This document shows, one piece after another, positions 1-64,000 of a stretch of 64,000 bases of DNA. Position 1 is the first letter of the stretch; every line of letters begins with the position of its first letter. Under the pieces are notes generated by a model that saw only the letters and a list, made by a program, of their open reading frames with translations, was not told the DNA's origin and made no database searches. The DNA comes from Thermofilaceae archaeon (lineage in GTDB: Archaea; Thermoproteota; Thermoprotei; Thermofilales; Thermofilaceae): assembly GCA_038861545.1 (NCBI GenBank), contig JAWCCZ010000003.1, positions 160,001-224,000 on the forward strand. Direction: 5' to 3'. A program made the translations under genes and the position numbers.

Positions 1-145
1 CTGATTGAATAAACCTGATCAACGAATTATCGGTATAAAGTACCTGGGTCTTGGCCGTCATTGTATCGTCTAGCAAACAGAGCCCCGTAGGTCTCTTTTC
101 GCTTCCGGCTAGATCAACGCCCAGGGATTTAAAGGTGGACATCAT
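1..145 (-). CDS. DUF429-like protein (RNase H-like fold), N-terminal part, runs off left edge
   Basis: Manual translation from ATG at 145: MMSTFKSLGVDLAGSEKRPTGLCLLD; GxDLAGSxxRPTG motif; not in ORF track. Confidence 0.65.
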   Translation of the reverse strand, partial: MMSTFKSLGVDLAGSEKRPTGLCLLDDTMTAKTQVLYTDNSLIRFIQS

Positions 146-160
146 TTCTTGGAACGCGAA

Positions 161-1510
161 TTACTTACCTTTCTCCCTAATTAATAGGTCGACCTCTTCG
201 ACAAGTTTGTTTACGGCTTCCTGTGCGGTAGTACTTTCTTCGGCTACTATCTCCAGGGTCTCGCTTAGTGCGTTAATACCAACCCATACACTGTCAACGC
301 GAACTCTAATTCCATTAAAAGCGACTACAGCGTCCCTGTGTTTTGAGCGTATAGCGTTAAGGATTCTAAGGTAATCCGCTCCTTTCAGCTTGACTGAAGT
401 GCGGATTTCAGGGCGCGTCGGCAATCTCTCCCGTAAACCTGAAAGTTGATCCCCGGTTCTAGCGAGTAATTCGAGGGTTTTTAGGGTAGCAAGTAAGCCA
501 TCTGGGGCTGGTGAAAAATCCAGGAATGCTACTTCGTTACCACACGTTACAGCCGCATAAGCTCCGATTCTTTTAGCAAATTTCTGCATTCCATAGAAAG
601 AGCCCCGAACCCTAACTAGCCTTATTCCCCGCCTCTTAGCAAACTCTTCAACGGAGTCAGACATTGCCTCGGAAATCACTATACTGGCTCCAGAGGGGGC
701 AGTTTCAAGCACTACTCCCGCAAGTTCCTCGCTTGTAAGAGGTCTTCCCTCATCATCTATAAGTTGCACGCGTGTTGCATCCGCGCAGAATGCAGCACCA
801 AGTGCTGCATTCGCCGATCTAACAAGCCTAGAGAGAAGGGTGATGGAATCGGGACTTGGTATGTGAGCTATTATTCCTCTAGCGGGGGGTCGATGCGAGT
901 TTAGAAGTAAACTTTCGGTACCAGCTTCTGATAGCAGAATGGGAAGAACTTCAGAGGAAGGGCCAAAATTCACGTCGCATACAATCATGAATCTTTTACT
1001 TGAAATGGAGTTCATATCAATGTAACTGGCTACGGCAGCCGAGTATATATCGTGGACGTATTCAGCATAGGTAACCCAACCTATCAAATTGGGGAGAGCC
1101 CTGACAACCCTCTTAGATTTGGCTCGCTGGTATATATCCTCAAGCTTATCTATGGGAAATACTAAGCCTTGGGAATCAAATAGCTTTGCTGCTATGCTTT
1201 CTCTCTCGACTGATGAGACCGTGAATTGGACGCCGGCTTTTGCGCCGAGTCTTTTAATCGCGAATACCAGTTCAGGGGTTGTTGCGGCGTGGAAATCCAG
1301 CACGGTGATACCTGTTGACATTAAACCGGCGGCAAAAGCCCGTTTAATCATTCTCGAAGGTGGATAATTGTCACGAGCTGTTACTACCACAGCTCCTTCT
1401 CCGACTATTGTGCCGAGAGCGCTGCCTAGTTCTGCTGCCAGCTCCGGTACAAGCGCGATGTTTACTGGACCATAAAATAGTCCCTCTTCAAATTCTAGCT
1501 CCCAACTCAA
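161..1510 (-). CDS. Phosphoglucomutase/phosphomannomutase-fold protein, catalytic motifs degenerate
   Basis: PGM/PMM N-terminus (RDNYPPSRMIKRAFAAGLMSTG, TTPEL); TASHNP replaced by TVSSVE and DGDADR by CADATR. Confidence 0.8.
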   Translation of the reverse strand: MSWELEFEEGLFYGPVNIALVPELAAELGSALGTIVGEGAVVVTARDNYPPSRMIKRAFAAGLMSTGITVLDFHAATTPELVFAIKRLGAKAGVQFTVSSVERESIAAKLFDSQGLVFPIDKLEDIYQRAKSKRVVRALPNLIGWVTYAEYVHDIYSAAVASYIDMNSISSKRFMIVCDVNFGPSSEVLPILLSEAGTESLLLNSHRPPARGIIAHIPSPDSITLLSRLVRSANAALGAAFCADATRVQLIDDEGRPLTSEELAGVVLETAPSGASIVISEAMSDSVEEFAKRRGIRLVRVRGSFYGMQKFAKRIGAYAAVTCGNEVAFLDFSPAPDGLLATLKTLELLARTGDQLSGLRERLPTRPEIRTSVKLKGADYLRILNAIRSKHRDAVVAFNGIRVRVDSVWVGINALSETLEIVAEESTTAQEAVNKLVEEVDLLIREKGK

Positions 1511-2657
1511 TCATGGTCACCGGTCTTTCTTTTCTTGGTTCAACTGAAACAACCTCACCAAAAACTTTTGCTTTATCGGGGATAACCGCTCCATCTTCAA
1601 CTATAGAGTACTTTACCTCTGCTCTCTCACCAATTTCAACATTAGCCCCGATGATGCTATTTTCGATAGAAGCTCCTTTTCTTACCTTTACATTATCCAT
1701 TAAAACTGATTCAGCTACTATGGCTTTATCGCAAATATGCACACCATCACCTAAGACCACATATGGGCCCACTACGACTTCTTCCTCAATTATTTCAACC
1801 TCACCTATAGCTGCAGGAGGTAAAACAGAGCCGTGAATCATACGGTAGGAGTTAAACCAAATCCCTCCGCTACATAACCCTCTCGGCTTCAATGGAGTTG
1901 CCTGATGATTCAATAGATCTATATTAGCTCTCAGATACGTACTTGGTAAGCCGGCGTCAATCCAATAATACGGACCCATATACCAGCTGTAAATGGGATA
2001 ACCCTCTTCTAAAAGGTAAGGGAACACATGCCTGCCGAAATCTAGAAGATGAGGGTTGTCCTCAAGCACGTCCAGCACGCTATACGATAGGGCATAAATG
2101 CCTGTATTCGCTAGATTGGCATGACAGTACTTGGATTTCATACTTTTCATAGCGATACTAGCCAAGTATAGCTCGAAGCTAGTTGGTTTCTCCAGGAATC
2201 CTATGATTCTATCATCAGAAGCTGTTACAGCTAAACCATAATGATTCGGCGTGTCAACATCTTTCAATACTATCATTGCAATGCTTTTCTTTCTTTCGAA
2301 CATCTTCCACATCGAACCGATATCACAGTTGGTAACTATGTCGCCCATAATCACCAAAAAGTCTTCGTCTATAACGTTACTTGCGCGCCGCACGGCATCA
2401 GCAGTATCTAACGACCTATACGTTAATGGTGTAACCTCAATACCTCGTTTATTGTTTTGAAGGTACTCCGCGATGGTATTTCCCATGTAATCGCAAAGGA
2501 CATAGACTTCGTCTATAACTCCACTCAGCTCTAACAGGTCAAGAACATAGTCTATTAATGGTTTATTAGCGATTGGCATTAATGGCTTCGGACGATGCAG
2601 TGTAAAAGGCTGAAGCCGAGTCCCCCTTCCCCCAGCTAAGACGACGGCAGTAACCAT
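1488..2657 (-). CDS. Sugar-1-phosphate nucleotidyltransferase (Man-1-P guanylyltransferase-like) with LbH tail
   Basis: LAGGRGTRLQP..PKPL motif, EKP, YWIDAG, C-terminal hexapeptide repeats. Confidence 0.88.
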   Translation of the reverse strand: MVTAVVLAGGRGTRLQPFTLHRPKPLMPIANKPLIDYVLDLLELSGVIDEVYVLCDYMGNTIAEYLQNNKRGIEVTPLTYRSLDTADAVRRASNVIDEDFLVIMGDIVTNCDIGSMWKMFERKKSIAMIVLKDVDTPNHYGLAVTASDDRIIGFLEKPTSFELYLASIAMKSMKSKYCHANLANTGIYALSYSVLDVLEDNPHLLDFGRHVFPYLLEEGYPIYSWYMGPYYWIDAGLPSTYLRANIDLLNHQATPLKPRGLCSGGIWFNSYRMIHGSVLPPAAIGEVEIIEEEVVVGPYVVLGDGVHICDKAIVAESVLMDNVKVRKGASIENSIIGANVEIGERAEVKYSIVEDGAVIPDKAKVFGEVVSVEPRKERPVTMIELGARI

Positions 2658-2698
2658 ATACGACGCGAATAGTGGTAGTTGTTAGTACAAAAATTTTT

Positions 2699-3112
2699 CT
2701 AATCAAGACGAAGGCTTTTAGATAGTTTTTTCGAAATTTCGTTGCCTTCTTCAATACTTATTAATCTTCTGCTGTGTACAGTCCCCGGGTAGTATGGAAT
2801 TACATGAAAATGTATATGGAAAATCTCTTGTCCGGCTATAGATCCATTATTCTGAATCAACCTTACCCCCTCCGCTCCTAGTGCTTCCCGCTGAGCTCTG
2901 GCTATAGCCTTTGCTAGACGCACAAGCTCTGTTAATACATCATCCGGTGTTTCCAATATATCCCTGTAATGGTAGTTCGAGGCTATGAGTGTATGCCCCT
3001 TAGATACCGGGTATATATCGAGAAAAGCCATGGCATATGTAGTGCGGTAGATAATGTATGCAGGTGCTTCTCCAGCTACTATTGCGCAGAAAATACATTT
3101 TTTCACAGGCAA
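2699..3112 (-). CDS. HIT family nucleotide hydrolase
   Basis: CIFC N-terminus, FLDIYP..GHTL, HIHFHVIP histidine triad. Confidence 0.92.
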   Translation of the reverse strand: MPVKKCIFCAIVAGEAPAYIIYRTTYAMAFLDIYPVSKGHTLIASNYHYRDILETPDDVLTELVRLAKAIARAQREALGAEGVRLIQNNGSIAGQEIFHIHFHVIPYYPGTVHSRRLISIEEGNEISKKLSKSLRLD

Positions 3113-3179
3113 GCTTCATTTAGGAAGAATAAAATTTATACGCGTAATGTTTAAGGTTTAGATTTTAAGAGGCTATGCT

Positions 3180-3719
3180 ATGAAGGACTTAGAAGCATAT
3201 GGGCCTGGCGACAAAGCCCCTGAGGAAGTAAACATAGTTATCGAGATACCACAGGGCGGTGGCGTTAAGTACGAAATGGATAAGGAAACAGGTGTGCTAA
3301 TCGTTGACAGGATACTGTATACTTCAATGGTTTACCCCTTTAATTACGGTTTCATACCCGGAACTCTTGAAGAGGATAGAGATCCAGTAGATGTTCTACT
3401 GCTAAGTTACGAGCCTTTGCTACCCGGTTCCCTAATTAGGGGTAAACCAGTGGGTGTATTAATTACGAAGGATGAAAAGGGTCCTGACGCTAAAATTGTA
3501 GCTGTTCCCTCACCGAAAATTGATCCGAGGTTCACTGACGTAGACGATGTATCAAAGCTTCCTGAAGCTATAAAAAAGAAGCTTGAACATTTCTTCGAAC
3601 ATTACAAGGAACTTGAACCTGGAAAATGGGTTAAGGTAGAGGGCTGGTACGGGAGAAGCGAGGCGCTTAAAAGAGTTAAACAAGCTATTGAGCGCTATAA
3701 GGCTTTACGTGTCAGTTAA
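3180..3719 (+). CDS. ppa: Inorganic pyrophosphatase (family I)
   Basis: EIPx[13 protein letters not shown], Dx[14 protein letters not shown]. Confidence 0.95.
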
Positions 3720-3770
3720 GCTGAACCGCGCGGTTTATATAGTTTCAAAGTCTATCCAGGATGGTACATT

Positions 3771-4181
3771 GTGATGGCTGAAAATCAGTTTACCAGATCG
3801 TTCATCACCAACTTGGAGCACTGGGTTGAAACGCAGAAAATTGTATTGTCCTCTCTAACTAAGGTTGAGGACCAGCTAAGGGATGCAGATAGATTAGAGC
3901 TAGTATTAGCGGTCAGAACGGCTTTTAGGCACATGATACGCACTCTCGAAGCTTTCGATCGTTGGTTACAAGACCCCTTCATTATAGGTCATATGCCGCG
4001 AGAAATGCTTGAAGATGTTCAAAGGAAAACTTGGGATCTATTCAAACAGCTTTTAGAGCTAGACATAATTCATACAGTACAATTTAAAGACTACGTAGCT
4101 AAACTCGTTAGGGAAGGTAAACTAAACCCACTCCTTTCAGCGCAGGGTGGAGAAGAACGCAGAGTTCCAGGCGTGCTCTAG
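3771..4181 (+). CDS. Conserved archaeal protein, DUF2153-like
   Basis: WVETQK, DRLELV, AFRHMIRTLEAFDRWLQDP pattern recalled for this family. Confidence 0.7.
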   Translation: MMAENQFTRSFITNLEHWVETQKIVLSSLTKVEDQLRDADRLELVLAVRTAFRHMIRTLEAFDRWLQDPFIIGHMPREMLEDVQRKTWDLFKQLLELDIIHTVQFKDYVAKLVREGKLNPLLSAQGGEERRVPGVL

Positions 4182-4210
4182 TGGGCGTATCTCGGAATGA
4201 AAGCCTTTAA

Positions 4211-6445
<2,235 letters not shown>

Positions 6446-6448
6446 TTT

Positions 6449-6682
6449 ATGACGCCGGTTGCCATAATCCTGCTAAGCGAGCTTTCTAGATTAAAGGGAT
6501 CAGCAACCGATAGAGAACTTTATGAAAACGTTAAAAAAGCAGTAGAATCAGTAGGGATCGACATATCTAGAAACGATTTCACGAAATTGCTAATGACTTT
6601 AGAGCTCAGAGGCTACATAAGAGTTGAGGGAATAAAAAGAGATTCCAGAATGGTTCATCTAGCAAAGACCAATAGTAAATAG
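6449..6682 (+). CDS. Small winged-helix-like protein downstream of cdc48
   Basis: 77 aa; ISRNDFTKLLMTLELRGYIRV wHTH-like pattern; starts 3 bp after cdc48 stop. Confidence 0.65.
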   Translation: MTPVAIILLSELSRLKGSATDRELYENVKKAVESVGIDISRNDFTKLLMTLELRGYIRVEGIKRDSRMVHLAKTNSK

Positions 6683-6731
6683 GGAAGCTCTTTTAAGTCT
6701 TAACTCTTTATAATTGAGCCGGTGATCAGAG

Positions 6732-7766
6732 ATGGGCGTTAACTTGAGAGAGCTAGTAACGCCCGTAAAGATTGAAATTGAGTTGGAGCAGTTAGCAGGT
6801 AAAGTTATAGTGTTAGATGCATACAATGCACTTTATCAGTTTCTGACTACTATCAGGCAACCTGATGGAACCCCACTTATGGATGCTCTTGGTAGAGTTA
6901 CAAGCCACCTTAACGGGCTATTCTACAGAACCATAAACCTTCTTGAAAAGGGGTTAAAGATAGCATACATCTTCGATGGCAAGCCCCCTGAACTTAAAGC
7001 TGCTGAACTTGAAAGAAGAACCAAATGGCGAGAAGAAGCAGAAAGAAAGTACACTGAAGCATTGGAGAAAGGAGACTTAGAGGAAGCTCGATTATACGCG
7101 CAACAAGCATCGCGTCTGTCATCACTTATGGTTGAAGATGCAAAGACGCTGCTAAACCTCATGGGAATACCTTGGGTTCAAGCCCCTGCTGACGGTGAGG
7201 CCCAAGCGGCTTTTATGACTACGAGAAACGATGCTTGGGCAACAGCTAGCCAAGATTATGACTCATTATTATACGGGTCTACTAGGTTAATTCGAAACCT
7301 GACTATAACTGGAAGAAGGAAACTTCCAAGAAAGGACGAGTATATTGAAGTAAAGCCAGAGCTCATTGAACTTGATAAAATACTTAGAAGCTACGAATTA
7401 TCAAGGGAGCAACTGGTTTATGTTGCAATATTGATAGGCACAGATTTTAATCCAGGGGGCGTGAGAGGAATTGGTCCTAAAAAAGCCTTAAAAATAATTA
7501 AAGAATTTCCAAATTTTACAGTTATTGAAAAAAATATAGAGTGGAGTTTTCCGGTAAAACCTCACGAGATAGCTAAGATTTTTCTAGAACCTGAAGTAAC
7601 TGAAGATTATCAGTTAGAATGGAGAGCACCTGACAAGGACGGGATAATAGAATTTTTATGCAATGAACATCAATTCTCACGAGAGAGAGTAGAAAATGCT
7701 TTAGAAAGAATAGAGAAGGCAAGCAAAGTCTTGACAAAACAATCTACATTAGAGTCTTGGTTTTAA
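6732..7766 (+). CDS. fen: Flap endonuclease 1
   Basis: MGV start, [31 protein letters not shown]-terminal PIP box QSTLESWF. Confidence 0.96.
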
Positions 7767-8041
7767 TGATGGAAAATTGGCAACAGCTAGAAGAGCTGTT
7801 TAAGGGGTGTAGAAAAGCTTTGAGGGTAATCCGAGTACTATTGCAGTATAAAACCCCAATGACTAAGTACGCGATCGAGAGTCAAGCTCTGGTTTACGAT
7901 ACAAGGTCGTTGTTAAAGAGGCTTGAAGAGATCGGAGTAATACATATAATTGATGGAAGACCGAGGCGTTACATGATTAACTTGGAGCATCCCTTAGTTA
8001 AATCACTTGAGAAAATGATGCTGGAAACAGGCTATCTTTAA
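7766..8041 (+). CDS. Small winged-helix DNA-binding-like protein
   Basis: Start chosen at ATG overlapping the fen stop (TAATG); MTKYAIE..LKRLEEIGVI..RRYMIN wHTH pattern. Confidence 0.6.
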   Translation: MMENWQQLEELFKGCRKALRVIRVLLQYKTPMTKYAIESQALVYDTRSLLKRLEEIGVIHIIDGRPRRYMINLEHPLVKSLEKMMLETGYL

Positions 8042-8053
8042 AACGCGCACTCT

Positions 8054-9226
8054 TCAGGACTTTGTATAAACAACAAACTTACCGATACTTAAAATGGGGG
8101 ACAACATCGCGAGTGGAGTGAATGACAGACCGATGGATAAAGTTGTGACGGTATAGCTAAGCATAGTTATGAAAGTGTACTCTCTAGGAATGATTACGAT
8201 TAGTTTCTCAAGAATAGATATCGCCATGCATAACGAAATCCACCTTGTGAAGCGGCCATTACCTGTAGCAAATGCTAAAAACCAACCTATAAAAGCTAGT
8301 AATGACACAGATGTTTCCATGCATAAAAGTATCCAGGTTAAATTTGCATGAATCTCGAGGGTATCGCTTAATCTACCCTCCGATAGAAGGTATTGATTCA
8401 TAGCCCTTAAAACACCCGCTGATAACAATAAACAGGTAAGCATGCGTACTTTACTGTTTACGTTGGCTTTAATCTCGACATACAGCATTAATAACCCTGA
8501 AATGATGAAAACTATAGTCCAAAGTATTTCATCGATTTTCTTCAAGGTATGTATCTGAAAGTCAATAAAATACACGGGATCTTCTGTGCTTAGTAGGCTA
8601 ATTACCCCATATAACATAAGGAGCAAAGCGTTGAGTTCTCCTCCGTATTTAATAATCCTGCTCCTAGCTAGCGATTTATGGAGTTTAGGACCTATTCCCT
8701 GAGCGGTAACTCCGAGAAGTATGAAAGGAAGTGATGTTCCCAGGGAAAAAGATGCAATGAGGAGAGTAATTGATCCTGTTCCCAATGCTGCCTGAGCGGC
8801 TAATGCCAGTATGGGTCCCGATGCACACGGCGCCGCCAGCAACGAAAAAGATAAACCCAGTAAAGCGGCACCCAGAACATCTGCTCTTTTGGGTCTCAGT
8901 GCTACTCTAGAAGCTAATATGCCTATCTCCTTAGCCGGTGTTAGCTGGACTACAGCAAGTATCAAGAAAATTGTTGAAAGTATAGTAGCTGCAGTGGAAG
9001 GGGTTAAGTTATACTTAGTTATCAACTCTTGGCCTAACACTGATGCTGTCAATGCATACGTAGCTAAGCCTAAACATAATGTTGTGACGAAGGAGAGAGT
9101 TACAGTTAGAGATTTTCCAACTCTTTTAGCTAGATACATTAGGTAAGCTGGTAAAACTGGGAAAAGACAGGGGGATAGAGACGTAAATAAACCGGCTAGG
9201 AACATTGTAAGGTATCCTAGGGGCAT
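8054..9226 (-). CDS. CcdA/DsbD-type transmembrane thiol-redox protein with extra C-terminal TM segments
   Basis: LSPCLFP and APCASGP cysteine motifs in a hydrophobic protein. Confidence 0.82.
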   Translation of the reverse strand: MPLGYLTMFLAGLFTSLSPCLFPVLPAYLMYLAKRVGKSLTVTLSFVTTLCLGLATYALTASVLGQELITKYNLTPSTAATILSTIFLILAVVQLTPAKEIGILASRVALRPKRADVLGAALLGLSFSLLAAPCASGPILALAAQAALGTGSITLLIASFSLGTSLPFILLGVTAQGIGPKLHKSLARSRIIKYGGELNALLLMLYGVISLLSTEDPVYFIDFQIHTLKKIDEILWTIVFIISGLLMLYVEIKANVNSKVRMLTCLLLSAGVLRAMNQYLLSEGRLSDTLEIHANLTWILLCMETSVSLLAFIGWFLAFATGNGRFTRWISLCMAISILEKLIVIIPREYTFITMLSYTVTTLSIGLSFTPLAMLSPILSIGKFVVYTKS

Positions 9227-9228
9227 TA

Positions 9229-10950
9229 TTAGCTACCCCGGCGTTTTAGCTGTCGGATAAGGGTAAAAACAGCCAGCACTATAATCGCGATAGATACTGT
9301 CAGGTAAAAGAGTTGGCTGCCTACCCTTATGTTTACAACTAGGATTCTCTCTTCTCTAACTCCTTTACCAACTATAACTAAGGGGATATAATACCTTCCA
9401 TAGGCTGCTCTTTCCTCAGGGATTACAGTTACGGTAAATGAAGTGGAGCTTCCAGGCGGAAGATTTTCTACGATGCTGGGTATTACGTCTACATGCAGGC
9501 CTTCAGGTGAAGTACCGCCCACTTGAATTGTAAGATCATTAACAGGTATTTGTCCGTTATTCCTGACAATTAGTGTGAACCTTGCCGGCGCCCCATGCAT
9601 CGTCTCAATTTCCCAATTCGTCGCTTCAATCTCCACCGTGGCTTTCCCTTTAACATTTATTCCAAGCTCTATAGATGTACTGCTATTCAGCCCTACAGCT
9701 CTGAAGATGAACCCGATAGCTGTGGGGGGCGCGGTTCCCGGTATTTCAACAAATAGCATCATTCTCTGAGAAGAGCGCGGCGACAACCGGAGTGCAGAGA
9801 TTATGTTGCCTTGCTCATCCTTTAAATGCCACAAATAACCAACTGGTAGACCTACAGCATAAAAAGTTACTAGCGAAGCTCCTGTTCCATCGTTTCTTAT
9901 AGTCAGAGGTATCACCGCGCTATTGCCGGGTTCAGCATCTACGATAGGAGCAACCACCTCCATTGATATAGTATCGTATCTGCTTTCAATTCTCACCTGC
10001 AACGCAGCTTTCGATAGTGCATCCAAACTGCGCCCCTCTACAGTTACAGTGTAATTACCTGCAGCGGCGTTTTCAGGCACTCTTACTGTCAAGTTAAGCC
10101 ACATAAAAGAGCCAGGGTCCAGCGTTAGTGCATTCACATATTGGCTGTTTACCTCAAACCAGGCTGTCCACGATGAAGGTGCTGTAATGGATAAGTCGAC
10201 AGTACAAACTTCTTCTAGCGGGTTAAAAACTCGAAGAGGTATCTTGAAAATACTACCGGGGTATGCGGCAACCTCTGGGAATTTAAATTCTACAATCCTC
10301 CAATTTCTATGCTTTACATCAAAATTGACAGTTAAACAATGCTTCACGCCATAATAGCTCAGATATAGTGTTACATTCTTTGTTCCAATTTCTGTTGCCG
10401 GTATACGCGCCCTTAAGAAGTATTTATTAGAGGCGCCGGGCTCTAGCATAATGCTTCGCGCTATTAAACCGTACTCGCTCACCACTTCTGTCTCCCATCC
10501 CGTAGGCGCAGATAGATTCAACTCAGCCATGACAGTGTACGTTCCGATGTTAGTGATCCGTAAAGGTACTATTACATAGCTTCCCTGATATGCTACAACG
10601 TGACTGACTTCCGCAATTGCTTTGAGTGCATATTCCAGCTGGATTTTACCTAAATTTATAGTGCTAGTCCTTGAAGTATCAATCGTAAAATTTTTTTTCT
10701 CATATCCTTTTTTAAAAATAATTACATCGTAGATTTCTCCACTAGGTACATATATGGAAAAATACCCATTTGAGAATGTGGTACTTGAAGTCAGGAAAGC
10801 GCCTTTCCTGTATATCTCTACTGTGGTGTTATCCAAGGGCTGTCCCTCGCTATCCATAACTATTCCTACAAACGTTACCCATTCTGCGCTTACAGGTACG
10901 GGCATCACTATAATTAATGCGAGCGCTACTGTCAGAAACGCCTTTCGCAT
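9229..10950 (-). CDS. Membrane-anchored surface protein with carboxypeptidase-regulatory-like and NEW3/Ig-like repeats
   Basis: Signal peptide MRKAFLTVALALIIV (ATG at 10950); repeated N.G..L....P.GW...L.PG units; C-terminal TM followed by basic tail. Confidence 0.75.
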   Translation of the reverse strand: MRKAFLTVALALIIVMPVPVSAEWVTFVGIVMDSEGQPLDNTTVEIYRKGAFLTSSTTFSNGYFSIYVPSGEIYDVIIFKKGYEKKNFTIDTSRTSTINLGKIQLEYALKAIAEVSHVVAYQGSYVIVPLRITNIGTYTVMAELNLSAPTGWETEVVSEYGLIARSIMLEPGASNKYFLRARIPATEIGTKNVTLYLSYYGVKHCLTVNFDVKHRNWRIVEFKFPEVAAYPGSIFKIPLRVFNPLEEVCTVDLSITAPSSWTAWFEVNSQYVNALTLDPGSFMWLNLTVRVPENAAAGNYTVTVEGRSLDALSKAALQVRIESRYDTISMEVVAPIVDAEPGNSAVIPLTIRNDGTGASLVTFYAVGLPVGYLWHLKDEQGNIISALRLSPRSSQRMMLFVEIPGTAPPTAIGFIFRAVGLNSSTSIELGINVKGKATVEIEATNWEIETMHGAPARFTLIVRNNGQIPVNDLTIQVGGTSPEGLHVDVIPSIVENLPPGSSTSFTVTVIPEERAAYGRYYIPLVIVGKGVREERILVVNIRVGSQLFYLTVSIAIIVLAVFTLIRQLKRRGS

Positions 10951-10972
10951 CGTTACTAAATTTACAAGAGAG

Positions 10973-12571
10973 TTAAATAATCTCCGTCTCAGCTCGCTGC
11001 TCAATGAGCTGTAAGCAAAGCTCGTAGCCCCTTTTAAGAACCTTTGACGCAGGCATTTTTACTACATCCCATGGGTTTTTTTCGTTAGTATCCAGAGGGT
11101 CTATATACTTAGGCACTTTGAAGCCAGTTTCTCGCACAGCCCTACGCCAGCCACCTAATCCCCCTCCTGCTAATGCCCACCTTAAAAGCAATTCTGTGGC
11201 TTCGCTTCCTGCCCTACCAAGAACACATTGTACATAAGCCCAGAGCGGTTTATAGGGTCTTACCTCAGCTACCCCCTTTAATTCGTTTGCTATTGTTGAA
11301 ATTTTTCTTCTTAATTTTTTCCATTCTTCCATCCCGAACCATTGCATAGGTGTCTGTGGTTTGGGTACGAAAACGCTTAAACTGAGCTTCAGCCGTCTCC
11401 GACCTTTAAAATCAGATATAGTAGCAATCTTTGTAACTAAATCAATTATCCCCCTTATATCATCATGCTTTTCGCCTGGTAATCCCACCATAAAGTACAG
11501 CTTGATTTCATTGAAACCCAACGTCTCAGCCTCCTTGGCGATCTCTAACAGCTTATCCCTTAACGAGGGTTTACCTATAACGCTTGAGAGACTGGTAGAG
11601 GCGGTTTCCGGTGCTATGGTTAATGTTCTTTGTCCACTCCTAGATATCAGTTCCAATCTTTCTCTATGTAAAGTATCAAGCCTTAAAGAGGGTAACGAAA
11701 GCTTGCAGCCCATTTCAAGGAGTTTCGTTATTATTTCATCTGCTTGAGGATGGTCAAATAGGGAAAGCGCAATTAATGTGACATGTTCGGCTGAATTATA
11801 TTTATACCCTTTCTCCGCGATGTAAAGGATATCTGAAAGAGGTCTATCTCTTTTAGGCAAAAAAATATGTCCCTCTAGGCAAAACCTACATCCTCTTACA
11901 CATCCTCTAGAGACTTCGATCAGTGTAGTTTTCCTCCACCTATCATTAAGGGGTTGAACTTGTTTTATAGGATGGAACTCTAATGGAAGATTTTCTACGT
12001 AACTATATATTACATGTTCGTCACCTCTTGAGCCGATGTAAAACCCTTTCTCCGGGGGCAAGCAGTCTAGTATACTGCGTTTATCGTCAGCTTGCGAAGC
12101 TACGGCTTCCAGAATAACTGGTACAGTTTTCTCTATTTCACCTACGACTACTACATCTGCGATCTCACTTAGTGTTATAGGGTTGGCTATTACCGGTGGT
12201 CCTCCCACAACAACTATCTGGCTCCTCTTGCATGCTAATGGATGTACTCCTCCGCTCTGGAGAAGCCTAATTACGTTAACGTAATCTGGCTCGTAATGTA
12301 TCGAGAAAAGTATTAGCCTGAAATCGCGCAAAGGCTTTTTACTCTCAATGCTTAACGCGGGAGGCTCACTTCCATGCAACCTCTGTACTACAAATCTCTC
12401 GGCATAAAAATTTTCTAGGGAATTAATATAGAAGTACAGCATTTGAAAAGAAAGGCTCTTCGTCGCGACTTCGTAGATCGAAGGGTAGGCTATAGCGACT
12501 CCGAGTGCATGACTGCTTACCCTCTTTTTTAATACATTAATCTCTTTCAAAGGATTCCCCACCTGTGACAA
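10973..12571 (-). CDS. Radical SAM protein (B12-binding-like N-terminus, uncharacterised family)
   Basis: RGCVRGCRFC CxxxCxxC, TIAPET, YFMVGLPGE, FVPKPQTP. Confidence 0.88.
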   Translation of the reverse strand: MSQVGNPLKEINVLKKRVSSHALGVAIAYPSIYEVATKSLSFQMLYFYINSLENFYAERFVVQRLHGSEPPALSIESKKPLRDFRLILFSIHYEPDYVNVIRLLQSGGVHPLACKRSQIVVVGGPPVIANPITLSEIADVVVVGEIEKTVPVILEAVASQADDKRSILDCLPPEKGFYIGSRGDEHVIYSYVENLPLEFHPIKQVQPLNDRWRKTTLIEVSRGCVRGCRFCLEGHIFLPKRDRPLSDILYIAEKGYKYNSAEHVTLIALSLFDHPQADEIITKLLEMGCKLSLPSLRLDTLHRERLELISRSGQRTLTIAPETASTSLSSVIGKPSLRDKLLEIAKEAETLGFNEIKLYFMVGLPGEKHDDIRGIIDLVTKIATISDFKGRRRLKLSLSVFVPKPQTPMQWFGMEEWKKLRRKISTIANELKGVAEVRPYKPLWAYVQCVLGRAGSEATELLLRWALAGGGLGGWRRAVRETGFKVPKYIDPLDTNEKNPWDVVKMPASKVLKRGYELCLQLIEQRAETEII

Positions 12572-12635
12572 CAGGGTACACTACTTTTAAATAACATCCC
12601 AAGGTTAAGAATTTTTAAACCATAAAGTAGGAAAC

Positions 12636-13604
12636 ATGGTGCTGACACCGGCTATATTCGGTAAAGTATCCGTTTACCCTCTAGCTGATGAGAGCTTAGG
12701 GGTAAGATCAATGGCGCTAGGAGTTGAAACACCAGATACGACGATATTGCTCGATGCTGGTGTGTCCTTAGCCCCTAAAAGGTACAGACTACCGCCTCAT
12801 CCAGAAGAATTCTCAGCTGCACGTGATGCCAGGAGGCGTATATTAGAATTCGCTAAGAGTTGTGAAGTAGTTACAATTAGTCATTTCCACTTGGATCATT
12901 ATACACCAAGCTATATCAGTTACTATGAATGGGCAAACCCAGAAGTATTTGAGGCTACGTATGCCGGTAAAACTGTGGTAGTTAAGAGACCGGACAACAC
13001 AGTTAGCTATAACCAGCGGAGAAGGGCAGCGGTGGTCTTAGGTCAACTCGGACAGCTTGGTTGCAAAGTGATGGAAGCCGAAAACGCCAACATAACGATT
13101 GGATCGACTAGGGTAACAGCGTTAGGCCCCTTCCCTCACGGAAGCGGAGAATTCATGGGATGCGTGATGGTTTTTTGTATTGAAAATGGGGATCAAAAGC
13201 TTGTGTATGCTCCGGATGTGCAAGGGCCCGTTGATCGAAGAACAACAGAGATACTTGCGTCGCTTAAGCCAACCCTTTTAGTCATAGGAGGTCCTCCAAC
13301 ATATCTGGAAGGATATCGTGTAGAACAAGTATCTGTGGAGGCGGGTTTAGAGAACTTAGCTACTTTAGCTAAGGTGACTAGCGTCGTGATCTCACATCAC
13401 ATGCTCCGAGAGCTAAACTGGAGGGAAAAACTAGAGAAGGTAGGCATTATTAACTTTCACACCTACGCTGGGATAGCGGGATTAAGTGAAAAATGCCTTG
13501 AGGCTAGACGGAGACAACTTTACGTGGAGAAACCACCCTCAACTAGATTTCGAGAGTGGTTAGAAAAATATCAGAGTGGGTTAAGGGAGCCGCCACCAAT
13601 CTAA
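12636..13604 (+). CDS. Metallo-beta-lactamase-fold hydrolase (UPF0282-like)
   Basis: ESLGVRSM, SHFHLDH, DVQGP, HHMLR. Confidence 0.85.
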   Translation: MVLTPAIFGKVSVYPLADESLGVRSMALGVETPDTTILLDAGVSLAPKRYRLPPHPEEFSAARDARRRILEFAKSCEVVTISHFHLDHYTPSYISYYEWANPEVFEATYAGKTVVVKRPDNTVSYNQRRRAAVVLGQLGQLGCKVMEAENANITIGSTRVTALGPFPHGSGEFMGCVMVFCIENGDQKLVYAPDVQGPVDRRTTEILASLKPTLLVIGGPPTYLEGYRVEQVSVEAGLENLATLAKVTSVVISHHMLRELNWREKLEKVGIINFHTYAGIAGLSEKCLEARRRQLYVEKPPSTRFREWLEKYQSGLREPPPI

Positions 13605-13663
13605 AAATCCAGAGTATTATCTAACCCCGTTGACTTTTTTATACACGGGAGTAAAGGGGATAT

Positions 13664-15034
13664 GTGTGGAGTGTACTGTACTATCTTCGAAATGATCCTG
13701 AAAAACTAAGGTGGTCCCAGAGAATCCGTGGCGACGACATAGGTTTAGTAAATAAAGCTTTGGAACTTGATGCAGAATGGAGAAAGCTCAGAGCGGAAAT
13801 TGATAGGCTGAGACACATAAGGAATGAGCTAGCAGCTAAGGTGAGCAAGGCAAGCCAGGAGGAGCGGATCAACCTTATAAATGAAGCAAGAAAGCTGAGC
13901 GAGGAAATAGAGGCTGCGGAAAAAAAACTGGCTCAGGTTGAGGCTGAAAGAGAGAGCGTGTTGCTGAGGATACCCAACGTCGTGCATGCTACTGTTCCGC
14001 TCGGTAAAAGTGAGGAAGATAACCAGCCAGTTAAGTTTTGGGGAAAACCTAAGGTCTGGGAAGGGTTCCTCGAATCTTTTACATCACAGATAAAGGGTTT
14101 CCAGGTACGCTACGAAGTTATAAACTGGAAACCTATAGGTCACGCCGACGTTAGCGAGGAGAAAGGCTGGGTTGATACAGTTAGAGCGGGAAAGGTTGCT
14201 GGAGCGAGGTTCTACTACATGTTTGACGACCTCGTATGGCTCGAGCAAGCACTTATACTATACGCGCTTGATAACTTATCCAGAAATGGCTTCACAATAG
14301 TGGTTCCACCTTATATGTTGAGAAGAAAGCCATTAGAGGGGGTTATAAGCTTCGGAGATTTCGAAGATGTAGTATACAAGATAGAGGGGGAGGACCTCTA
14401 CCTGATCGCTACGGCTGAGCACTCGCTGGCTGCCTTGCATATGAATGAAACAATCCCGAAGGAGGAGCTACCACTTCTCTACGCAGGCGTTAGCCCTTGC
14501 TTTAGGAAGGAAGCTGGAGCGCACGGGAAGGATACAAAAGGTATTTTCAGAGTCCATCAGTTCACGAAGGTGGAACAATTTGTTTACTGCTTACCGGAAG
14601 AATCATGGGAATTTCATGAAAAATTGATTAGGAATGCCGAAGAATTATTTCAAGGTCTCGAAATCCCATATAGGATCGTCAATGTATGCTCAGGAGACCT
14701 TGGTGTAGTTGCTGCTAAGAAGTATGACTTAGAAGCTTGGATGCCGGCACAAGGCAAGTATAGGGAAATGGTATCGTGCAGCAACACAACGGACTATCAA
14801 TCCTATAGGCTTGGCATCAGATTCGCTAAAGCTCGAGGAGCTCCGGCTGAAGGATACGTCCATACGCTAAACTCAACAGCGATAGCTACTTCTAGGACAA
14901 TAACGGCAATATTAGAGAACCATCAAGAACCAGATGGGAGGATACGAATTCCCCTCGTCTTAAGGAGATACCTAGAGCTTTTCGAAAGAGCTCCGCACGA
15001 CTACATTGAACCGAGGAGGGTAGCGAAAGAGTAA
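13664..15034 (+). CDS. serS: Serine--tRNA ligase
   Basis: N-terminal coiled coil, LIATAE, FRKEAG, FRVHQF, SCSNTTDYQS, HTLNSTA. Confidence 0.96.
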   Translation: MWSVLYYLRNDPEKLRWSQRIRGDDIGLVNKALELDAEWRKLRAEIDRLRHIRNELAAKVSKASQEERINLINEARKLSEEIEAAEKKLAQVEAERESVLLRIPNVVHATVPLGKSEEDNQPVKFWGKPKVWEGFLESFTSQIKGFQVRYEVINWKPIGHADVSEEKGWVDTVRAGKVAGARFYYMFDDLVWLEQALILYALDNLSRNGFTIVVPPYMLRRKPLEGVISFGDFEDVVYKIEGEDLYLIATAEHSLAALHMNETIPKEELPLLYAGVSPCFRKEAGAHGKDTKGIFRVHQFTKVEQFVYCLPEESWEFHEKLIRNAEELFQGLEIPYRIVNVCSGDLGVVAAKKYDLEAWMPAQGKYREMVSCSNTTDYQSYRLGIRFAKARGAPAEGYVHTLNSTAIATSRTITAILENHQEPDGRIRIPLVLRRYLELFERAPHDYIEPRRVAKE

Positions 15035-15044
15035 TTTTTATACG

Positions 15045-16145
15045 CTAAGGTATCCTTAGACCCCTCACCTTAATCCATTCCTTCAATTCTCCTTTTACAA
15101 CTATTGTCGCTCGCTTTAACTCTATTAGATTCTTTGACCCTGTCAAAAATGCGGCACGCCTCAGCCCCTCTATAACTCGCTCCAAGTACTTCACCACATG
15201 CGTATATCCTCCCTCAGCTGCAGCACGGATAACAGGATAAGCTAAACCGCACAGGTCTGCTCCTAGCCTAATTGCCTTAGCTACATCGATTCCATTTCTT
15301 ATACCTCCTGTGGCGATAACAAGCAGGTCAGTAGACGCGTTTCGTACCTCAATCACGCTTGCAGCAGTAGGTATCCCCCATTCAGCGAAGTCTTCAGCTA
15401 ATTCATAAAGCAATGTTTTTCCCTCGCTGAGGGCTCTTAATCCCTCGACTTTCGCGAAAGAAGTACCACCCGCCCCGCTAACGTCTACTCCTAGTACCCC
15501 TGTAGAGGCTATTTTTTCTGCTACTTCCTTGCTTATGCCGGCGCCTGTTTCTTTAACTATAATCGGTACTGGAGCTTCGCCCACAATATTTTCAAGCTTT
15601 CTAAGAAAGCCGGAGTATTGAGAGTCACCCTCTATCTGCAATGCTTCTTGCAAAGGGTTTAAATGAATAGCCAGTGCATCTGCCTCTATCATATCCACGA
15701 GTCTCTTTAATTCAGTTGGTCCCAGTTTTTCAATCACCTGGCTTGCTCCAATGTTCGCGATCACCGGAACACTGGTAGCATATTCCCTAACTATTCGAAA
15801 AGTCTTTTGAACTTCTGGCTTCTCTAAAGCTATACGTTGACTTCCCACTCCGACTGCTATTTTAAGCTCCTCAGCCACTTTAGCGAATACTGCATTAAAT
15901 TTCTCCGCAATATGAGTGCCTCCGGTCATTCCGGCGATCAGAAGCGGTGCATTAAGCTCATAGCCTAGAAAGCGAGTTGTAAGCTTGACATCATGAAGGT
16001 TGATTTCTGGGGTGGCGACGTGAACGAGATCCGCATACTCTAGCCACGACGTTTTAACAATGGGTTGCGATGCAGGCAGCAAAGAGTAATAGATATGGTC
16101 ATCTTTTCTATTGTAAACATCTAAATGCTTCTCCACGCTTAGCAC
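15045..16145 (-). CDS. fni: Type 2 isopentenyl-diphosphate delta-isomerase
   Basis: RKDDHI, MTGG, GSQR, HLNPLQE, KETGAG, GAGGTS. Confidence 0.95.
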   Translation of the reverse strand: MLSVEKHLDVYNRKDDHIYYSLLPASQPIVKTSWLEYADLVHVATPEINLHDVKLTTRFLGYELNAPLLIAGMTGGTHIAEKFNAVFAKVAEELKIAVGVGSQRIALEKPEVQKTFRIVREYATSVPVIANIGASQVIEKLGPTELKRLVDMIEADALAIHLNPLQEALQIEGDSQYSGFLRKLENIVGEAPVPIIVKETGAGISKEVAEKIASTGVLGVDVSGAGGTSFAKVEGLRALSEGKTLLYELAEDFAEWGIPTAASVIEVRNASTDLLVIATGGIRNGIDVAKAIRLGADLCGLAYPVIRAAAEGGYTHVVKYLERVIEGLRRAAFLTGSKNLIELKRATIVVKGELKEWIKVRGLRIP

Positions 16146-16990
16146 CTTAAAAACACCAGGCTGGCGTAACCGACGACAGATGAGTAATCACCAGTAATAT
16201 CTCCAGAATTGGCATACCTCAACAATTGAGCATTTCGGACTCCCAGCTCCTTAGAGGCAGAAATTAATGCCATTATAGCCCCATAGCCGCAGATAGTAGC
16301 ATCCCTCTCTATGATTATATCATACAACTCTCGCTCGTTAAGCCTAATGATCGCATCTATCGCTGCTTTATCTTTCTCAGCAGCTTTCCCGGCTTCCTCG
16401 TAATGAGTAAAGTCACTACTAGCCACTACATAAGCTTTTAAGCCGCTTTCATTGATGAGTTTAGCTAAAGCGCGCCCAAGGATTCTTGAGACTTCGAGGT
16501 TCTGCAAGTACATGGTTACCGGTACTATCTTAAAATCATTGCCAAAAATAAACTGCAGAAAAGGTAATTGTACCTCTAATGAATGTTCATACTTATGTGC
16601 GCTTTCATCAAAGGCTAAAATTCCGCTTTTCTCAATGAGTTGTTTTGCAGAATCTTTATCCACTTCTACCGAACCTAGTGGAGTCTCCCATGCATCTGCC
16701 TCTGAAACAGCCATAGGAACTCCTATTCCATGATGATTAGGGCCAAGCAACACAATAGTGTCCGGTACCCCGCTTCTAGCTAGCTCTGCATAGCCAAAGG
16801 CAGCTATGTAACCGGAGTAGACATAACCTGCGTGAGGAGCGATGATACCCGCAATCCTTTCTTCATACTTTTTTGAAGTAACTGGTTTACCGCCTGGACC
16901 TTTTGCAAAAGCTTCTTCAAGCTGTTTGATCAAACGCTCCCTATTAGCTTCGTAAAATAAACCTGCAACTACTGGCTTTCTGATCCTCAT
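16139..16990 (-). CDS. MEMO1 family protein (AmmeMemoRadiSam protein B)
   Basis: VAGLFY, PHAGYVYSG, GPNH, EHSLEVQLPFLQ, SSDFTHY, CGYG. Confidence 0.93.
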   Translation of the reverse strand: MRIRKPVVAGLFYEANRERLIKQLEEAFAKGPGGKPVTSKKYEERIAGIIAPHAGYVYSGYIAAFGYAELARSGVPDTIVLLGPNHHGIGVPMAVSEADAWETPLGSVEVDKDSAKQLIEKSGILAFDESAHKYEHSLEVQLPFLQFIFGNDFKIVPVTMYLQNLEVSRILGRALAKLINESGLKAYVVASSDFTHYEEAGKAAEKDKAAIDAIIRLNERELYDIIIERDATICGYGAIMALISASKELGVRNAQLLRYANSGDITGDYSSVVGYASLVFLRC

Positions 16991-17061
16991 AAATCCCCAG
17001 TGCTTGACTTGTTTAATAACCCATTATTTTTAGCTTTCTTTAGTATAAGGTCTGTTTTTGG

Positions 17062-17733
17062 TTAAACCTCACTAGTCAATATAACTTTCGCTTCAAATTC
17101 CTCGGGAGGAATCGGTAGTTCTCCTCCTGGCGGCAGTTCTCCCCTCTCCCGCAACACCTGCCTAGCCAGTAGCCAGTAGAGCAGAGCTAGAGACTTTCTA
17201 CCACGATTATTAGCTGGAATCACCACGTCAACGTTCTCGACTGAACTATCAGTGTCACAGAATGCTACTACTGGTATACCTATAGTTGATGCTTCGCTTA
17301 TTGCTTGAAAGTCAACTCTAGGGTCGGTAGCTATTAAAAGGTCTGCTTCAATATAATTACTAAATTGCGGATTCGTTAGTATGCCGGGGGGGAAACGGCC
17401 GATAATGGACATACAGCCGGTCAACGCACAGAATTTTTGAACTGGGGTAAAGCCATATTGTCTAGCAGATACAACTACGATACGGGCTGGGTCATAACGA
17501 GCTATAAAGCGGGATGCGATTCTAATCCTACGATCGATTTCTTGAACGTCTAAAAGGTAAAGTCCATCCGGCCTTATACCGTATATGAAGCGTTTCATGA
17601 ATCTACTTTTCATTCTAGTACCTATTCTAATACCAGTCACTAGGTAAAGTTCTAATGGTACCAATAGTTCAACTTCTTTAAGCTCCTCTTGAATCCTTGC
17701 TACATCTTTTGCCCTTTCTTCTTCTGTTGCCAA
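17062..17733 (-). CDS. rps2: 30S ribosomal protein S2 (uS2)
   Basis: GIRIGT, GRFPPGILTNP, IPANNRGRKSLAL. Confidence 0.95.
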   Translation of the reverse strand: MATEEERAKDVARIQEELKEVELLVPLELYLVTGIRIGTRMKSRFMKRFIYGIRPDGLYLLDVQEIDRRIRIASRFIARYDPARIVVVSARQYGFTPVQKFCALTGCMSIIGRFPPGILTNPQFSNYIEADLLIATDPRVDFQAISEASTIGIPVVAFCDTDSSVENVDVVIPANNRGRKSLALLYWLLARQVLRERGELPPGGELPIPPEEFEAKVILTSEV

Positions 17734-17737
17734 GTAA

Positions 17738-18490
17738 TCACCTTGTGCGGGTGTCCACTACTCCCTTAATATCTCTTACTCGCCTTTCTCCTATGTGTAG
17801 AAGCTTTATTTTATTGTCCCCCAGGTATATCATTGTGTGGGATGGTGGACGCCAGTAAGGAACACCTGGCATCCACGCATTTCTCCAACTACCTGTGTTT
17901 CCTATTTTAGAGGCAGGGTCCAAGCCGGATAGATGCGTATGTCCCATAAACAGCCACCAATTATCAGGTAACCGTAATAATCTCCTAAGTTTTCTCTCAA
18001 GGTATAGAGTCCTACCAAACGCTTCTGCTAACAAGTTAACTATAAACGCATGAGCACCGTTCTTCACTATTATATCTCCATGAGTTAGAAATGCTTTCAT
18101 TCCTCCCGCCTGAGCGATTAGTGCTCCAGGATATAAGTGAACTCTCGTATTATCTAAATACAGGTGGAGATCTCTGCTTAGTATCGGGTCGTGGCTAGAG
18201 AGGCTAGTCACATAATAGACCTCTAACTTATTTACATCGTTTCTCCTAAAAATAACCCTAAAAGCTCTGCTCAGCTCGTCTCTCGTAACTATACGGTGCA
18301 TATCGTCGAATAAGTCACCCAATACTACTAGCGAGTTAGCACCAACCTCATCTGTTAAGCGAGTTATCAGAGTCATCTTTTCATCGCTAAAATTGGTGTG
18401 GATATCTGAGACAAGTACTATGGGATCCTCGACGACCGTTACGTAATAGTTCACATCCAGCATTACACACCTATAGGTGGCTGTCGACAT
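17738..18490 (-). CDS. Calcineurin-like metallophosphoesterase
   Basis: SDIH, GDLFD, THGD, GHTH, NTGSW; start codon uncertain. Confidence 0.8.
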   Translation of the reverse strand: MSTATYRCVMLDVNYYVTVVEDPIVLVSDIHTNFSDEKMTLITRLTDEVGANSLVVLGDLFDDMHRIVTRDELSRAFRVIFRRNDVNKLEVYYVTSLSSHDPILSRDLHLYLDNTRVHLYPGALIAQAGGMKAFLTHGDIIVKNGAHAFIVNLLAEAFGRTLYLERKLRRLLRLPDNWWLFMGHTHLSGLDPASKIGNTGSWRNAWMPGVPYWRPPSHTMIYLGDNKIKLLHIGERRVRDIKGVVDTRTR

Positions 18491-18550
18491 ACAATAAAAA
18501 CTCAGCGATTTAGCGAGGAGAACTTAAAAGACCAGGGTTTCAGTATAAGC

Positions 18551-20062
18551 GTGGGTCTACGTCTAGGTCTCATAGTAGTTGTTATACTGCTAGCCTGTAC
18601 CATTTGGACAGTCTCTGGAGCACCGGATCTCAGCTACTTCATAGAGGTTCAAAGAAACGGTAATGCTAGCGTAACATTAGTAGTGACAGATAGCAGGGGG
18701 TCGCGTTTTTACACATACTTACCACGTTTCGAGAAATGGAACTATACTGTATGGAGTGGGCAGCTGCTGAATATAACCGAAAAGGAAACACAGTATTACT
18801 TTTACAAAAATGTAAGTTTTAGCTATATAACAAATGAAGCAGGTTCATTCGGTATGAATGTTTCATACATGTTTCCCTTTGCTTCTCTTTGCATTGGAGA
18901 CAGAGGCTGGTTCATGTCTCCCTTATTAGGAGCACCACCCGAGGCTTATGTGAAAATACAAGTAAAGATCAGCGGTTTAGCAAAAATTTTGGACGTATCA
19001 CTAAACGATGCGCTAGTACGCTACAGGAGTAGCGGCGAGAATATCTGGATAGATGCTTCCTCGCAGGGCTTAGCTACTGGTGGGCGAGTTGTAGTAAATT
19101 ACAGACTGTCTGAACCCATAGCAGATGAAGTTTTCGAGTTTAGTTTTAACGGGGTAGTCACTAAAGTGAGATCACCCCCCCTCTATAGGGGGTTCGCGGG
19201 CACGATTTTTAACGTAACCAGTCTTGCGTTACCGAAGCTCAGTCAACATCTCGGATATGCGGTAAACGCGGTTGAGTTTGAGTTCTTTTTGCCTGCGCAG
19301 CTGGGTCTCAGTGCTCTAGGTTACGTGATCGGAGAAGATATCAATGTAGGAGGAGAAGGGGCAATACATCTGAACTTAGCCTTGTTAAGGTTTAAAGAAG
19401 GTTACTTAGAAGCCACAGTAGTGCACGAGCTTGTACATAAAGCGCTTGGAGCCGCAGGTATTCCGGCCAATCAAGAGCTTCGCTGGTTTCATGAAGGTGT
19501 TGCGCAATACGTTTCACTCAGGGTCTGCAGAGAGCTAGGTCTTGACGTCAGTGATGAGGAATCATCTCTAGAGAATGCAATTTGGATGTTTAAACAAGGT
19601 TTAGTTAAACCTGGTTTCGTTCAGAGATGGGCCCCCTCCGGAGATGAATCATCTTACTACACGGCCTCATACTACATCGTCTCCGAGCTGGCTAAGTCGA
19701 GAGGTGAAATGAACTTCATAGAGGCAGTAGTCAGAGAGATTAAAAAGAGGGGTGGCGTAAAAAATAATCAAGAATTGGTAGATGCTATTAGCTCGGCAGC
19801 AGAAGAGGATCTATATCCGCTATTCGCTGAATGGGGGTTTAGTATAGAAAGGCCAGCTAAAACGCCTGCAAACATAACAATAGTTGCAGCCTTAGCGCTT
19901 ATCATGGCTGTGGCGTTTTCCCTTTACATTATATTAAAGCAAAGAGAACATGCTAAATGTCCGTACTGTTACGCTGAAATTCCACGTGATGCTGTTTACT
20001 GTCCTTACTGTGCTTATCCACTCAAACCAACTGAAGACGGCGGGCCTAATTTATCAAACTAG
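18551..20062 (+). CDS. Membrane-anchored gluzincin (M1-like) metallopeptidase with C-terminal zinc ribbon
   Basis: Signal peptide, HELVH-x18-E (WFHEG), C-terminal TM, then CPYC..CPYC. Confidence 0.82.
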   Translation: MGLRLGLIVVVILLACTIWTVSGAPDLSYFIEVQRNGNASVTLVVTDSRGSRFYTYLPRFEKWNYTVWSGQLLNITEKETQYYFYKNVSFSYITNEAGSFGMNVSYMFPFASLCIGDRGWFMSPLLGAPPEAYVKIQVKISGLAKILDVSLNDALVRYRSSGENIWIDASSQGLATGGRVVVNYRLSEPIADEVFEFSFNGVVTKVRSPPLYRGFAGTIFNVTSLALPKLSQHLGYAVNAVEFEFFLPAQLGLSALGYVIGEDINVGGEGAIHLNLALLRFKEGYLEATVVHELVHKALGAAGIPANQELRWFHEGVAQYVSLRVCRELGLDVSDEESSLENAIWMFKQGLVKPGFVQRWAPSGDESSYYTASYYIVSELAKSRGEMNFIEAVVREIKKRGGVKNNQELVDAISSAAEEDLYPLFAEWGFSIERPAKTPANITIVAALALIMAVAFSLYIILKQREHAKCPYCYAEIPRDAVYCPYCAYPLKPTEDGGPNLSN

Positions 20063-20082
20063 AAGAGCGTACAGCTTATCGG

Positions 20083-21483
20083 TTAACCATACCTGTCGTC
20101 AAGTTCCTCATCCTGTTCGTAACGCTCTCTTCTAGTAGTTTTTTCCAATGCCCTTCTTACCTCCCAGCCTAAGTAAAAAGCATGGTCGGCCGATAGGGAA
20201 GAAGCGAGGGCCTTTATAGACCGGTAAATCGGTTCTAGAGTCACAAGTTGACGTCCATCAGGGGCTCTATGCTCGATCTCTATTTGTTTGTCTTTGATGG
20301 AGATCAAGAAATTACCCCTCGGATCTGGGACGAATGCCGAAAGTATCTCATAGTAGTCGTGTACTAATTTCCAGGCTTTCTCCCAGTCGTGCTCGTAAAC
20401 GTGAGCAGAACAACTGATCAGAGTAACGACACCTAGTTTTAATCCCAGGTTTTCAGCAATGTTTTCAGCTAGTTTTAATTGTCCCCAGGCGTTGTAGGGC
20501 CATGCCCCGTATACATCGTTGCTCCTAACGAAGACCGTGTGATTGTAGAAGCCTTCCGTTACATCACCTTGTATCGCCAGTATGCATGGAGGCTCTGTAC
20601 TGTTTTTATCCACATTATGTTCCCAAAGGACAGCTAAGGCCCTACGAGTATCTGGGCAGTCTTTAAGCTTTCTGATCAATGTTTCAAGCTGGTCGCCTGC
20701 AATAGAATGAGCCCGTAACCTTTCACCGTAAGTGTAGGTAACGCCTTCAGGTTTTTGTGGCGAAAAGAGGCCGCGCAGGTGGGCTTCAAAACCACTGGGG
20801 TCTATGTATCTGGAGAACTCTCTCTCCAAGTTTAGTTGTTTACCGTAAGCATGAAGCGAAACAATAAGATTAAGCAGCTGTTTTTGGCGTTCACCATACT
20901 CGCTTTTCTTAACTGAACCGTAGAACATTACCGAGTACATAGCCTTAACCCAGGCTCTGAAGAGTGAGTCGTCCTGGACAAGCTGACCACTTATCGGTAA
21001 TGGCCATCCCTCTACAGCAATCTCGGTGAGTTCGAGTTCCACTACCGCCCGCTTTGGAGGTGAGGGATTATACAGAGAAGTAATAGTATTTTCAAGGGAT
21101 TTCCAGTCACCTTGTCTAAACGCCTCCCGGAGGTCAACTACTTTAATGTCGTTTATGACTGGTTGAACAATTTCAAGTGGCCACATAAGTGCAAAGGTAC
21201 GTTTTCGTTCTTGGAGAAATTTAATTAGCGCTTCACCGCTTCCCGAAAGATCCGCACCGAAGATTACAAGTGTGTTAACTTCAGGGTGCTCAGCTAGCGT
21301 ATGTAAAAGATAGTTGATTCCGTAAGGCGTGTAAAGCGTACCAACGGCCTGTACATTTCCGATTAACCCTCTCTGCTCAAGATAGCGAAGTATTATATCC
21401 TTTCGAGTCCATAAAGTCACTATCGCAATATTGGATCGAGAGTTAACGAAGATAACATCTTTATGTATCACCTTAATTCCCAA
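20083..21483 (-). CDS. thyA: Thymidylate synthase (ThyA-type) with MtrA-like N-terminal and DUF4346-like C-terminal domains
   Basis: YTYGERL, TRRA, PPCI, RSND, SAHVYE; C-terminal DPRGNFLI...HAFYLGWE. Confidence 0.82.
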   Translation of the reverse strand: MGIKVIHKDVIFVNSRSNIAIVTLWTRKDIILRYLEQRGLIGNVQAVGTLYTPYGINYLLHTLAEHPEVNTLVIFGADLSGSGEALIKFLQERKRTFALMWPLEIVQPVINDIKVVDLREAFRQGDWKSLENTITSLYNPSPPKRAVVELELTEIAVEGWPLPISGQLVQDDSLFRAWVKAMYSVMFYGSVKKSEYGERQKQLLNLIVSLHAYGKQLNLEREFSRYIDPSGFEAHLRGLFSPQKPEGVTYTYGERLRAHSIAGDQLETLIRKLKDCPDTRRALAVLWEHNVDKNSTEPPCILAIQGDVTEGFYNHTVFVRSNDVYGAWPYNAWGQLKLAENIAENLGLKLGVVTLISCSAHVYEHDWEKAWKLVHDYYEILSAFVPDPRGNFLISIKDKQIEIEHRAPDGRQLVTLEPIYRSIKALASSLSADHAFYLGWEVRRALEKTTRRERYEQDEELDDRYG

Positions 21484-21574
21484 GAAAATTTGGAATACCC
21501 TAGAATATCGGCCTAAGTTCAGCTCTCCAGAAATTCCACGGTATTAAAGCGGTGTTTCATATCTAATGCCTATG

Positions 21575-22447
21575 CTAAACATTCTTAGTTTGGTTTAGCC
21601 CGTCTAGGCCATTCAAACCGCTTAAGTAGCTGGTAATTAATAGGCGGGCATGGTCGCTTCTTGGATGCGCTATAATTTCTCCCAATAGACCTTCCTCAAC
21701 TATGACTCCCTTATAGAGTATAACAGCTCGGTCGGCCAAATACTGTGCAACTGGTAAATCATGTGTAACAGTCACCATCGCTAATTCCAGCTTCTTCTGG
21801 ATATTACATAAAAGGTCTATAATCTGCGCTTGGATTGAGACGTCCAGAGCCGAAGTTGGTTCATCTAGCAGAAGCATTTCTGGATCATGAACAATAGCTC
21901 TGGCTATGAGAACTCTCTGCATCATTCCACCGCTTAACTGTGAAGGATAGTAACTTAGAATTGATTCGTGGAGCTGTACTATCCGAAGAGCATCCTTTAT
22001 TTTTTCTGTCTTCTCCCTTTCGCTTAGATCAACTCTAGCTAATGGTTCAGTCATAACGTCCGCTATTTTAAGCCTAGGATTCAGCGACCTTGCTGGATCC
22101 TGTGGAACATATCCTATTTGCCTTGTAACCCGCCATCGCAACCTAGCGGGTATTCTATAGATCTGCTCTCCAACGACTATGACATCACCTTGAAGAGGAG
22201 GGAGAAGTCCCAATATTACTTTCAGCAATGTAGTTTTACCGGATCCACTTTCCCCGATAATCGCTAGGCGTTCACCATCATTCACCCTCAAATCAATATC
22301 CATGATTACAGGTTTGAATATTTTTTTCAGGGTTTTGAAGCCCTCAGCTATGTAATAGCCCGCCGTAACTTTTCTAAGCTCGATTATCGCGCTGCTACCC
22401 GCGGTTGTTGTAGAGCCAGCACGCCACATACCGATCACCTTCAGCAA
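21575..22447 (-). CDS. Dpp/Opp-type ABC transporter ATP-binding subunit (DppF-like)
   Basis: GESGSGKT, LSGGMMQR, DEPTSALD; true start probably slightly downstream. Confidence 0.92.
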   Translation of the reverse strand: MLKVIGMWRAGSTTTAGSSAIIELRKVTAGYYIAEGFKTLKKIFKPVIMDIDLRVNDGERLAIIGESGSGKTTLLKVILGLLPPLQGDVIVVGEQIYRIPARLRWRVTRQIGYVPQDPARSLNPRLKIADVMTEPLARVDLSEREKTEKIKDALRIVQLHESILSYYPSQLSGGMMQRVLIARAIVHDPEMLLLDEPTSALDVSIQAQIIDLLCNIQKKLELAMVTVTHDLPVAQYLADRAVILYKGVIVEEGLLGEIIAHPRSDHARLLITSYLSGLNGLDGLNQTKNV

Positions 22448-23369
22448 CTAAAAGCTCAGGTTTCTCAGCGGCACATTTTGAAAACCTGTAGGGACATCTC
22501 TCAAAGAAGGGACAGCCTTCATTAATACTGCCTGGCTTCGGAGGCTCGCCAAAGTAGTATTTAAACTCTTTTTTCACGCCAAGCGTGGGGATAACGTTTA
22601 CGAGCATCGACGTATACGGGTGAAGAGGCTTTAACAGAACTTCACGTACCTCGCCGATTTCTGCCAAGGAGCCCGCGTACATTACGGCTACTTTATCACT
22701 AACTCTGCTAGCGAGGAGAAGGTCATGTGTTATGAAAATTACAGTTAGTCTAGCTTCATCGCGAAGTCTGCGGAGAAGGTTTATAATTTGGAGTCTAAGG
22801 TGAGCATCAAGCGAACTAGTTGGTTCATCTGCTACTAAAACCCGTGCACCGGTTGAAAGGGCGAGAGCAATAGCGGCTCGCTGCTGCATACCTCCGCTAA
22901 GTTCGTGAGGGTACCTATCAAGAGTAGATGTTGGATCCAACCCGGCCATCTCCAGGTACTTTTTGGCTTCAGCCTTTGCCTCCTTTCTAATACTGCCTCG
23001 AAGGCTCTTCAACACGTAGTAGAACTGATCCTCTAACGTGAGGTAAGGGTTGAGACTAGTACCTGGACTTTGAGGAACATAGGTTACAAGTTTTCCTCTA
23101 ATTTTCTCGTAACTCCTTTCCTCCCCTTTTATAACCAGATTACCGTAAACGTAAAGTTCGCCTGCAGTCACCGCATGAGGGGGTAAAATGCCAGATACGG
23201 CAAGTGCAACTGTTGATTTTCCGGATCCGCTTTCACCCACTATGCAGTAAATTTCTCCCTCACTTACTTCGAAGCTGATTCCTTTCACAGCCCAGAGAAC
23301 ATCATCCCTCTCATCCAGGTAACCGATCCTTAATTTTTCGGCTTTTATGGCTAAAACCATAGCCTCCAC
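22395..23369 (-). CDS. Dpp/Opp-type ABC transporter ATP-binding subunit (DppD-like)
   Basis: GESGSGKS, LSGGMQQR, HPYT, GCPFFERC C-terminal cysteine cluster. Confidence 0.93.
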   Translation of the reverse strand: MEAMVLAIKAEKLRIGYLDERDDVLWAVKGISFEVSEGEIYCIVGESGSGKSTVALAVSGILPPHAVTAGELYVYGNLVIKGEERSYEKIRGKLVTYVPQSPGTSLNPYLTLEDQFYYVLKSLRGSIRKEAKAEAKKYLEMAGLDPTSTLDRYPHELSGGMQQRAAIALALSTGARVLVADEPTSSLDAHLRLQIINLLRRLRDEARLTVIFITHDLLLASRVSDKVAVMYAGSLAEIGEVREVLLKPLHPYTSMLVNVIPTLGVKKEFKYYFGEPPKPGSINEGCPFFERCPYRFSKCAAEKPELLVAEGDRYVACWLYNNRG

Positions 23370-24256
23370 CTCCTTCTCATTTTCGGGTCGAGCTCTTCTC
23401 TCAGGCTATCCCCAAGCATGCTAAAGCCAAGAGCAGTTAACAGGATGAAGAGTCCTGGGAATAGGCTTATCCAGGGCATAGAGATCACGTACTTGAAGCC
23501 GTTTTGGACGATGATACCCCAGTCGGGGGCGTCCGGAGGCAATCCAAGCCCAAGGAAGTTTATAGCTGCAGCTTCGAGTAATATGCTACCCATGTCGGTA
23601 ATGGCCTGTACCAGTACGGGTGGTAGCACGTTTACTGCAACATGCTTGAATAACACTTTCCTAGCTGGTACTCCCGCCAACTTCGCCAGAGTAACATAAT
23701 CCATCTCTGTGATGCTTCGAGCGTACACGTACGCGACCCTGGCATACCAGGGCCACCATGTCAGAAGCAAGCTTCCGATAACCACGTGAAGCCCCTGCCC
23801 GAGGACCATTCTGAGTGCAAGAGCTAGGACAATTGCAGGTAAAGCTAGGAAAACTTCGGCGACATAGTTAACAATTGTTTCGATAGCTTGCCTATAGTAA
23901 GCAGCACAGATTCCCAGCAGTAAGCCCAGTGCTAAGCCAACCAAGATAACTGCTAGCGACTGAACCAGTGCCAGCCACGCCCCGACCAGTATCCTAGACA
24001 GTATATCTCTTCCCAAGTGGTCGGTGCCTAGCAAAAATTCCGAGCTCGGAGGTTTTCCCGCCCGCTCCGCCGCCTTAGGGGGTACAACTCCCCATCCATC
24101 GCTTGGGTAGGGGGCAATGAATGGTCCAAGAATCGCTACCATGACCATTGCTACCACTATAACTATCCCGGCCCTAAACCGTAAGCTCCTGCCCCAAGCC
24201 CTCTTTGCTAATTCCTCAAGTCCGCCTAAGTTAGAATGACGGCCTTCATTCATCAT
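23351..24256 (-). CDS. ABC transporter permease (DppC-like)
   Basis: LGTDHLGRD, FLGLG..P.PDWG, GDSLRE. Confidence 0.92.
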   Translation of the reverse strand: MMNEGRHSNLGGLEELAKRAWGRSLRFRAGIVIVVAMVMVAILGPFIAPYPSDGWGVVPPKAAERAGKPPSSEFLLGTDHLGRDILSRILVGAWLALVQSLAVILVGLALGLLLGICAAYYRQAIETIVNYVAEVFLALPAIVLALALRMVLGQGLHVVIGSLLLTWWPWYARVAYVYARSITEMDYVTLAKLAGVPARKVLFKHVAVNVLPPVLVQAITDMGSILLEAAAINFLGLGLPPDAPDWGIIVQNGFKYVISMPWISLFPGLFILLTALGFSMLGDSLREELDPKMRRRWRLWF

Positions 24257-25278
24257 AATTTCACCCTAGGATCCACGATAGCTTGTACAATATCTGCCAG
24301 GGTATTGGCGAGTACGTAGAATAAAGCAACCACTACCATTAACCCGATGGAGAGCCTAAAGTCACCGGTGTTAACAGAGTCGAATAGAAACCTGCCTAGA
24401 CCATCGCGTCCAAAAACATACTCAACAACCATCGCATCCACAAGACTGTACGCGAATGCAAGGCCTGAAACTTGAACGAGGCCAGCTAGTGCTGCTCTAA
24501 AAGCGTACCTCCATACGATGGCACGCTTAGAAACGCCCCAAGCAACCGCCGATTGTACAAAACCTTCTAAAAGGGCGTCTGCCATTAAAGCTCTAGTTAC
24601 TCGTGTGCATACGCCAACAGGGTACGCGGAGACCGCCAGCGCCGGTGGAAGTGTCCTAGTTAAAACATCTAAGAAAACTGGAAAGTTAAACTGCAGCAAC
24701 GCATCTAAAAGGTAAAGGCCAGTAATGCTTTTAAAGCCTGTTGCCAGTGCAAGTCTGGTATCCACCCTACCGTACGCGGTGATACCCGAGGCGTTGAGGA
24801 TCATAAAAATAGCTATACCGAGCCAAAAGGTTGGCGTGTTAGCTAGAGCAAGGCTTGCTGACTGTATAAAACCGTCCAGCCACGTGCCTCGGCGCAGGGA
24901 AGTTGTAACGCCAATGAACGCACCTAGGGGGATGGCTATAATATAAGCTAAAACGAGCAATTCCAGGGTAGCCGCTAAACCATGCCAGAGAATCTCGAAA
25001 ACCGGTTTTTTATAAGCGATTGAAAGCCCTAGGTCGCCGGTAAACACCATCCGAAGGAAGTTAAGTACTTGCAAGTAAAGGGGTTGGTCGAGACCTAGTT
25101 CTTTTCTCGCGTTCTCGATGGCTTTAGCTGCACCTGGACCACGAGGATTACCGGCCCACTTAATCGCAGGATCTCCAGGAGACAGTATTAATACAAGATA
25201 GGAAAAGGTAACAACCCCAGCTATTATTGTGATGCTCCAAGCGATCCGTTTAATTAAATAATTTAAACTAATCGGCAT
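24253..25278 (-). CDS. ABC transporter permease (DppB-like)
   Basis: PGDPA, GLDQPL, GDLGLS, DPRV. Confidence 0.92.
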   Translation of the reverse strand: MPISLNYLIKRIAWSITIIAGVVTFSYLVLILSPGDPAIKWAGNPRGPGAAKAIENARKELGLDQPLYLQVLNFLRMVFTGDLGLSIAYKKPVFEILWHGLAATLELLVLAYIIAIPLGAFIGVTTSLRRGTWLDGFIQSASLALANTPTFWLGIAIFMILNASGITAYGRVDTRLALATGFKSITGLYLLDALLQFNFPVFLDVLTRTLPPALAVSAYPVGVCTRVTRALMADALLEGFVQSAVAWGVSKRAIVWRYAFRAALAGLVQVSGLAFAYSLVDAMVVEYVFGRDGLGRFLFDSVNTGDFRLSIGLMVVVALFYVLANTLADIVQAIVDPRVKL

Positions 25279-26907
25279 TTATCCCTTTACTCTCACGTGT
25301 TGGAAGAAAACCACGTATATATATAACGGGTTCAACGCTCTCTCGGGTACTTCGACTCTAGAGCTGACAACGAAAGGCCTTACTTCTTCCCATAAACTTA
25401 TTCCTGCCCCTTCCTCGTAGATAATTCTTTGTGCAACTTTGTATAATTGCATCGCTTCCCCGTAATCACTACCCTCCATCTCGTAAGCTGCATCAACTAG
25501 CTCGTCAAATTCTGGGTTGCTGTAGCCAGCCCAATTCCACTCCGTTGACTCGCTATAGAAAAGGCCATAAAGGTAATCGTAGGGCGACGGAAGCGTGGGC
25601 CACCAATCATTGATTATCAGGTGGGGAGCGTTATCGGGATTGCTCCAAACCTCCTTGCCAGCTTCCTTTACAGCTGTCCAAGCCATCGGTTTCAACTCTA
25701 CAGTGATTCCCAGGTCGGCGAGCCTAGATTTCAGGAGCTGGGCGAACGCCGCGTTTTCCTCGTAATCGGCTTGGTAAACAAACTCAACTGTGACGGGGAT
25801 TTTTACTCCACTTTCTTTCAAGTATTCACTAGCGAGATCCAAATCGTAAGTGTATTTCAGGTTTCCATCGTAGCCCGGGAAATTGTAAGGTAACACTCCA
25901 GCTCCTAACCTCCCGAAGCCTTGAAGCACTACGTCTATCAACTCGCTCCAGGGTATAGCGTGCATCACAGCCAGCCGGAACGCAGCCACGTTAGTCGGAT
26001 ATCGTCTACAGTTAAACTGAAGAATATAGTTATGGAAAACACTCACGTTGAGTATCTGGAAACCTCTGGCTTTAAGGTCACCTAAATTTGCTCTCGGGAC
26101 ACTAGAGGCTATATCTATCTCGCCCGCAAGCAACCCATTGTATTGATCAAGTGGGTCCGTTCTAATTCGTATAATAACGACGTCTGGCGCCTCTGGGTTA
26201 TTTACCATGTTCCATCCCCACCATTTTTCAAATTTTCTTAGCCGCACTTCCGATTCTGGACTATAAGACTCGATCATATAGGGACCACTTCCCGCATCAT
26301 TACCAGCGTTAAACCATCTCTCCAAATTCGGGTCCAAGGGATTCTCTACTCCAGCTTTCTCCAGCGCCGATGGGCTGAAGATGTAGCCGGCATAAATAGC
26401 TGAGGCTAGCATGTCAACGCGTTGCGGATAGGCCAGCTTAATCTTAACCGAGTAATCATCTATAACTTCGACTTCATCTACAGCGTCCCAGATATAGCCA
26501 GCACCTCTGCCGAACTCTCTGTAGACATCTCTAGCCCTCTCAATGGATAATTTCACCGCCTTTGCATTAAAGGGGGTGCCATCATGGAATACAACATCTT
26601 GTCGCAGCCTAAATATCCACACTGTACCGTCTTCACTGCTTTCCCAGCTTTCAGCGAGCGCCGGTATATGCTCTCCTTTAACCGGGTCGTAGTAGAGAAG
26701 AGGTTCATATACTGAGCCCAGGACAACGATTCCCGTATCATCCTCGATCGAGGGATCAACGCCGGTTACCACATCTAAGTACGAGTAAACGACCACTTTT
26801 GGAGTTGGGACACGTTGTATGGGTTGCAGGTACCAAACGTACAGTAAAAGTAAAACAGAGACTACAACGATGACGCCAATTATACCCCATAAGGGCCCTT
26901 TTTTCAT
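25279..26907 (-). CDS. ABC transporter substrate-binding protein (family 5)
   Basis: N-terminal TM anchor, LAESWE, FHDGTPFNA, GSGPY. Confidence 0.92.
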   Translation of the reverse strand: MKKGPLWGIIGVIVVVSVLLLLYVWYLQPIQRVPTPKVVVYSYLDVVTGVDPSIEDDTGIVVLGSVYEPLLYYDPVKGEHIPALAESWESSEDGTVWIFRLRQDVVFHDGTPFNAKAVKLSIERARDVYREFGRGAGYIWDAVDEVEVIDDYSVKIKLAYPQRVDMLASAIYAGYIFSPSALEKAGVENPLDPNLERWFNAGNDAGSGPYMIESYSPESEVRLRKFEKWWGWNMVNNPEAPDVVIIRIRTDPLDQYNGLLAGEIDIASSVPRANLGDLKARGFQILNVSVFHNYILQFNCRRYPTNVAAFRLAVMHAIPWSELIDVVLQGFGRLGAGVLPYNFPGYDGNLKYTYDLDLASEYLKESGVKIPVTVEFVYQADYEENAAFAQLLKSRLADLGITVELKPMAWTAVKEAGKEVWSNPDNAPHLIINDWWPTLPSPYDYLYGLFYSESTEWNWAGYSNPEFDELVDAAYEMEGSDYGEAMQLYKVAQRIIYEEGAGISLWEEVRPFVVSSRVEVPERALNPLYIYVVFFQHVRVKG

Positions 26908-26962
26908 CCCAGCGGGTTCGCTTAACCTACTTTTTAAACCTGTCCCTTAAGACAGTAATTAG

Positions 26963-27904
26963 GTGGACAGCGTGCAGGTGCTCGTAACCGGTGGTGCGGG
27001 CTTCATTGGGAGCCACTTAGTAAGGAGGTTAACAGCTGAGGGTTTTCAAGTGACTGTATTAGATAACCTTTCCTCGGGTAACTTAGGCAACTTAAGCTGT
27101 TTTTCAGAGAAAGTGAACTTCGTGGAAGGCGATGTAAGGAACCCCGATGTAGTCGAAGAATCTGCTAATGGCGCGGAAGCTATAGTACACCTAGCCGCGC
27201 TCATAGATGTAGCCGAGTCTATCAAGAAACCCCGCCTCTACGTAGATGTAAACGTTTCGGGAACCCTAAACGTCCTCGAAGCCGCTAAGAAAGCGGAGGT
27301 CTTTGTCTTTGCATCCAGTGCCGCTGTCTATGGAGAACCCCTTTCACTACCGATAGAAGAGCTACACCCGCTTGCCCCGCTTTCGCCATACGGCGCAACT
27401 AAGGTAGCCGGAGAAGCATTGGTGCAAGCATACGCCCGTATACGCGGGTTCCGCCCTGTGATACTAAGGATCTTTAACGTTTACGGACCGAAGCAGAGCA
27501 AAGCGTATGCAGATGTCGTGCTCGAGTTTACGAAAAGAGTTTTAAAGGATGAACCTCCGATAATTTACGGGGACGGTGAGCAAACCAGGGATTTCATATA
27601 CGTTGACGACGTAGTGGAGTGCCTCGTAGCGGCGATCAAGAATCGGCATGCATGCGGCGTGTATAACGTAGGTAGCGGGAAAGCTGTAAGTATAGGAGAG
27701 CTGGCGAGAACGGTTGCGGAGGTACTTGGAAAACCGAATCTAAAACCGGTATACGCCCCCGCTAGGCCCGGAGACGTTAAACACTCAGTAGCTTCAATTA
27801 GCAGGTTAAGGGAATGCTTAGGATACACACCTAGGTTTTCGCTTGAGCAGGGCCTTAGAAAGCTTTCCGAATATCTGCTTGAACTAGCTGGTAAAGGTTT
27901 ATAG
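26963..27904 (+). CDS. galE: NAD-dependent epimerase (UDP-glucose 4-epimerase-like)
   Basis: GGAGFIG, SSAAVYG, YGATK, FNVYGP, RDFIYV. Confidence 0.78.
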   Translation: MDSVQVLVTGGAGFIGSHLVRRLTAEGFQVTVLDNLSSGNLGNLSCFSEKVNFVEGDVRNPDVVEESANGAEAIVHLAALIDVAESIKKPRLYVDVNVSGTLNVLEAAKKAEVFVFASSAAVYGEPLSLPIEELHPLAPLSPYGATKVAGEALVQAYARIRGFRPVILRIFNVYGPKQSKAYADVVLEFTKRVLKDEPPIIYGDGEQTRDFIYVDDVVECLVAAIKNRHACGVYNVGSGKAVSIGELARTVAEVLGKPNLKPVYAPARPGDVKHSVASISRLRECLGYTPRFSLEQGLRKLSEYLLELAGKGL

Positions 27905-28810
27905 ATGTCTAATTCAAGGCGAACAGGGGATCGCTTGAAGGCGGTAATCCTAGCGGCGGGCTTGGGCTCTCGCCTTATACCCTATAGCAAGGAGATGCCG
28001 AAGGAGATGCTCCCGATACTTATAGTTGAAGACGATAAACCGGTGCTGAAGCCAATACTTCAAGCAGTCTTCGAGCAACTTTACGAAGCCGGTGTCCGCG
28101 ATTTCTGTTTCGTGGTGGGAAGGGGTAAGAGAGCGGTCGAAGACCATTTTACACCAGACTGGGATTACGTGGAGTTCCTAAGAGGAAAAGGTAAGCTAGT
28201 GGAAGCCGAGCTACTCGAGAAGTTTTATAGGAGAATCGAGAGCTCGAACATCATATGGGTGAACCAGCCAATTCCCAGGGGAACCGGCGACGCCGTTATG
28301 CAGGCAAGACACTTCGCCGGGAACGGTTACTTTTTTGTTGCAGCTGGCGATAACCTTTTCTTAGGCGATAACGTAGCGCAAAAACTGTTGGAACTGCACG
28401 GGAAGTTTAATTCAGCTGTAATGGCCGCTAAGCGAGTTCCTGATGCGAGGAAGTATGGTGTCATTGTAGGCCGCAGCCTGTCAGAGCGCGTGCTGAAGCT
28501 CGAAGCAATAATTGAGAAACCCGATAAACCGCCTACGAATCTCGCGAACACGTCGCTTTACCTGCTGCCACCAGAGATCTTCGATTCACTGAAGGAGTGC
28601 GAGCTCAGTCCGCGCGGCGAGCTTGAGATAACAGATGCTATTCAAAAGCTAGTCCAGCGTGGGATTGACATTTATGCTTACGATGTCGGAGACACTTATT
28701 GGGTGGACGTAGGAACTCCAGAAACTTACCTCGATGCCCTTCTCTTGTCGTTGAAAGTGAGTGGAAATCAGAAAGTAGTAGGACGGGCAGTTGAAGTGTT
28801 GAAGCTTTAA
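27905..28810 (+). CDS. galU: UTP--glucose-1-phosphate uridylyltransferase-like
   Basis: LAAGLGSRL..PKEMLPI, GKRAVEDHF, EKP, GELEITDAI. Confidence 0.8.
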   Translation: MSNSRRTGDRLKAVILAAGLGSRLIPYSKEMPKEMLPILIVEDDKPVLKPILQAVFEQLYEAGVRDFCFVVGRGKRAVEDHFTPDWDYVEFLRGKGKLVEAELLEKFYRRIESSNIIWVNQPIPRGTGDAVMQARHFAGNGYFFVAAGDNLFLGDNVAQKLLELHGKFNSAVMAAKRVPDARKYGVIVGRSLSERVLKLEAIIEKPDKPPTNLANTSLYLLPPEIFDSLKECELSPRGELEITDAIQKLVQRGIDIYAYDVGDTYWVDVGTPETYLDALLLSLKVSGNQKVVGRAVEVLKL

Positions 28811-29721
28811 GGTGGCATAAAGGCTGGGCTTGAATCAGTAGGTATTTCCTTCACTGCGTTTAAAGTCTCCCTAACCTTACGCGGCAACTGGAACAGGAAC
28901 CTATGTGTATACCCGTCATAGAATTGGAGCTCTCCTCGCAGCAATCTCAGCCTAACGCTAATATCCTCCGAGTTAAACGAGAGTGGGTCTCTCTCTAAGC
29001 TACCTAGGACGAACCCCCAGAAGCTGAGAAAGCTTATCATTGGAGCAGTGTAGGGTTTAACTATTGGGAACGTAGCAGCTACGGCGTTTCGAATTTTCGC
29101 GAAAGTTTCAAGGGAAAAGCGGAGTGAGGTAGCTTGCGTCACCATCACACCGTTGTTGCTTAACCTGCGCTTAACCAGCTCGTAGAACTCCTTAGTATAC
29201 AAGAAAACTGAAGGAGTTCCTGGTATCGGATCTGTAAGGTCTAGAATAACAACATCGAACATCTCGTCGCTTTCTTCAATGAACTTTCTTCCATCGCCGA
29301 TAACGAGCTCGAAGCGAGGGTCCTCAAATGCACCTTGGCTCCACTCAGGCATGTAACTCTTACACAACTCTACAAGCTCTCTGTCGATATCAACCATGAC
29401 TACTTGCTCCACGCTCGGGTATCGCAGAACCTCCCTAGCGGTAGCCCCTTCCCCACCCCCAATTATTAACACTTTTCTCGGGTTGGGATGTGTCACCATA
29501 GCCGGGTGGACTAGTGATTCGTGGTATACCCATTCGTCATATTCGCTGCTTTGCAGCTTCCCGTCAAGGAACAGACATTTACCGAACGAGTAACTGTCTA
29601 CTATATCCACTTGCTGGAACTTAGTCTTCCCAGTGTAAATAGTCCTTTTAACTCCATGCAAATGCCCCTCATAGGGCATTTGCATCCATTCAATCACATA
29701 CCTCCAAGAAACTTCAACCAT
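28807..29721 (-). CDS. speE: Polyamine aminopropyltransferase (spermidine synthase)
   Basis: LDGKLQS, YHESLVHP, IGGGEG, DLTDP. Confidence 0.93.
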   Translation of the reverse strand: MVEVSWRYVIEWMQMPYEGHLHGVKRTIYTGKTKFQQVDIVDSYSFGKCLFLDGKLQSSEYDEWVYHESLVHPAMVTHPNPRKVLIIGGGEGATAREVLRYPSVEQVVMVDIDRELVELCKSYMPEWSQGAFEDPRFELVIGDGRKFIEESDEMFDVVILDLTDPIPGTPSVFLYTKEFYELVKRRLSNNGVMVTQATSLRFSLETFAKIRNAVAATFPIVKPYTAPMISFLSFWGFVLGSLERDPLSFNSEDISVRLRLLRGELQFYDGYTHRFLFQLPRKVRETLNAVKEIPTDSSPAFMPP

Positions 29722-29755
29722 AAGAGTTATCCCATGGAGCCAGTAAAAAGTTTTG

Positions 29756-30157
29756 TTAATACTTGAAGAGCGGCGGCAGTAGCCTAGATTTTCTCCAAGC
29801 CTCTTCGACTTCCTCCAGCCTAGGTTGCTCGACCCCTAACTCCGATGCTCTCCTAGCAACCACGGTCAGCACGTAATCCAGTGGCCTGAGTGCAAGCTCC
29901 AAGGGCGTATGGATACCAGCTTCTATTAACAGCTCCGCTAGCTCAAGGCTAGCGACGCGACACATATCTGCAATTCTCACCAACTTTAGGAGCTCTCCCT
30001 CGCTAACTCCAACACTGCGAGCCAATGTTCTTCTATCTTGAGCAGTTACTGTTAACTCCACTAACTCCCACAAGCTATGTAGCCCGTAAGCTCTTAATGC
30101 TTTTACTATGCGTTGATCAGCGAACTTTAGCCGGTCTATGCCGACTGGATCACTCAC
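29756..30157 (-). CDS. DUF4332-like HhH protein
   Basis: DRRTLARSVGVS..LLKLVRIADMCRV, AELLIEAGI. Confidence 0.7.
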   Translation of the reverse strand: MSDPVGIDRLKFADQRIVKALRAYGLHSLWELVELTVTAQDRRTLARSVGVSEGELLKLVRIADMCRVASLELAELLIEAGIHTPLELALRPLDYVLTVVARRASELGVEQPRLEEVEEAWRKSRLLPPLFKY

Positions 30158-30250
30158 AGTTTTCCAACAAATGACGGTTTAAACTTGCTACTCCCTGAAA
30201 CCGTTGAGGAAAGCAAGAAGTTTATGAACTGGCTACATGCATAAAGTATA

Positions 30251-30870
30251 GTGTCGCTCAAAGAGGAGTTCCTAAGGCTTTTAAAAGAAAACGAGGAGTT
30301 CAGGCTAGCAGTGGCAGTGTACCTAGACATCAAAGACTTAACACCGGTCCTCGATAGACTAGTACGGGCAGGCCACTCTCTCAGAAAGTCTATCGCTGCG
30401 CAAAGCGGGCAGCTGAAAAGCCAAACAGAGAGCATAAACTTATTCTAAAGCGCTGTAAAGTACCAAGGAGAAAAAGTTGAAACGCTTTAAAAAGCTCTGA
30501 GAACCCATGGTGAAAAACTCGACTCGCCTGAAAGCGCCGTAAAAGGGCTTGTGAAGGCTGTAAAGGTGTTAAGGGAGGCGAGTGCAAAACATGAGGAGCG
30601 GCTTACTAGGATCGAGGGAGATGTCCGCTCGATTAAGTCTAACCTTGACAAATACTTGATAAGCCTTGAAGAAGAGGCGAACGAGGTTATTGGTATCTCC
30701 TCAAGCAGAGAGGTTACCAATTATCCACGGATCCTGCAAGCTTTGACGCCAAGTATGAGTTAGATATCTGCGGAACAGACTGATACTTGACGGTTATCGG
30801 AGAGGCGAAGGTGAGAGCTGGTACGAGAACGATTAAATGGGTCTTTGAGAGAGCGGACATTGGGGGAAAG
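30251..30870 (+). pseudogene. Fragmented archaeal coiled-coil protein (paREP15/DUF3782-like) with PD-(D/E)XK-like tail
   Basis: MSLKEEFLRLLKENEEFRLAVA, heptad segment, ISLEEEANEV, YELDICG and VIGEAKVRAG spread over several frames with stops. Confidence 0.7.
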
Positions 30871-30901
30871 TATTTGTATCCCTCTCCAGCAAGCACTTCC
30901 A

Positions 30902-31198
30902 ATGACGCGGGATCAGGCTATCGGAGCCGGTTTAATGGTCGGATCAATCGCCGGCATCGCCCTCTACGGTTGGCTGCTTACGACCCCGTACAGCTCCTTA
31001 GTCATTCATTTAACTGCCTTCATCGCCGTAGCGGGAGTCCTAGGCATCCTCGCGTGGATCGGCTACACACTAGCTACAACCCCACCTCCTAAACCAATCG
31101 AAGAAATCGAAAAGGAAATCGAAGAAGAGCTCAAAAAACTCGAGGAAGAAGCAAAGAAAGAGGGGGAAAGCAAGGAAGCTGCGGCGAGCACGGGATAG
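30902..31198 (+). CDS. Small two-TM protein with acidic coiled-coil tail; DPM2/PIG-P-like by eye
   Basis: ATG at 30902; MTRDQAIGAGL..Y.W....PY..WIGYTLATTPPPKPIEEIEKEIEEE; the CDS is solid, the homology is inferred. Confidence 0.75.
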   Translation: MTRDQAIGAGLMVGSIAGIALYGWLLTTPYSSLVIHLTAFIAVAGVLGILAWIGYTLATTPPPKPIEEIEKEIEEELKKLEEEAKKEGESKEAAASTG

Positions 31199-31208
31199 CG
31201 GGGGGAAC

Positions 31209-32966
31209 GTGGGTATACGCATCATTTTTCTCTTAACCTTATTCGTATTTTCAACTCTATTGTTAGTATCAATCGCAACAGCGCAAGCGTGGCTTACAGT
31301 AACCACTGAATTTGAAACCTACGAGCAGGGCGACGTAGTGGAAATCACCCTTCAAGGCCCCATTGGAGCAGAAGTCATGCTGGAGGTCAGGGATCCGCTA
31401 GGCGAATTAATAGATAGCAAGTACGTAGTGATATGGCCGGAAAGAACCGTTAATGTGAACTTACCGCTCAGCGAAGAGTGCACTGAAGGTGTTTACACAG
31501 TCACTGCCAGCTTCCTAACGTACACCGTTCAAACAAGGTTCACTGTTCTGCGGAAACCATCTCCCATTCTCGTCCTAGCGCCCCCCGGCAGCGCTCAAAC
31601 CGGTGAAGAGGTGACAGTAATCGGTTTTGTATACCCAGGGTTAAGCTTACCACTCGAAGCTTATATTAAGCTCCCCGGCGGCGAGTGGATCCATTTCGGA
31701 GAGATACAATCTAACGCTAGCGGTTGGCTGACGTTCTCGGTGAAGCCGGACGCGGAGGGTATCTATGAAGTTAAAGTCAGATACAGGGGCTCGCCCGAGC
31801 TCGCGCCCGTCATGACCATAGCTAACTTCACTGTTATGGTTTCCAAACCACCTGGATGCCGGGTGGAACCATTAGGCACCAAGCAGCTCAACGAAACCGC
31901 AAAGCTAGCCTGCAGGGAGTGCGAGGCAATAATTGCTAGAACTATACGCGGGGATCGACTGTACAAGCCGGGGGAAACGGTAAAGCTAGATACCCCCGGT
32001 CCTTGGTTCATTTACCCCCTATGCAACGGTGCGCTGGGAACTCCGGTGCTCACACTGGTTAAGTCGAGCATCAGCATGCACCTTGAAACCCCTGAAGAAG
32101 TCGAGGCCGGTAAACCTTTTACGCTGAAAGTCCGTTTATCACCTCCAACTCCAATGCTGAGAGTAGAGGTTCTCGGAGAAGAAGGTCGAATACTCGCAGC
32201 TGCGAGTACGAGAGTAGATGGAGTATCTATTATGAGGCTCAACCTTACGAGGATAGGCAAGCTCCGTATCCACGCAGAGCTTCAGCCCACAGGCGTGTTC
32301 GAAGCGAGCTTCAGTCAGCCAGTCTTAATCACTGTTCGGGGTAGGGAGATGCATGTATGGATAACTGTAACTGATGCTGAAGGGGAAAAACTGCACGGAG
32401 CAATTATAGCAGTAGACAGCCTAGCAGTTGAAGCCACAGAAGGCGTAGCGTGGGTTCCACTTAAAGCGGGGGAGTACAACCTAACAGTGCTATGGCATGG
32501 CTTCACGGTTTACAAGGGAGAGCAGCTTATTGAGAACTTCAGCATAATAATACCTACATGGTTATACAGCATTAAAGTCAAGGTGATAGACTTCATCGGG
32601 GAGCCGGCTCAACTCGAGCAAGTAGAGCTACTCAATGGAAGCGTTCTCCTAGCAGCGGTGACAACCAACGAAGACGGAGAGGTAGCGTTCACCAGGCTCC
32701 CGCCGGGTACCTACACCGTGCGCGCGAGGGGTATAGCGGTCACGCTTAAACTGCCGGACGAGCGCGAGGCAACACTACAATTACCGCTTCCAGCCTGGTT
32801 TGTAACGGCTGTAGCGTTAACCCTGCTTACAGCGATCTCGCTAATAATCGTAGAGTGGCGCGCATCGGGAGAAAAAACCGGAGTAAAAATCATTAGGGAA
32901 AAGAGCCAGCCGACCAGCGAGCAAGCAGCAACCAAGGGTTTTAAAAGCTCAGCATCCAGCTCATAG
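31209..32966 (+). CDS. Membrane-anchored multi-Ig-like surface protein (paralog 1)
   Basis: Signal peptide, beta-rich repeats, several N-x-S/T sequons, C-terminal TM; paralog of 52569-54201. Confidence 0.8.
   Translation: MGIRIIFLLTLFVFSTLLLVSIATAQAWLTVTTEFETYEQGDVVEITLQGPIGAEVMLEVRDPLGELIDSKYVVIWPERTVNVNLPLSEECTEGVYTVTASFLTYTVQTRFTVLRKPSPILVLAPPGSAQTGEEVTVIGFVYPGLSLPLEAYIKLPGGEWIHFGEIQSNASGWLTFSVKPDAEGIYEVKVRYRGSPELAPVMTIANFTVMVSKPPGCRVEPLGTKQLNETAKLACRECEAIIARTIRGDRLYKPGETVKLDTPGPWFIYPLCNGALGTPVLTLVKSSISMHLETPEEVEAGKPFTLKVRLSPPTPMLRVEVLGEEGRILAAASTRVDGVSIMRLNLTRIGKLRIHAELQPTGVFEASFSQPVLITVRGREMHVWITVTDAEGEKLHGAIIAVDSLAVEATEGVAWVPLKAGEYNLTVLWHGFTVYKGEQLIENFSIIIPTWLYSIKVKVIDFIGEPAQLEQVELLNGSVLLAAVTTNEDGEVAFTRLPPGTYTVRARGIAVTLKLPDEREATLQLPLPAWFVTAVALTLLTAISLIIVEWRASGEKTGVKIIREKSQPTSEQAATKGFKSSASSS
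32939..32946 (+). promoter_or_regulatory. Putative TATA box for 32968 gene
   Basis: TTTTAAAA about 22-29 nt upstream of GTG start. Confidence 0.5.
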
Positions 32967-32967
32967 C

Positions 32968-33399
32968 GTGGAGGAAGAGATAACCGTAGAGGTAACGCTG
33001 ACTTGGAGAGTATTAACGGCGCTGGCGGCACTGGCGGCGGCCGCAGCGATAATTACACAATATCAGCAGCTCAACCTCACTGTTAAAGAGCTTTCGGCAA
33101 GCCTCTCCACCCCTATTTTCAGAGAAACCGCGGCGGAAGTAAGCTTGGATAAGCAATCCTACAAACCCGGTGACCCAGTGAGACTAAGAATATGCCTCTC
33201 AACTAAAATCGAGAAGATCCTCACCGTAACCATCGAAGAACCATCAGGACTTGCACACCTCATCCTCGCCAAACCGGAAGACACGTGTCTCCTAGCTACG
33301 GTAACCCTACCCGGCAATGCTTCACCAGGCGAGTATAAAATCACTGTCAGAGGTGACGGAAAGCTGATCGCGATAAAGATGTTCAAAGTCTCGGAGTAG
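32968..33399 (+). CDS. Small N-anchored Ig-like protein (paralog 1)
   Basis: EEITVEV then TM, DKQSYKPGDPV, PGEYKITV; paralog of 54182-54598. Confidence 0.75.
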   Translation: MEEEITVEVTLTWRVLTALAALAAAAAIITQYQQLNLTVKELSASLSTPIFRETAAEVSLDKQSYKPGDPVRLRICLSTKIEKILTVTIEEPSGLAHLILAKPEDTCLLATVTLPGNASPGEYKITVRGDGKLIAIKMFKVSE

Positions 33400-33500
33400 A
33401 GGTTAAAGCCAAAAGCATACAGCTGTAACCTCCACACAGGTTTTAAACCGGGTGGTAAAAGCGTCAAAAATATTTAGTCAACAATAAAGGGGATAAGACA

Positions 33501-33929
33501 ATGCCGGAAAATTATCTGTCCTCTCTCGGGGGGCTTCCGTCAACTACGCAGATGCAAGTAACCCCATCACTGGTCTCCGCCGCCTACAAGCGAGCCCTAC
33601 GGTACGGCACTTTCTGGAAGCTCCCCGCAGAGGAGCGCGCCATTCTCCTTCTAGCTAGGAAATTAAAAGCAATTAAAAGCCCAACCCTCCTCGAGGCAAT
33701 CCTCAGAATCCTCGGGAGAATATGGCCTGAAAAAGCTAAAGCCTTTCAAGCTTTCGAGCTTGGAGCTAAAGTACTAGCCCACAAGGTAAACACAGCCCTA
33801 AAAGTCGGGGCTAAAACCGTGGCTCAAGCACTCCTTAAAGCTGCTCCCACCTTAATACCACAGCTAGGCTACTCCTACATGAACACACCAGTATTCTATA
33901 GGCCAAAACTCGATGAAAGCATCAAGTAA
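33501..33929 (+). CDS. Basic helical hypothetical protein
   Basis: 142-aa ORF, KRALRYG.FWKL..EERAIL motif; no function recognised. Confidence 0.65.
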   Translation: MPENYLSSLGGLPSTTQMQVTPSLVSAAYKRALRYGTFWKLPAEERAILLLARKLKAIKSPTLLEAILRILGRIWPEKAKAFQAFELGAKVLAHKVNTALKVGAKTVAQALLKAAPTLIPQLGYSYMNTPVFYRPKLDESIK

Positions 33930-34013
33930 AGCGCGAAAATGAAAGGTGAAAACTGGGCTATGCGCGCTTACAAAGGCGGCTCTACGAATCCCCTCGAATC
34001 ACATCAGAGATAA

Positions 34014-35165
34014 GTGTTGAGTGAGGATACCTTCGTCTCAGTGATCATACCAACGAGAAACGAGCGCGAAAGCATAGCTGAGTGCGTTGAAAAAGCTAGG
34101 AAGACTCTCGAAGAGATGAAACTCACAGGCGAGATAATAGTCTCAGACAACTCCAGCGACGACACACCAGAAATAGCGAGAGGGAAAGGAGCCATAGTTG
34201 TGCATCCCGACAGGCTAGGATACGGCTACGCGTATATTTACGCTCTCCGCCATGCTAAAGGCAAGTACATCGTCATGGCCGATGGTGACTGCACCTACGA
34301 CCTCAGCGAGATGTCTAAACACCTTGAACCCCTCCTTAAAGGAGAAGCCGATGTAGTCCTCGGCACCAGGATCAAAGGTAAAATAATGCCTGGAGCCATG
34401 CACTGGCTGCACAAGTACATCGGCAACCCACTCCTGACTCATATTCTCAACCGGTTCTACGGCACGCGCGTCTCCGACGCCCATACCGGCTTTAGAGCTT
34501 TCACTAGGGAGGCGCTGGAGAAAATCGAGCCGACTGCTGCTGGTATGGAGTTCGCCAGCGAGCTCATCATAAAGGCGGCGTATGCGGGCCTCAGAATCAA
34601 GGAGGTCCCCATAACCTACTACCCCCGAAGAGGTGGAAAGTCGAAGCTCAGAAGCTTTAGGGACGGCTGGCGCCACCTAAAGCTGATGCTAACCTTCGCC
34701 CCCAAGTTCCTCTACTACATCCCCGGCGCAGCTATGATGCTAACCGGGGTGACATTCATGCTAGCAGCTCTCCTCAGGGTCCACCTCGGCTACTCACCAG
34801 GCATCCACTCCTCTATCCTAGGAAGCATGCTCACGATACTCGGCTTCAACTTTGTAACTCTTGGGCTTGTCACTGATATCTATCTCACCAACCTTCTTGG
34901 CAGACCGACCAGCTCAATAACTACCGCCATCCTGAAGCACTTCAGCTCTGAAAAAGCGATGCTTCTCGGGGTGCTCCTCTCACTTGTTGGGCTAGCCTAC
35001 CTGCTCCACATCTTCATCGCCTGGGTGGAAAGCGGATACCGATACATACCATTAAGAGGCGAGAACGTTGTAGCCTCAACACTTTTTATACTAGGCCTCC
35101 AAACTATCGTACAGACCTTCACGCTACATCTCATTTCAGTAGCAGTCAGTGAGCAGCGGCGCTAA
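34014..35165 (+). CDS. GT2 polyprenol-phosphate glycosyltransferase (DPM1-like) with C-terminal TM helices
   Basis: IIPTRNE, SSDDT, DGDCTYD, SDAHTGFRAF, EVPITY, DGWRHL, C-terminal TM segments. Confidence 0.88.
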   Translation: MLSEDTFVSVIIPTRNERESIAECVEKARKTLEEMKLTGEIIVSDNSSDDTPEIARGKGAIVVHPDRLGYGYAYIYALRHAKGKYIVMADGDCTYDLSEMSKHLEPLLKGEADVVLGTRIKGKIMPGAMHWLHKYIGNPLLTHILNRFYGTRVSDAHTGFRAFTREALEKIEPTAAGMEFASELIIKAAYAGLRIKEVPITYYPRRGGKSKLRSFRDGWRHLKLMLTFAPKFLYYIPGAAMMLTGVTFMLAALLRVHLGYSPGIHSSILGSMLTILGFNFVTLGLVTDIYLTNLLGRPTSSITTAILKHFSSEKAMLLGVLLSLVGLAYLLHIFIAWVESGYRYIPLRGENVVASTLFILGLQTIVQTFTLHLISVAVSEQRR

Positions 35166-35179
35166 GCAGTGCGGACAGA

Positions 35180-36184
35180 ATGGCTAACTACGACCTCCTC
35201 GTAATTGTTATCAACTATAACTCGAAATCCTTTGTCGGTATAGTCAAGAAACTGATGGAGGGCATCGCCGAGCTAACCAGATACCTCAACACAAAACTCC
35301 TCTTTGTGGACAACGCTAGCAGCGATGGTAGCTTCGAGGAAGCCGCCGAGCACGCGCGTAAAGCTGGGGCTGATGTCGAGGCAGTAAAATTAACTAAAAA
35401 CTTTGGCTTCACGCGAGCTGTTAATATCGCCTGGCACTACGCCCGCAAAAAGTGGAGCTTCAAGTACCTAGCTCTTCTCAATAATGACCTTGTCATAATA
35501 CCTCGAAACCTCGCAAAGTTAGCAAAGTATTTGGAAATCGGTAGAGTTGCCGGCGTCCAAGGCACAATCATGCAAATGCATAACCCCAGCCTCATTGACA
35601 ACTGTGGCTTCATGATAGACCAAAACGGGCTAACATACCCAGTCTGCAGAGGATATCCGTTTGACTGCGCTGAGTTATACACACCAAGCTACCTCAGCGG
35701 AGCTTGTTCACTTTATCGCGCCGACGCTATAGCGGAACTCGGCCAACCCTTCGACAACCGCGTCGAAAGCTACTACGACGACAAACACCTAGGCCTCCGC
35801 CTCTGGAGTAAAGGTTATAGGTTGTTACATGTACCGATAATTGTCGCTTATCATTTAGGATCAGCTAGTTACTCATGTAATGGAAGAACAATAAAAGGGT
35901 CCAAATGGTTTGAAGGAATAGTATTTGCAGAGCTAGCCATCGCAGTTAATTATAGAAGATTCTCCTACCCTATCATGGCTTTATACATAGCTTCATCAGT
36001 ACTCGCTTCAATTTTAACAATGAATAATTATGTTAAAAGTTATATAATAGCAGTAAAAAGAGTTAAAAATTTCATTGATGAAACTATTGCTATTAGGAAC
36101 ATACCTAAAATTGTCTATATTAAATCAATTGCTAAATTCAACAGATTATATAAAGGAATACAAATAAAAATTAATTACAAATGA
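35180..36184 (+). CDS. GT2 glycosyltransferase (rhamnosyltransferase-like)
   Basis: INYN, DNASSDGS, NFGF, LNND, SGACSL, YYDDKHL. Confidence 0.85.
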   Translation: MANYDLLVIVINYNSKSFVGIVKKLMEGIAELTRYLNTKLLFVDNASSDGSFEEAAEHARKAGADVEAVKLTKNFGFTRAVNIAWHYARKKWSFKYLALLNNDLVIIPRNLAKLAKYLEIGRVAGVQGTIMQMHNPSLIDNCGFMIDQNGLTYPVCRGYPFDCAELYTPSYLSGACSLYRADAIAELGQPFDNRVESYYDDKHLGLRLWSKGYRLLHVPIIVAYHLGSASYSCNGRTIKGSKWFEGIVFAELAIAVNYRRFSYPIMALYIASSVLASILTMNNYVKSYIIAVKRVKNFIDETIAIRNIPKIVYIKSIAKFNRLYKGIQIKINYK

Positions 36185-36209
36185 AACGTTATTTAAATGG
36201 AAAACATAT

Positions 36210-37325
36210 ATGAAAGATAAAGTTATTCTACTTCGCTCTCGTATAACAGATTCGAGCGTTTTTAAAATAGCAGAAGCACTATCAGAACGATATGATGTAA
36301 CTCTGATCATTTGGAACAGAAGCTTAGAGAAGATTAAAACTAACTTAAAATACAAATTATTTTTATTAAATCTTAAAGCACCTTATGATAATATTAAAGT
36401 AATAATATTTATACCTTTCTGGCTAATATATCAGTATATTATGTTAATGAGAATCAAACCAGATATTGTACATTCATTTGATATTGATACACTTATTCCA
36501 GCAATTTTTTATAAAATAACAAAATCAAAGAAACTTGTATATACTATTTTAGATTTTTATGCTAATACTTTAATATATGTATTAAAACTTATTAAAAGTT
36601 TCTTTTCCTCATTGGAAAAATTTTTGCTAAGATTTTGTGATGTTGTAATAATTGTTGATCCTACAAGGTATTCTCAAATCAAAGGTGCACCTATTAGGAA
36701 AATAGGAATAATCTACAACACTCCTCCTGATATAATAGGTACACATCAATTTTCTACACCGGCACAAATAACAAAGGACAAAGATTTCGTAATTTTTTAT
36801 GCTGGTAATTTGCATAGAGAAAGGAATTTGATACGAATAATTAAAGCAGTATTGACCCTTGATAATACTAAATTTATAATTGCTGGAAGAGGAGAATTAG
36901 AAAATGTTATCATTAGAGTAGCTAAAAAGTTTGAAAGAAAAATAACATATTTAGAATATATTACATACGATGAAGTACTTAGAAGAAGCTTGGCTGCAGA
37001 TGTTTTAGTCGCATTCTATGATCCTAGTACTCCAAATAACCTGTATGCTAGTCCGAATAAACTCTTCGAAGCTATGATGTTGGGCAAGCCGATTATCACT
37101 AATGATGGTACTTTAACTGCAAAAATTGTGAAACAATTTGGAATCGGCTTAGTAGTACCCTATGGTGATGATGATGCGATTAGAAAGGCACTTCTTATGT
37201 TAAAAGATAATCCAACTTTATCGTTTTCACTTGGTCTCAAAGGTCGGAAAATATACGAGAAATTGTTCTCATGGAATAAGATGCGAGAAAGGTTATTCAA
37301 CATATATGAGAGTTTGTCTAATTAA
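36210..37325 (+). CDS. GT4 glycosyltransferase
   Basis: YAGNL, SPNKLFEAMMLGKP; AT-rich. Confidence 0.88.
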   Translation: MKDKVILLRSRITDSSVFKIAEALSERYDVTLIIWNRSLEKIKTNLKYKLFLLNLKAPYDNIKVIIFIPFWLIYQYIMLMRIKPDIVHSFDIDTLIPAIFYKITKSKKLVYTILDFYANTLIYVLKLIKSFFSSLEKFLLRFCDVVIIVDPTRYSQIKGAPIRKIGIIYNTPPDIIGTHQFSTPAQITKDKDFVIFYAGNLHRERNLIRIIKAVLTLDNTKFIIAGRGELENVIIRVAKKFERKITYLEYITYDEVLRRSLAADVLVAFYDPSTPNNLYASPNKLFEAMMLGKPIITNDGTLTAKIVKQFGIGLVVPYGDDDAIRKALLMLKDNPTLSFSLGLKGRKIYEKLFSWNKMRERLFNIYESLSN

Positions 37326-37334
37326 GTCATAAAA

Positions 37335-38498
37335 ATGATGAAGTTTAATTTACTTTTTATTACACCAGTCAACTTAGCTTATCCTGGAGGTGTAGAACGT
37401 TGGTTGAAAGAACTTTCACAACTTTTAAGGTCAAGGGGCAATTCGATTAGCATATTGCAGACCAAATGGATACCGCACACCACAAGTATCTTGGATCCCA
37501 AAAAGATTACAACTCAGAACACAACAATTCATAACTGCCGATATTTAAAAGTACCCGGTGTAGAAACTGTTGTTATCGATCCAAACAATGTAATAAAAAT
37601 ACTGCAAGAATCATTAAATTTAAACAATATAGATTTGGTATATCATTTGGTATATCCACCGAATGAAATCATACTTGGTTACATAGCAAAAGTTATTAAG
37701 ATGACCGCGATAGCTGGAATTCACTTCAGTTTTTCTACTCTCATCGAGAGAGCGAAATGGAAGCTGTATTTCCCTATATTTCTGCAGGGTCTTAGACAAT
37801 ATAAAGTCATACATGTCTTAAACCAACATGTCTATGATTATTTAGAAACATTAGGTTTTTCGAATGTTTACTTTATATCCAATGGTATTAATACATCAAA
37901 GTTTTACGTAGATAACGCGGACGTTTTCACGGTATATTGGTCAGGCCGATTTACATATGATAAGGGAGCGGATATTGCGATCGACATCGTACGGGCTTTC
38001 AATGATCATTACTCGCATGAAGTAGAAAAGAAGGAAGTGTTATTTGTGTTTAGTGGTACTGGTGATAAAAAATATGAGAAGAAAATAAAAGAATTATCGA
38101 AAAAATACAACAACGTCAAATATTTAGGGTTCGTCCCAGATGCTCTGCTACCGCAGTGCTACGCGACATCTAACTTATTCTTAGTAACATCTCGTGTTGA
38201 GGGAATGCCCATAAGAGTATTAGAAGCAACCGCTTCAGGGCTACCTGTTGTAAGTTCGAATATACCGGGAGTGATTGAAATCCTTCATACAACTAAAATA
38301 GGTAGTCTTGTGAAACCTAACAATGTTACTGCATTTATCAGAGCTATAAAAAAATTTTACAAACTATGGAAAGAAAATCCTTCCTATTATTTTTATATTA
38401 AGAAGATTATTAGAAATCGTACAATAATGAACTATGACTGGAATGTAATCATACCTCGTTTTGAAAGTATGCTAGCTTATGCCATCAGGACTCTCTGA
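37335..38498 (+). CDS. GT4 glycosyltransferase
   Basis: GGVER, GRF..DKG, EGMPIRVLEA..SGLPVV; AT-rich. Confidence 0.88.
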   Translation: MMKFNLLFITPVNLAYPGGVERWLKELSQLLRSRGNSISILQTKWIPHTTSILDPKKITTQNTTIHNCRYLKVPGVETVVIDPNNVIKILQESLNLNNIDLVYHLVYPPNEIILGYIAKVIKMTAIAGIHFSFSTLIERAKWKLYFPIFLQGLRQYKVIHVLNQHVYDYLETLGFSNVYFISNGINTSKFYVDNADVFTVYWSGRFTYDKGADIAIDIVRAFNDHYSHEVEKKEVLFVFSGTGDKKYEKKIKELSKKYNNVKYLGFVPDALLPQCYATSNLFLVTSRVEGMPIRVLEATASGLPVVSSNIPGVIEILHTTKIGSLVKPNNVTAFIRAIKKFYKLWKENPSYYFYIKKIIRNRTIMNYDWNVIIPRFESMLAYAIRTL

Positions 38499-39068
38499 AT
38501 GGTTGCTATGCACTGGCCTGGCGCCGGTGTGGGTGAGCTCTGCTTGGCGAAGGATCACTACATGCTCGTGTCACTGATGGATCACTGAGGTGTCGAACTG
38601 ATCAAGCTGGGGAGGAGGATTAACGGGTACATGCCCCACCACATTGTTGGGCTGATAGAAAGGGTTGCGGATCTTGAGGGCTTCCAACTGCGCTCGGCTA
38701 AGGTGGTGGTTCTAGGTGTGGCGTACAAGGGTGGGGTTAACGATGCACGCGATACTTCTGCGCGCGTCGTTGTCAGCGAATTGCTGGAGAGGGGTGTTCG
38801 CGTGGTGGTTTACGATCCCTACGTGCGCGGGTCTTTTGGTGTTATGTACTCTGATTCGCTGGAGGAGGCTGTGAAGGATGCTGACGTGGTGGCTATCGTC
38901 ACTGATCACCTGGAGTTTGGGGGATCGACTTGCAGCGCCTAGAGGTTTTAGTAAGGAGGGAAGATTATCGTGGATGGGAGGAGGGTTTTTGAGCCGCAGC
39001 AGGCCCTGTCGAGCGGTTTCCGGTACTACGGGATTGGCTACGGCATACCCTGGAGGGTGCAGGCATGA
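38499..39068 (+). pseudogene. wecC: C-terminal remnant of UDP-N-acetyl-D-mannosamine/nucleotide-sugar dehydrogenase
   Basis: HWPGAGVGELCLAKD, in-frame stop at 38586, LGVAYKGGVNDAR, TDHLEF, frameshifts, IIVDGRR; NAD-binding N-terminus absent. Confidence 0.8.
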
Positions 39069-40156
39069 GCGTGCTGGTTTTCACGGGGACGAGGCCGGAG
39101 ATCATAAAGATGGCTCCCGTGCTTAAGGAGCTCGAGAGGCGGAGTGTTGACTTCCTCTACGTGCACACGGGCCAGCACTACGACTATGAGATGAGCCTAA
39201 GGTTCATAGAAGAGCTGGAGTTGCCGCACCCGCACTTCGAGTTTAAGCTCGAGAACAGTTCGCCCGCCGCTCAGATCGGGGAAATAATGATTAAGGTGGA
39301 GAGGGCGATTGGGTCAGCGAAGAAGCTCGGGATCGCACTGGTTCAGGGCGATACAAATAGCGTGCTTGCCGCAGCGTTAACGGCACTCAGGTTGAACATA
39401 AAGGTCGGGCACGTGGAAGCGGGTTTGAGGAGCTACGATTGGAGGATGCCGGAGGAGCATAATAGGAGGATGGTGGATCACATCTCGGACTACCTGTTTG
39501 CTCCAACAGAGTTAGCTAAGAGGAACCTGGAGGAGGAGAAGGTGCTGAGGCAGGTGTACGTGACTGGGAACACTGTGATTGACGCGCTCGATATGTACTT
39601 CAGCAAAGTCGCCGAAGTGGAGGACGAGGTGTTAAGCAAGGTCAAGTTTAGCGAGTACGTGCTGGTGACTTTCCACCGCGCTGAGAACGTTGATGATCCT
39701 AAGAATCTTAAGAGCTTCATCGAGATCCTGAGGAAGGCTCCTATCCCAATAGTTTTCCCCGTGCATCCGAGAACGAGGAGGAGGCTTGAGGAGTGGGGCC
39801 TTCTCACGCAGTTGAGCGGTTTGGATCATGTGCAGCTGCTACCTCCACAAGGCTACTTCGAGTTCATAGCCCTCTTAAAGAATGCAGTGCTCGCCTTGAC
39901 GGATTCTGGAGGGGTTCAGGAGGAGGCTACTCACCCTCGAGTTAGAAAGCCGGTGCTTGTGTTGAGGAATTCGACGGAGAGGCCTGAAGCTGTCAGCGCG
40001 GGTTTCGCCAGGGTTGTCGGTTTGAACCCGAACGTGGTGTTAGCTGAGCTTGAACGGTTGGTTTCGGTTACGCCGCAGCTCCCGGAGAGGTCGCCGTTCG
40101 GTGACGGCCGGGCGGCCGAGAAAATTGTGAACGTCATTGAGAGAGAGGTTCTCTAG
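39065..40156 (+). CDS. wecB: UDP-N-acetylglucosamine 2-epimerase (non-hydrolysing)
   Basis: GTRPEIIK, HTGQHYD, QGDTNS, HVEAGLRS, DSGGVQEEA, TERPE. Confidence 0.95.
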   Translation: MSVLVFTGTRPEIIKMAPVLKELERRSVDFLYVHTGQHYDYEMSLRFIEELELPHPHFEFKLENSSPAAQIGEIMIKVERAIGSAKKLGIALVQGDTNSVLAAALTALRLNIKVGHVEAGLRSYDWRMPEEHNRRMVDHISDYLFAPTELAKRNLEEEKVLRQVYVTGNTVIDALDMYFSKVAEVEDEVLSKVKFSEYVLVTFHRAENVDDPKNLKSFIEILRKAPIPIVFPVHPRTRRRLEEWGLLTQLSGLDHVQLLPPQGYFEFIALLKNAVLALTDSGGVQEEATHPRVRKPVLVLRNSTERPEAVSAGFARVVGLNPNVVLAELERLVSVTPQLPERSPFGDGRAAEKIVNVIEREVL

Positions 40157-40910
40157 CTTACCCTCTCCTTTCTCAGCTCTAGCACGACTGTTCCCCCACT
40201 GGTGTGGGGTTTCCCGGGGTCTGGGCACTGCACTTACCCCACATCGTTCCCCCTTCCTATCCCTAGGTCGCGGGCTGAAATGCCCTTTAGGAAGGGTACT
40301 AGCATGGTGGATACACCGATCAGCAAGTACAGACAGACCCTATGCTGGTGCTCCCATATGTAGAACTCCTCCGCTTCGCTTCAAGCACGTTCCCAGGCTT
40401 ATAGCCAAGAACACAGTTACTCAACCTCCTTCACGATCATCTTGACTCTGTAACCCGGCATCAAATGGTATGCATATCTGTTATCCGTACCTATAATTGT
40501 TCATAAGGCTGCTAGGCTTTAAGGTTGTTCTACATTAAGAATTGTAAGAATTGTCATGCCTCTTTTTCCATAAGGATCGTTAGTCCATACATTTTATACA
40601 ACACATGATAAACTTATCTGTGAAGTTCGATGCCCCTCTTCGAAGAATTCTTTATTCATCTTTAATATCATTTATCGTAAGAATATCAGAATATTTACTC
40701 TTACTCCATACAATACTCTATGAATTAAGAAGAATCAGGTACATGCCACATAAAAGATACTACCTTAAAATATTATCAAAAATTACCAATATTATAATCG
40801 ATTGTTCATTGAAAATAAGCGCTACCTCATGGTTAAAGTGATACATGTATCACAGAAAAATAGTTCATGTGTATCCACTGGCCAATAGAAACTTTAGTTT
40901 TTAATAGTAA

Positions 40911-42143
40911 ATGTTAGATAAAAAAGTAACTATTATATTTTTCACGCCGTATCTATTACCTATCCCTGGAGCAGTTTGGAGACGTATAGGGTATTTCTCA
41001 GAATATCTTAAGCAAAAAGGTTTTGATACCTACATAATTGGGGCTATTACTTTAGAAAGAGATATAGCAAAAATAATATCTCAAATTAAGAAATTAACCA
41101 AAGATTACTATTTTAAAGTATTTAATTTTCAACTTATGATACCTTTTTCTTTTTGGCCAATCCAAATTTTCAATGCAATCATAGGATCGTTTCCAAATAT
41201 CATTCTTTTGCTTTTGCTTAAACCTAAAGTGGTTGTCATATCTATTCCATACATTGAGTTTCTCCCCTTAACTTTTCTTGGTGCTAGGCTTACTGGTGCT
41301 AAAATCGTCATCGATGTTCGTGATCCGATGGAATATTGGGTTTCTTGGAACAAAGGTTTAACTAAAAAACTTTTCATACTAATTGCAAGACTCAATTATT
41401 TTTTGATGAAAAATGCTCACGTTATAATCACCGTGACTCCGGAGTTAGCTAGGTTTCTATCACGCAACGGAGTTTATGCACATGTTATTAGAAACGGTGC
41501 GGATATTAGGGCCTTCAAACCTTATAGGAAAGAGAATGCAAGAAGACATCTTGGATTAGCTGAGAACATGTTTATCATGGTTATGAATGGCTATTTGGGC
41601 GGATATTATGATGCTAAACCTCTTCTTAAGGCCATTGAACTAATTCCATATAATTTTAAGAGAAGGATATTACTACTGGTTGTCGGTGGTTTTAGCGACC
41701 CTAACTACGCTCGAGAATTCGCAGTCTATGTAGTGAAAAAGCGCTTGAATGAAAACGTGAAAATACTGGGCAAAGTGATGGACGCTGACAAACTAACTAA
41801 GATACTGTCAGCCGCTGACATAGGTCTAGTACCCTATACCGAGGATCCTCTTCTCGATTTCGCGATTCCTGCAAAGTTCTACGAATATATAGCTTGCGGG
41901 ATTCCTGTACTTGCTTTAACAAGAAAAGGCTCGGCCCTGTGGAACATAGTTAACAGCTGGGGGGTTGGTTACGCTTTAGAACCGCACGATGTCAGCTCTA
42001 TCGCGAATGCTTTACTTGATGCACTTAATACCAGCGGTCATTTCTTTAAGAGAGAAAAAATACTTAGACTGAGAAGCGTAATAGACAGAAGTCGCGAAGC
42101 AGAAAGACTGTTTCTCTTAGTCAGAAAGTTAGTAAACGAATAA
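40911..42143 (+). CDS. GT4 glycosyltransferase
   Basis: DVRDP, IRNGAD, PAKFYEYIACGIP. Confidence 0.88.
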   Translation: MLDKKVTIIFFTPYLLPIPGAVWRRIGYFSEYLKQKGFDTYIIGAITLERDIAKIISQIKKLTKDYYFKVFNFQLMIPFSFWPIQIFNAIIGSFPNIILLLLLKPKVVVISIPYIEFLPLTFLGARLTGAKIVIDVRDPMEYWVSWNKGLTKKLFILIARLNYFLMKNAHVIITVTPELARFLSRNGVYAHVIRNGADIRAFKPYRKENARRHLGLAENMFIMVMNGYLGGYYDAKPLLKAIELIPYNFKRRILLLVVGGFSDPNYAREFAVYVVKKRLNENVKILGKVMDADKLTKILSAADIGLVPYTEDPLLDFAIPAKFYEYIACGIPVLALTRKGSALWNIVNSWGVGYALEPHDVSSIANALLDALNTSGHFFKREKILRLRSVIDRSREAERLFLLVRKLVNE

Positions 42144-42148
42144 GATCT

Positions 42149-45100
42149 ATGAGTATTCTATTCAGAATCAAACTTAGTATACTTTTAATTTTTCTTTCAT
42201 TGATTACGACAGCTGTTTTCTCATACTTGCTTGCCATACGTATCAAGTATCCCGATACGATGAGGTTCGTCGTAGCTAACACTATTTCATTGATCTCGTT
42301 ATTCTTCTTGCTACACTCGCGTTCTAATTACCATAAACTTAAATTATTAATTAAAAATGTAAAATATATTTCTGTAACATTTTTATTAATGATATTTTTA
42401 TTATTACTATTTAATATAAATAGCTTTATAAATTTATTTTTGTCCCATATCCTTATCCTAATCAGTGGGATATCTATTGTTAATATATTAGGCAAAAAAC
42501 ATTTCAATTTCCTTGTAAAATTGATTATCAGTTATTTTTTAGGGGCTTTGGAATTTGGTCTTTTAGTCTTGATTATATCGACTTTGCTTTATCCTATGAA
42601 TTACTTTTCATCAACCGCTATCTTCAGAATGTTCCTTATTACAGTAGCTATACTGCAAAATCTTCATTTGGTAAGAGTTACTAAAAACGAATTAATTGTA
42701 GAATTTAAACTGGGAATTTCATTGAAAAAGATGATTATGTATGCCGCACTGATTATGACATTATGGTTTTTTGTTATATATTATCCTTTAAAATATTTGA
42801 TTTTAGCTCTTGCTGTAACTGATTTTTCGATTCATTTTAGGATGGCCGTTAATATAATTCGAAATCCTTTGTTACTTATCAAAGTTTATTCTAGTGATTA
42901 TCCACTTTACCATGCATACCTGGGGGCATCTATGATACTATCAAACAATTTTGATTTCGCCCATAATTTTATTATTTCCACAATGTTTCAGCAACTGTTA
43001 CTCGTAGTTGCTGCTACTGTGTATATTCAAGCAGTATTAAGAACTAGCAACTTTAGATCGGTTTTACTGACTCCTTTAGCTTTGCTAATTTTCACTCAAA
43101 TGGGTTGGTCTTACTTAATAGTATATCCTCCTCCAACTCCGGATAGATGGTTTGAGGTGTTAATTCAAGCTAATGAAAAAATATATAGAACCACTATGTA
43201 TTGTCAGCTAACTTATTTCTGGCCGGCTCCCATTGGTCTTGGGATAACCTTATATCTATTATTTTTATCAATGATCATAAAATCTGACAATTATGGAAGA
43301 ATAATAACGGTATTGTTATCGTTTATGTTATCGACAACACATCTCCCCGAGAGTATTTTCCTCTGCATCGTCCTTGCGTCGTCAGTTTTTTTGAACTCGT
43401 CAAGTTTAATAAAAGGTTTTGTATTAGGCTCTTTGATTGGAGTTTCCCTGATGCTTGTTCTCGATATAATCCTACTAAGATCTATTCAAATACAAATAAA
43501 TTGGGTAATTGTATATTTAATTATACTTCTACCATGTATTGCTTTATTACTTAATAAGATAAAATACGTGCGAATTTTCATATCACGCCTGCATTTCAAA
43601 TTTACAAATCTTTTGAATAGTGAGTCAAATCAAGCAATAGTATTTTTCATCTATATATTTTTCTTAGCTGGTTTGCTTGCAGCATTTGATCACTCGACTG
43701 AATTTGCAGTTAGTAAGGCTGATCCGGGAAATGTTGTCGGTTTAGTTCCCTGGTTTGCGTACTCTCTGATCATCGGTCCTGCACTACCCTTAGGTTTGAC
43801 CGAATTATTACTCAATCGTTCTCTTGATGAAAAATCAAGGAATTTAACTTTAATGATAATAATTACGGCTATTTTGATCGGTAAGTCTTCTTCGTATATT
43901 AACCTTAGCATACATTCTGGCTATTGGGGTGAGAAAAGGTTCCTAGTTTTCATCTACTTAGCGCTACTCCCATATTCGATATCGCTGATCGATCGCACTC
44001 TGGAGTACTTATTTAACGGTTTGAATCGCAAAAGAACATTTTTGCTCTATTTACTCATTCCCATTATTTTAGTGTTATCTTTTGGGAATATCCTTAATTA
44101 TTCGGCTTACTGGGAGATTTTCTCGTACAGAACGCTGATGACCGATTCTGAACGAGTCTTAGTGCAGTACATGGCGGATACGTTGTGGCGGGATCCCGCA
44201 AGGTGGGTTCTTCCCTCCAGTTCCAGAATCCGTGCTGTAACTATTCACGCAGCACCTATATATAATACTAACATCCTACTCCCTATTGATAAAATACATC
44301 AACCTGAGTACTTATTCTGGATGCTAAATGCTTATGATCTTGATGCACCCTACTTTGTTACAAGTAAAGGAGGGAGTAACGAGTTGCTAAAAGCCGCTGG
44401 CAAGAAGCTCTTTGAGGTGGGGGATTTCGAGGTCTATGATATACCCCGTTTGTCACCTATTATGAGGAAGAGCGAGAGTGTGCTTCTAAAGCCTTTGCCC
44501 GATGAGGGTACGGTCAGGGATTTCGCCTATACGGCTTTACTTCTCTCCAGGCTTGCTCTCAATTACACGGTTGCGAATATCTTTGATGCATTAGCTGAAA
44601 ATTATTCCACTTGGTTATTGCCTTTCGACACGTGTGATCCGCTAATCCTAGAAGCTCTAAAGGGAGGTGTAGCTATTAATCCTCGTTCAGTGGTCGTGAT
44701 TAACTTAGGACCTCATGCTTGCCTTTACGATATTGTGAAGTCGGACGCTGCTGTGAGAAGTTTTTCAAGAGTTGAACTTGAGGCCTTTGAGGGTTCTATG
44801 AACGGAAAAAGCATAGTTTACATAAAGATTAATAGTTCGATCAATACTATATTGTGGGATAACGCAACTTTAAACGCTCTTCACGCTATGCTCTCGAAGT
44901 ATTTGAGGAGTTTTGTGCAAGCACAGTGGAGTTGGTGGGAAGGAAGCGGTAATGTTGGTGCAACGACTTTAACCGCAAGGGATGCGGTTTTAAGCGCTAG
45001 ATCTATAGTTGTCATGAGTGAAGAGACGCCGCTGTGCATTGGCGATGCATGCTTTTCAGATGCCAGGTTCGTTCAGATTCTACAGTTAGGCGATACCCCT

Positions 45101-45610
45101 CTCCTCAAAGTTGACTACATCGCGATAACGAGGGGTTACGGCTACTACGTGGAGGCGAAGTGTGCGAACGCCACTTTACTGCCGCAGAGCATGATCCTTA
45201 TTTATTCAAAGGAAGGGGTTTTGCATGCTCTTAGGTTAGATAAGCCCCTATCGCTTGCAAGGAATCTAACTCTGCTAGCGAGGGACCTCTCAATTACCTC
45301 GGCTGAAGCGGTCCTCAATACCTACTCTCAAAGGCTTGCAGGACCGTTTTTACCCGGAGAGATGCTTATGAAAGGAGGCACTATAAACATCAAGTACTTA
45401 CAAGGTAGTAGTAACTTTCATGTTCTAAATGTTTCAATTACTGGTTCAAGGGTTATTCTCTCCTCAGTTTCCAATGTATATGATGACTTTACTGCTATAA
45501 CAAAAACATTTAAATATATATTACTCATAGTGATATTTTCAACAATTTATTATTTTTATCTTCTCTATCGATTGCGCAAGGAAAAGCTCTCCAAATCGGG
45601 AGATGGTTAA
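42149..45610 (+). CDS. Large polytopic membrane protein, putative GT-C fold, with C-terminal extracellular domain and TM
   Basis: Many TM segments; loop motifs TDFSIH, DYPLYH, EKRF; about 450-aa soluble region; terminal TM. Confidence 0.6.
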   Translation: MSILFRIKLSILLIFLSLITTAVFSYLLAIRIKYPDTMRFVVANTISLISLFFLLHSRSNYHKLKLLIKNVKYISVTFLLMIFLLLLFNINSFINLFLSHILILISGISIVNILGKKHFNFLVKLIISYFLGALEFGLLVLIISTLLYPMNYFSSTAIFRMFLITVAILQNLHLVRVTKNELIVEFKLGISLKKMIMYAALIMTLWFFVIYYPLKYLILALAVTDFSIHFRMAVNIIRNPLLLIKVYSSDYPLYHAYLGASMILSNNFDFAHNFIISTMFQQLLLVVAATVYIQAVLRTSNFRSVLLTPLALLIFTQMGWSYLIVYPPPTPDRWFEVLIQANEKIYRTTMYCQLTYFWPAPIGLGITLYLLFLSMIIKSDNYGRIITVLLSFMLSTTHLPESIFLCIVLASSVFLNSSSLIKGFVLGSLIGVSLMLVLDIILLRSIQIQINWVIVYLIILLPCIALLLNKIKYVRIFISRLHFKFTNLLNSESNQAIVFFIYIFFLAGLLAAFDHSTEFAVSKADPGNVVGLVPWFAYSLIIGPALPLGLTELLLNRSLDEKSRNLTLMIIITAILIGKSSSYINLSIHSGYWGEKRFLVFIYLALLPYSISLIDRTLEYLFNGLNRKRTFLLYLLIPIILVLSFGNILNYSAYWEIFSYRTLMTDSERVLVQYMADTLWRDPARWVLPSSSRIRAVTIHAAPIYNTNILLPIDKIHQPEYLFWMLNAYDLDAPYFVTSKGGSNELLKAAGKKLFEVGDFEVYDIPRLSPIMRKSESVLLKPLPDEGTVRDFAYTALLLSRLALNYTVANIFDALAENYSTWLLPFDTCDPLILEALKGGVAINPRSVVVINLGPHACLYDIVKSDAAVRSFSRVELEAFEGSMNGKSIVYIKINSSINTILWDNATLNALHAMLSKYLRSFVQAQWSWWEGSGNVGATTLTARDAVLSARSIVVMSEETPLCIGDACFSDARFVQILQLGDTPLLKVDYIAITRGYGYYVEAKCANATLLPQSMILIYSKEGVLHALRLDKPLSLARNLTLLARDLSITSAEAVLNTYSQRLAGPFLPGEMLMKGGTINIKYLQGSSNFHVLNVSITGSRVILSSVSNVYDDFTAITKTFKYILLIVIFSTIYYFYLLYRLRKEKLSKSGDG

Positions 45611-45689
45611 GTTGTTCGTGACATAGATGAATATTCTGCTTGAAAAAGAGTCCTCGTGAACTAAAGTTGTTCTAACCGAAGCGTTTAGT

Positions 45690-46934
45690 ATGGGTCTGGT
45701 TGATCTTGGAGTATTGGTAGTTTCGGCTCGCGTCGGTACGTCTCCTGAAGCTATACCATACTCGTTTGTGTTTGATGAAGTGGTGAGGCTAGCTAAGAGG
45801 GGGGTAGAGGTTCATGTTGTTAGGTTAGACCCTGAAAAGTCCGGTGGGTACTGTCTATCTTATGGTGTTCATTTTCACAGTATAAAACCAAAAATGAATC
45901 TTAGAGTAATGGATACTTTAATTTGTAGTTTAATGAGAAGCCTTCCTTTAGGGGTTTTTAGGAATTTATCCAATATGTACCTGGAGAGTTATTACGCGAT
46001 GCATGCCGCGGAGTTACTCCGGACTCTGGATCTTGTCCACGCGCATTTCGCCTATCCTGAGGGGTTGGTGGGCTATTTGGCAGCGGTTAAAGTTGGCAAG
46101 CCGCTAATTATTACGGTGCACGGCTACGATATTTTGACGGAGCCATCCATCGGATACGGGGTGAGGCTTAGTAAAAGGTATGATTTTCTCGTCAGGAAAG
46201 TGCTGAATGCGGCGGACGCTGTGATTTGCAATAGTAGAGCGCTGTACAGGGAAGTTAGAAGGATAGCGAAGAGTAAAGATAAGGTTCATCTGATATTCAA
46301 TGGTGTTGATCTCAAACGATTCAATCCCAATATAGATCTTCTCGAAGCTCGAAGGAGGCTCGGCTTACTTTTAGATCACTTCTTAGTCTTTACAGTAAGG
46401 CCTCATGCACCTAAATACGGGATAGAGTACATGATCCGCGCCATCCCTTACGTTGTCAGCCGTAGGGAGGACGTCCTCTTTGTGGTAGGTGGTGAGGGTC
46501 CGCAGAGACGGTACCACGAGGAGCTCGCTAAGGGGTTAGGTGTTGCTGATCGAATTATTTTTACTGGAGCTATACCGCAGGCCTTTCTTCACCTTTACTA
46601 CGCTGCCTGCGATGTTGTAATTGTGCCATCGCTTCAGGAAGCTTGGGGTTTAGTCGTGACGGAGGCCCTTGCTTCGGAGAAGCCGGTGATCGGTTCGAAC
46701 GTGGGTGGTATTAAGGATCAGATAATAGATGGCTTTAACGGTTTTCTCGTTCCTCCCCGCGACTCTCAGGCTATCGCCGAGAGGATTTTGTACTTTATTG
46801 ATAACCCGAGTGAGGCGAGGAGGATGGGCATGAATGGTCGGCGGCTTGCTGAAGAGAGTTTTAATATCGAAAAGAGAATCTGTAAGATCATTCAATTGTA
46901 CGAGAGGGTTTTATCGGAGCGTAAAGGCGGGTAA
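45690..46934 (+). CDS. GT4 glycosyltransferase
   Basis: HAHFAYP, TVHGYD, NGVD, EAWGLVVTEA, VGGIKD. Confidence 0.9.
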   Translation: MGLVDLGVLVVSARVGTSPEAIPYSFVFDEVVRLAKRGVEVHVVRLDPEKSGGYCLSYGVHFHSIKPKMNLRVMDTLICSLMRSLPLGVFRNLSNMYLESYYAMHAAELLRTLDLVHAHFAYPEGLVGYLAAVKVGKPLIITVHGYDILTEPSIGYGVRLSKRYDFLVRKVLNAADAVICNSRALYREVRRIAKSKDKVHLIFNGVDLKRFNPNIDLLEARRRLGLLLDHFLVFTVRPHAPKYGIEYMIRAIPYVVSRREDVLFVVGGEGPQRRYHEELAKGLGVADRIIFTGAIPQAFLHLYYAACDVVIVPSLQEAWGLVVTEALASEKPVIGSNVGGIKDQIIDGFNGFLVPPRDSQAIAERILYFIDNPSEARRMGMNGRRLAEESFNIEKRICKIIQLYERVLSERKGG

Positions 46935-46940
46935 GGCGTA

Positions 46941-47776
46941 ATGTCGCGCTTAATGCGTGCTCTCGCTAGGGCTTTTATCTGGCGTAGGATTATTCGCAGC
47001 TTTCGCGGTTTAACGCTCACCTCACAGTTAAATCTTTTTGTAAGCGCGCTTGCAGACATTCTTGCATCCTTAATTGTAAAACCGAGCAATCCCTTACTGC
47101 TTCTATCCGGCTTGTACTTGTCCTCTGAGGGGTTAACGGTGTATGCGAGAGGTGGGACGGAGGATTTGTACCATTTGCTTCCTGGGAGGGAAGGGAGTGT
47201 TGATCTAGTGATCAGGCGCATGCTTCGCTCTGGTGACGTGTTTGTAGATGTAGGAGCTAACGTTGGTTACTACACGTTGCTGGCTGCAAGGAAGGGTTGC
47301 AAAGTCATAGCTGTGGAGCCAGTGCCTCAGACGCTGGCGGTTCTCAGGATAAACCTCCAGCTTAACCGGTTGGAGGATCTCGTGACTGTCGTTGGGAAGT
47401 GTGCGTGAGCTCAAGGGGGTATGTGAAGTTGGCTATTCCATGGGACAAGTTCTTTGGTTTAGCCTCTGCCGTCTTGAATAGGGGTAAGAGTGCTACTGTT
47501 GAGGTCGAGTGTGTTGATTTGGACAGTGTGCTTTGCAGCTACCCCGAGATCAGGTTGATGAAGATTTATGTAGAGGGAGCCGAGTACGAAGTACTTAAGG
47601 GAGCGGATAATGCACTGAGGAAGACCGACTTCATTGTTATCGAGCTTACTCGAGACATGAGAGACATTATTGGCTTGCTATTGAAGAAAGGGTACAGAAT
47701 CAAGCATTTAGGATTCTCGACGTACATTCTAGCTTTCAACGCTATTAAGATCGTTGAAGAAGGGCGAAGATGCTAA
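46941..47776 (+). pseudogene. FkbM family methyltransferase, frameshifted
   Basis: FVDVGANVGYY and AVEP in first ORF, KIYVEGAE in second; one missing base near 47407. Confidence 0.82.
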
Positions 47777-48386
47777 TTTTACGAGTGTTGCTTTCTCAAG
47801 TGTCTGAATACATTACTTTTTCCCGTGCACGATACGCTGATTTCAGAAGCGCTGTAGTGACTGATCGCGGCTCTAGAATAGTGATTTGCGAGGGGCTGAT
47901 TCGACGAGCGCCCACTAGTTAGGGTGGGTGAAGCCGGCAGTGTAGTCAGTGTTCCCAGCTTGGTTGTGCGTGCAGAATTGAGAGGCCTGCTGATTCCTGA
48001 GCTGTTTCGTTCTTATGCAACAATATGTTCCGTTTTCCGGAAGATAGCGTATAAAGAACGTTGCGATTAGTTACTACTAACTTGTCTCATGCATACAGAA
48101 AGCAATCTACTTCTACATTTACGTGGAGGTAGAGGGATGGGAGAATCAGGTAATATAACGGCAGTAATGTGTCATTCAGGGACATGTCAGCGTTTTTGGC
48201 GGCATTGTGATAAGGTATAAAAACAGCATTAACAAGAAGTGAGCCTCAGGCTCACACTTTTATTGGAAGATAGTGAGAGCGAGTATCAGATTGCTGCTAG
48301 GACTTACTCAGTTTATAGGTGGTGAATGTGACGTGACAGAAAACGTCCAAAGTATTTTATACTAGGTGCATGGTTCTGCTTTTACA

Positions 48387-49451
48387 ATGAAGGGTGTTAT
48401 TCTTCATGGGGGTGCTGGTACTCGTTTGAGGCCTTTGACGTTTTCGGGTCCGAAGCAGTTGATTGAGGTGGCGGGGAAGCCTGTTTCTCAGTGGGTGCTG
48501 GAGGATCTGGTGTCTGCTGGGGTTCGGGAGGTGGCTATCGTGCTGGGCGATGTATTTCCGGAGCTAGTGGTGCAGTACTACGGTGATGGGTCGCGCTTCG
48601 GAGCGAGGGTGAGTTACGTGCACCAGGGGAAGCCGCTAGGGATTGCGCACGCTGTCGGTCTCTGCCGCGATTTCGTGGGGAGCGACAGCTTCGTCGTCTA
48701 CTTGGGTGATAACCTTCTCCAGCACGGTATCAAGGAGTACGTGAGGAGCTTTGTGGGGGGTGGCTACGATGCGCTAGTGCTTTTGAAGGAGGTGGAGGAT
48801 CCAACGCGCTTCGGCGTTGCGCAGCTCGACGAGAGGGGACGTTTGGTACGGCTAGTGGAGAAACCGAAGTCTCCTCCAAGCAACCTCGCGCTCGTTGGTG
48901 TCTACTTCTTTAAATCCATTATTTTCAAAGCTATCGACGAGATCGAGCCGAGCTGGCGCAGTGAGCTGGAGATCACAGACGCGCTCCAAAAGCTAATCGA
49001 TTGGGGCTGCAACGTGGGTTACCGGATTATAGAGGGCTGGTGGCTGGATACGGGGAAGAAGGATGACATCCTCACGGCGAACTATCTCCTCTTGGACGGG
49101 AAGGCTGAGCGGAAGATCGAGGGTGAGATGGTCAACTCGAGAGTCGAGGGTAGGGTTACCGTCTGCAAGGGAGCAAGGATCGTTGATAGTACAGTCCGAG
49201 GTCCCGCTTTCATTGGAGAGGGGACAATCGTCGAGCATTCGTTCATTGGTCCCTACACGAGCTTAAGTAAGAGCGTTAAAGTCGTCGAGAGCTCTCTCGA
49301 ATACTGCGTCGTGTTAGAGGGAGCTTGGATTGAGAGCGTGGAGAGGATGGAGGAGAGCCTTGTCGGCCGTCACGCGAAGGTAGTGAAGAGGAGTAAGGAT
49401 GGGAGAGCGCTGAGACTTAACATAGGGGATTACTCGGAAGTATATTTGTAG
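48387..49451 (+). CDS. rmlA: Glucose-1-phosphate thymidylyltransferase (long form)
   Basis: GGAGTRLRPLT..PKQL, PLGIAHAV, YLGDN, ELEITDA, WLDTG. Confidence 0.92.
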   Translation: MKGVILHGGAGTRLRPLTFSGPKQLIEVAGKPVSQWVLEDLVSAGVREVAIVLGDVFPELVVQYYGDGSRFGARVSYVHQGKPLGIAHAVGLCRDFVGSDSFVVYLGDNLLQHGIKEYVRSFVGGGYDALVLLKEVEDPTRFGVAQLDERGRLVRLVEKPKSPPSNLALVGVYFFKSIIFKAIDEIEPSWRSELEITDALQKLIDWGCNVGYRIIEGWWLDTGKKDDILTANYLLLDGKAERKIEGEMVNSRVEGRVTVCKGARIVDSTVRGPAFIGEGTIVEHSFIGPYTSLSKSVKVVESSLEYCVVLEGAWIESVERMEESLVGRHAKVVKRSKDGRALRLNIGDYSEVYL

Positions 49452-49498
49452 CTAGTTACTAAGATAAAGTATTTAGTACTAAAGTTTGAGAGAGGAGT

Positions 49499-50026
49499 AT
49501 GCCTCTCTTAGGTAGCGCACGGGAGCTGTCGCTCTTAGGCGTAAAGCTGGCGGATCTAGCGGTTATGCCGGATGAAAGAGGTTTTTTCGCCGAGATTTTC
49601 AGGAAGGATTGGCTGTTGTTCGAAGACGAAATCGTTCAGGCTAACCTTTCCTTCACATACCCTGGCATGGTGAGGGCTTGGCATCGGCACTTGAGGGGTC
49701 AAGTGGACTACTTTCTCGTTGTCGTTGGCTCAATAAAGGTCTGCGCTTATGACGATGAGACAAAACAGCTAGTAGAAGTAATTCTATCCGATAGGAGGCC
49801 TCAGATCCTAAGGGTTCCAGGCCACTATTGGCACGGCTTCAAGGTAGTGGGAAACGGGTCGGCAATCCACGTGTACTTCGTAAATAAACTCTACAATTAT
49901 ACTAACCCGGATGAAGAGAGAAGGCCTTGGAACGACCCGGCCGTAGTACCCCTAGCTATTAACGGAAGGAAGGATGACCCACGCTGCGGGAAGCCGTGGG
50001 ACTGGTTCTACCCACCGCACCGGTGA
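49499..50026 (+). CDS. rmlC: dTDP-4-dehydrorhamnose 3,5-epimerase
   Basis: DERGFFAE, RAWH, HGF, DEERRPWND. Confidence 0.9.
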   Translation: MPLLGSARELSLLGVKLADLAVMPDERGFFAEIFRKDWLLFEDEIVQANLSFTYPGMVRAWHRHLRGQVDYFLVVVGSIKVCAYDDETKQLVEVILSDRRPQILRVPGHYWHGFKVVGNGSAIHVYFVNKLYNYTNPDEERRPWNDPAVVPLAINGRKDDPRCGKPWDWFYPPHR

Positions 50027-50030
50027 GAGC

Positions 50031-50939
50031 GTGAAGCTACTACTCACGGGAGCGAGCAGCCTTCCTGGCTTCCGCACCGTTGAGGAAGCACTAGAAAGGA
50101 GGTTCGAGGTTGTTGCAGTTCACCACACAAACCCTGTACCGCTAGAGCATGAGCAGCTAAGGAAGATGCGAATCGATCTAACCGACTTCTCCGCTATGCG
50201 TGAGCTAGTCTTGAGGGAAAAGCCCAACACTGTAGTGCACATGGCGGCTTTAGGCGATGTTGACCTCTGCGAGAGGAATCGCGCCCTAGCTTGGAAGGTG
50301 AACGTTGAGGCGACAAGCGAGCTGGCAAGGGTGGCTGAGCGTATTGGAGCTTATCTCCTTTACCTCTCGACTGATTACGTCTTTGATGGGGGAAGGGGGA
50401 TGTACGCTGAGAGTGATCCGCCTAACCCGGTTAACTACTACGGTTTAACAAAGATGGCGGGTGAGGTTGCTGTAAAGACAGCTTGCAGCGAGTGGTGCAT
50501 AGTTAGGACGAGCAGCATCTACGGGCTGGGCCCCGGTAGAGCCAATTTCGCTAAATTCCTAGCTGAGAGGCTGAGCAGGAGTGAGCCTGTTAAAGCGCTA
50601 ATCGATCAATATACTTCTCCTGCTCATGCCCGCTTACTGGCCTGCTCCGTGTTAGAGCTTCTGGAGAAGCGGGCTACCGGTATTTACCACGTAGTGGGGG
50701 AAAGGATGAGCAGGTACGAGTTTGCATTGAGGGTAGCCGAGGCGCTCGGTTTTGATAGGAACCTAGTCGGGACTGCTGGGATGGAGGAATTTAAGTGGCT
50801 CGCGAGGAGGCCGAAAGACTCCAGTCTCTCCTTCGAGAATACGAAGAGGGTTCTCTCGACACGCTTCTACGATACTCAGCTCGCAATGCAAACCTTGAGG
50901 AAGGAGTGGGAGGGGATGCATCAATGCGCGTCGTCGTGA
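50031..50939 (+). CDS. rmlD: dTDP-4-dehydrorhamnose reductase
   Basis: GTG start at 50031; VDLCE, STDYVFDG, YGLTK, RPKDSSL. Confidence 0.88.
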   Translation: MKLLLTGASSLPGFRTVEEALERRFEVVAVHHTNPVPLEHEQLRKMRIDLTDFSAMRELVLREKPNTVVHMAALGDVDLCERNRALAWKVNVEATSELARVAERIGAYLLYLSTDYVFDGGRGMYAESDPPNPVNYYGLTKMAGEVAVKTACSEWCIVRTSSIYGLGPGRANFAKFLAERLSRSEPVKALIDQYTSPAHARLLACSVLELLEKRATGIYHVVGERMSRYEFALRVAEALGFDRNLVGTAGMEEFKWLARRPKDSSLSFENTKRVLSTRFYDTQLAMQTLRKEWEGMHQCASS

Positions 50940-51859
50940 CCGGTGGCTCGGGTTATATAGGCTCTCTTCTCATTCGAAGGCTCCCCTTCTCAAGTGGCTT
51001 TGAGGGTTGTACGGTGAGGATCTTCGACAGCATGGCGGGCGACAAGTATTACTCGCTCTTCGACTTACCTGACGCTAGGTACGAGTTCCTGCTGGGCGAC
51101 ATTGGAAGGGAAGAGGATCTGAGAAGGGCCTTGAGTAACGCGGATATAGTCTTCGATCTGGCCGGGATCACGAGCGTTCCCCTCTCGTACAGGTTAGAGG
51201 AGCGGACAATGAAGGTAAACGTAGAGGGGGCGAAGAGGCTGGCTGAAGTCGCTGCAGATACAGGGGTGGAGCGCATTATCTATGCATCCTCTGCTGCTGT
51301 TTATGGGAATGTGAATGGAATTGTGGCCGAGGATCACCCTTGTAATCCGGAGAGTCCCTATGCCAAGTCGAAATTTCTGGCTGAACAGGTTTACCTGCAA
51401 GTGTGGAAGGAAAGTGGGTTAAAGGTTTCAATACTACGGTTGGGGACTGTTTACGGCTATGCTCCTGGGATGCGATTTGACACTGTTGTGAACCGTTTCG
51501 CTTTCCTCGCCGCCATCGGTGAACCGTTCACCGTCTGGAGAGGTGCTGAGGAGGCCCTGAGACCTTACCTCTACGTTGGCGACGCTATCGAAGCATTCTT
51601 ACTCGTTGCCGTAAACCCGGCAACAGTTGGCAGAGTGTTTAACGTTACGACCGAGAATGCTAGTCTCTTACAGGTCATCGGTGCTATCAGGAAATGTATA
51701 CCAGACGTGAAAGTGAAGGTGGTGGAACCACCTTATAAGCAGCAGACATCGTACGGCCTCAACGATAGCATGATCCGCGCGCTGGGCTACCAGCCGAAAG
51801 GGTCCCTTGAGAAGGGCGTGAAGGAGGTGGTAGAGCGCTTCAAAGCTTTCCTAAGATAA
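50924..51859 (+). CDS. NAD-dependent epimerase/dehydratase (extended SDR)
   Basis: ATG at 50924; GGSGYIG, SSAAVYG, YAKSK, RLGTVYG..GMRFD. Confidence 0.85.
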   Translation: MRVVVTGGSGYIGSLLIRRLPFSSGFEGCTVRIFDSMAGDKYYSLFDLPDARYEFLLGDIGREEDLRRALSNADIVFDLAGITSVPLSYRLEERTMKVNVEGAKRLAEVAADTGVERIIYASSAAVYGNVNGIVAEDHPCNPESPYAKSKFLAEQVYLQVWKESGLKVSILRLGTVYGYAPGMRFDTVVNRFAFLAAIGEPFTVWRGAEEALRPYLYVGDAIEAFLLVAVNPATVGRVFNVTTENASLLQVIGAIRKCIPDVKVKVVEPPYKQQTSYGLNDSMIRALGYQPKGSLEKGVKEVVERFKAFLR

Positions 51860-52100
51860 ATTTTCTATTTAATTTTCCTAGTTTTATGGGAGTTTATTGC
51901 TTTCCTCTTTTCCCCAACTCATCATATACAGTTTTTAAGCTGAGGTATCGCAAAACTCGACAAGTATAAACGAGACCTATCGATTGGTTAACTAGCTATG
52001 GAATGCGGTGCGATAGAGGTTCTTGCTGCTAGCGGGCTGTATTAATACGAGTGTCCGGATGTCAATGTTTAAATATCTTAATTCCTAGCTTTAGGAGCGC

Positions 52101-52350
52101 TTGGGCTTGAAGAAGAAGTTTCCAAAGCTTTTGAGGGGTAAGGAGGAATCCCGGTATACGATAGCTGGTTTACTCGGCTTTGAGGGGACTCTGAAGAAAA
52201 CGAATCGGCGGGAGAGACAGATCGCTGGGGTCTGCAAGGAAGTGTTCGAGGTTTTCGAAAGGCTTGATGAAGCTCTAGCTAGATTAGCAGAGGCAGTAGC
52301 TAGGTATGAGGAAACCCTTCGGAGGCTCAAAAGATACTTCGCTATGTACG
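52101..52350 (+). pseudogene. Second degenerate paREP15/DUF3782-like coiled-coil N-terminus
   Basis: MGLKKKFPKLLRGKEESRYTIAGLLG resembles 30251 N-terminus; heptad remnant LDEALARLAEAVARYEETLRRL; TTTAAATA upstream. Confidence 0.55.
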
Positions 52351-52568
52351 AGGGAGTAGCCTTCACAGATTCTTTCGATTCCGTAGCCAGGAGAGATTCA
52401 AGCTACTGTGGTTTCAGCACAGTCGACGTTCTAGCATGGTCTAAATGTAGCCGGGGCTCAACTTTTTTGCTTAAACTGGTTGGAAAGAGGCCAAGGAAAT
52501 CTAGGAGGACCAAAAATGAGGGTTATAAGAGCATAGGAAATCTAAGGTTAGAGCAAATAAATAAAATA

Positions 52569-54201
52569 ATGTTACTCTTCTCTATTCCTATAGCAATTAT
52601 AGTAGTACCACCAACTTTCACGCAGCCCGAACTCGTTATTACTCTAGACCGTGGCATATACGAGTTAGGCAACACAGTCACCGCGACCATAATTGGGCCG
52701 CCTAATGCTGAGCTTCAACTAGAGCTCAGAGGTCCAGGAGGTGTATTAGTCGCTTTCAGGCCGGTAACGCTCAACTCTGAAGGCAGAGCTGTTTTAACGT
52801 TCACTCTAGGTCTCAAGTGGCTCACTGGCACATACATGATCCATGTGTTCGATACAAGAGCCATGGCCAGCGCTACTTTCGAGGTTGTCGAAAGAGTGGC
52901 TCCCTTAATTCTCTTAGCACCACCAGGTCAAGTAAAGGCTGGGAGGTCGACAGAGGTCCTATGCTTCATCTATCCTGGATTGGAGACTGAGGTTTCCGTG
53001 TATATTAGACCATTGGGAGATAAATGGAGGCTGCTGGGCTTGTACACGTCAAACGAGACTGGCTGGCTTGTCGTGTCTCTCCCTCAGCTAAATGAGGGTG
53101 TCTACGAGATTAGAGTTATGACTCATGAGACTTCCGAGTGCGATTCAGCATCAGCAACTACGCAGTTCAGCGTAACTGGCATTCAATCCCAGTGGAGGGT
53201 TGAAGCTCCACCAGTGGAGCAGCTTGGAGAAGCAATCTTCTTAGTATGCCAGGGCTGCGACGCTGTTGTAGCTAGGACTGCGATTGGCGATAGGCTATAC
53301 CCGTGCGGCGCGCGGGTGATATTGGACGTGCCTGGACCTTGGTTTCTCTACCCGGCGAGCGGAGGAGCATTGGGTACACCAACGATCATGCTAGTAAAGG
53401 CCAGACTGAACGTGACGTTAATGGGACCGAGTGAAGTCAGCATCAATGAAAGCTTTCCGCTTTGGGCAGTACTTGACCCTCCAGCGCCAGCCGTTAAGAT
53501 AAATTTTGTGGACTCCCGTGGCACAGTGATAGCAGAAACGCGATCTCGGAAGGACGGAATAGCGCTAGCAGTTCTCCGGTTCAACAGTCTCGGCGAAGAG
53601 AAGGTTAGAGCCATTCCAGAGCCTACTAGCATCTTTGAAGTGGACGAGTCGAAACCGCTAAGCATCAGAGTTCTACGCGAGTGGGTTAGTGTACGCCTTA
53701 AGGTACTCGACGCGAAGGAGAGACTATTGCCTGGCTCTGTCGTGGAGGTAGCAGATGCTAGTTATAAAGCCTGGAACGGCACGGCTTTAGTAAGAGCGAG
53801 GGCAGGTTTCTACGACGTGAGGGTTTTCTGGCGTGGAGTAGTAGTGTTCAGCAATAGGCTGATGCTGGGGGAAGGTGATCTAGTAATCAATACGCAAGTG
53901 TATGACCTTGAGGTGAGCGTAAATAGCTTCCTTGGAATCCCGGTCGCCGGCGAGCTAGTAGAGTTATTCAACGGTACTCAGCGAGTAGCAGCTGGTGTTA
54001 CCGATAAAGGTGGACGGTTAACTCTATATAGGGTGCCCGCTGGAGCATTTCACAGTGCTGCCTTCCTCAATAGCTCCGCTAACGGTCTCCGTTGCTGTTA
54101 CAGCGCTCACTGCTCTTTGTGCCCGTCGTTACATTCGGGTAAAGGTGCTGAAGCTGGAGGGCGGAGTAGATCGAGACTCTGTTAATCCTCTACCACCCTG
54201 A
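52569..54201 (+). pseudogene. Multi-Ig-like surface protein (paralog 2), +1 frameshift before C-terminal anchor
   Basis: Aligns with 31209-32966 (LAPPG, FIYPGL, SNETGW, CxxC, PGPWF, ALGTP); hydrophobic tail lies in +1 frame after about 54049; start uncertain. Confidence 0.7.
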
Positions 54202-54598
54202 AACTAGAGGTTGCTATCACATCGCCCCTCCACTGAACGGCAATCAGGTATAAGCCAGGTACCGCGTTACTCAAATTGAATGTTACTTGTGCGCACTCCT
54301 CTTCCAGAGTGATTGCAGAGATGGAGAGGGTTTCTCCGCTCAGGGCGATAATCTCAACCTTGACTTTTTTAAGTACCAACCACTCGTTCCTGCATACATT
54401 CAAGATCGCGATGCTACCTATCGCGTACTCCTCAGTATCAGGCTTCACTGTGATAAGAGGGGCACGTAATAGTTTCCCTAGGCTAATCACTACACTGTCG
54501 AGGCTGAGAACCAACCAGCACAACGAGATAACAAGGAATGTTAGAGCTAAGAGGAAGCGTCGATCTACTTCCACCTCAACTACATTTTCTTTGCCCAT
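54182..54598 (-). CDS. Small N-anchored Ig-like protein (paralog 2), inverted relative to paralog 1
   Basis: ENVVEVEV then TM, DTEEYAIG, PGLYLIAV, VIATSSFRV. Confidence 0.75.
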   Translation of the reverse strand: MGKENVVEVEVDRRFLLALTFLVISLCWLVLSLDSVVISLGKLLRAPLITVKPDTEEYAIGSIAILNVCRNEWLVLKKVKVEIIALSGETLSISAITLEEECAQVTFNLSNAVPGLYLIAVQWRGDVIATSSFRVVED

Positions 54599-54604
54599 TC
54601 CAGT

Positions 54605-54654
54605 TGCTTAACTTAGCATGGACATAAACGTTTATGTCCATGCTAAGTTAAGCA
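54605..54654. repeat. Perfect 50-bp palindrome with no spacer
   Basis: tgcttaacttagcatggacataaac|gtttatgtccatgctaagttaagca. Confidence 0.95.
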
Positions 54655-54740
54655 CACGCAGATATTTTTTTAGACGTGATCTATCCGTATACTATGGCCT
54701 CTCCGGCACCGTATATGTCCTCGAATATTTTTAAGGGTGA

Positions 54741-57308
54741 ATGCTTATGCAGAGTATTCTAGCTGAGAAAGGCAAATCACTGGCGCTGTCTGTTGGACTC
54801 ATTTGTATCGCTTTAACCGCTAGAGGTAGCCCTTACAGCGTACCCCTGACCTTCATTGGCTTCGTGCTGTTCCCGTCTCACCTCCTAGCGAAATCCCTAG
54901 CTAAGGCAGCTAGGCTGGAGGCTACTGAAGCCAGCATAGTTTCCTCTACACTACTTCTGCTGGTTTTCTCAAGTGTGCCACTCGCATGCAAGGCTTTATC
55001 GCTACCTGAGCTAGCACCTTTTGTCGCAATGACTGTAATTGTGCTGGCTATAACTGCTCTCTGTGGTTTGAAAAGTGAGCGATCACCTGTGGACATGATG
55101 TTCTTACTCGCAGTGTGTGCAATGCTCATAGCTTTCACTGCATACGCTCCTATCGAAAGAACTTACAGCCCTGACGAAACTCTCTATATTCGCTCTGTCC
55201 AACTAACTGAGAGCTACGGCGTGGTGGTGGCAATTATAGGAGCGCGCAGCACTCCACAGCCCTTGCTGGTGGACGTCATTGAAAAGTACCTTTGGGGCAG
55301 GTTTCTCTGGACCAGTTTTCTCTACGCGGTGAGAATTCTTTCCGGGGTATCTCACGCGAGCTTGCATCTATCATCGCTTCTCTTCCTTTCTTTTCTCGCC
55401 TACGCTGTCAAGGGGTTGCTGAGCGACGTACTTAGGATACACCAAGCCAGCTATGTATTGCTCGCTGTACTTCTAACCATACTTCTACCAGCTTCTCTAC
55501 CTTGGAGTGTAACTGCGTTTCTCGATCTTGCCCAGGCCTACTTTTTCCTGTCTTCCGCCGTCTTTCTCCTCAACTCAATCAACCTAAGCAATGGAGTACT
55601 GGACTTTGATCTAACTAAGGCTTTCATCTCCACGGTGATTCTGTTGCTGAGCGCAACCCTCAAACCCAACTTGGTGTTCAACGCTTTTCTTATCTTGCTC
55701 ACTGCAGTGGTGCTCATTTGGAGCTCAAAAAAGTATAAGCTCACCCACAATGCAAGAATAGCTCTCCATCTCTCGAAGATCACTATCCTGATCACTTTGG
55801 CATACATGGCGATAGATTTTATGTACTCCTACAGCGCCTTAGCCTTAGCTGACTATAACCTGGCAAGCTTCTTCAGAGGCCTCCTGATTCTACCATTCTC
55901 CACAACGGCATACCTCCTGAAACCTCTCCTGCAGTACCTTGGGAGTCCTAAGCCTTCCTTTACCCCCGATTCCCTAAAGAACTGGATTTATGACTTAACG
56001 TGCGTGCTGACACCTGAAGCTGTGGGCCTGCCAGCTAGCGCTCTACTGCCCACAGCATTCTTGCCGCTCTTACCTTGGCTCAAGGGTATGGATGAACTTC
56101 AGAGAATGAAAATCAAGGTCTTGGCAGTGGCTGTTTCTCTTTCCTTCTGGACATACTTCTTTTTACTCAGAACCTCTAGGCTTCTAATGGAAGTGAATAG
56201 GTATGGCATCTCTCTTTACGTGATTGCGGCGGCTCTCTCCTTTTATATGGTTCATCGGTTGGACGAGATGGGATGGAGGCACGAGCTGACGATGACATTC
56301 CTTTTGCTTTCCGCGTGTCCGCTCTTCCTAAAGAGTTGGTCTATAGTGGAGTACGGGGCGACTGAGCCTTATTACGGCATCCCCAGGCATAAGGCTTCTG
56401 TGGTAATCCTATTTTTAGAGTACCTTGCGCTGCTGGCAGCGATGCTTCCTGCCTCCCTCATGCAGAGACATTTACGAGTAAGGCTAAGGGTTGACGCAGA
56501 GAGAGCTACCCTAGTCGAGGAATTTTCGGCACATATTGTAGTACTGACTCTCTTTCCCTTCATCATCATGTACAATTCCTTAATAGTTGAAGAGTCGTGG
56601 CTTCTCTTCTATGGGAGCCCGCTTGCGGAGATTACCTCGATTATTGAGAGCATCTTGGACGGCAGAACAACAATAATAGTGTCAAATTTCCACCTATGGC
56701 TGCAGATACGCCTCGGTGATAGGTTCACTCTCGTAGCTGCGCCTCAGAGCGAACAGGAGCTAAAGGCATTTATTAGCGCCATACCATCAGGCTCCCTTAT
56801 CGCGCTGACCGACGATCCCTATTTCATACGGTTTGGAACTGAGTATATGAAAGAGTACACCTATAACCCCTCTTTTCACTTAGAGAAGCTCACTGCACTC
56901 GACTGGCTTGGGTCGCACTACATCTTGTTCAGAAAGGTCAACGGAAGCTCAACCCTCGGCGGACACATCGAAGTCTTGGAGGCGGGGCTTGGGGCAAATG
57001 GAACTTGCGTGATCCGTGTGAATAGCAGCGAGCCGGGCCAAGTAATACTTAGCTCTTGGTTCATCTCTTTTCTCGTAAATATAACCCCTGCAAAGGAAAT
57101 AGTGATCACTAGGAATCATCCTATAACTCATGCCGTCCTAGCACCCTATATCTGCCGGCTCTCTGAGATAGTAAGTCTTAAAAGCTCCGAGCCTTTTGGG
57201 AGGAGCCTACTCGATACTCGACATGCTTTAATCTTTCTCATTAGTCTACTTGCTATCGTAGCTATCTCCCTGGCGTGTAGGAGATTAATAGAAGTTCAGA
57301 TGAGTTGA
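54741..57308 (+). CDS. Polytopic membrane protein, putative GT-C (GT39/GT83-like) glycosyltransferase
   Basis: Loop SPDETLY (DE motif), TLKPN, NRY, many TM segments, C-terminal extracellular domain and TM. Confidence 0.62.
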   Translation: MLMQSILAEKGKSLALSVGLICIALTARGSPYSVPLTFIGFVLFPSHLLAKSLAKAARLEATEASIVSSTLLLLVFSSVPLACKALSLPELAPFVAMTVIVLAITALCGLKSERSPVDMMFLLAVCAMLIAFTAYAPIERTYSPDETLYIRSVQLTESYGVVVAIIGARSTPQPLLVDVIEKYLWGRFLWTSFLYAVRILSGVSHASLHLSSLLFLSFLAYAVKGLLSDVLRIHQASYVLLAVLLTILLPASLPWSVTAFLDLAQAYFFLSSAVFLLNSINLSNGVLDFDLTKAFISTVILLLSATLKPNLVFNAFLILLTAVVLIWSSKKYKLTHNARIALHLSKITILITLAYMAIDFMYSYSALALADYNLASFFRGLLILPFSTTAYLLKPLLQYLGSPKPSFTPDSLKNWIYDLTCVLTPEAVGLPASALLPTAFLPLLPWLKGMDELQRMKIKVLAVAVSLSFWTYFFLLRTSRLLMEVNRYGISLYVIAAALSFYMVHRLDEMGWRHELTMTFLLLSACPLFLKSWSIVEYGATEPYYGIPRHKASVVILFLEYLALLAAMLPASLMQRHLRVRLRVDAERATLVEEFSAHIVVLTLFPFIIMYNSLIVEESWLLFYGSPLAEITSIIESILDGRTTIIVSNFHLWLQIRLGDRFTLVAAPQSEQELKAFISAIPSGSLIALTDDPYFIRFGTEYMKEYTYNPSFHLEKLTALDWLGSHYILFRKVNGSSTLGGHIEVLEAGLGANGTCVIRVNSSEPGQVILSSWFISFLVNITPAKEIVITRNHPITHAVLAPYICRLSEIVSLKSSEPFGRSLLDTRHALIFLISLLAIVAISLACRRLIEVQMS

Positions 57309-57732
57309 GGAAAATAATTGTGAACAGCATAGCGTTCTCGCCCAGTCAAGATAAGCACGCAAGTAGCATAAGAACTTGGAACCGTTATACTAGCCTTCGA
57401 AGTTGTAGAATAACTGGAAAGGGGTGCTGCAGCTGTATCTACGGTTGCTGGCTGGCGAAAGAATTGAAGAATAAGTGGTGCAGTATATTCGATAGGCTGA
57501 GAAGCTTAAAACATAAAGGTGAATATCAATGGAGTTATGGTCTCGAGCAGCATTATCAATAACTCCTTGTCTAAATAGAAGGAGCTAGAGGCTTTTTCCT
57601 TATAAATTTCAATTAGTCTAGGATAGGTACAATTTTTTATAAACTTGGAAAAGTTATATAGGCTTAACATTAATAGGAGATTGAATATTATAGTACAGCA
57701 GGTTTGCGATTAGAGTAGATGAAGGTGAGGCG

Positions 57733-58842
57733 ATGTTAAGAATAGCTTTCGTACTGGCCAATCCAATGTACCCGGATGTTGTTGGTGGAGCTGAAATCTT
57801 CACTTACACGATGGCGTATACCTTCGCAAAGAAAGGAATTGAAGCTCACGTGGTAGCCTTTGGTGGAAGTAAATTTAAAAGCTTTAGAAGTGGAAATCTT
57901 CACTGGCATGCTGTAAGGATTAATCTAAAAAGGTTGAGAACAATTATTTTTACTATAAAAATTATAAAAATTTTATTCAAAATTAAACCTGATGTATGTC
58001 TGGCTATTATGGGGCAATCTTCAATACCTTGTCTAGTATACTCCAGGCTAACTGGTAAACCAACTTTTATCAGGCTGGCCGGGGGCGAATTTGCAGCAGC
58101 TTTCAAGGATATTAGGATATACAATTTATCAAGAAGAATTTATAATAAATTAATTATAAAAATTCTTAAAAATTACTATATAATAGCATTAAATAAAGAA
58201 GTTTTCGAAGTTTTACGTAAAATAAGTAAGCATACTTATTTGATACCAAATCCAATAGATAATATATTTTTTCAAGCGAATCCCGATATAACTGGCTACA
58301 CAGTTATTTACGTTGGGGCATTTAGAAATGACAAGAACCTCCTTCTCTTAATTGAAGCTTTCAATGAAGTTACGAAGGAAGTTCCTGAGGCCAACCTGAT
58401 CTTGGTAGGAGACGGGCCTCTAAGACCTGTGGTAGAGCAGAAAATCAAGGAGTACAATTTAGTAGATAAAGTAATCATTACAGGCTTCCTACCTTATGTT
58501 AAGATCCCGGGTTTTCTAAGAAAAGCCACCGTGTTTGTGCTCCCCTCATACGTTGAGGGGTTATCTAACGCGCTACTGCAGGCTATGGCGGCGGGCTTGC
58601 CCTGCGTGGCATCGGACATTCCAGGCAATAGGGATATAATAGTTGACGGTTACAATGGCTTTCTCTGTGCGCCTGATGATAAGAAAGCCTTTGCAATTGC
58701 AATAGCTAAAATACTTAAGGATAAAGGAATGGCTCAACAGATGAGTTGTAATGCAAGAAACAGTGTTAGAATGCTGACTATGGATAACGTTATGAAAATG
58801 TACTTAAGCATTTTCCTAGATGCGCTAAGAGGTGAAGCATAG
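57733..58842 (+). CDS. GT4 glycosyltransferase
   Basis: GGAE, IPNPID, VGDGP, EGLSNALLQAMAAGLP. Confidence 0.9.
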   Translation: MLRIAFVLANPMYPDVVGGAEIFTYTMAYTFAKKGIEAHVVAFGGSKFKSFRSGNLHWHAVRINLKRLRTIIFTIKIIKILFKIKPDVCLAIMGQSSIPCLVYSRLTGKPTFIRLAGGEFAAAFKDIRIYNLSRRIYNKLIIKILKNYYIIALNKEVFEVLRKISKHTYLIPNPIDNIFFQANPDITGYTVIYVGAFRNDKNLLLLIEAFNEVTKEVPEANLILVGDGPLRPVVEQKIKEYNLVDKVIITGFLPYVKIPGFLRKATVFVLPSYVEGLSNALLQAMAAGLPCVASDIPGNRDIIVDGYNGFLCAPDDKKAFAIAIAKILKDKGMAQQMSCNARNSVRMLTMDNVMKMYLSIFLDALRGEA

Positions 58843-60639
58843 TGCCTGGCGTATTTGGGGCTATCTGTAATAACAGTAGGTTAGCCGAAGATTTTACTGA
58901 AATAATTGATACAACCCGAGGCAATAGAGTTATAACTTTTAATAACGGGAAGATAGTCGTTGGTTTTCAAAATTTTTACAACGGTGGGAGCAATACCATA
59001 TCTATAGAATCTAATTCCTCTCTGCTTATTTACCATGGTAGCATTGCATTAGATAATAATTGTTTAGAGCATTTTTTTAAAAATATACTCATCAGATGGA
59101 GAAGAAGGGCTTCTAGGCTACATGGCTACATCACTGCATAGCGATTACGCCGTCGTGATTTTTGATAAAGTAAGAGATAGCGTGTTTATTAAAACAGATC
59201 CTATCGGGATAAGGAAAATCTATTACGCCAATATTTTTAGAAATTTCATATTTTCATCCTCCCTGAGTCAAATAACAAAGGCATTAAAGAATCTCCTAGG
59301 AATAAAACCATCCGACATTCTCGACCCTAAGAATCTGTACGCTTTGCTAGCTAACGGCTACATCGATTTCCCAAGGACTTTGATGAAGAACATTTTTACC
59401 ATTTCTCCCGGTTTTTTCGTAAAGGTTAGAAAGAGTGGTAGCGTGGCAGTTACTCGCGCAGACGAGCTTGATTATAGAGCAAGTAGCCACGCCTTTTCCA
59501 ATAGGTATGCTGCTGTCATCGAAGAGACCCACTCGCTTCTGAATGAAGCAGTAAATTGGTACACGAAAAATGTTGATAGGGTTTCTTTCCTTCTTAGTGG
59601 AGGCATCGACAGCAGTTTACTGGCTTCAATGTCCACCAAGAAGGGGATAAATATAGAGGCATATACTGTACGGTATGATGCCTATTCGGAGGTGGAGAAA
59701 ATAATTGGATTAAAAAACTTTATAAATTTGAGCAAACTAAATATCATGGACTTAACCTCTGCAATAGATCATGGTTCAATTATCAATGATTTTTCAAATG
59801 CTGTTAAGTTACTAGACGAGCCAAATTTGAAAGGGGCATTCCTACTCAGATATAATGCTTTGAATGAAATTCTAAAGAGGAAGGGGTCTAAAGTTGTCAT
59901 TGTCGGTGATGGAGCTGATGAAATCTTCTGTGGGTACTGGCCCCGCTACTGGTTTTTCATGGAAATGCCGCTACTAAAGACTCCCTTGAAGTTACCTAAC
60001 AAGCTACTACGATTTCTTGGGGGTCTAGCTCTAAGGGGATCTCTTCCTAATTACCTTGCTATGATGTACTTCTGTAAGCGAGGCGACCTGAAGAACATTG
60101 TAACAGCGCGGTTCTCAGTTGATTCAAGGTTTCTTTTAGCTATTAATGATGTCTCCGCTGAGAAAAACTGCCTGAGAGATGACTTAGTAAACTATATTTC
60201 GGTTGGTCTTTTGAGGTCTCTAACTAAGACTGATGTGTTGACACTTGAAAACATGGCAGAAAGACTCAGGGTAAATATCAGGTTTCCTTATTTGTATATT
60301 CCCCTCGTAAAATACGTCATGAACATACCATCCAAATATAAAGTTACCCGGAATAACACTAAACTTATACTGAAGGCGATAGCACTCAAATATAATTACT
60401 TGCCGGCCCGTATATTGTTCGCCCCTAAGGAAGGTTTTAACCAGAGTCCACTGAATACTATCTTGGGAGAATTATTAATCGAAGAATTTAATAACTTATT
60501 GAAAGGGATTGATGATGAGAGGTTCAAAGAGCTTTTTGTGAGAATTTATAGAAGCTTAGATAAGAAGAGAGCAGCATCCGTTATTCAATTCACAGGGGCT
60601 CTTCTCTGGTTTCGAGAGAATTTGCTAGGTTGTGATTGA
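58842..60639 (+). pseudogene. Asparagine synthetase B-like amidotransferase split by +1 frameshift
   Basis: Ntn-like N domain (MPGVFG, DPIGIRKIYY), LSGGIDSS, GDGADEIFCGY, RFPYL; frameshift at T7A5 run 59072-59083. Confidence 0.8.
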
Positions 60640-60734
60640 CCCGGAGTAGAAAGATTCATTGAGAGCGCAAGTTGAGCATAAAAGGTAACAAGTAACGTAT
60701 ATTTACTCACTCTTTCGCACATATGTGAGAAGCT

Positions 60735-61735
60735 ATGGTTACAGTTGCTATTGTTGGTGGCGCCGTTTTCATTGGATCATGGATAGCACGCCGGATGCTG
60801 AACGAGTTCAGAGTTAAGGTTGTGGATATCGCAGAACCAAGGGTCAAAGGTGTTGAGTTCTGCTGTGCTGATGTGAGATTCTCGGAAGATGTTGTAAAAG
60901 CCCTTAAGGGAGTCGACATAGCAATCCATACATCAATTGTGCAGATCCCTAAGATTAACGATGAAAGGAGGTTAGGCTACGAAGTTAACGTTGTGGGCAC
61001 TCAAAACATCTGCGAGTATATTGCCAGCGATCCAAATGTAAAGGGCTTAATTCTAGCCGGCTCATGGCATGTCATAGGAGAGTCCGGTTTAAGCGGAGTA
61101 GTTGATGAAGCGTTTGGTTATAGGCCAGACCGTGTGGAGGATCGAGCTAGACTCTACGTCCTCTCGAAAATCGCTCAGGAGCTCATAGTTCGTTACTATG
61201 ATGAAATGATTGATAAAGTCTTTGGTGTGATTAGGCTTGGAACAGTCCTAGGTAAGGGGATGCCGAAGAATACAGCTGCTAATATTTTCATCGAGAAGGG
61301 CTTGAGGGGTGAGCCGATCACTCCATTTAAGCATAGCATGTATAGGCCGATGTTGTACGTTGATGTGAGGGATGTTGCTGAAGCTTTCTATAGGTATACG
61401 CTGAAGATACTCTCTGGCAACGTAGGAAAGGGGAAGAGTAGCCTGTCACATGTCATAAACCTATTTTACCCGAGCCGATAACGATTCTGGAACTGGCTCA
61501 AATAGTTAGAGAAGTCATTATAGAGCTCAGTAACGGTAAAGTTAAGCCGGAGATTCAGGTTGTTGACCAGAGTATTCCGCCGATTTTCACCGAAGATTCA
61601 AAGAAACTGTTTAAGGTGAGCATCTCAAAGGCTAAAGAGTTTTTAGGTCTTGAAAAGTTATTGAATCCAAGGGAATCAATAACAGAATTGGTTAAGATGG
61701 AATACATGGAGTATAGTAATAAGGTTTTAACTTAA
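60735..61735 (+). pseudogene. NAD-dependent epimerase/dehydratase, frameshifted
   Basis: GGAVFIG, YVLSK, RLGTV; reading continues EPITILELAQ...VLT* in another frame after about 61470. Confidence 0.78.
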
Positions 61736-61961
61736 TGTAGCAGTAAAACGAAAATATTTTTCTTAAGATTTTTTACTTCAGGCTCTTTTCCATAAACTAC
61801 TGTTAAGTATGGGAAGCAGAGGAGTCACAAACTTCAAGCGTATGTAAGTATAATCACTACTCATATACAAGAATGTCCGGCATTACTACAGAGAAGATAT
61901 CTAGAGGGTTAAATTAGTCATGCATATAGTACACATAATTTTATGGAAACTCTTCTATATA

Positions 61962-62711
61962 CTAGCCCAGAAGGAATCCCTTATACATTTCAATGTACTG
62001 TTGAAGTAATTCGGGGAGCTCCTTAAATCGGTGCTTTTCTAGCAGGAACCACAGAATATTACGGAGGTGTAACTGAGCTCTAAGAAGAAAGCGTATGTCG
62101 TGATTGCGCCGCATATCGGCTCCCCATCTCCTAAATGCGTCAAATTTTTCAGACCTGTCATGGTAGGCCAAATACGCGAGTAGGGGCACCACATAGTAAC
62201 CCTTTTCCCTAACGAAACATGCATAGACTTTATCTTCTCCCACGTGAGTGCTGAGGAGTTGCCTACATTGGAGCAGTAGATCTCTGGGTACAATAGTATT
62301 GCTAAACGCAGCGAAGCTGAATCTTTTATTTCTCCACTCATCGTATGCGCTATACCGTGGGCCGTCTAATGCTGCCATCACCATACCGATAGTTTTTACT
62401 GCGAACCTTTTCATTATATTCCACCAATTGGGATATAGGTAGACGTCGCTGTCCACGTACACAATCCACTCTGTTTCGGCAAGCTCAGCTAATTTGTAGC
62501 GAATCCTCCCGATCATGTTGTCTCTGCCTGTAAAGAGGTATGTTTCCGCTCCATGCTTTTCTGCAATTTTAAGCGTAGAATCTGTGCTCCCTCCATCGCC
62601 TACAAGAATTCTGTTTATTGGCAGTGCATGCTTGATGCAATGCAGGCAGCGATTCAGCGTCCTGGCACTATTGTACGTAACTATTAGTACATCAACTTTA
62701 GAGGCCGCCAT
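61962..62711 (-). CDS. GT2 glycosyltransferase (soluble, no TM)
   Basis: IVTYNS, DGGSTDST, VDSDV, GED. Confidence 0.85.
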   Translation of the reverse strand: MAASKVDVLIVTYNSARTLNRCLHCIKHALPINRILVGDGGSTDSTLKIAEKHGAETYLFTGRDNMIGRIRYKLAELAETEWIVYVDSDVYLYPNWWNIMKRFAVKTIGMVMAALDGPRYSAYDEWRNKRFSFAAFSNTIVPRDLLLQCRQLLSTHVGEDKVYACFVREKGYYVVPLLAYLAYHDRSEKFDAFRRWGADMRRNHDIRFLLRAQLHLRNILWFLLEKHRFKELPELLQQYIEMYKGFLLG

Positions 62712-63150
62712 GGAATAACATTCTATATTTTGTCTCGAAGGTTTTATAAATTTTATTTAATGCAGCCTAGTAAAAATCTCTTTGCCAAGCTATTTAGGTT
62801 TGCCTTGGCAAACATTGCATGACGTTCGTCCACATTAAGAGGTTACCGCTCTCACCTAAACCTCCTCTTGGAAGGATGTAAACTGAATAAATGCGTGAAC
62901 TTAGCCCTAAGGCAAGATGGGACATCTCCAACTACAAAAGCAGTTAAAAGAAGCTGATAGATTGATTTTCTGATAAACTGGTTCTAGAAGCTAGAGGAAG
63001 TATCCCAAATCAAAGGGTGCACCAGACTTTGGTTGGAATATACGTAACGGCCCTGATTCTGCTAAAATAAAAGCTTCTCTTAGGTAAGCACATGCATGCT
63101 TCACAGTGTAGTTACGTAATCACCTGTAGCTAGGAAATAAAGAATCATAG

Positions 63151-63159
63151 TTTTTAAAA
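63151..63159 (+). promoter_or_regulatory. Putative TATA box
   Basis: TTTTTAAAA 22-30 nt upstream of GTG at 63181. Confidence 0.5.
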
Positions 63160-63180
63160 GTATAAGATGTTTTCAATTGT

Positions 63181-64000
63181 GTGCAACTTAGTAGGCGTAA
63201 ACTCTTTAGCCTAGTAACCGCTCTTGTAGTAGTGATATCTGTTATGCTAGTTTTCGGTTTAAAAGGTCAGCGGGAATGTAGTGAGACTCAAGCTATGTTG
63301 AAGCTAGGTTTAGACCAGTACAACTTCTTCGGCGGGCGGAGAGGGATGTGCCAGTTTGAAGCTAAGGGTTTCTTCTACGTAGCTGAACGGGAGGGCGTGT
63401 GGTGGCTGGTAGATCCGCTGGGTTGCGCTTTTATATCGAAAGGCGTAAACCATGTAAGCCCGTACGGGGATTACTCGCCCGCGCTCGGGTACTCGCCTTA
63501 CGAGAGATGGGTTAAAGCTAAGTATGAAAACATTGATTCATGGCTTGAGGCAACGGTGCTGCGCCTTCGATCTTGGGGCTTTAACACTATCGGTTCGTGG
63601 TCGTACGAGCAGTTATTCCTTCAGATGCCCTACACGGTTATCCTTGACGTAATGGCCAGTTACGGCTTTAACTGGGTTACCGGAGGCGTCCCTGATATTT
63701 TCGACGCAAAGTTCGAGGAGCACGCTGAGAGCGTCATCGCATCTAAGTGTGAACCTAGGGCTCACGATCCCCTGCTTTTAGGCTACTTTCTCGATAACGA
63801 GTTGAGATGGGGACCTGATTGGCGATCTCAAAAACACCTGCTAGACGATTTCATAAGGCTCCCAGCCGAGGCTCCTGGGAAGCGGGTTGCTGCTGAAGCC
63901 TTAGTCGAGGCTTACGGGGGAAGCCTTACAGAGCTCGGCAAAGAGTTAGGAATCAATCTAGAAAGCTTCGACGACCTACTCCGCTTCAGCGGCGAGATTC
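63181..64000 (+). CDS. Secreted or anchored clan GH-A glycoside hydrolase (GH50 beta-agarase-like), runs off right edge
   Basis: Manual translation: VQLSRRKLFSLV.., GFFYV..GVWWLVDPLG, RLRSWGFNTIGSWS, PDIFD, LLGYFLDNELRW; not in ORF track. Confidence 0.82.
   Translation, partial: MQLSRRKLFSLVTALVVVISVMLVFGLKGQRECSETQAMLKLGLDQYNFFGGRRGMCQFEAKGFFYVAEREGVWWLVDPLGCAFISKGVNHVSPYGDYSPALGYSPYERWVKAKYENIDSWLEATVLRLRSWGFNTIGSWSYEQLFLQMPYTVILDVMASYGFNWVTGGVPDIFDAKFEEHAESVIASKCEPRAHDPLLLGYFLDNELRWGPDWRSQKHLLDDFIRLPAEAPGKRVAAEALVEAYGGSLTELGKELGINLESFDDLLRFSGEI

Follow-up and report, generated by a model that had tools for sequence, protein, structure and literature searches.

The window analysed here, the whole stretch of 64,000 nucleotides taken from the genome of a Thermofilaceae archaeon (G000; GenBank assembly GCA_038861545.1, contig JAWCCZ010000003.1, positions 160,001 to 224,000 of the forward strand), contains at 30902-31198 on the + strand an open reading frame (ORF) for a 98-aa protein, referred to below as P0001. 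The ATG at 30902 was assigned as the start in preference to an upstream TTG at 30845 because homologues begin at the same M-x-[RK]-D-Q; the stop codon occupies 31196-31198. This ORF is a real gene and is highly conserved. An AlphaFold2 model obtained with a 20-row alignment (mean pLDDT 85.5) contained helices at residues 3-26, 31-59 and 66-96. The first two form a transmembrane (TM) hairpin whose turn spans four residues; the T-T-P-P-P-K-P hinge comes next and leads into the third helix, which is acidic and amphipathic. The ORF and the modeled helices thus bear out the original prediction of a 98-aa protein in so far as it has two TM helices and a helical, acidic tail. The features referred to in the window are as follows.

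30902-31198, + strand: gene for P0001, a two-TM protein of a near-universal Thermoproteota DPM2/PIG-P-like hairpin family (ORF with translation; homologues)
30908-30979, + strand: TM helix 1, residues 3-26, with N-terminal R-D-Q-x-I-G and conserved Y22 (AlphaFold2 helix 3-26, pLDDT above 90)
30992-31078, + strand: TM helix 2, residues 31-59, ending in the family signature A-W-I-G-Y-T-L-A-T (AlphaFold2 helix 31-59)
31076-31096, + strand: T-T-P-P-P-K-P hinge at the membrane boundary, residues 59-65 (invariant in the close family)
31097-31189, + strand: acidic amphipathic helix I-E-E-I-E-K-E-I-E-E-E-L-K-K-L-E-E-E..., residues 66-96, predicted to be cytoplasmic (AlphaFold2 helix 66-96, pLDDT 57-80)
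29756-30157, - strand: DUF4332 (helix-hairpin-helix-type) protein, divergent upstream neighbour (PF14229, 7.6e-11)
31209-32966, + strand: 585-aa Ig-like membrane-anchored surface protein, starting 10 nt after the P0001 stop (CarboxypepD_reg, 2.9e-13; Big_3_5, 2e-11)
34014-35165, + strand: AglJ/DPMS-like GT2 of 383 aa with about four C-terminal TM helices, candidate partner (PF00535, 6.7e-29)

The Ig-like gene may be co-transcribed with that for P0001. Three genes separate the latter from the GT2 gene at 34014-35165, which lies 2.8 kb downstream and is the single match to TIGR04182 in G000. Its product scored 179.8 bits against TIGR04182 (AglJ; below the cut-off of 325) and 106 bits against the Dol-P-hexose transferase model NF041391, and its best solved relative is the Dol-P-Man synthase of Pyrococcus furiosus (5mlz, 3e-15). 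Given that this enzyme, by a TM count taken from hydropathy, carries about four TM helices already, it may not need a helper hairpin. The same gene heads a glycosylation island that comprises two GT2 genes, four GT4 genes, a UDP-GlcNAc 2-epimerase gene and RmlA/RmlD-like genes. The original prediction had placed P0001 at the head of this island; the island is real and the 2.8-kb distance is correct. The TM-less GT2 at 61962-62711, which had also been suggested for complex prediction with P0001, is SunS-like or generic and not DPM1-like.

Distribution and conservation of the hairpin family

A word-indexed search returned 2180 homologues of P0001 at E<=0.01, mostly from Thermofilaceae, Desulfurococcales, and Pyrobaculum and its relatives, and an exhaustive profile search gave 517 clusters at 50% identity, with lengths of 54-160 aa among the 150 clusters listed. 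Of the 201 Thermoproteota genomes sampled, 185 carry the family (163 of the 174 high-quality ones), each with one to four copies. The hairpin gene is mostly missing from one taxonomic family, in which a single genome of seven is positive; that genome is also the only one of its taxon with an AglJ-like gene.

Across the close family, TM helix 2, the hinge and the first part of the acidic helix (residues 66-81, I-E-E-I-E-K-E-I-E-E-E-L-K-K-L-E) are invariant. The hinge, in the form TTPPP[KEQ]P, is kept widely beyond the close family; alignment revealed no counterpart of it in DPM2. In TM helix 1 of the family, D4, G8 and Y22 are invariant or nearly so and occupy columns that align with D6, G10 and Y24 of DPM2, and the end of TM helix 2 aligns with F-I-S-Y-V-M of DPM2. 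When 118 diverse members were compared, only W52 and G54 were invariant, with G8, Y22 and I53 nearly so.

Most homologues bear the database name "transcriptional regulator". This was rejected as the identity of P0001: searches of Pfam and NCBIfam assigned the protein to no family and revealed no DNA-binding domain, and the model consists of two TM helices and one further helix. A second candidate identity, Phage_holin_3_6 (Holin-X, PF07332), was suggested by a shared two-TM hairpin with a short loop and by weak matches of this model to 80 of the 118 members, at up to 35.5 bits. It was likewise set aside, given that P0001 itself scored 13.2 bits against a cut-off of 28.4, that there is no phage or lysis context, and that the neighbours are glycosylation and surface-protein genes.

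A Foldseek search of the PDB with the P0001 model gave nothing at E<=10, and two family profiles gave only chance TM matches to PDB sequences, the copy of the PDB searched containing no DPM2 structure. The ESM Atlas returned the family's own clusters together with, by structure, DUF6110 and Holin-X.

Comparison with DPM2, PIG-P and DPM3

Eukaryotic lipid-linked sugar transferases have small helper subunits in the ER, among them DPM2 and PIG-P. DPM2 is the regulatory subunit of the Dol-P-Man synthase and also a component of the GPI-GlcNAc transferase, of which PIG-P is an essential subunit. DPM3 is the membrane tether of DPM1, and its C-terminal helical cytoplasmic segment binds the catalytic subunit.

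The original prediction rested on stretches of the DPM2 sequence. These were correct, a 79-residue version being 99% identical to orang-utan DPM2 (P0272), but the pairwise likeness drawn from them is not significant when P0001 is considered alone. No match of P0001 to the Pfam models for DPM2 (PF07297), PIG-P (PF08510) or DPM3 (PF08285) was observed at E<=1, and a six-frame search of its locus with the same three models gave none even at E<=10. Against a mammalian DPM2 profile, the P0001 hairpin scored 19.0, which places it third when 511 natural TM hairpins encoded in its genome are ranked; their mean is 11.7 (sd 2.3) and their top score 19.6. The lone pairwise likeness of P0001 to DPM2 is therefore not more than chance. 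Given that P0001 and all members of its own class match none of the three models, its link to DPM2 and PIG-P is a transitive one; the members that do match Pfam are tied to P0001 through the family HMM at 1e-18 to 1e-23.

At the level of the family a different result was obtained. Among the 118 diverse members, 21 matched PIG-P (best 7.6e-8), 13 matched DPM2 (best 4.3e-7) and five matched DPM3 (best 0.002). For comparison, the curated Pfam cut-offs are 39.3 bits for PIG-P, 27.3 for DPM2, 25 for DPM3 and 28.4 for Phage_holin_3_6. Members with a longer inter-helix loop reached 41.2 and 40.1 bits with PIG-P, above the cut-off, and 20-27 bits with DPM2. PIG-P was the top Pfam family in all eight long-loop members tested and in each of them outscored Phage_holin_3_6, and its matches extended beyond TM helix 2 into the tail, covering model positions 8-97 of 121. 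The DPM3 resemblance that had also been proposed was not upheld, given the few and weak matches within the family and the absence of one for P0001.

The specificity of these matches was assessed in six-frame searches of the 201 genomes. The PIG-P model gave 34 matches at E<=0.001, two of which reached the Pfam cut-off, and all 34 were family genes, as checked by coordinates against family positions or by sequence. No match was observed in 14 control genomes. With the DPM2 model, 17 matches were obtained at E<=0.01 across the 201 genomes; 13 spanned the model in full (positions 1-2 to 71), one exceeded the cut-off, and relatives scored 20-27.6 bits. All 13 full-length matches and one partial match, to a diverged paralog, were verified as family genes, and the control genomes again gave no match.

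Profile-profile comparison by hhalign aligned the family profile collinearly with mammalian DPM2 over both helices (score 28.5, P 1.5e-4, probability 51%), with a common D-Q-x-x-G, a Y, a loop proline, R-x-[YW]-x-x-A-x-P and [WF]-I-x-[YW]-x-M. Reversed profiles scored 12-15, and none of 200 TM-composition-preserving block shuffles (mean 16.4, sd 3.2, max 27.1) reached 28.5. Taken together, the Pfam scans, controls and shuffles argue that the similarity to DPM2 and PIG-P is family-specific and not generic hydrophobicity. Thus, a profile similarity above the TM-composition background, as looked for by the original prediction, was found for the family, while homology of P0001 to DPM2 and PIG-P finds support from the Pfam models and hhalign only through that family, P0001 alone failing every Pfam threshold. 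On these sequence comparisons, the family and DPM2/PIG-P probably descend from a common ancestor and do not simply reflect convergence.

In length (84-100 aa for DPM2) and in its two-TM hairpin, P0001 resembles DPM2, and the shared motifs are collinear: an N-terminal D-Q-x-x-G, a mid-helix S, a Y near the end of TM helix 1 and [WF]-I-[GST]-[YW]-x-[ML] at the end of TM helix 2, to which the long-loop relatives add the loop proline and place R-x-[YW]-x-x-A-x-P at the start of TM helix 2. By contrast, the loop of P0001 is about 14 residues shorter, its score lies below the Pfam cut-off, and the short basic tail of DPM2 is replaced in it by the TTPPPKP hinge and an acidic helix of 35 residues. With PIG-P the family shares two TM helices followed by a hydrophilic tail, the cytoplasmic location of the P0001 tail being read only from the fused forms described below, and PIG-P is the best-scoring Pfam family for the long-loop members, two of them over the cut-off. 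However, P0001 itself has no PIG-P match, its tail is unrelated in sequence, and no GPI pathway or PIG-A partner was identified here. DPM3, which likewise has two TM helices followed by a C-terminal helix, offers a functional analogy for the acidic tail, although its sequence support is weak (five of 118 members, P0001 unmatched).

Several published observations bear on this kinship. The PIG-P model is a documented case of TM-driven false positives (PMC2912341), a history that calls for caution in reading the PIG-P matches, as do the numerous Holin-X cross-matches and the hhalign probability of 51%. A survey of 2008 found no archaeal accessory subunits (PMC2446393). More recently, DPM2 and PIGP have been treated as a pre-LECA duplication of archaeal origin (PMC12872463), and in the PF07297 tree Asgard sequences are sister to eukaryotic DPM2+PIGP (PMC12872463 supplement; Nature 2025). 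The Asgard link rests on that study (PMC12872463), in the light of which the statement that DPM2 is usually regarded as eukaryotic, made in the original prediction, is out of date.

Gene linkage, fused forms and a paralog beside a cis-prenyltransferase gene

The surroundings of the family genes were compared with those of 76 matched, random control loci from the same genomes. No neighbour gene was universal among the family loci examined. Genes for GT2, GT4 or Wzx proteins occurred within 7 kb of 13 of 40 family loci and five of 76 control loci (p=4.5e-4), Wzx flippases being neighbours in five of 40 and 0 of 76, respectively. An AglJ/DPMS-like GT2, typically of about 300 aa with two C-terminal TM helices, lay within 7 kb in five of 40 family loci and one of 76 controls (p=0.018). 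When the positions of family genes and of TIGR04182-like GT2 genes were matched across the phylum, the two lay no more than 7.7 kb apart in at least 15 of 102 genomes. These belong to 10 taxonomic families, and chance alone would give about two by our own estimate (1.4 x 1.5 copies; 15.4 kb out of 1.7 Mb). In six hairpin/GT2 pairs the distance is at most 0.7 kb. Three gene orders occur among them, with the hairpin gene ahead of the GT2 gene, behind it, or divergent from it, and in one pair the stop codon of the hairpin gene overlaps the GT2 start as ATGA. A linkage to glycosyltransferases was therefore observed, as the original prediction had implied, and is clearest for the AglJ/DPMS-like GT2. 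This gene context with a Dol-P-hexose synthase is a further likeness to DPM2, and the fact that family genes often adjoin a gene for a dolichol-phosphate sugar synthase suggests an enzyme as the partner. Given that an AglJ-like GT2 (E<=1e-30) is missing from 86 of the 185 family-positive genomes, however, that enzyme cannot be the only partner.

Weak DPM2 and DPM3 matches elsewhere in the source genome drew attention to a second gene.

G000, contig C4, 229769-230065: diverged, more DPM2-like paralog, 98-aa ORF (family HMM 2.1e-12 among all ORFs of the genome)

Comparison of this paralog with the family by hhalign gave a probability of 97%. Its long loop and short basic tail correspond to the architecture of DPM2, and it scored 25.1 over 75 columns against the DPM2 profile, compared with a maximum of 19.6 for natural hairpins in the genome; the match to the DPM3 model was at 0.009. 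The gene lies head-to-head with the cis-prenyltransferase gene UppS (PF01255, 1.4e-76). This pairing is kept in 17 of 20 loci, from six taxonomic families of the class, and two of the three exceptions are cut by contig ends. UppS was observed near P0001-type genes in none of the loci examined. The pairing of the paralog with UppS is thus a second and independent line of evidence that connects the superfamily with dolichol metabolism.

Fused forms of the hairpin are rare, with 10 proteins longer than 200 aa found. They include fusions to MarR in P0073, to HhH in P0256 and to HHH_5+DUF4332 in P0401-P0407, where the added domains are C-terminal, at the position of the tail. P0401-P0407 consist of the hairpin, PF14520 and PF14229, and three of them also carry a precomputed PF08510 (PIG-P) annotation. 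A search for longer forms revealed no GT2-hairpin fusion, only MFS, DUF4332 and run-on forms. As separate genes, DUF4332 proteins were encoded near the family gene in none of 40 other loci and near none of the 76 controls. The C-terminal fusions to HhH, DUF4332 and MarR argue that the tail is cytoplasmic, as in PIG-P (PMC2912341), and we infer a topology for P0001 with both ends facing the cytoplasm. The fused forms also offer an explanation for the name "transcriptional regulator", which probably spread from rare proteins such as P0073 with its MarR domain.

Proposed role of the hairpin

The original prediction was of an archaeal accessory subunit of a Dol-P-sugar synthase. The kinship of the family with DPM2 and PIG-P and the linkage to glycosyltransferase genes favour this reading, and for the family as a whole the idea is largely right; its DPM3 part is not supported. 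We judge it a little better than even that a hairpin of the DPM2/PIG-P superfamily associates in the membrane with a GT2 of the Dol-P-hexose synthase type, possibly also with other dolichol-pathway enzymes, and stabilises or activates it, and we infer both the physical binding and the effect on the enzyme from that kinship and linkage. According to this model, the P0001 family would be an ancient archaeal family, the Thermoproteota branch of the DPM2/PIG-P superfamily. With both ends in the cytoplasm and the acidic amphipathic helix at the inner face of the membrane, the hairpin would pack against the TM helices of an AglJ/DPMS-type polyprenol-phosphate (dolichol-phosphate) hexose synthase and would stabilise or activate it, as DPM2 does the Dol-P-Man synthase. 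As for the acidic tail, it may make contact with the catalytic domain or with some other partner in the cytoplasm.

The type-III synthase of P. furiosus (PfDPMS, PDB 5mlz) offers a structural precedent. Its four TM helices form two hairpins that its authors likened topologically to DPM3 and DPM2 (PMC5526996). The hairpin and the common 300-aa, two-TM AglJ-like GT2 would together have the same number of TM helices as this enzyme has in one chain, with the difference that the second hairpin would here be encoded by a separate gene. The candidate partner also differs from human DPM1 in having TM helices of its own. The hhalign comparison of the family with the C-terminal hairpin of the GT2 itself was marginal (score 24.8, P 1e-3, probability 20%).

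A different explanation for the same hairpin is convergence between short TM hairpins, with the acidic tail making the protein a membrane tether or regulator for cytoplasmic proteins of the nucleic-acid-binding type and with no role in glycosylation. This is rather unlikely. The natural fusions to MarR, HhH and HHH_5+DUF4332 keep it alive, and the divergent DUF4332 gene upstream in the window, the weak Holin-X matches, the published warning on TM-driven PIG-P matches (PMC2912341) and the lack of significance of P0001 alone against DPM2 would all agree with it. However, convergence would leave no reason for 34 of 34 PIG-P matches to fall on the family and none in the controls, for a profile score above all 200 composition-preserving shuffles, or for the repeated strong adjacency of family genes to AglJ-like GT2 and of the paralog to UppS; moreover, DUF4332 is absent near the gene in the 40 other loci and the fused forms are few. 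It is very improbable that the hairpin is a membrane partner of the Ig-like surface protein, for example in its anchoring or export, and owes its place near glycosylation genes solely to the tendency of surface glycoprotein genes to lie there. The 10-nt gap to the 585-aa Ig-like gene and the MG2/Ig-like genes that adjoin the family gene in four other loci (cluster c5) speak for such a partnership. Against this, Ig-like neighbours occur in only five of 41 loci, from three taxonomic families, whereas the hairpin is near-universal, and the similarity to PIG-P and DPM2 and the adjacency to AglJ and UppS would be left unexplained.

The hairpin may, by contrast, be a true relative of DPM2 and PIG-P that acts on the lipid carrier, binding dolichol phosphate and passing it between cis-prenyltransferase, Dol-P-sugar synthases and flippases, or aiding the crossing of Dol-P-sugar. 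Such a role would fit a family that is wider than any single GT partner (185 compared with 102 of 201 genomes) and that has Wzx flippases and GTs of several classes among its neighbours, with UppS beside the paralog. In type-III DPMS, the TM domain has been discussed as a means of flipping Dol-P-Man (PMC12992685). Given that the AglJ-like GT2 is the gene most tightly linked to the family, up to the ATGA overlap, and that a two-helix hairpin is small for a scramblase unless oligomeric, a carrier role is considered distinctly unlikely.

An accessory subunit of a GT2 of the Dol-P-hexose synthase type, the reading preferred here, can be extended, tentatively and with more doubt than confidence, to a multi-subunit Dol-P-hexose synthase of Thermoproteota. 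In this extension, a two-TM AglJ-like GT2 and the hairpin would rebuild the four-helix domain of the type-III enzyme in trans, the paralog would be a membrane partner of the cis-prenyltransferase, and the helper-subunit design would predate eukaryotes and even the Asgard lineage.

An archaeal kinship with DPM2 and PIG-P is already known for Asgard, where it is listed only in a supplementary table (PMC12872463). New here are a Thermoproteota subfamily with a hinge and tail of its own, the recognition of its misannotation, and two candidate partner enzymes from synteny. These are the overlapping AglJ/DPMS-like GT2 for one paralog and the dolichol-chain cis-prenyltransferase for the other, and such concrete candidates make the function of the hairpin testable in simple archaeal systems and by co-expression. 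The analysis corrects a widespread misannotation of the hairpin family: under the label "transcriptional regulator", Thermoproteota carry almost universally a superfamily that probably includes DPM2 and PIG-P. If the multi-subunit extension is true, the helper-subunit design of eukaryotic ER enzymes (DPM1-DPM2-DPM3, GPI-GnT and perhaps, by analogy, DHDDS-NgBR) would be older than eukaryotes and older than the Asgard lineage.

Neighbourhood of the hairpin gene

An A/T-rich box (AAGTATTTGTAT, window 30868-30880) was observed about 25-30 nt 5' of the ATG of the hairpin gene, which encodes the 98-aa two-TM protein P0001. Judged from its sequence, this box would fit a candidate TATA box serving a leaderless transcript. 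Only 10 nt separate the end of the hairpin gene from the start of the gene for an Ig-like surface protein (window 31209). The surrounding ORFs are as follows.

29756-30157, minus strand: DUF4332 (HhH-type) protein, the divergent neighbour upstream of the hairpin gene
31209-32966, plus strand: Ig-like anchored surface protein, 585 aa, with CarboxypepD_reg and Big_3_5
32968-33399, plus strand: MG2-domain protein, 143 aa, next after the Ig-like gene
42149-45610, plus strand: 1153-aa ORF within the glycosylation island
52101-54185, plus strand: second MG2-domain ORF, 694 aa

No Pfam match to the 1153-aa ORF was obtained at E<=0.001.

Fused domains and family naming

DUF4332 was found near a hairpin-family gene in none of 40 other loci; in other lineages, it is joined to the hairpin C-terminus in the longer family proteins P0401-P0407. 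Entries in NCBI, JGI and UniRef label the family "transcriptional regulator" or "HTH DNA binding domain", but typical members do not contain the HTH or DNA-binding domain that such labels imply. The source of this misleading name is probably rare MarR or HhH fusions (compare P0073 and P0256).

Paralogs and linkage to lipid and glycosyltransferase genes

The source genome encodes a diverged paralog outside the window, head-to-head with a cis-prenyltransferase gene; 17 of 20 loci from the same class keep this pairing.

G000:C4:229769-230065 (locus L171:1770-2066), plus strand: diverged hairpin-family paralog, 98 aa
L171:944-1747, minus strand: cis-prenyltransferase UppS

The loop is long in this paralog and the tail short and basic; the protein is closer in likeness to DPM2 than is P0001.

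Two convergent hairpin-family paralogs, no more than about 0.5 kb apart, were observed in one genus (loci L173, L057 and L058), as in genome G071:

L173:2738-3016, plus strand: hairpin-family paralog
L173:3454-3720, minus strand: hairpin-family paralog

The typical copy scored E about 1e-39 and the diverged copy about 1e-15. An AglJ-like GT2 gene lies 0.7 kb from the pair in L173 and about 6 kb from it in L058 (genome G087). In L044, from a genome of the same class, the hairpin gene stop and the AglJ-like GT2 start overlap as ATGA (L044:7255-7258), which implies that the two genes are translationally coupled.
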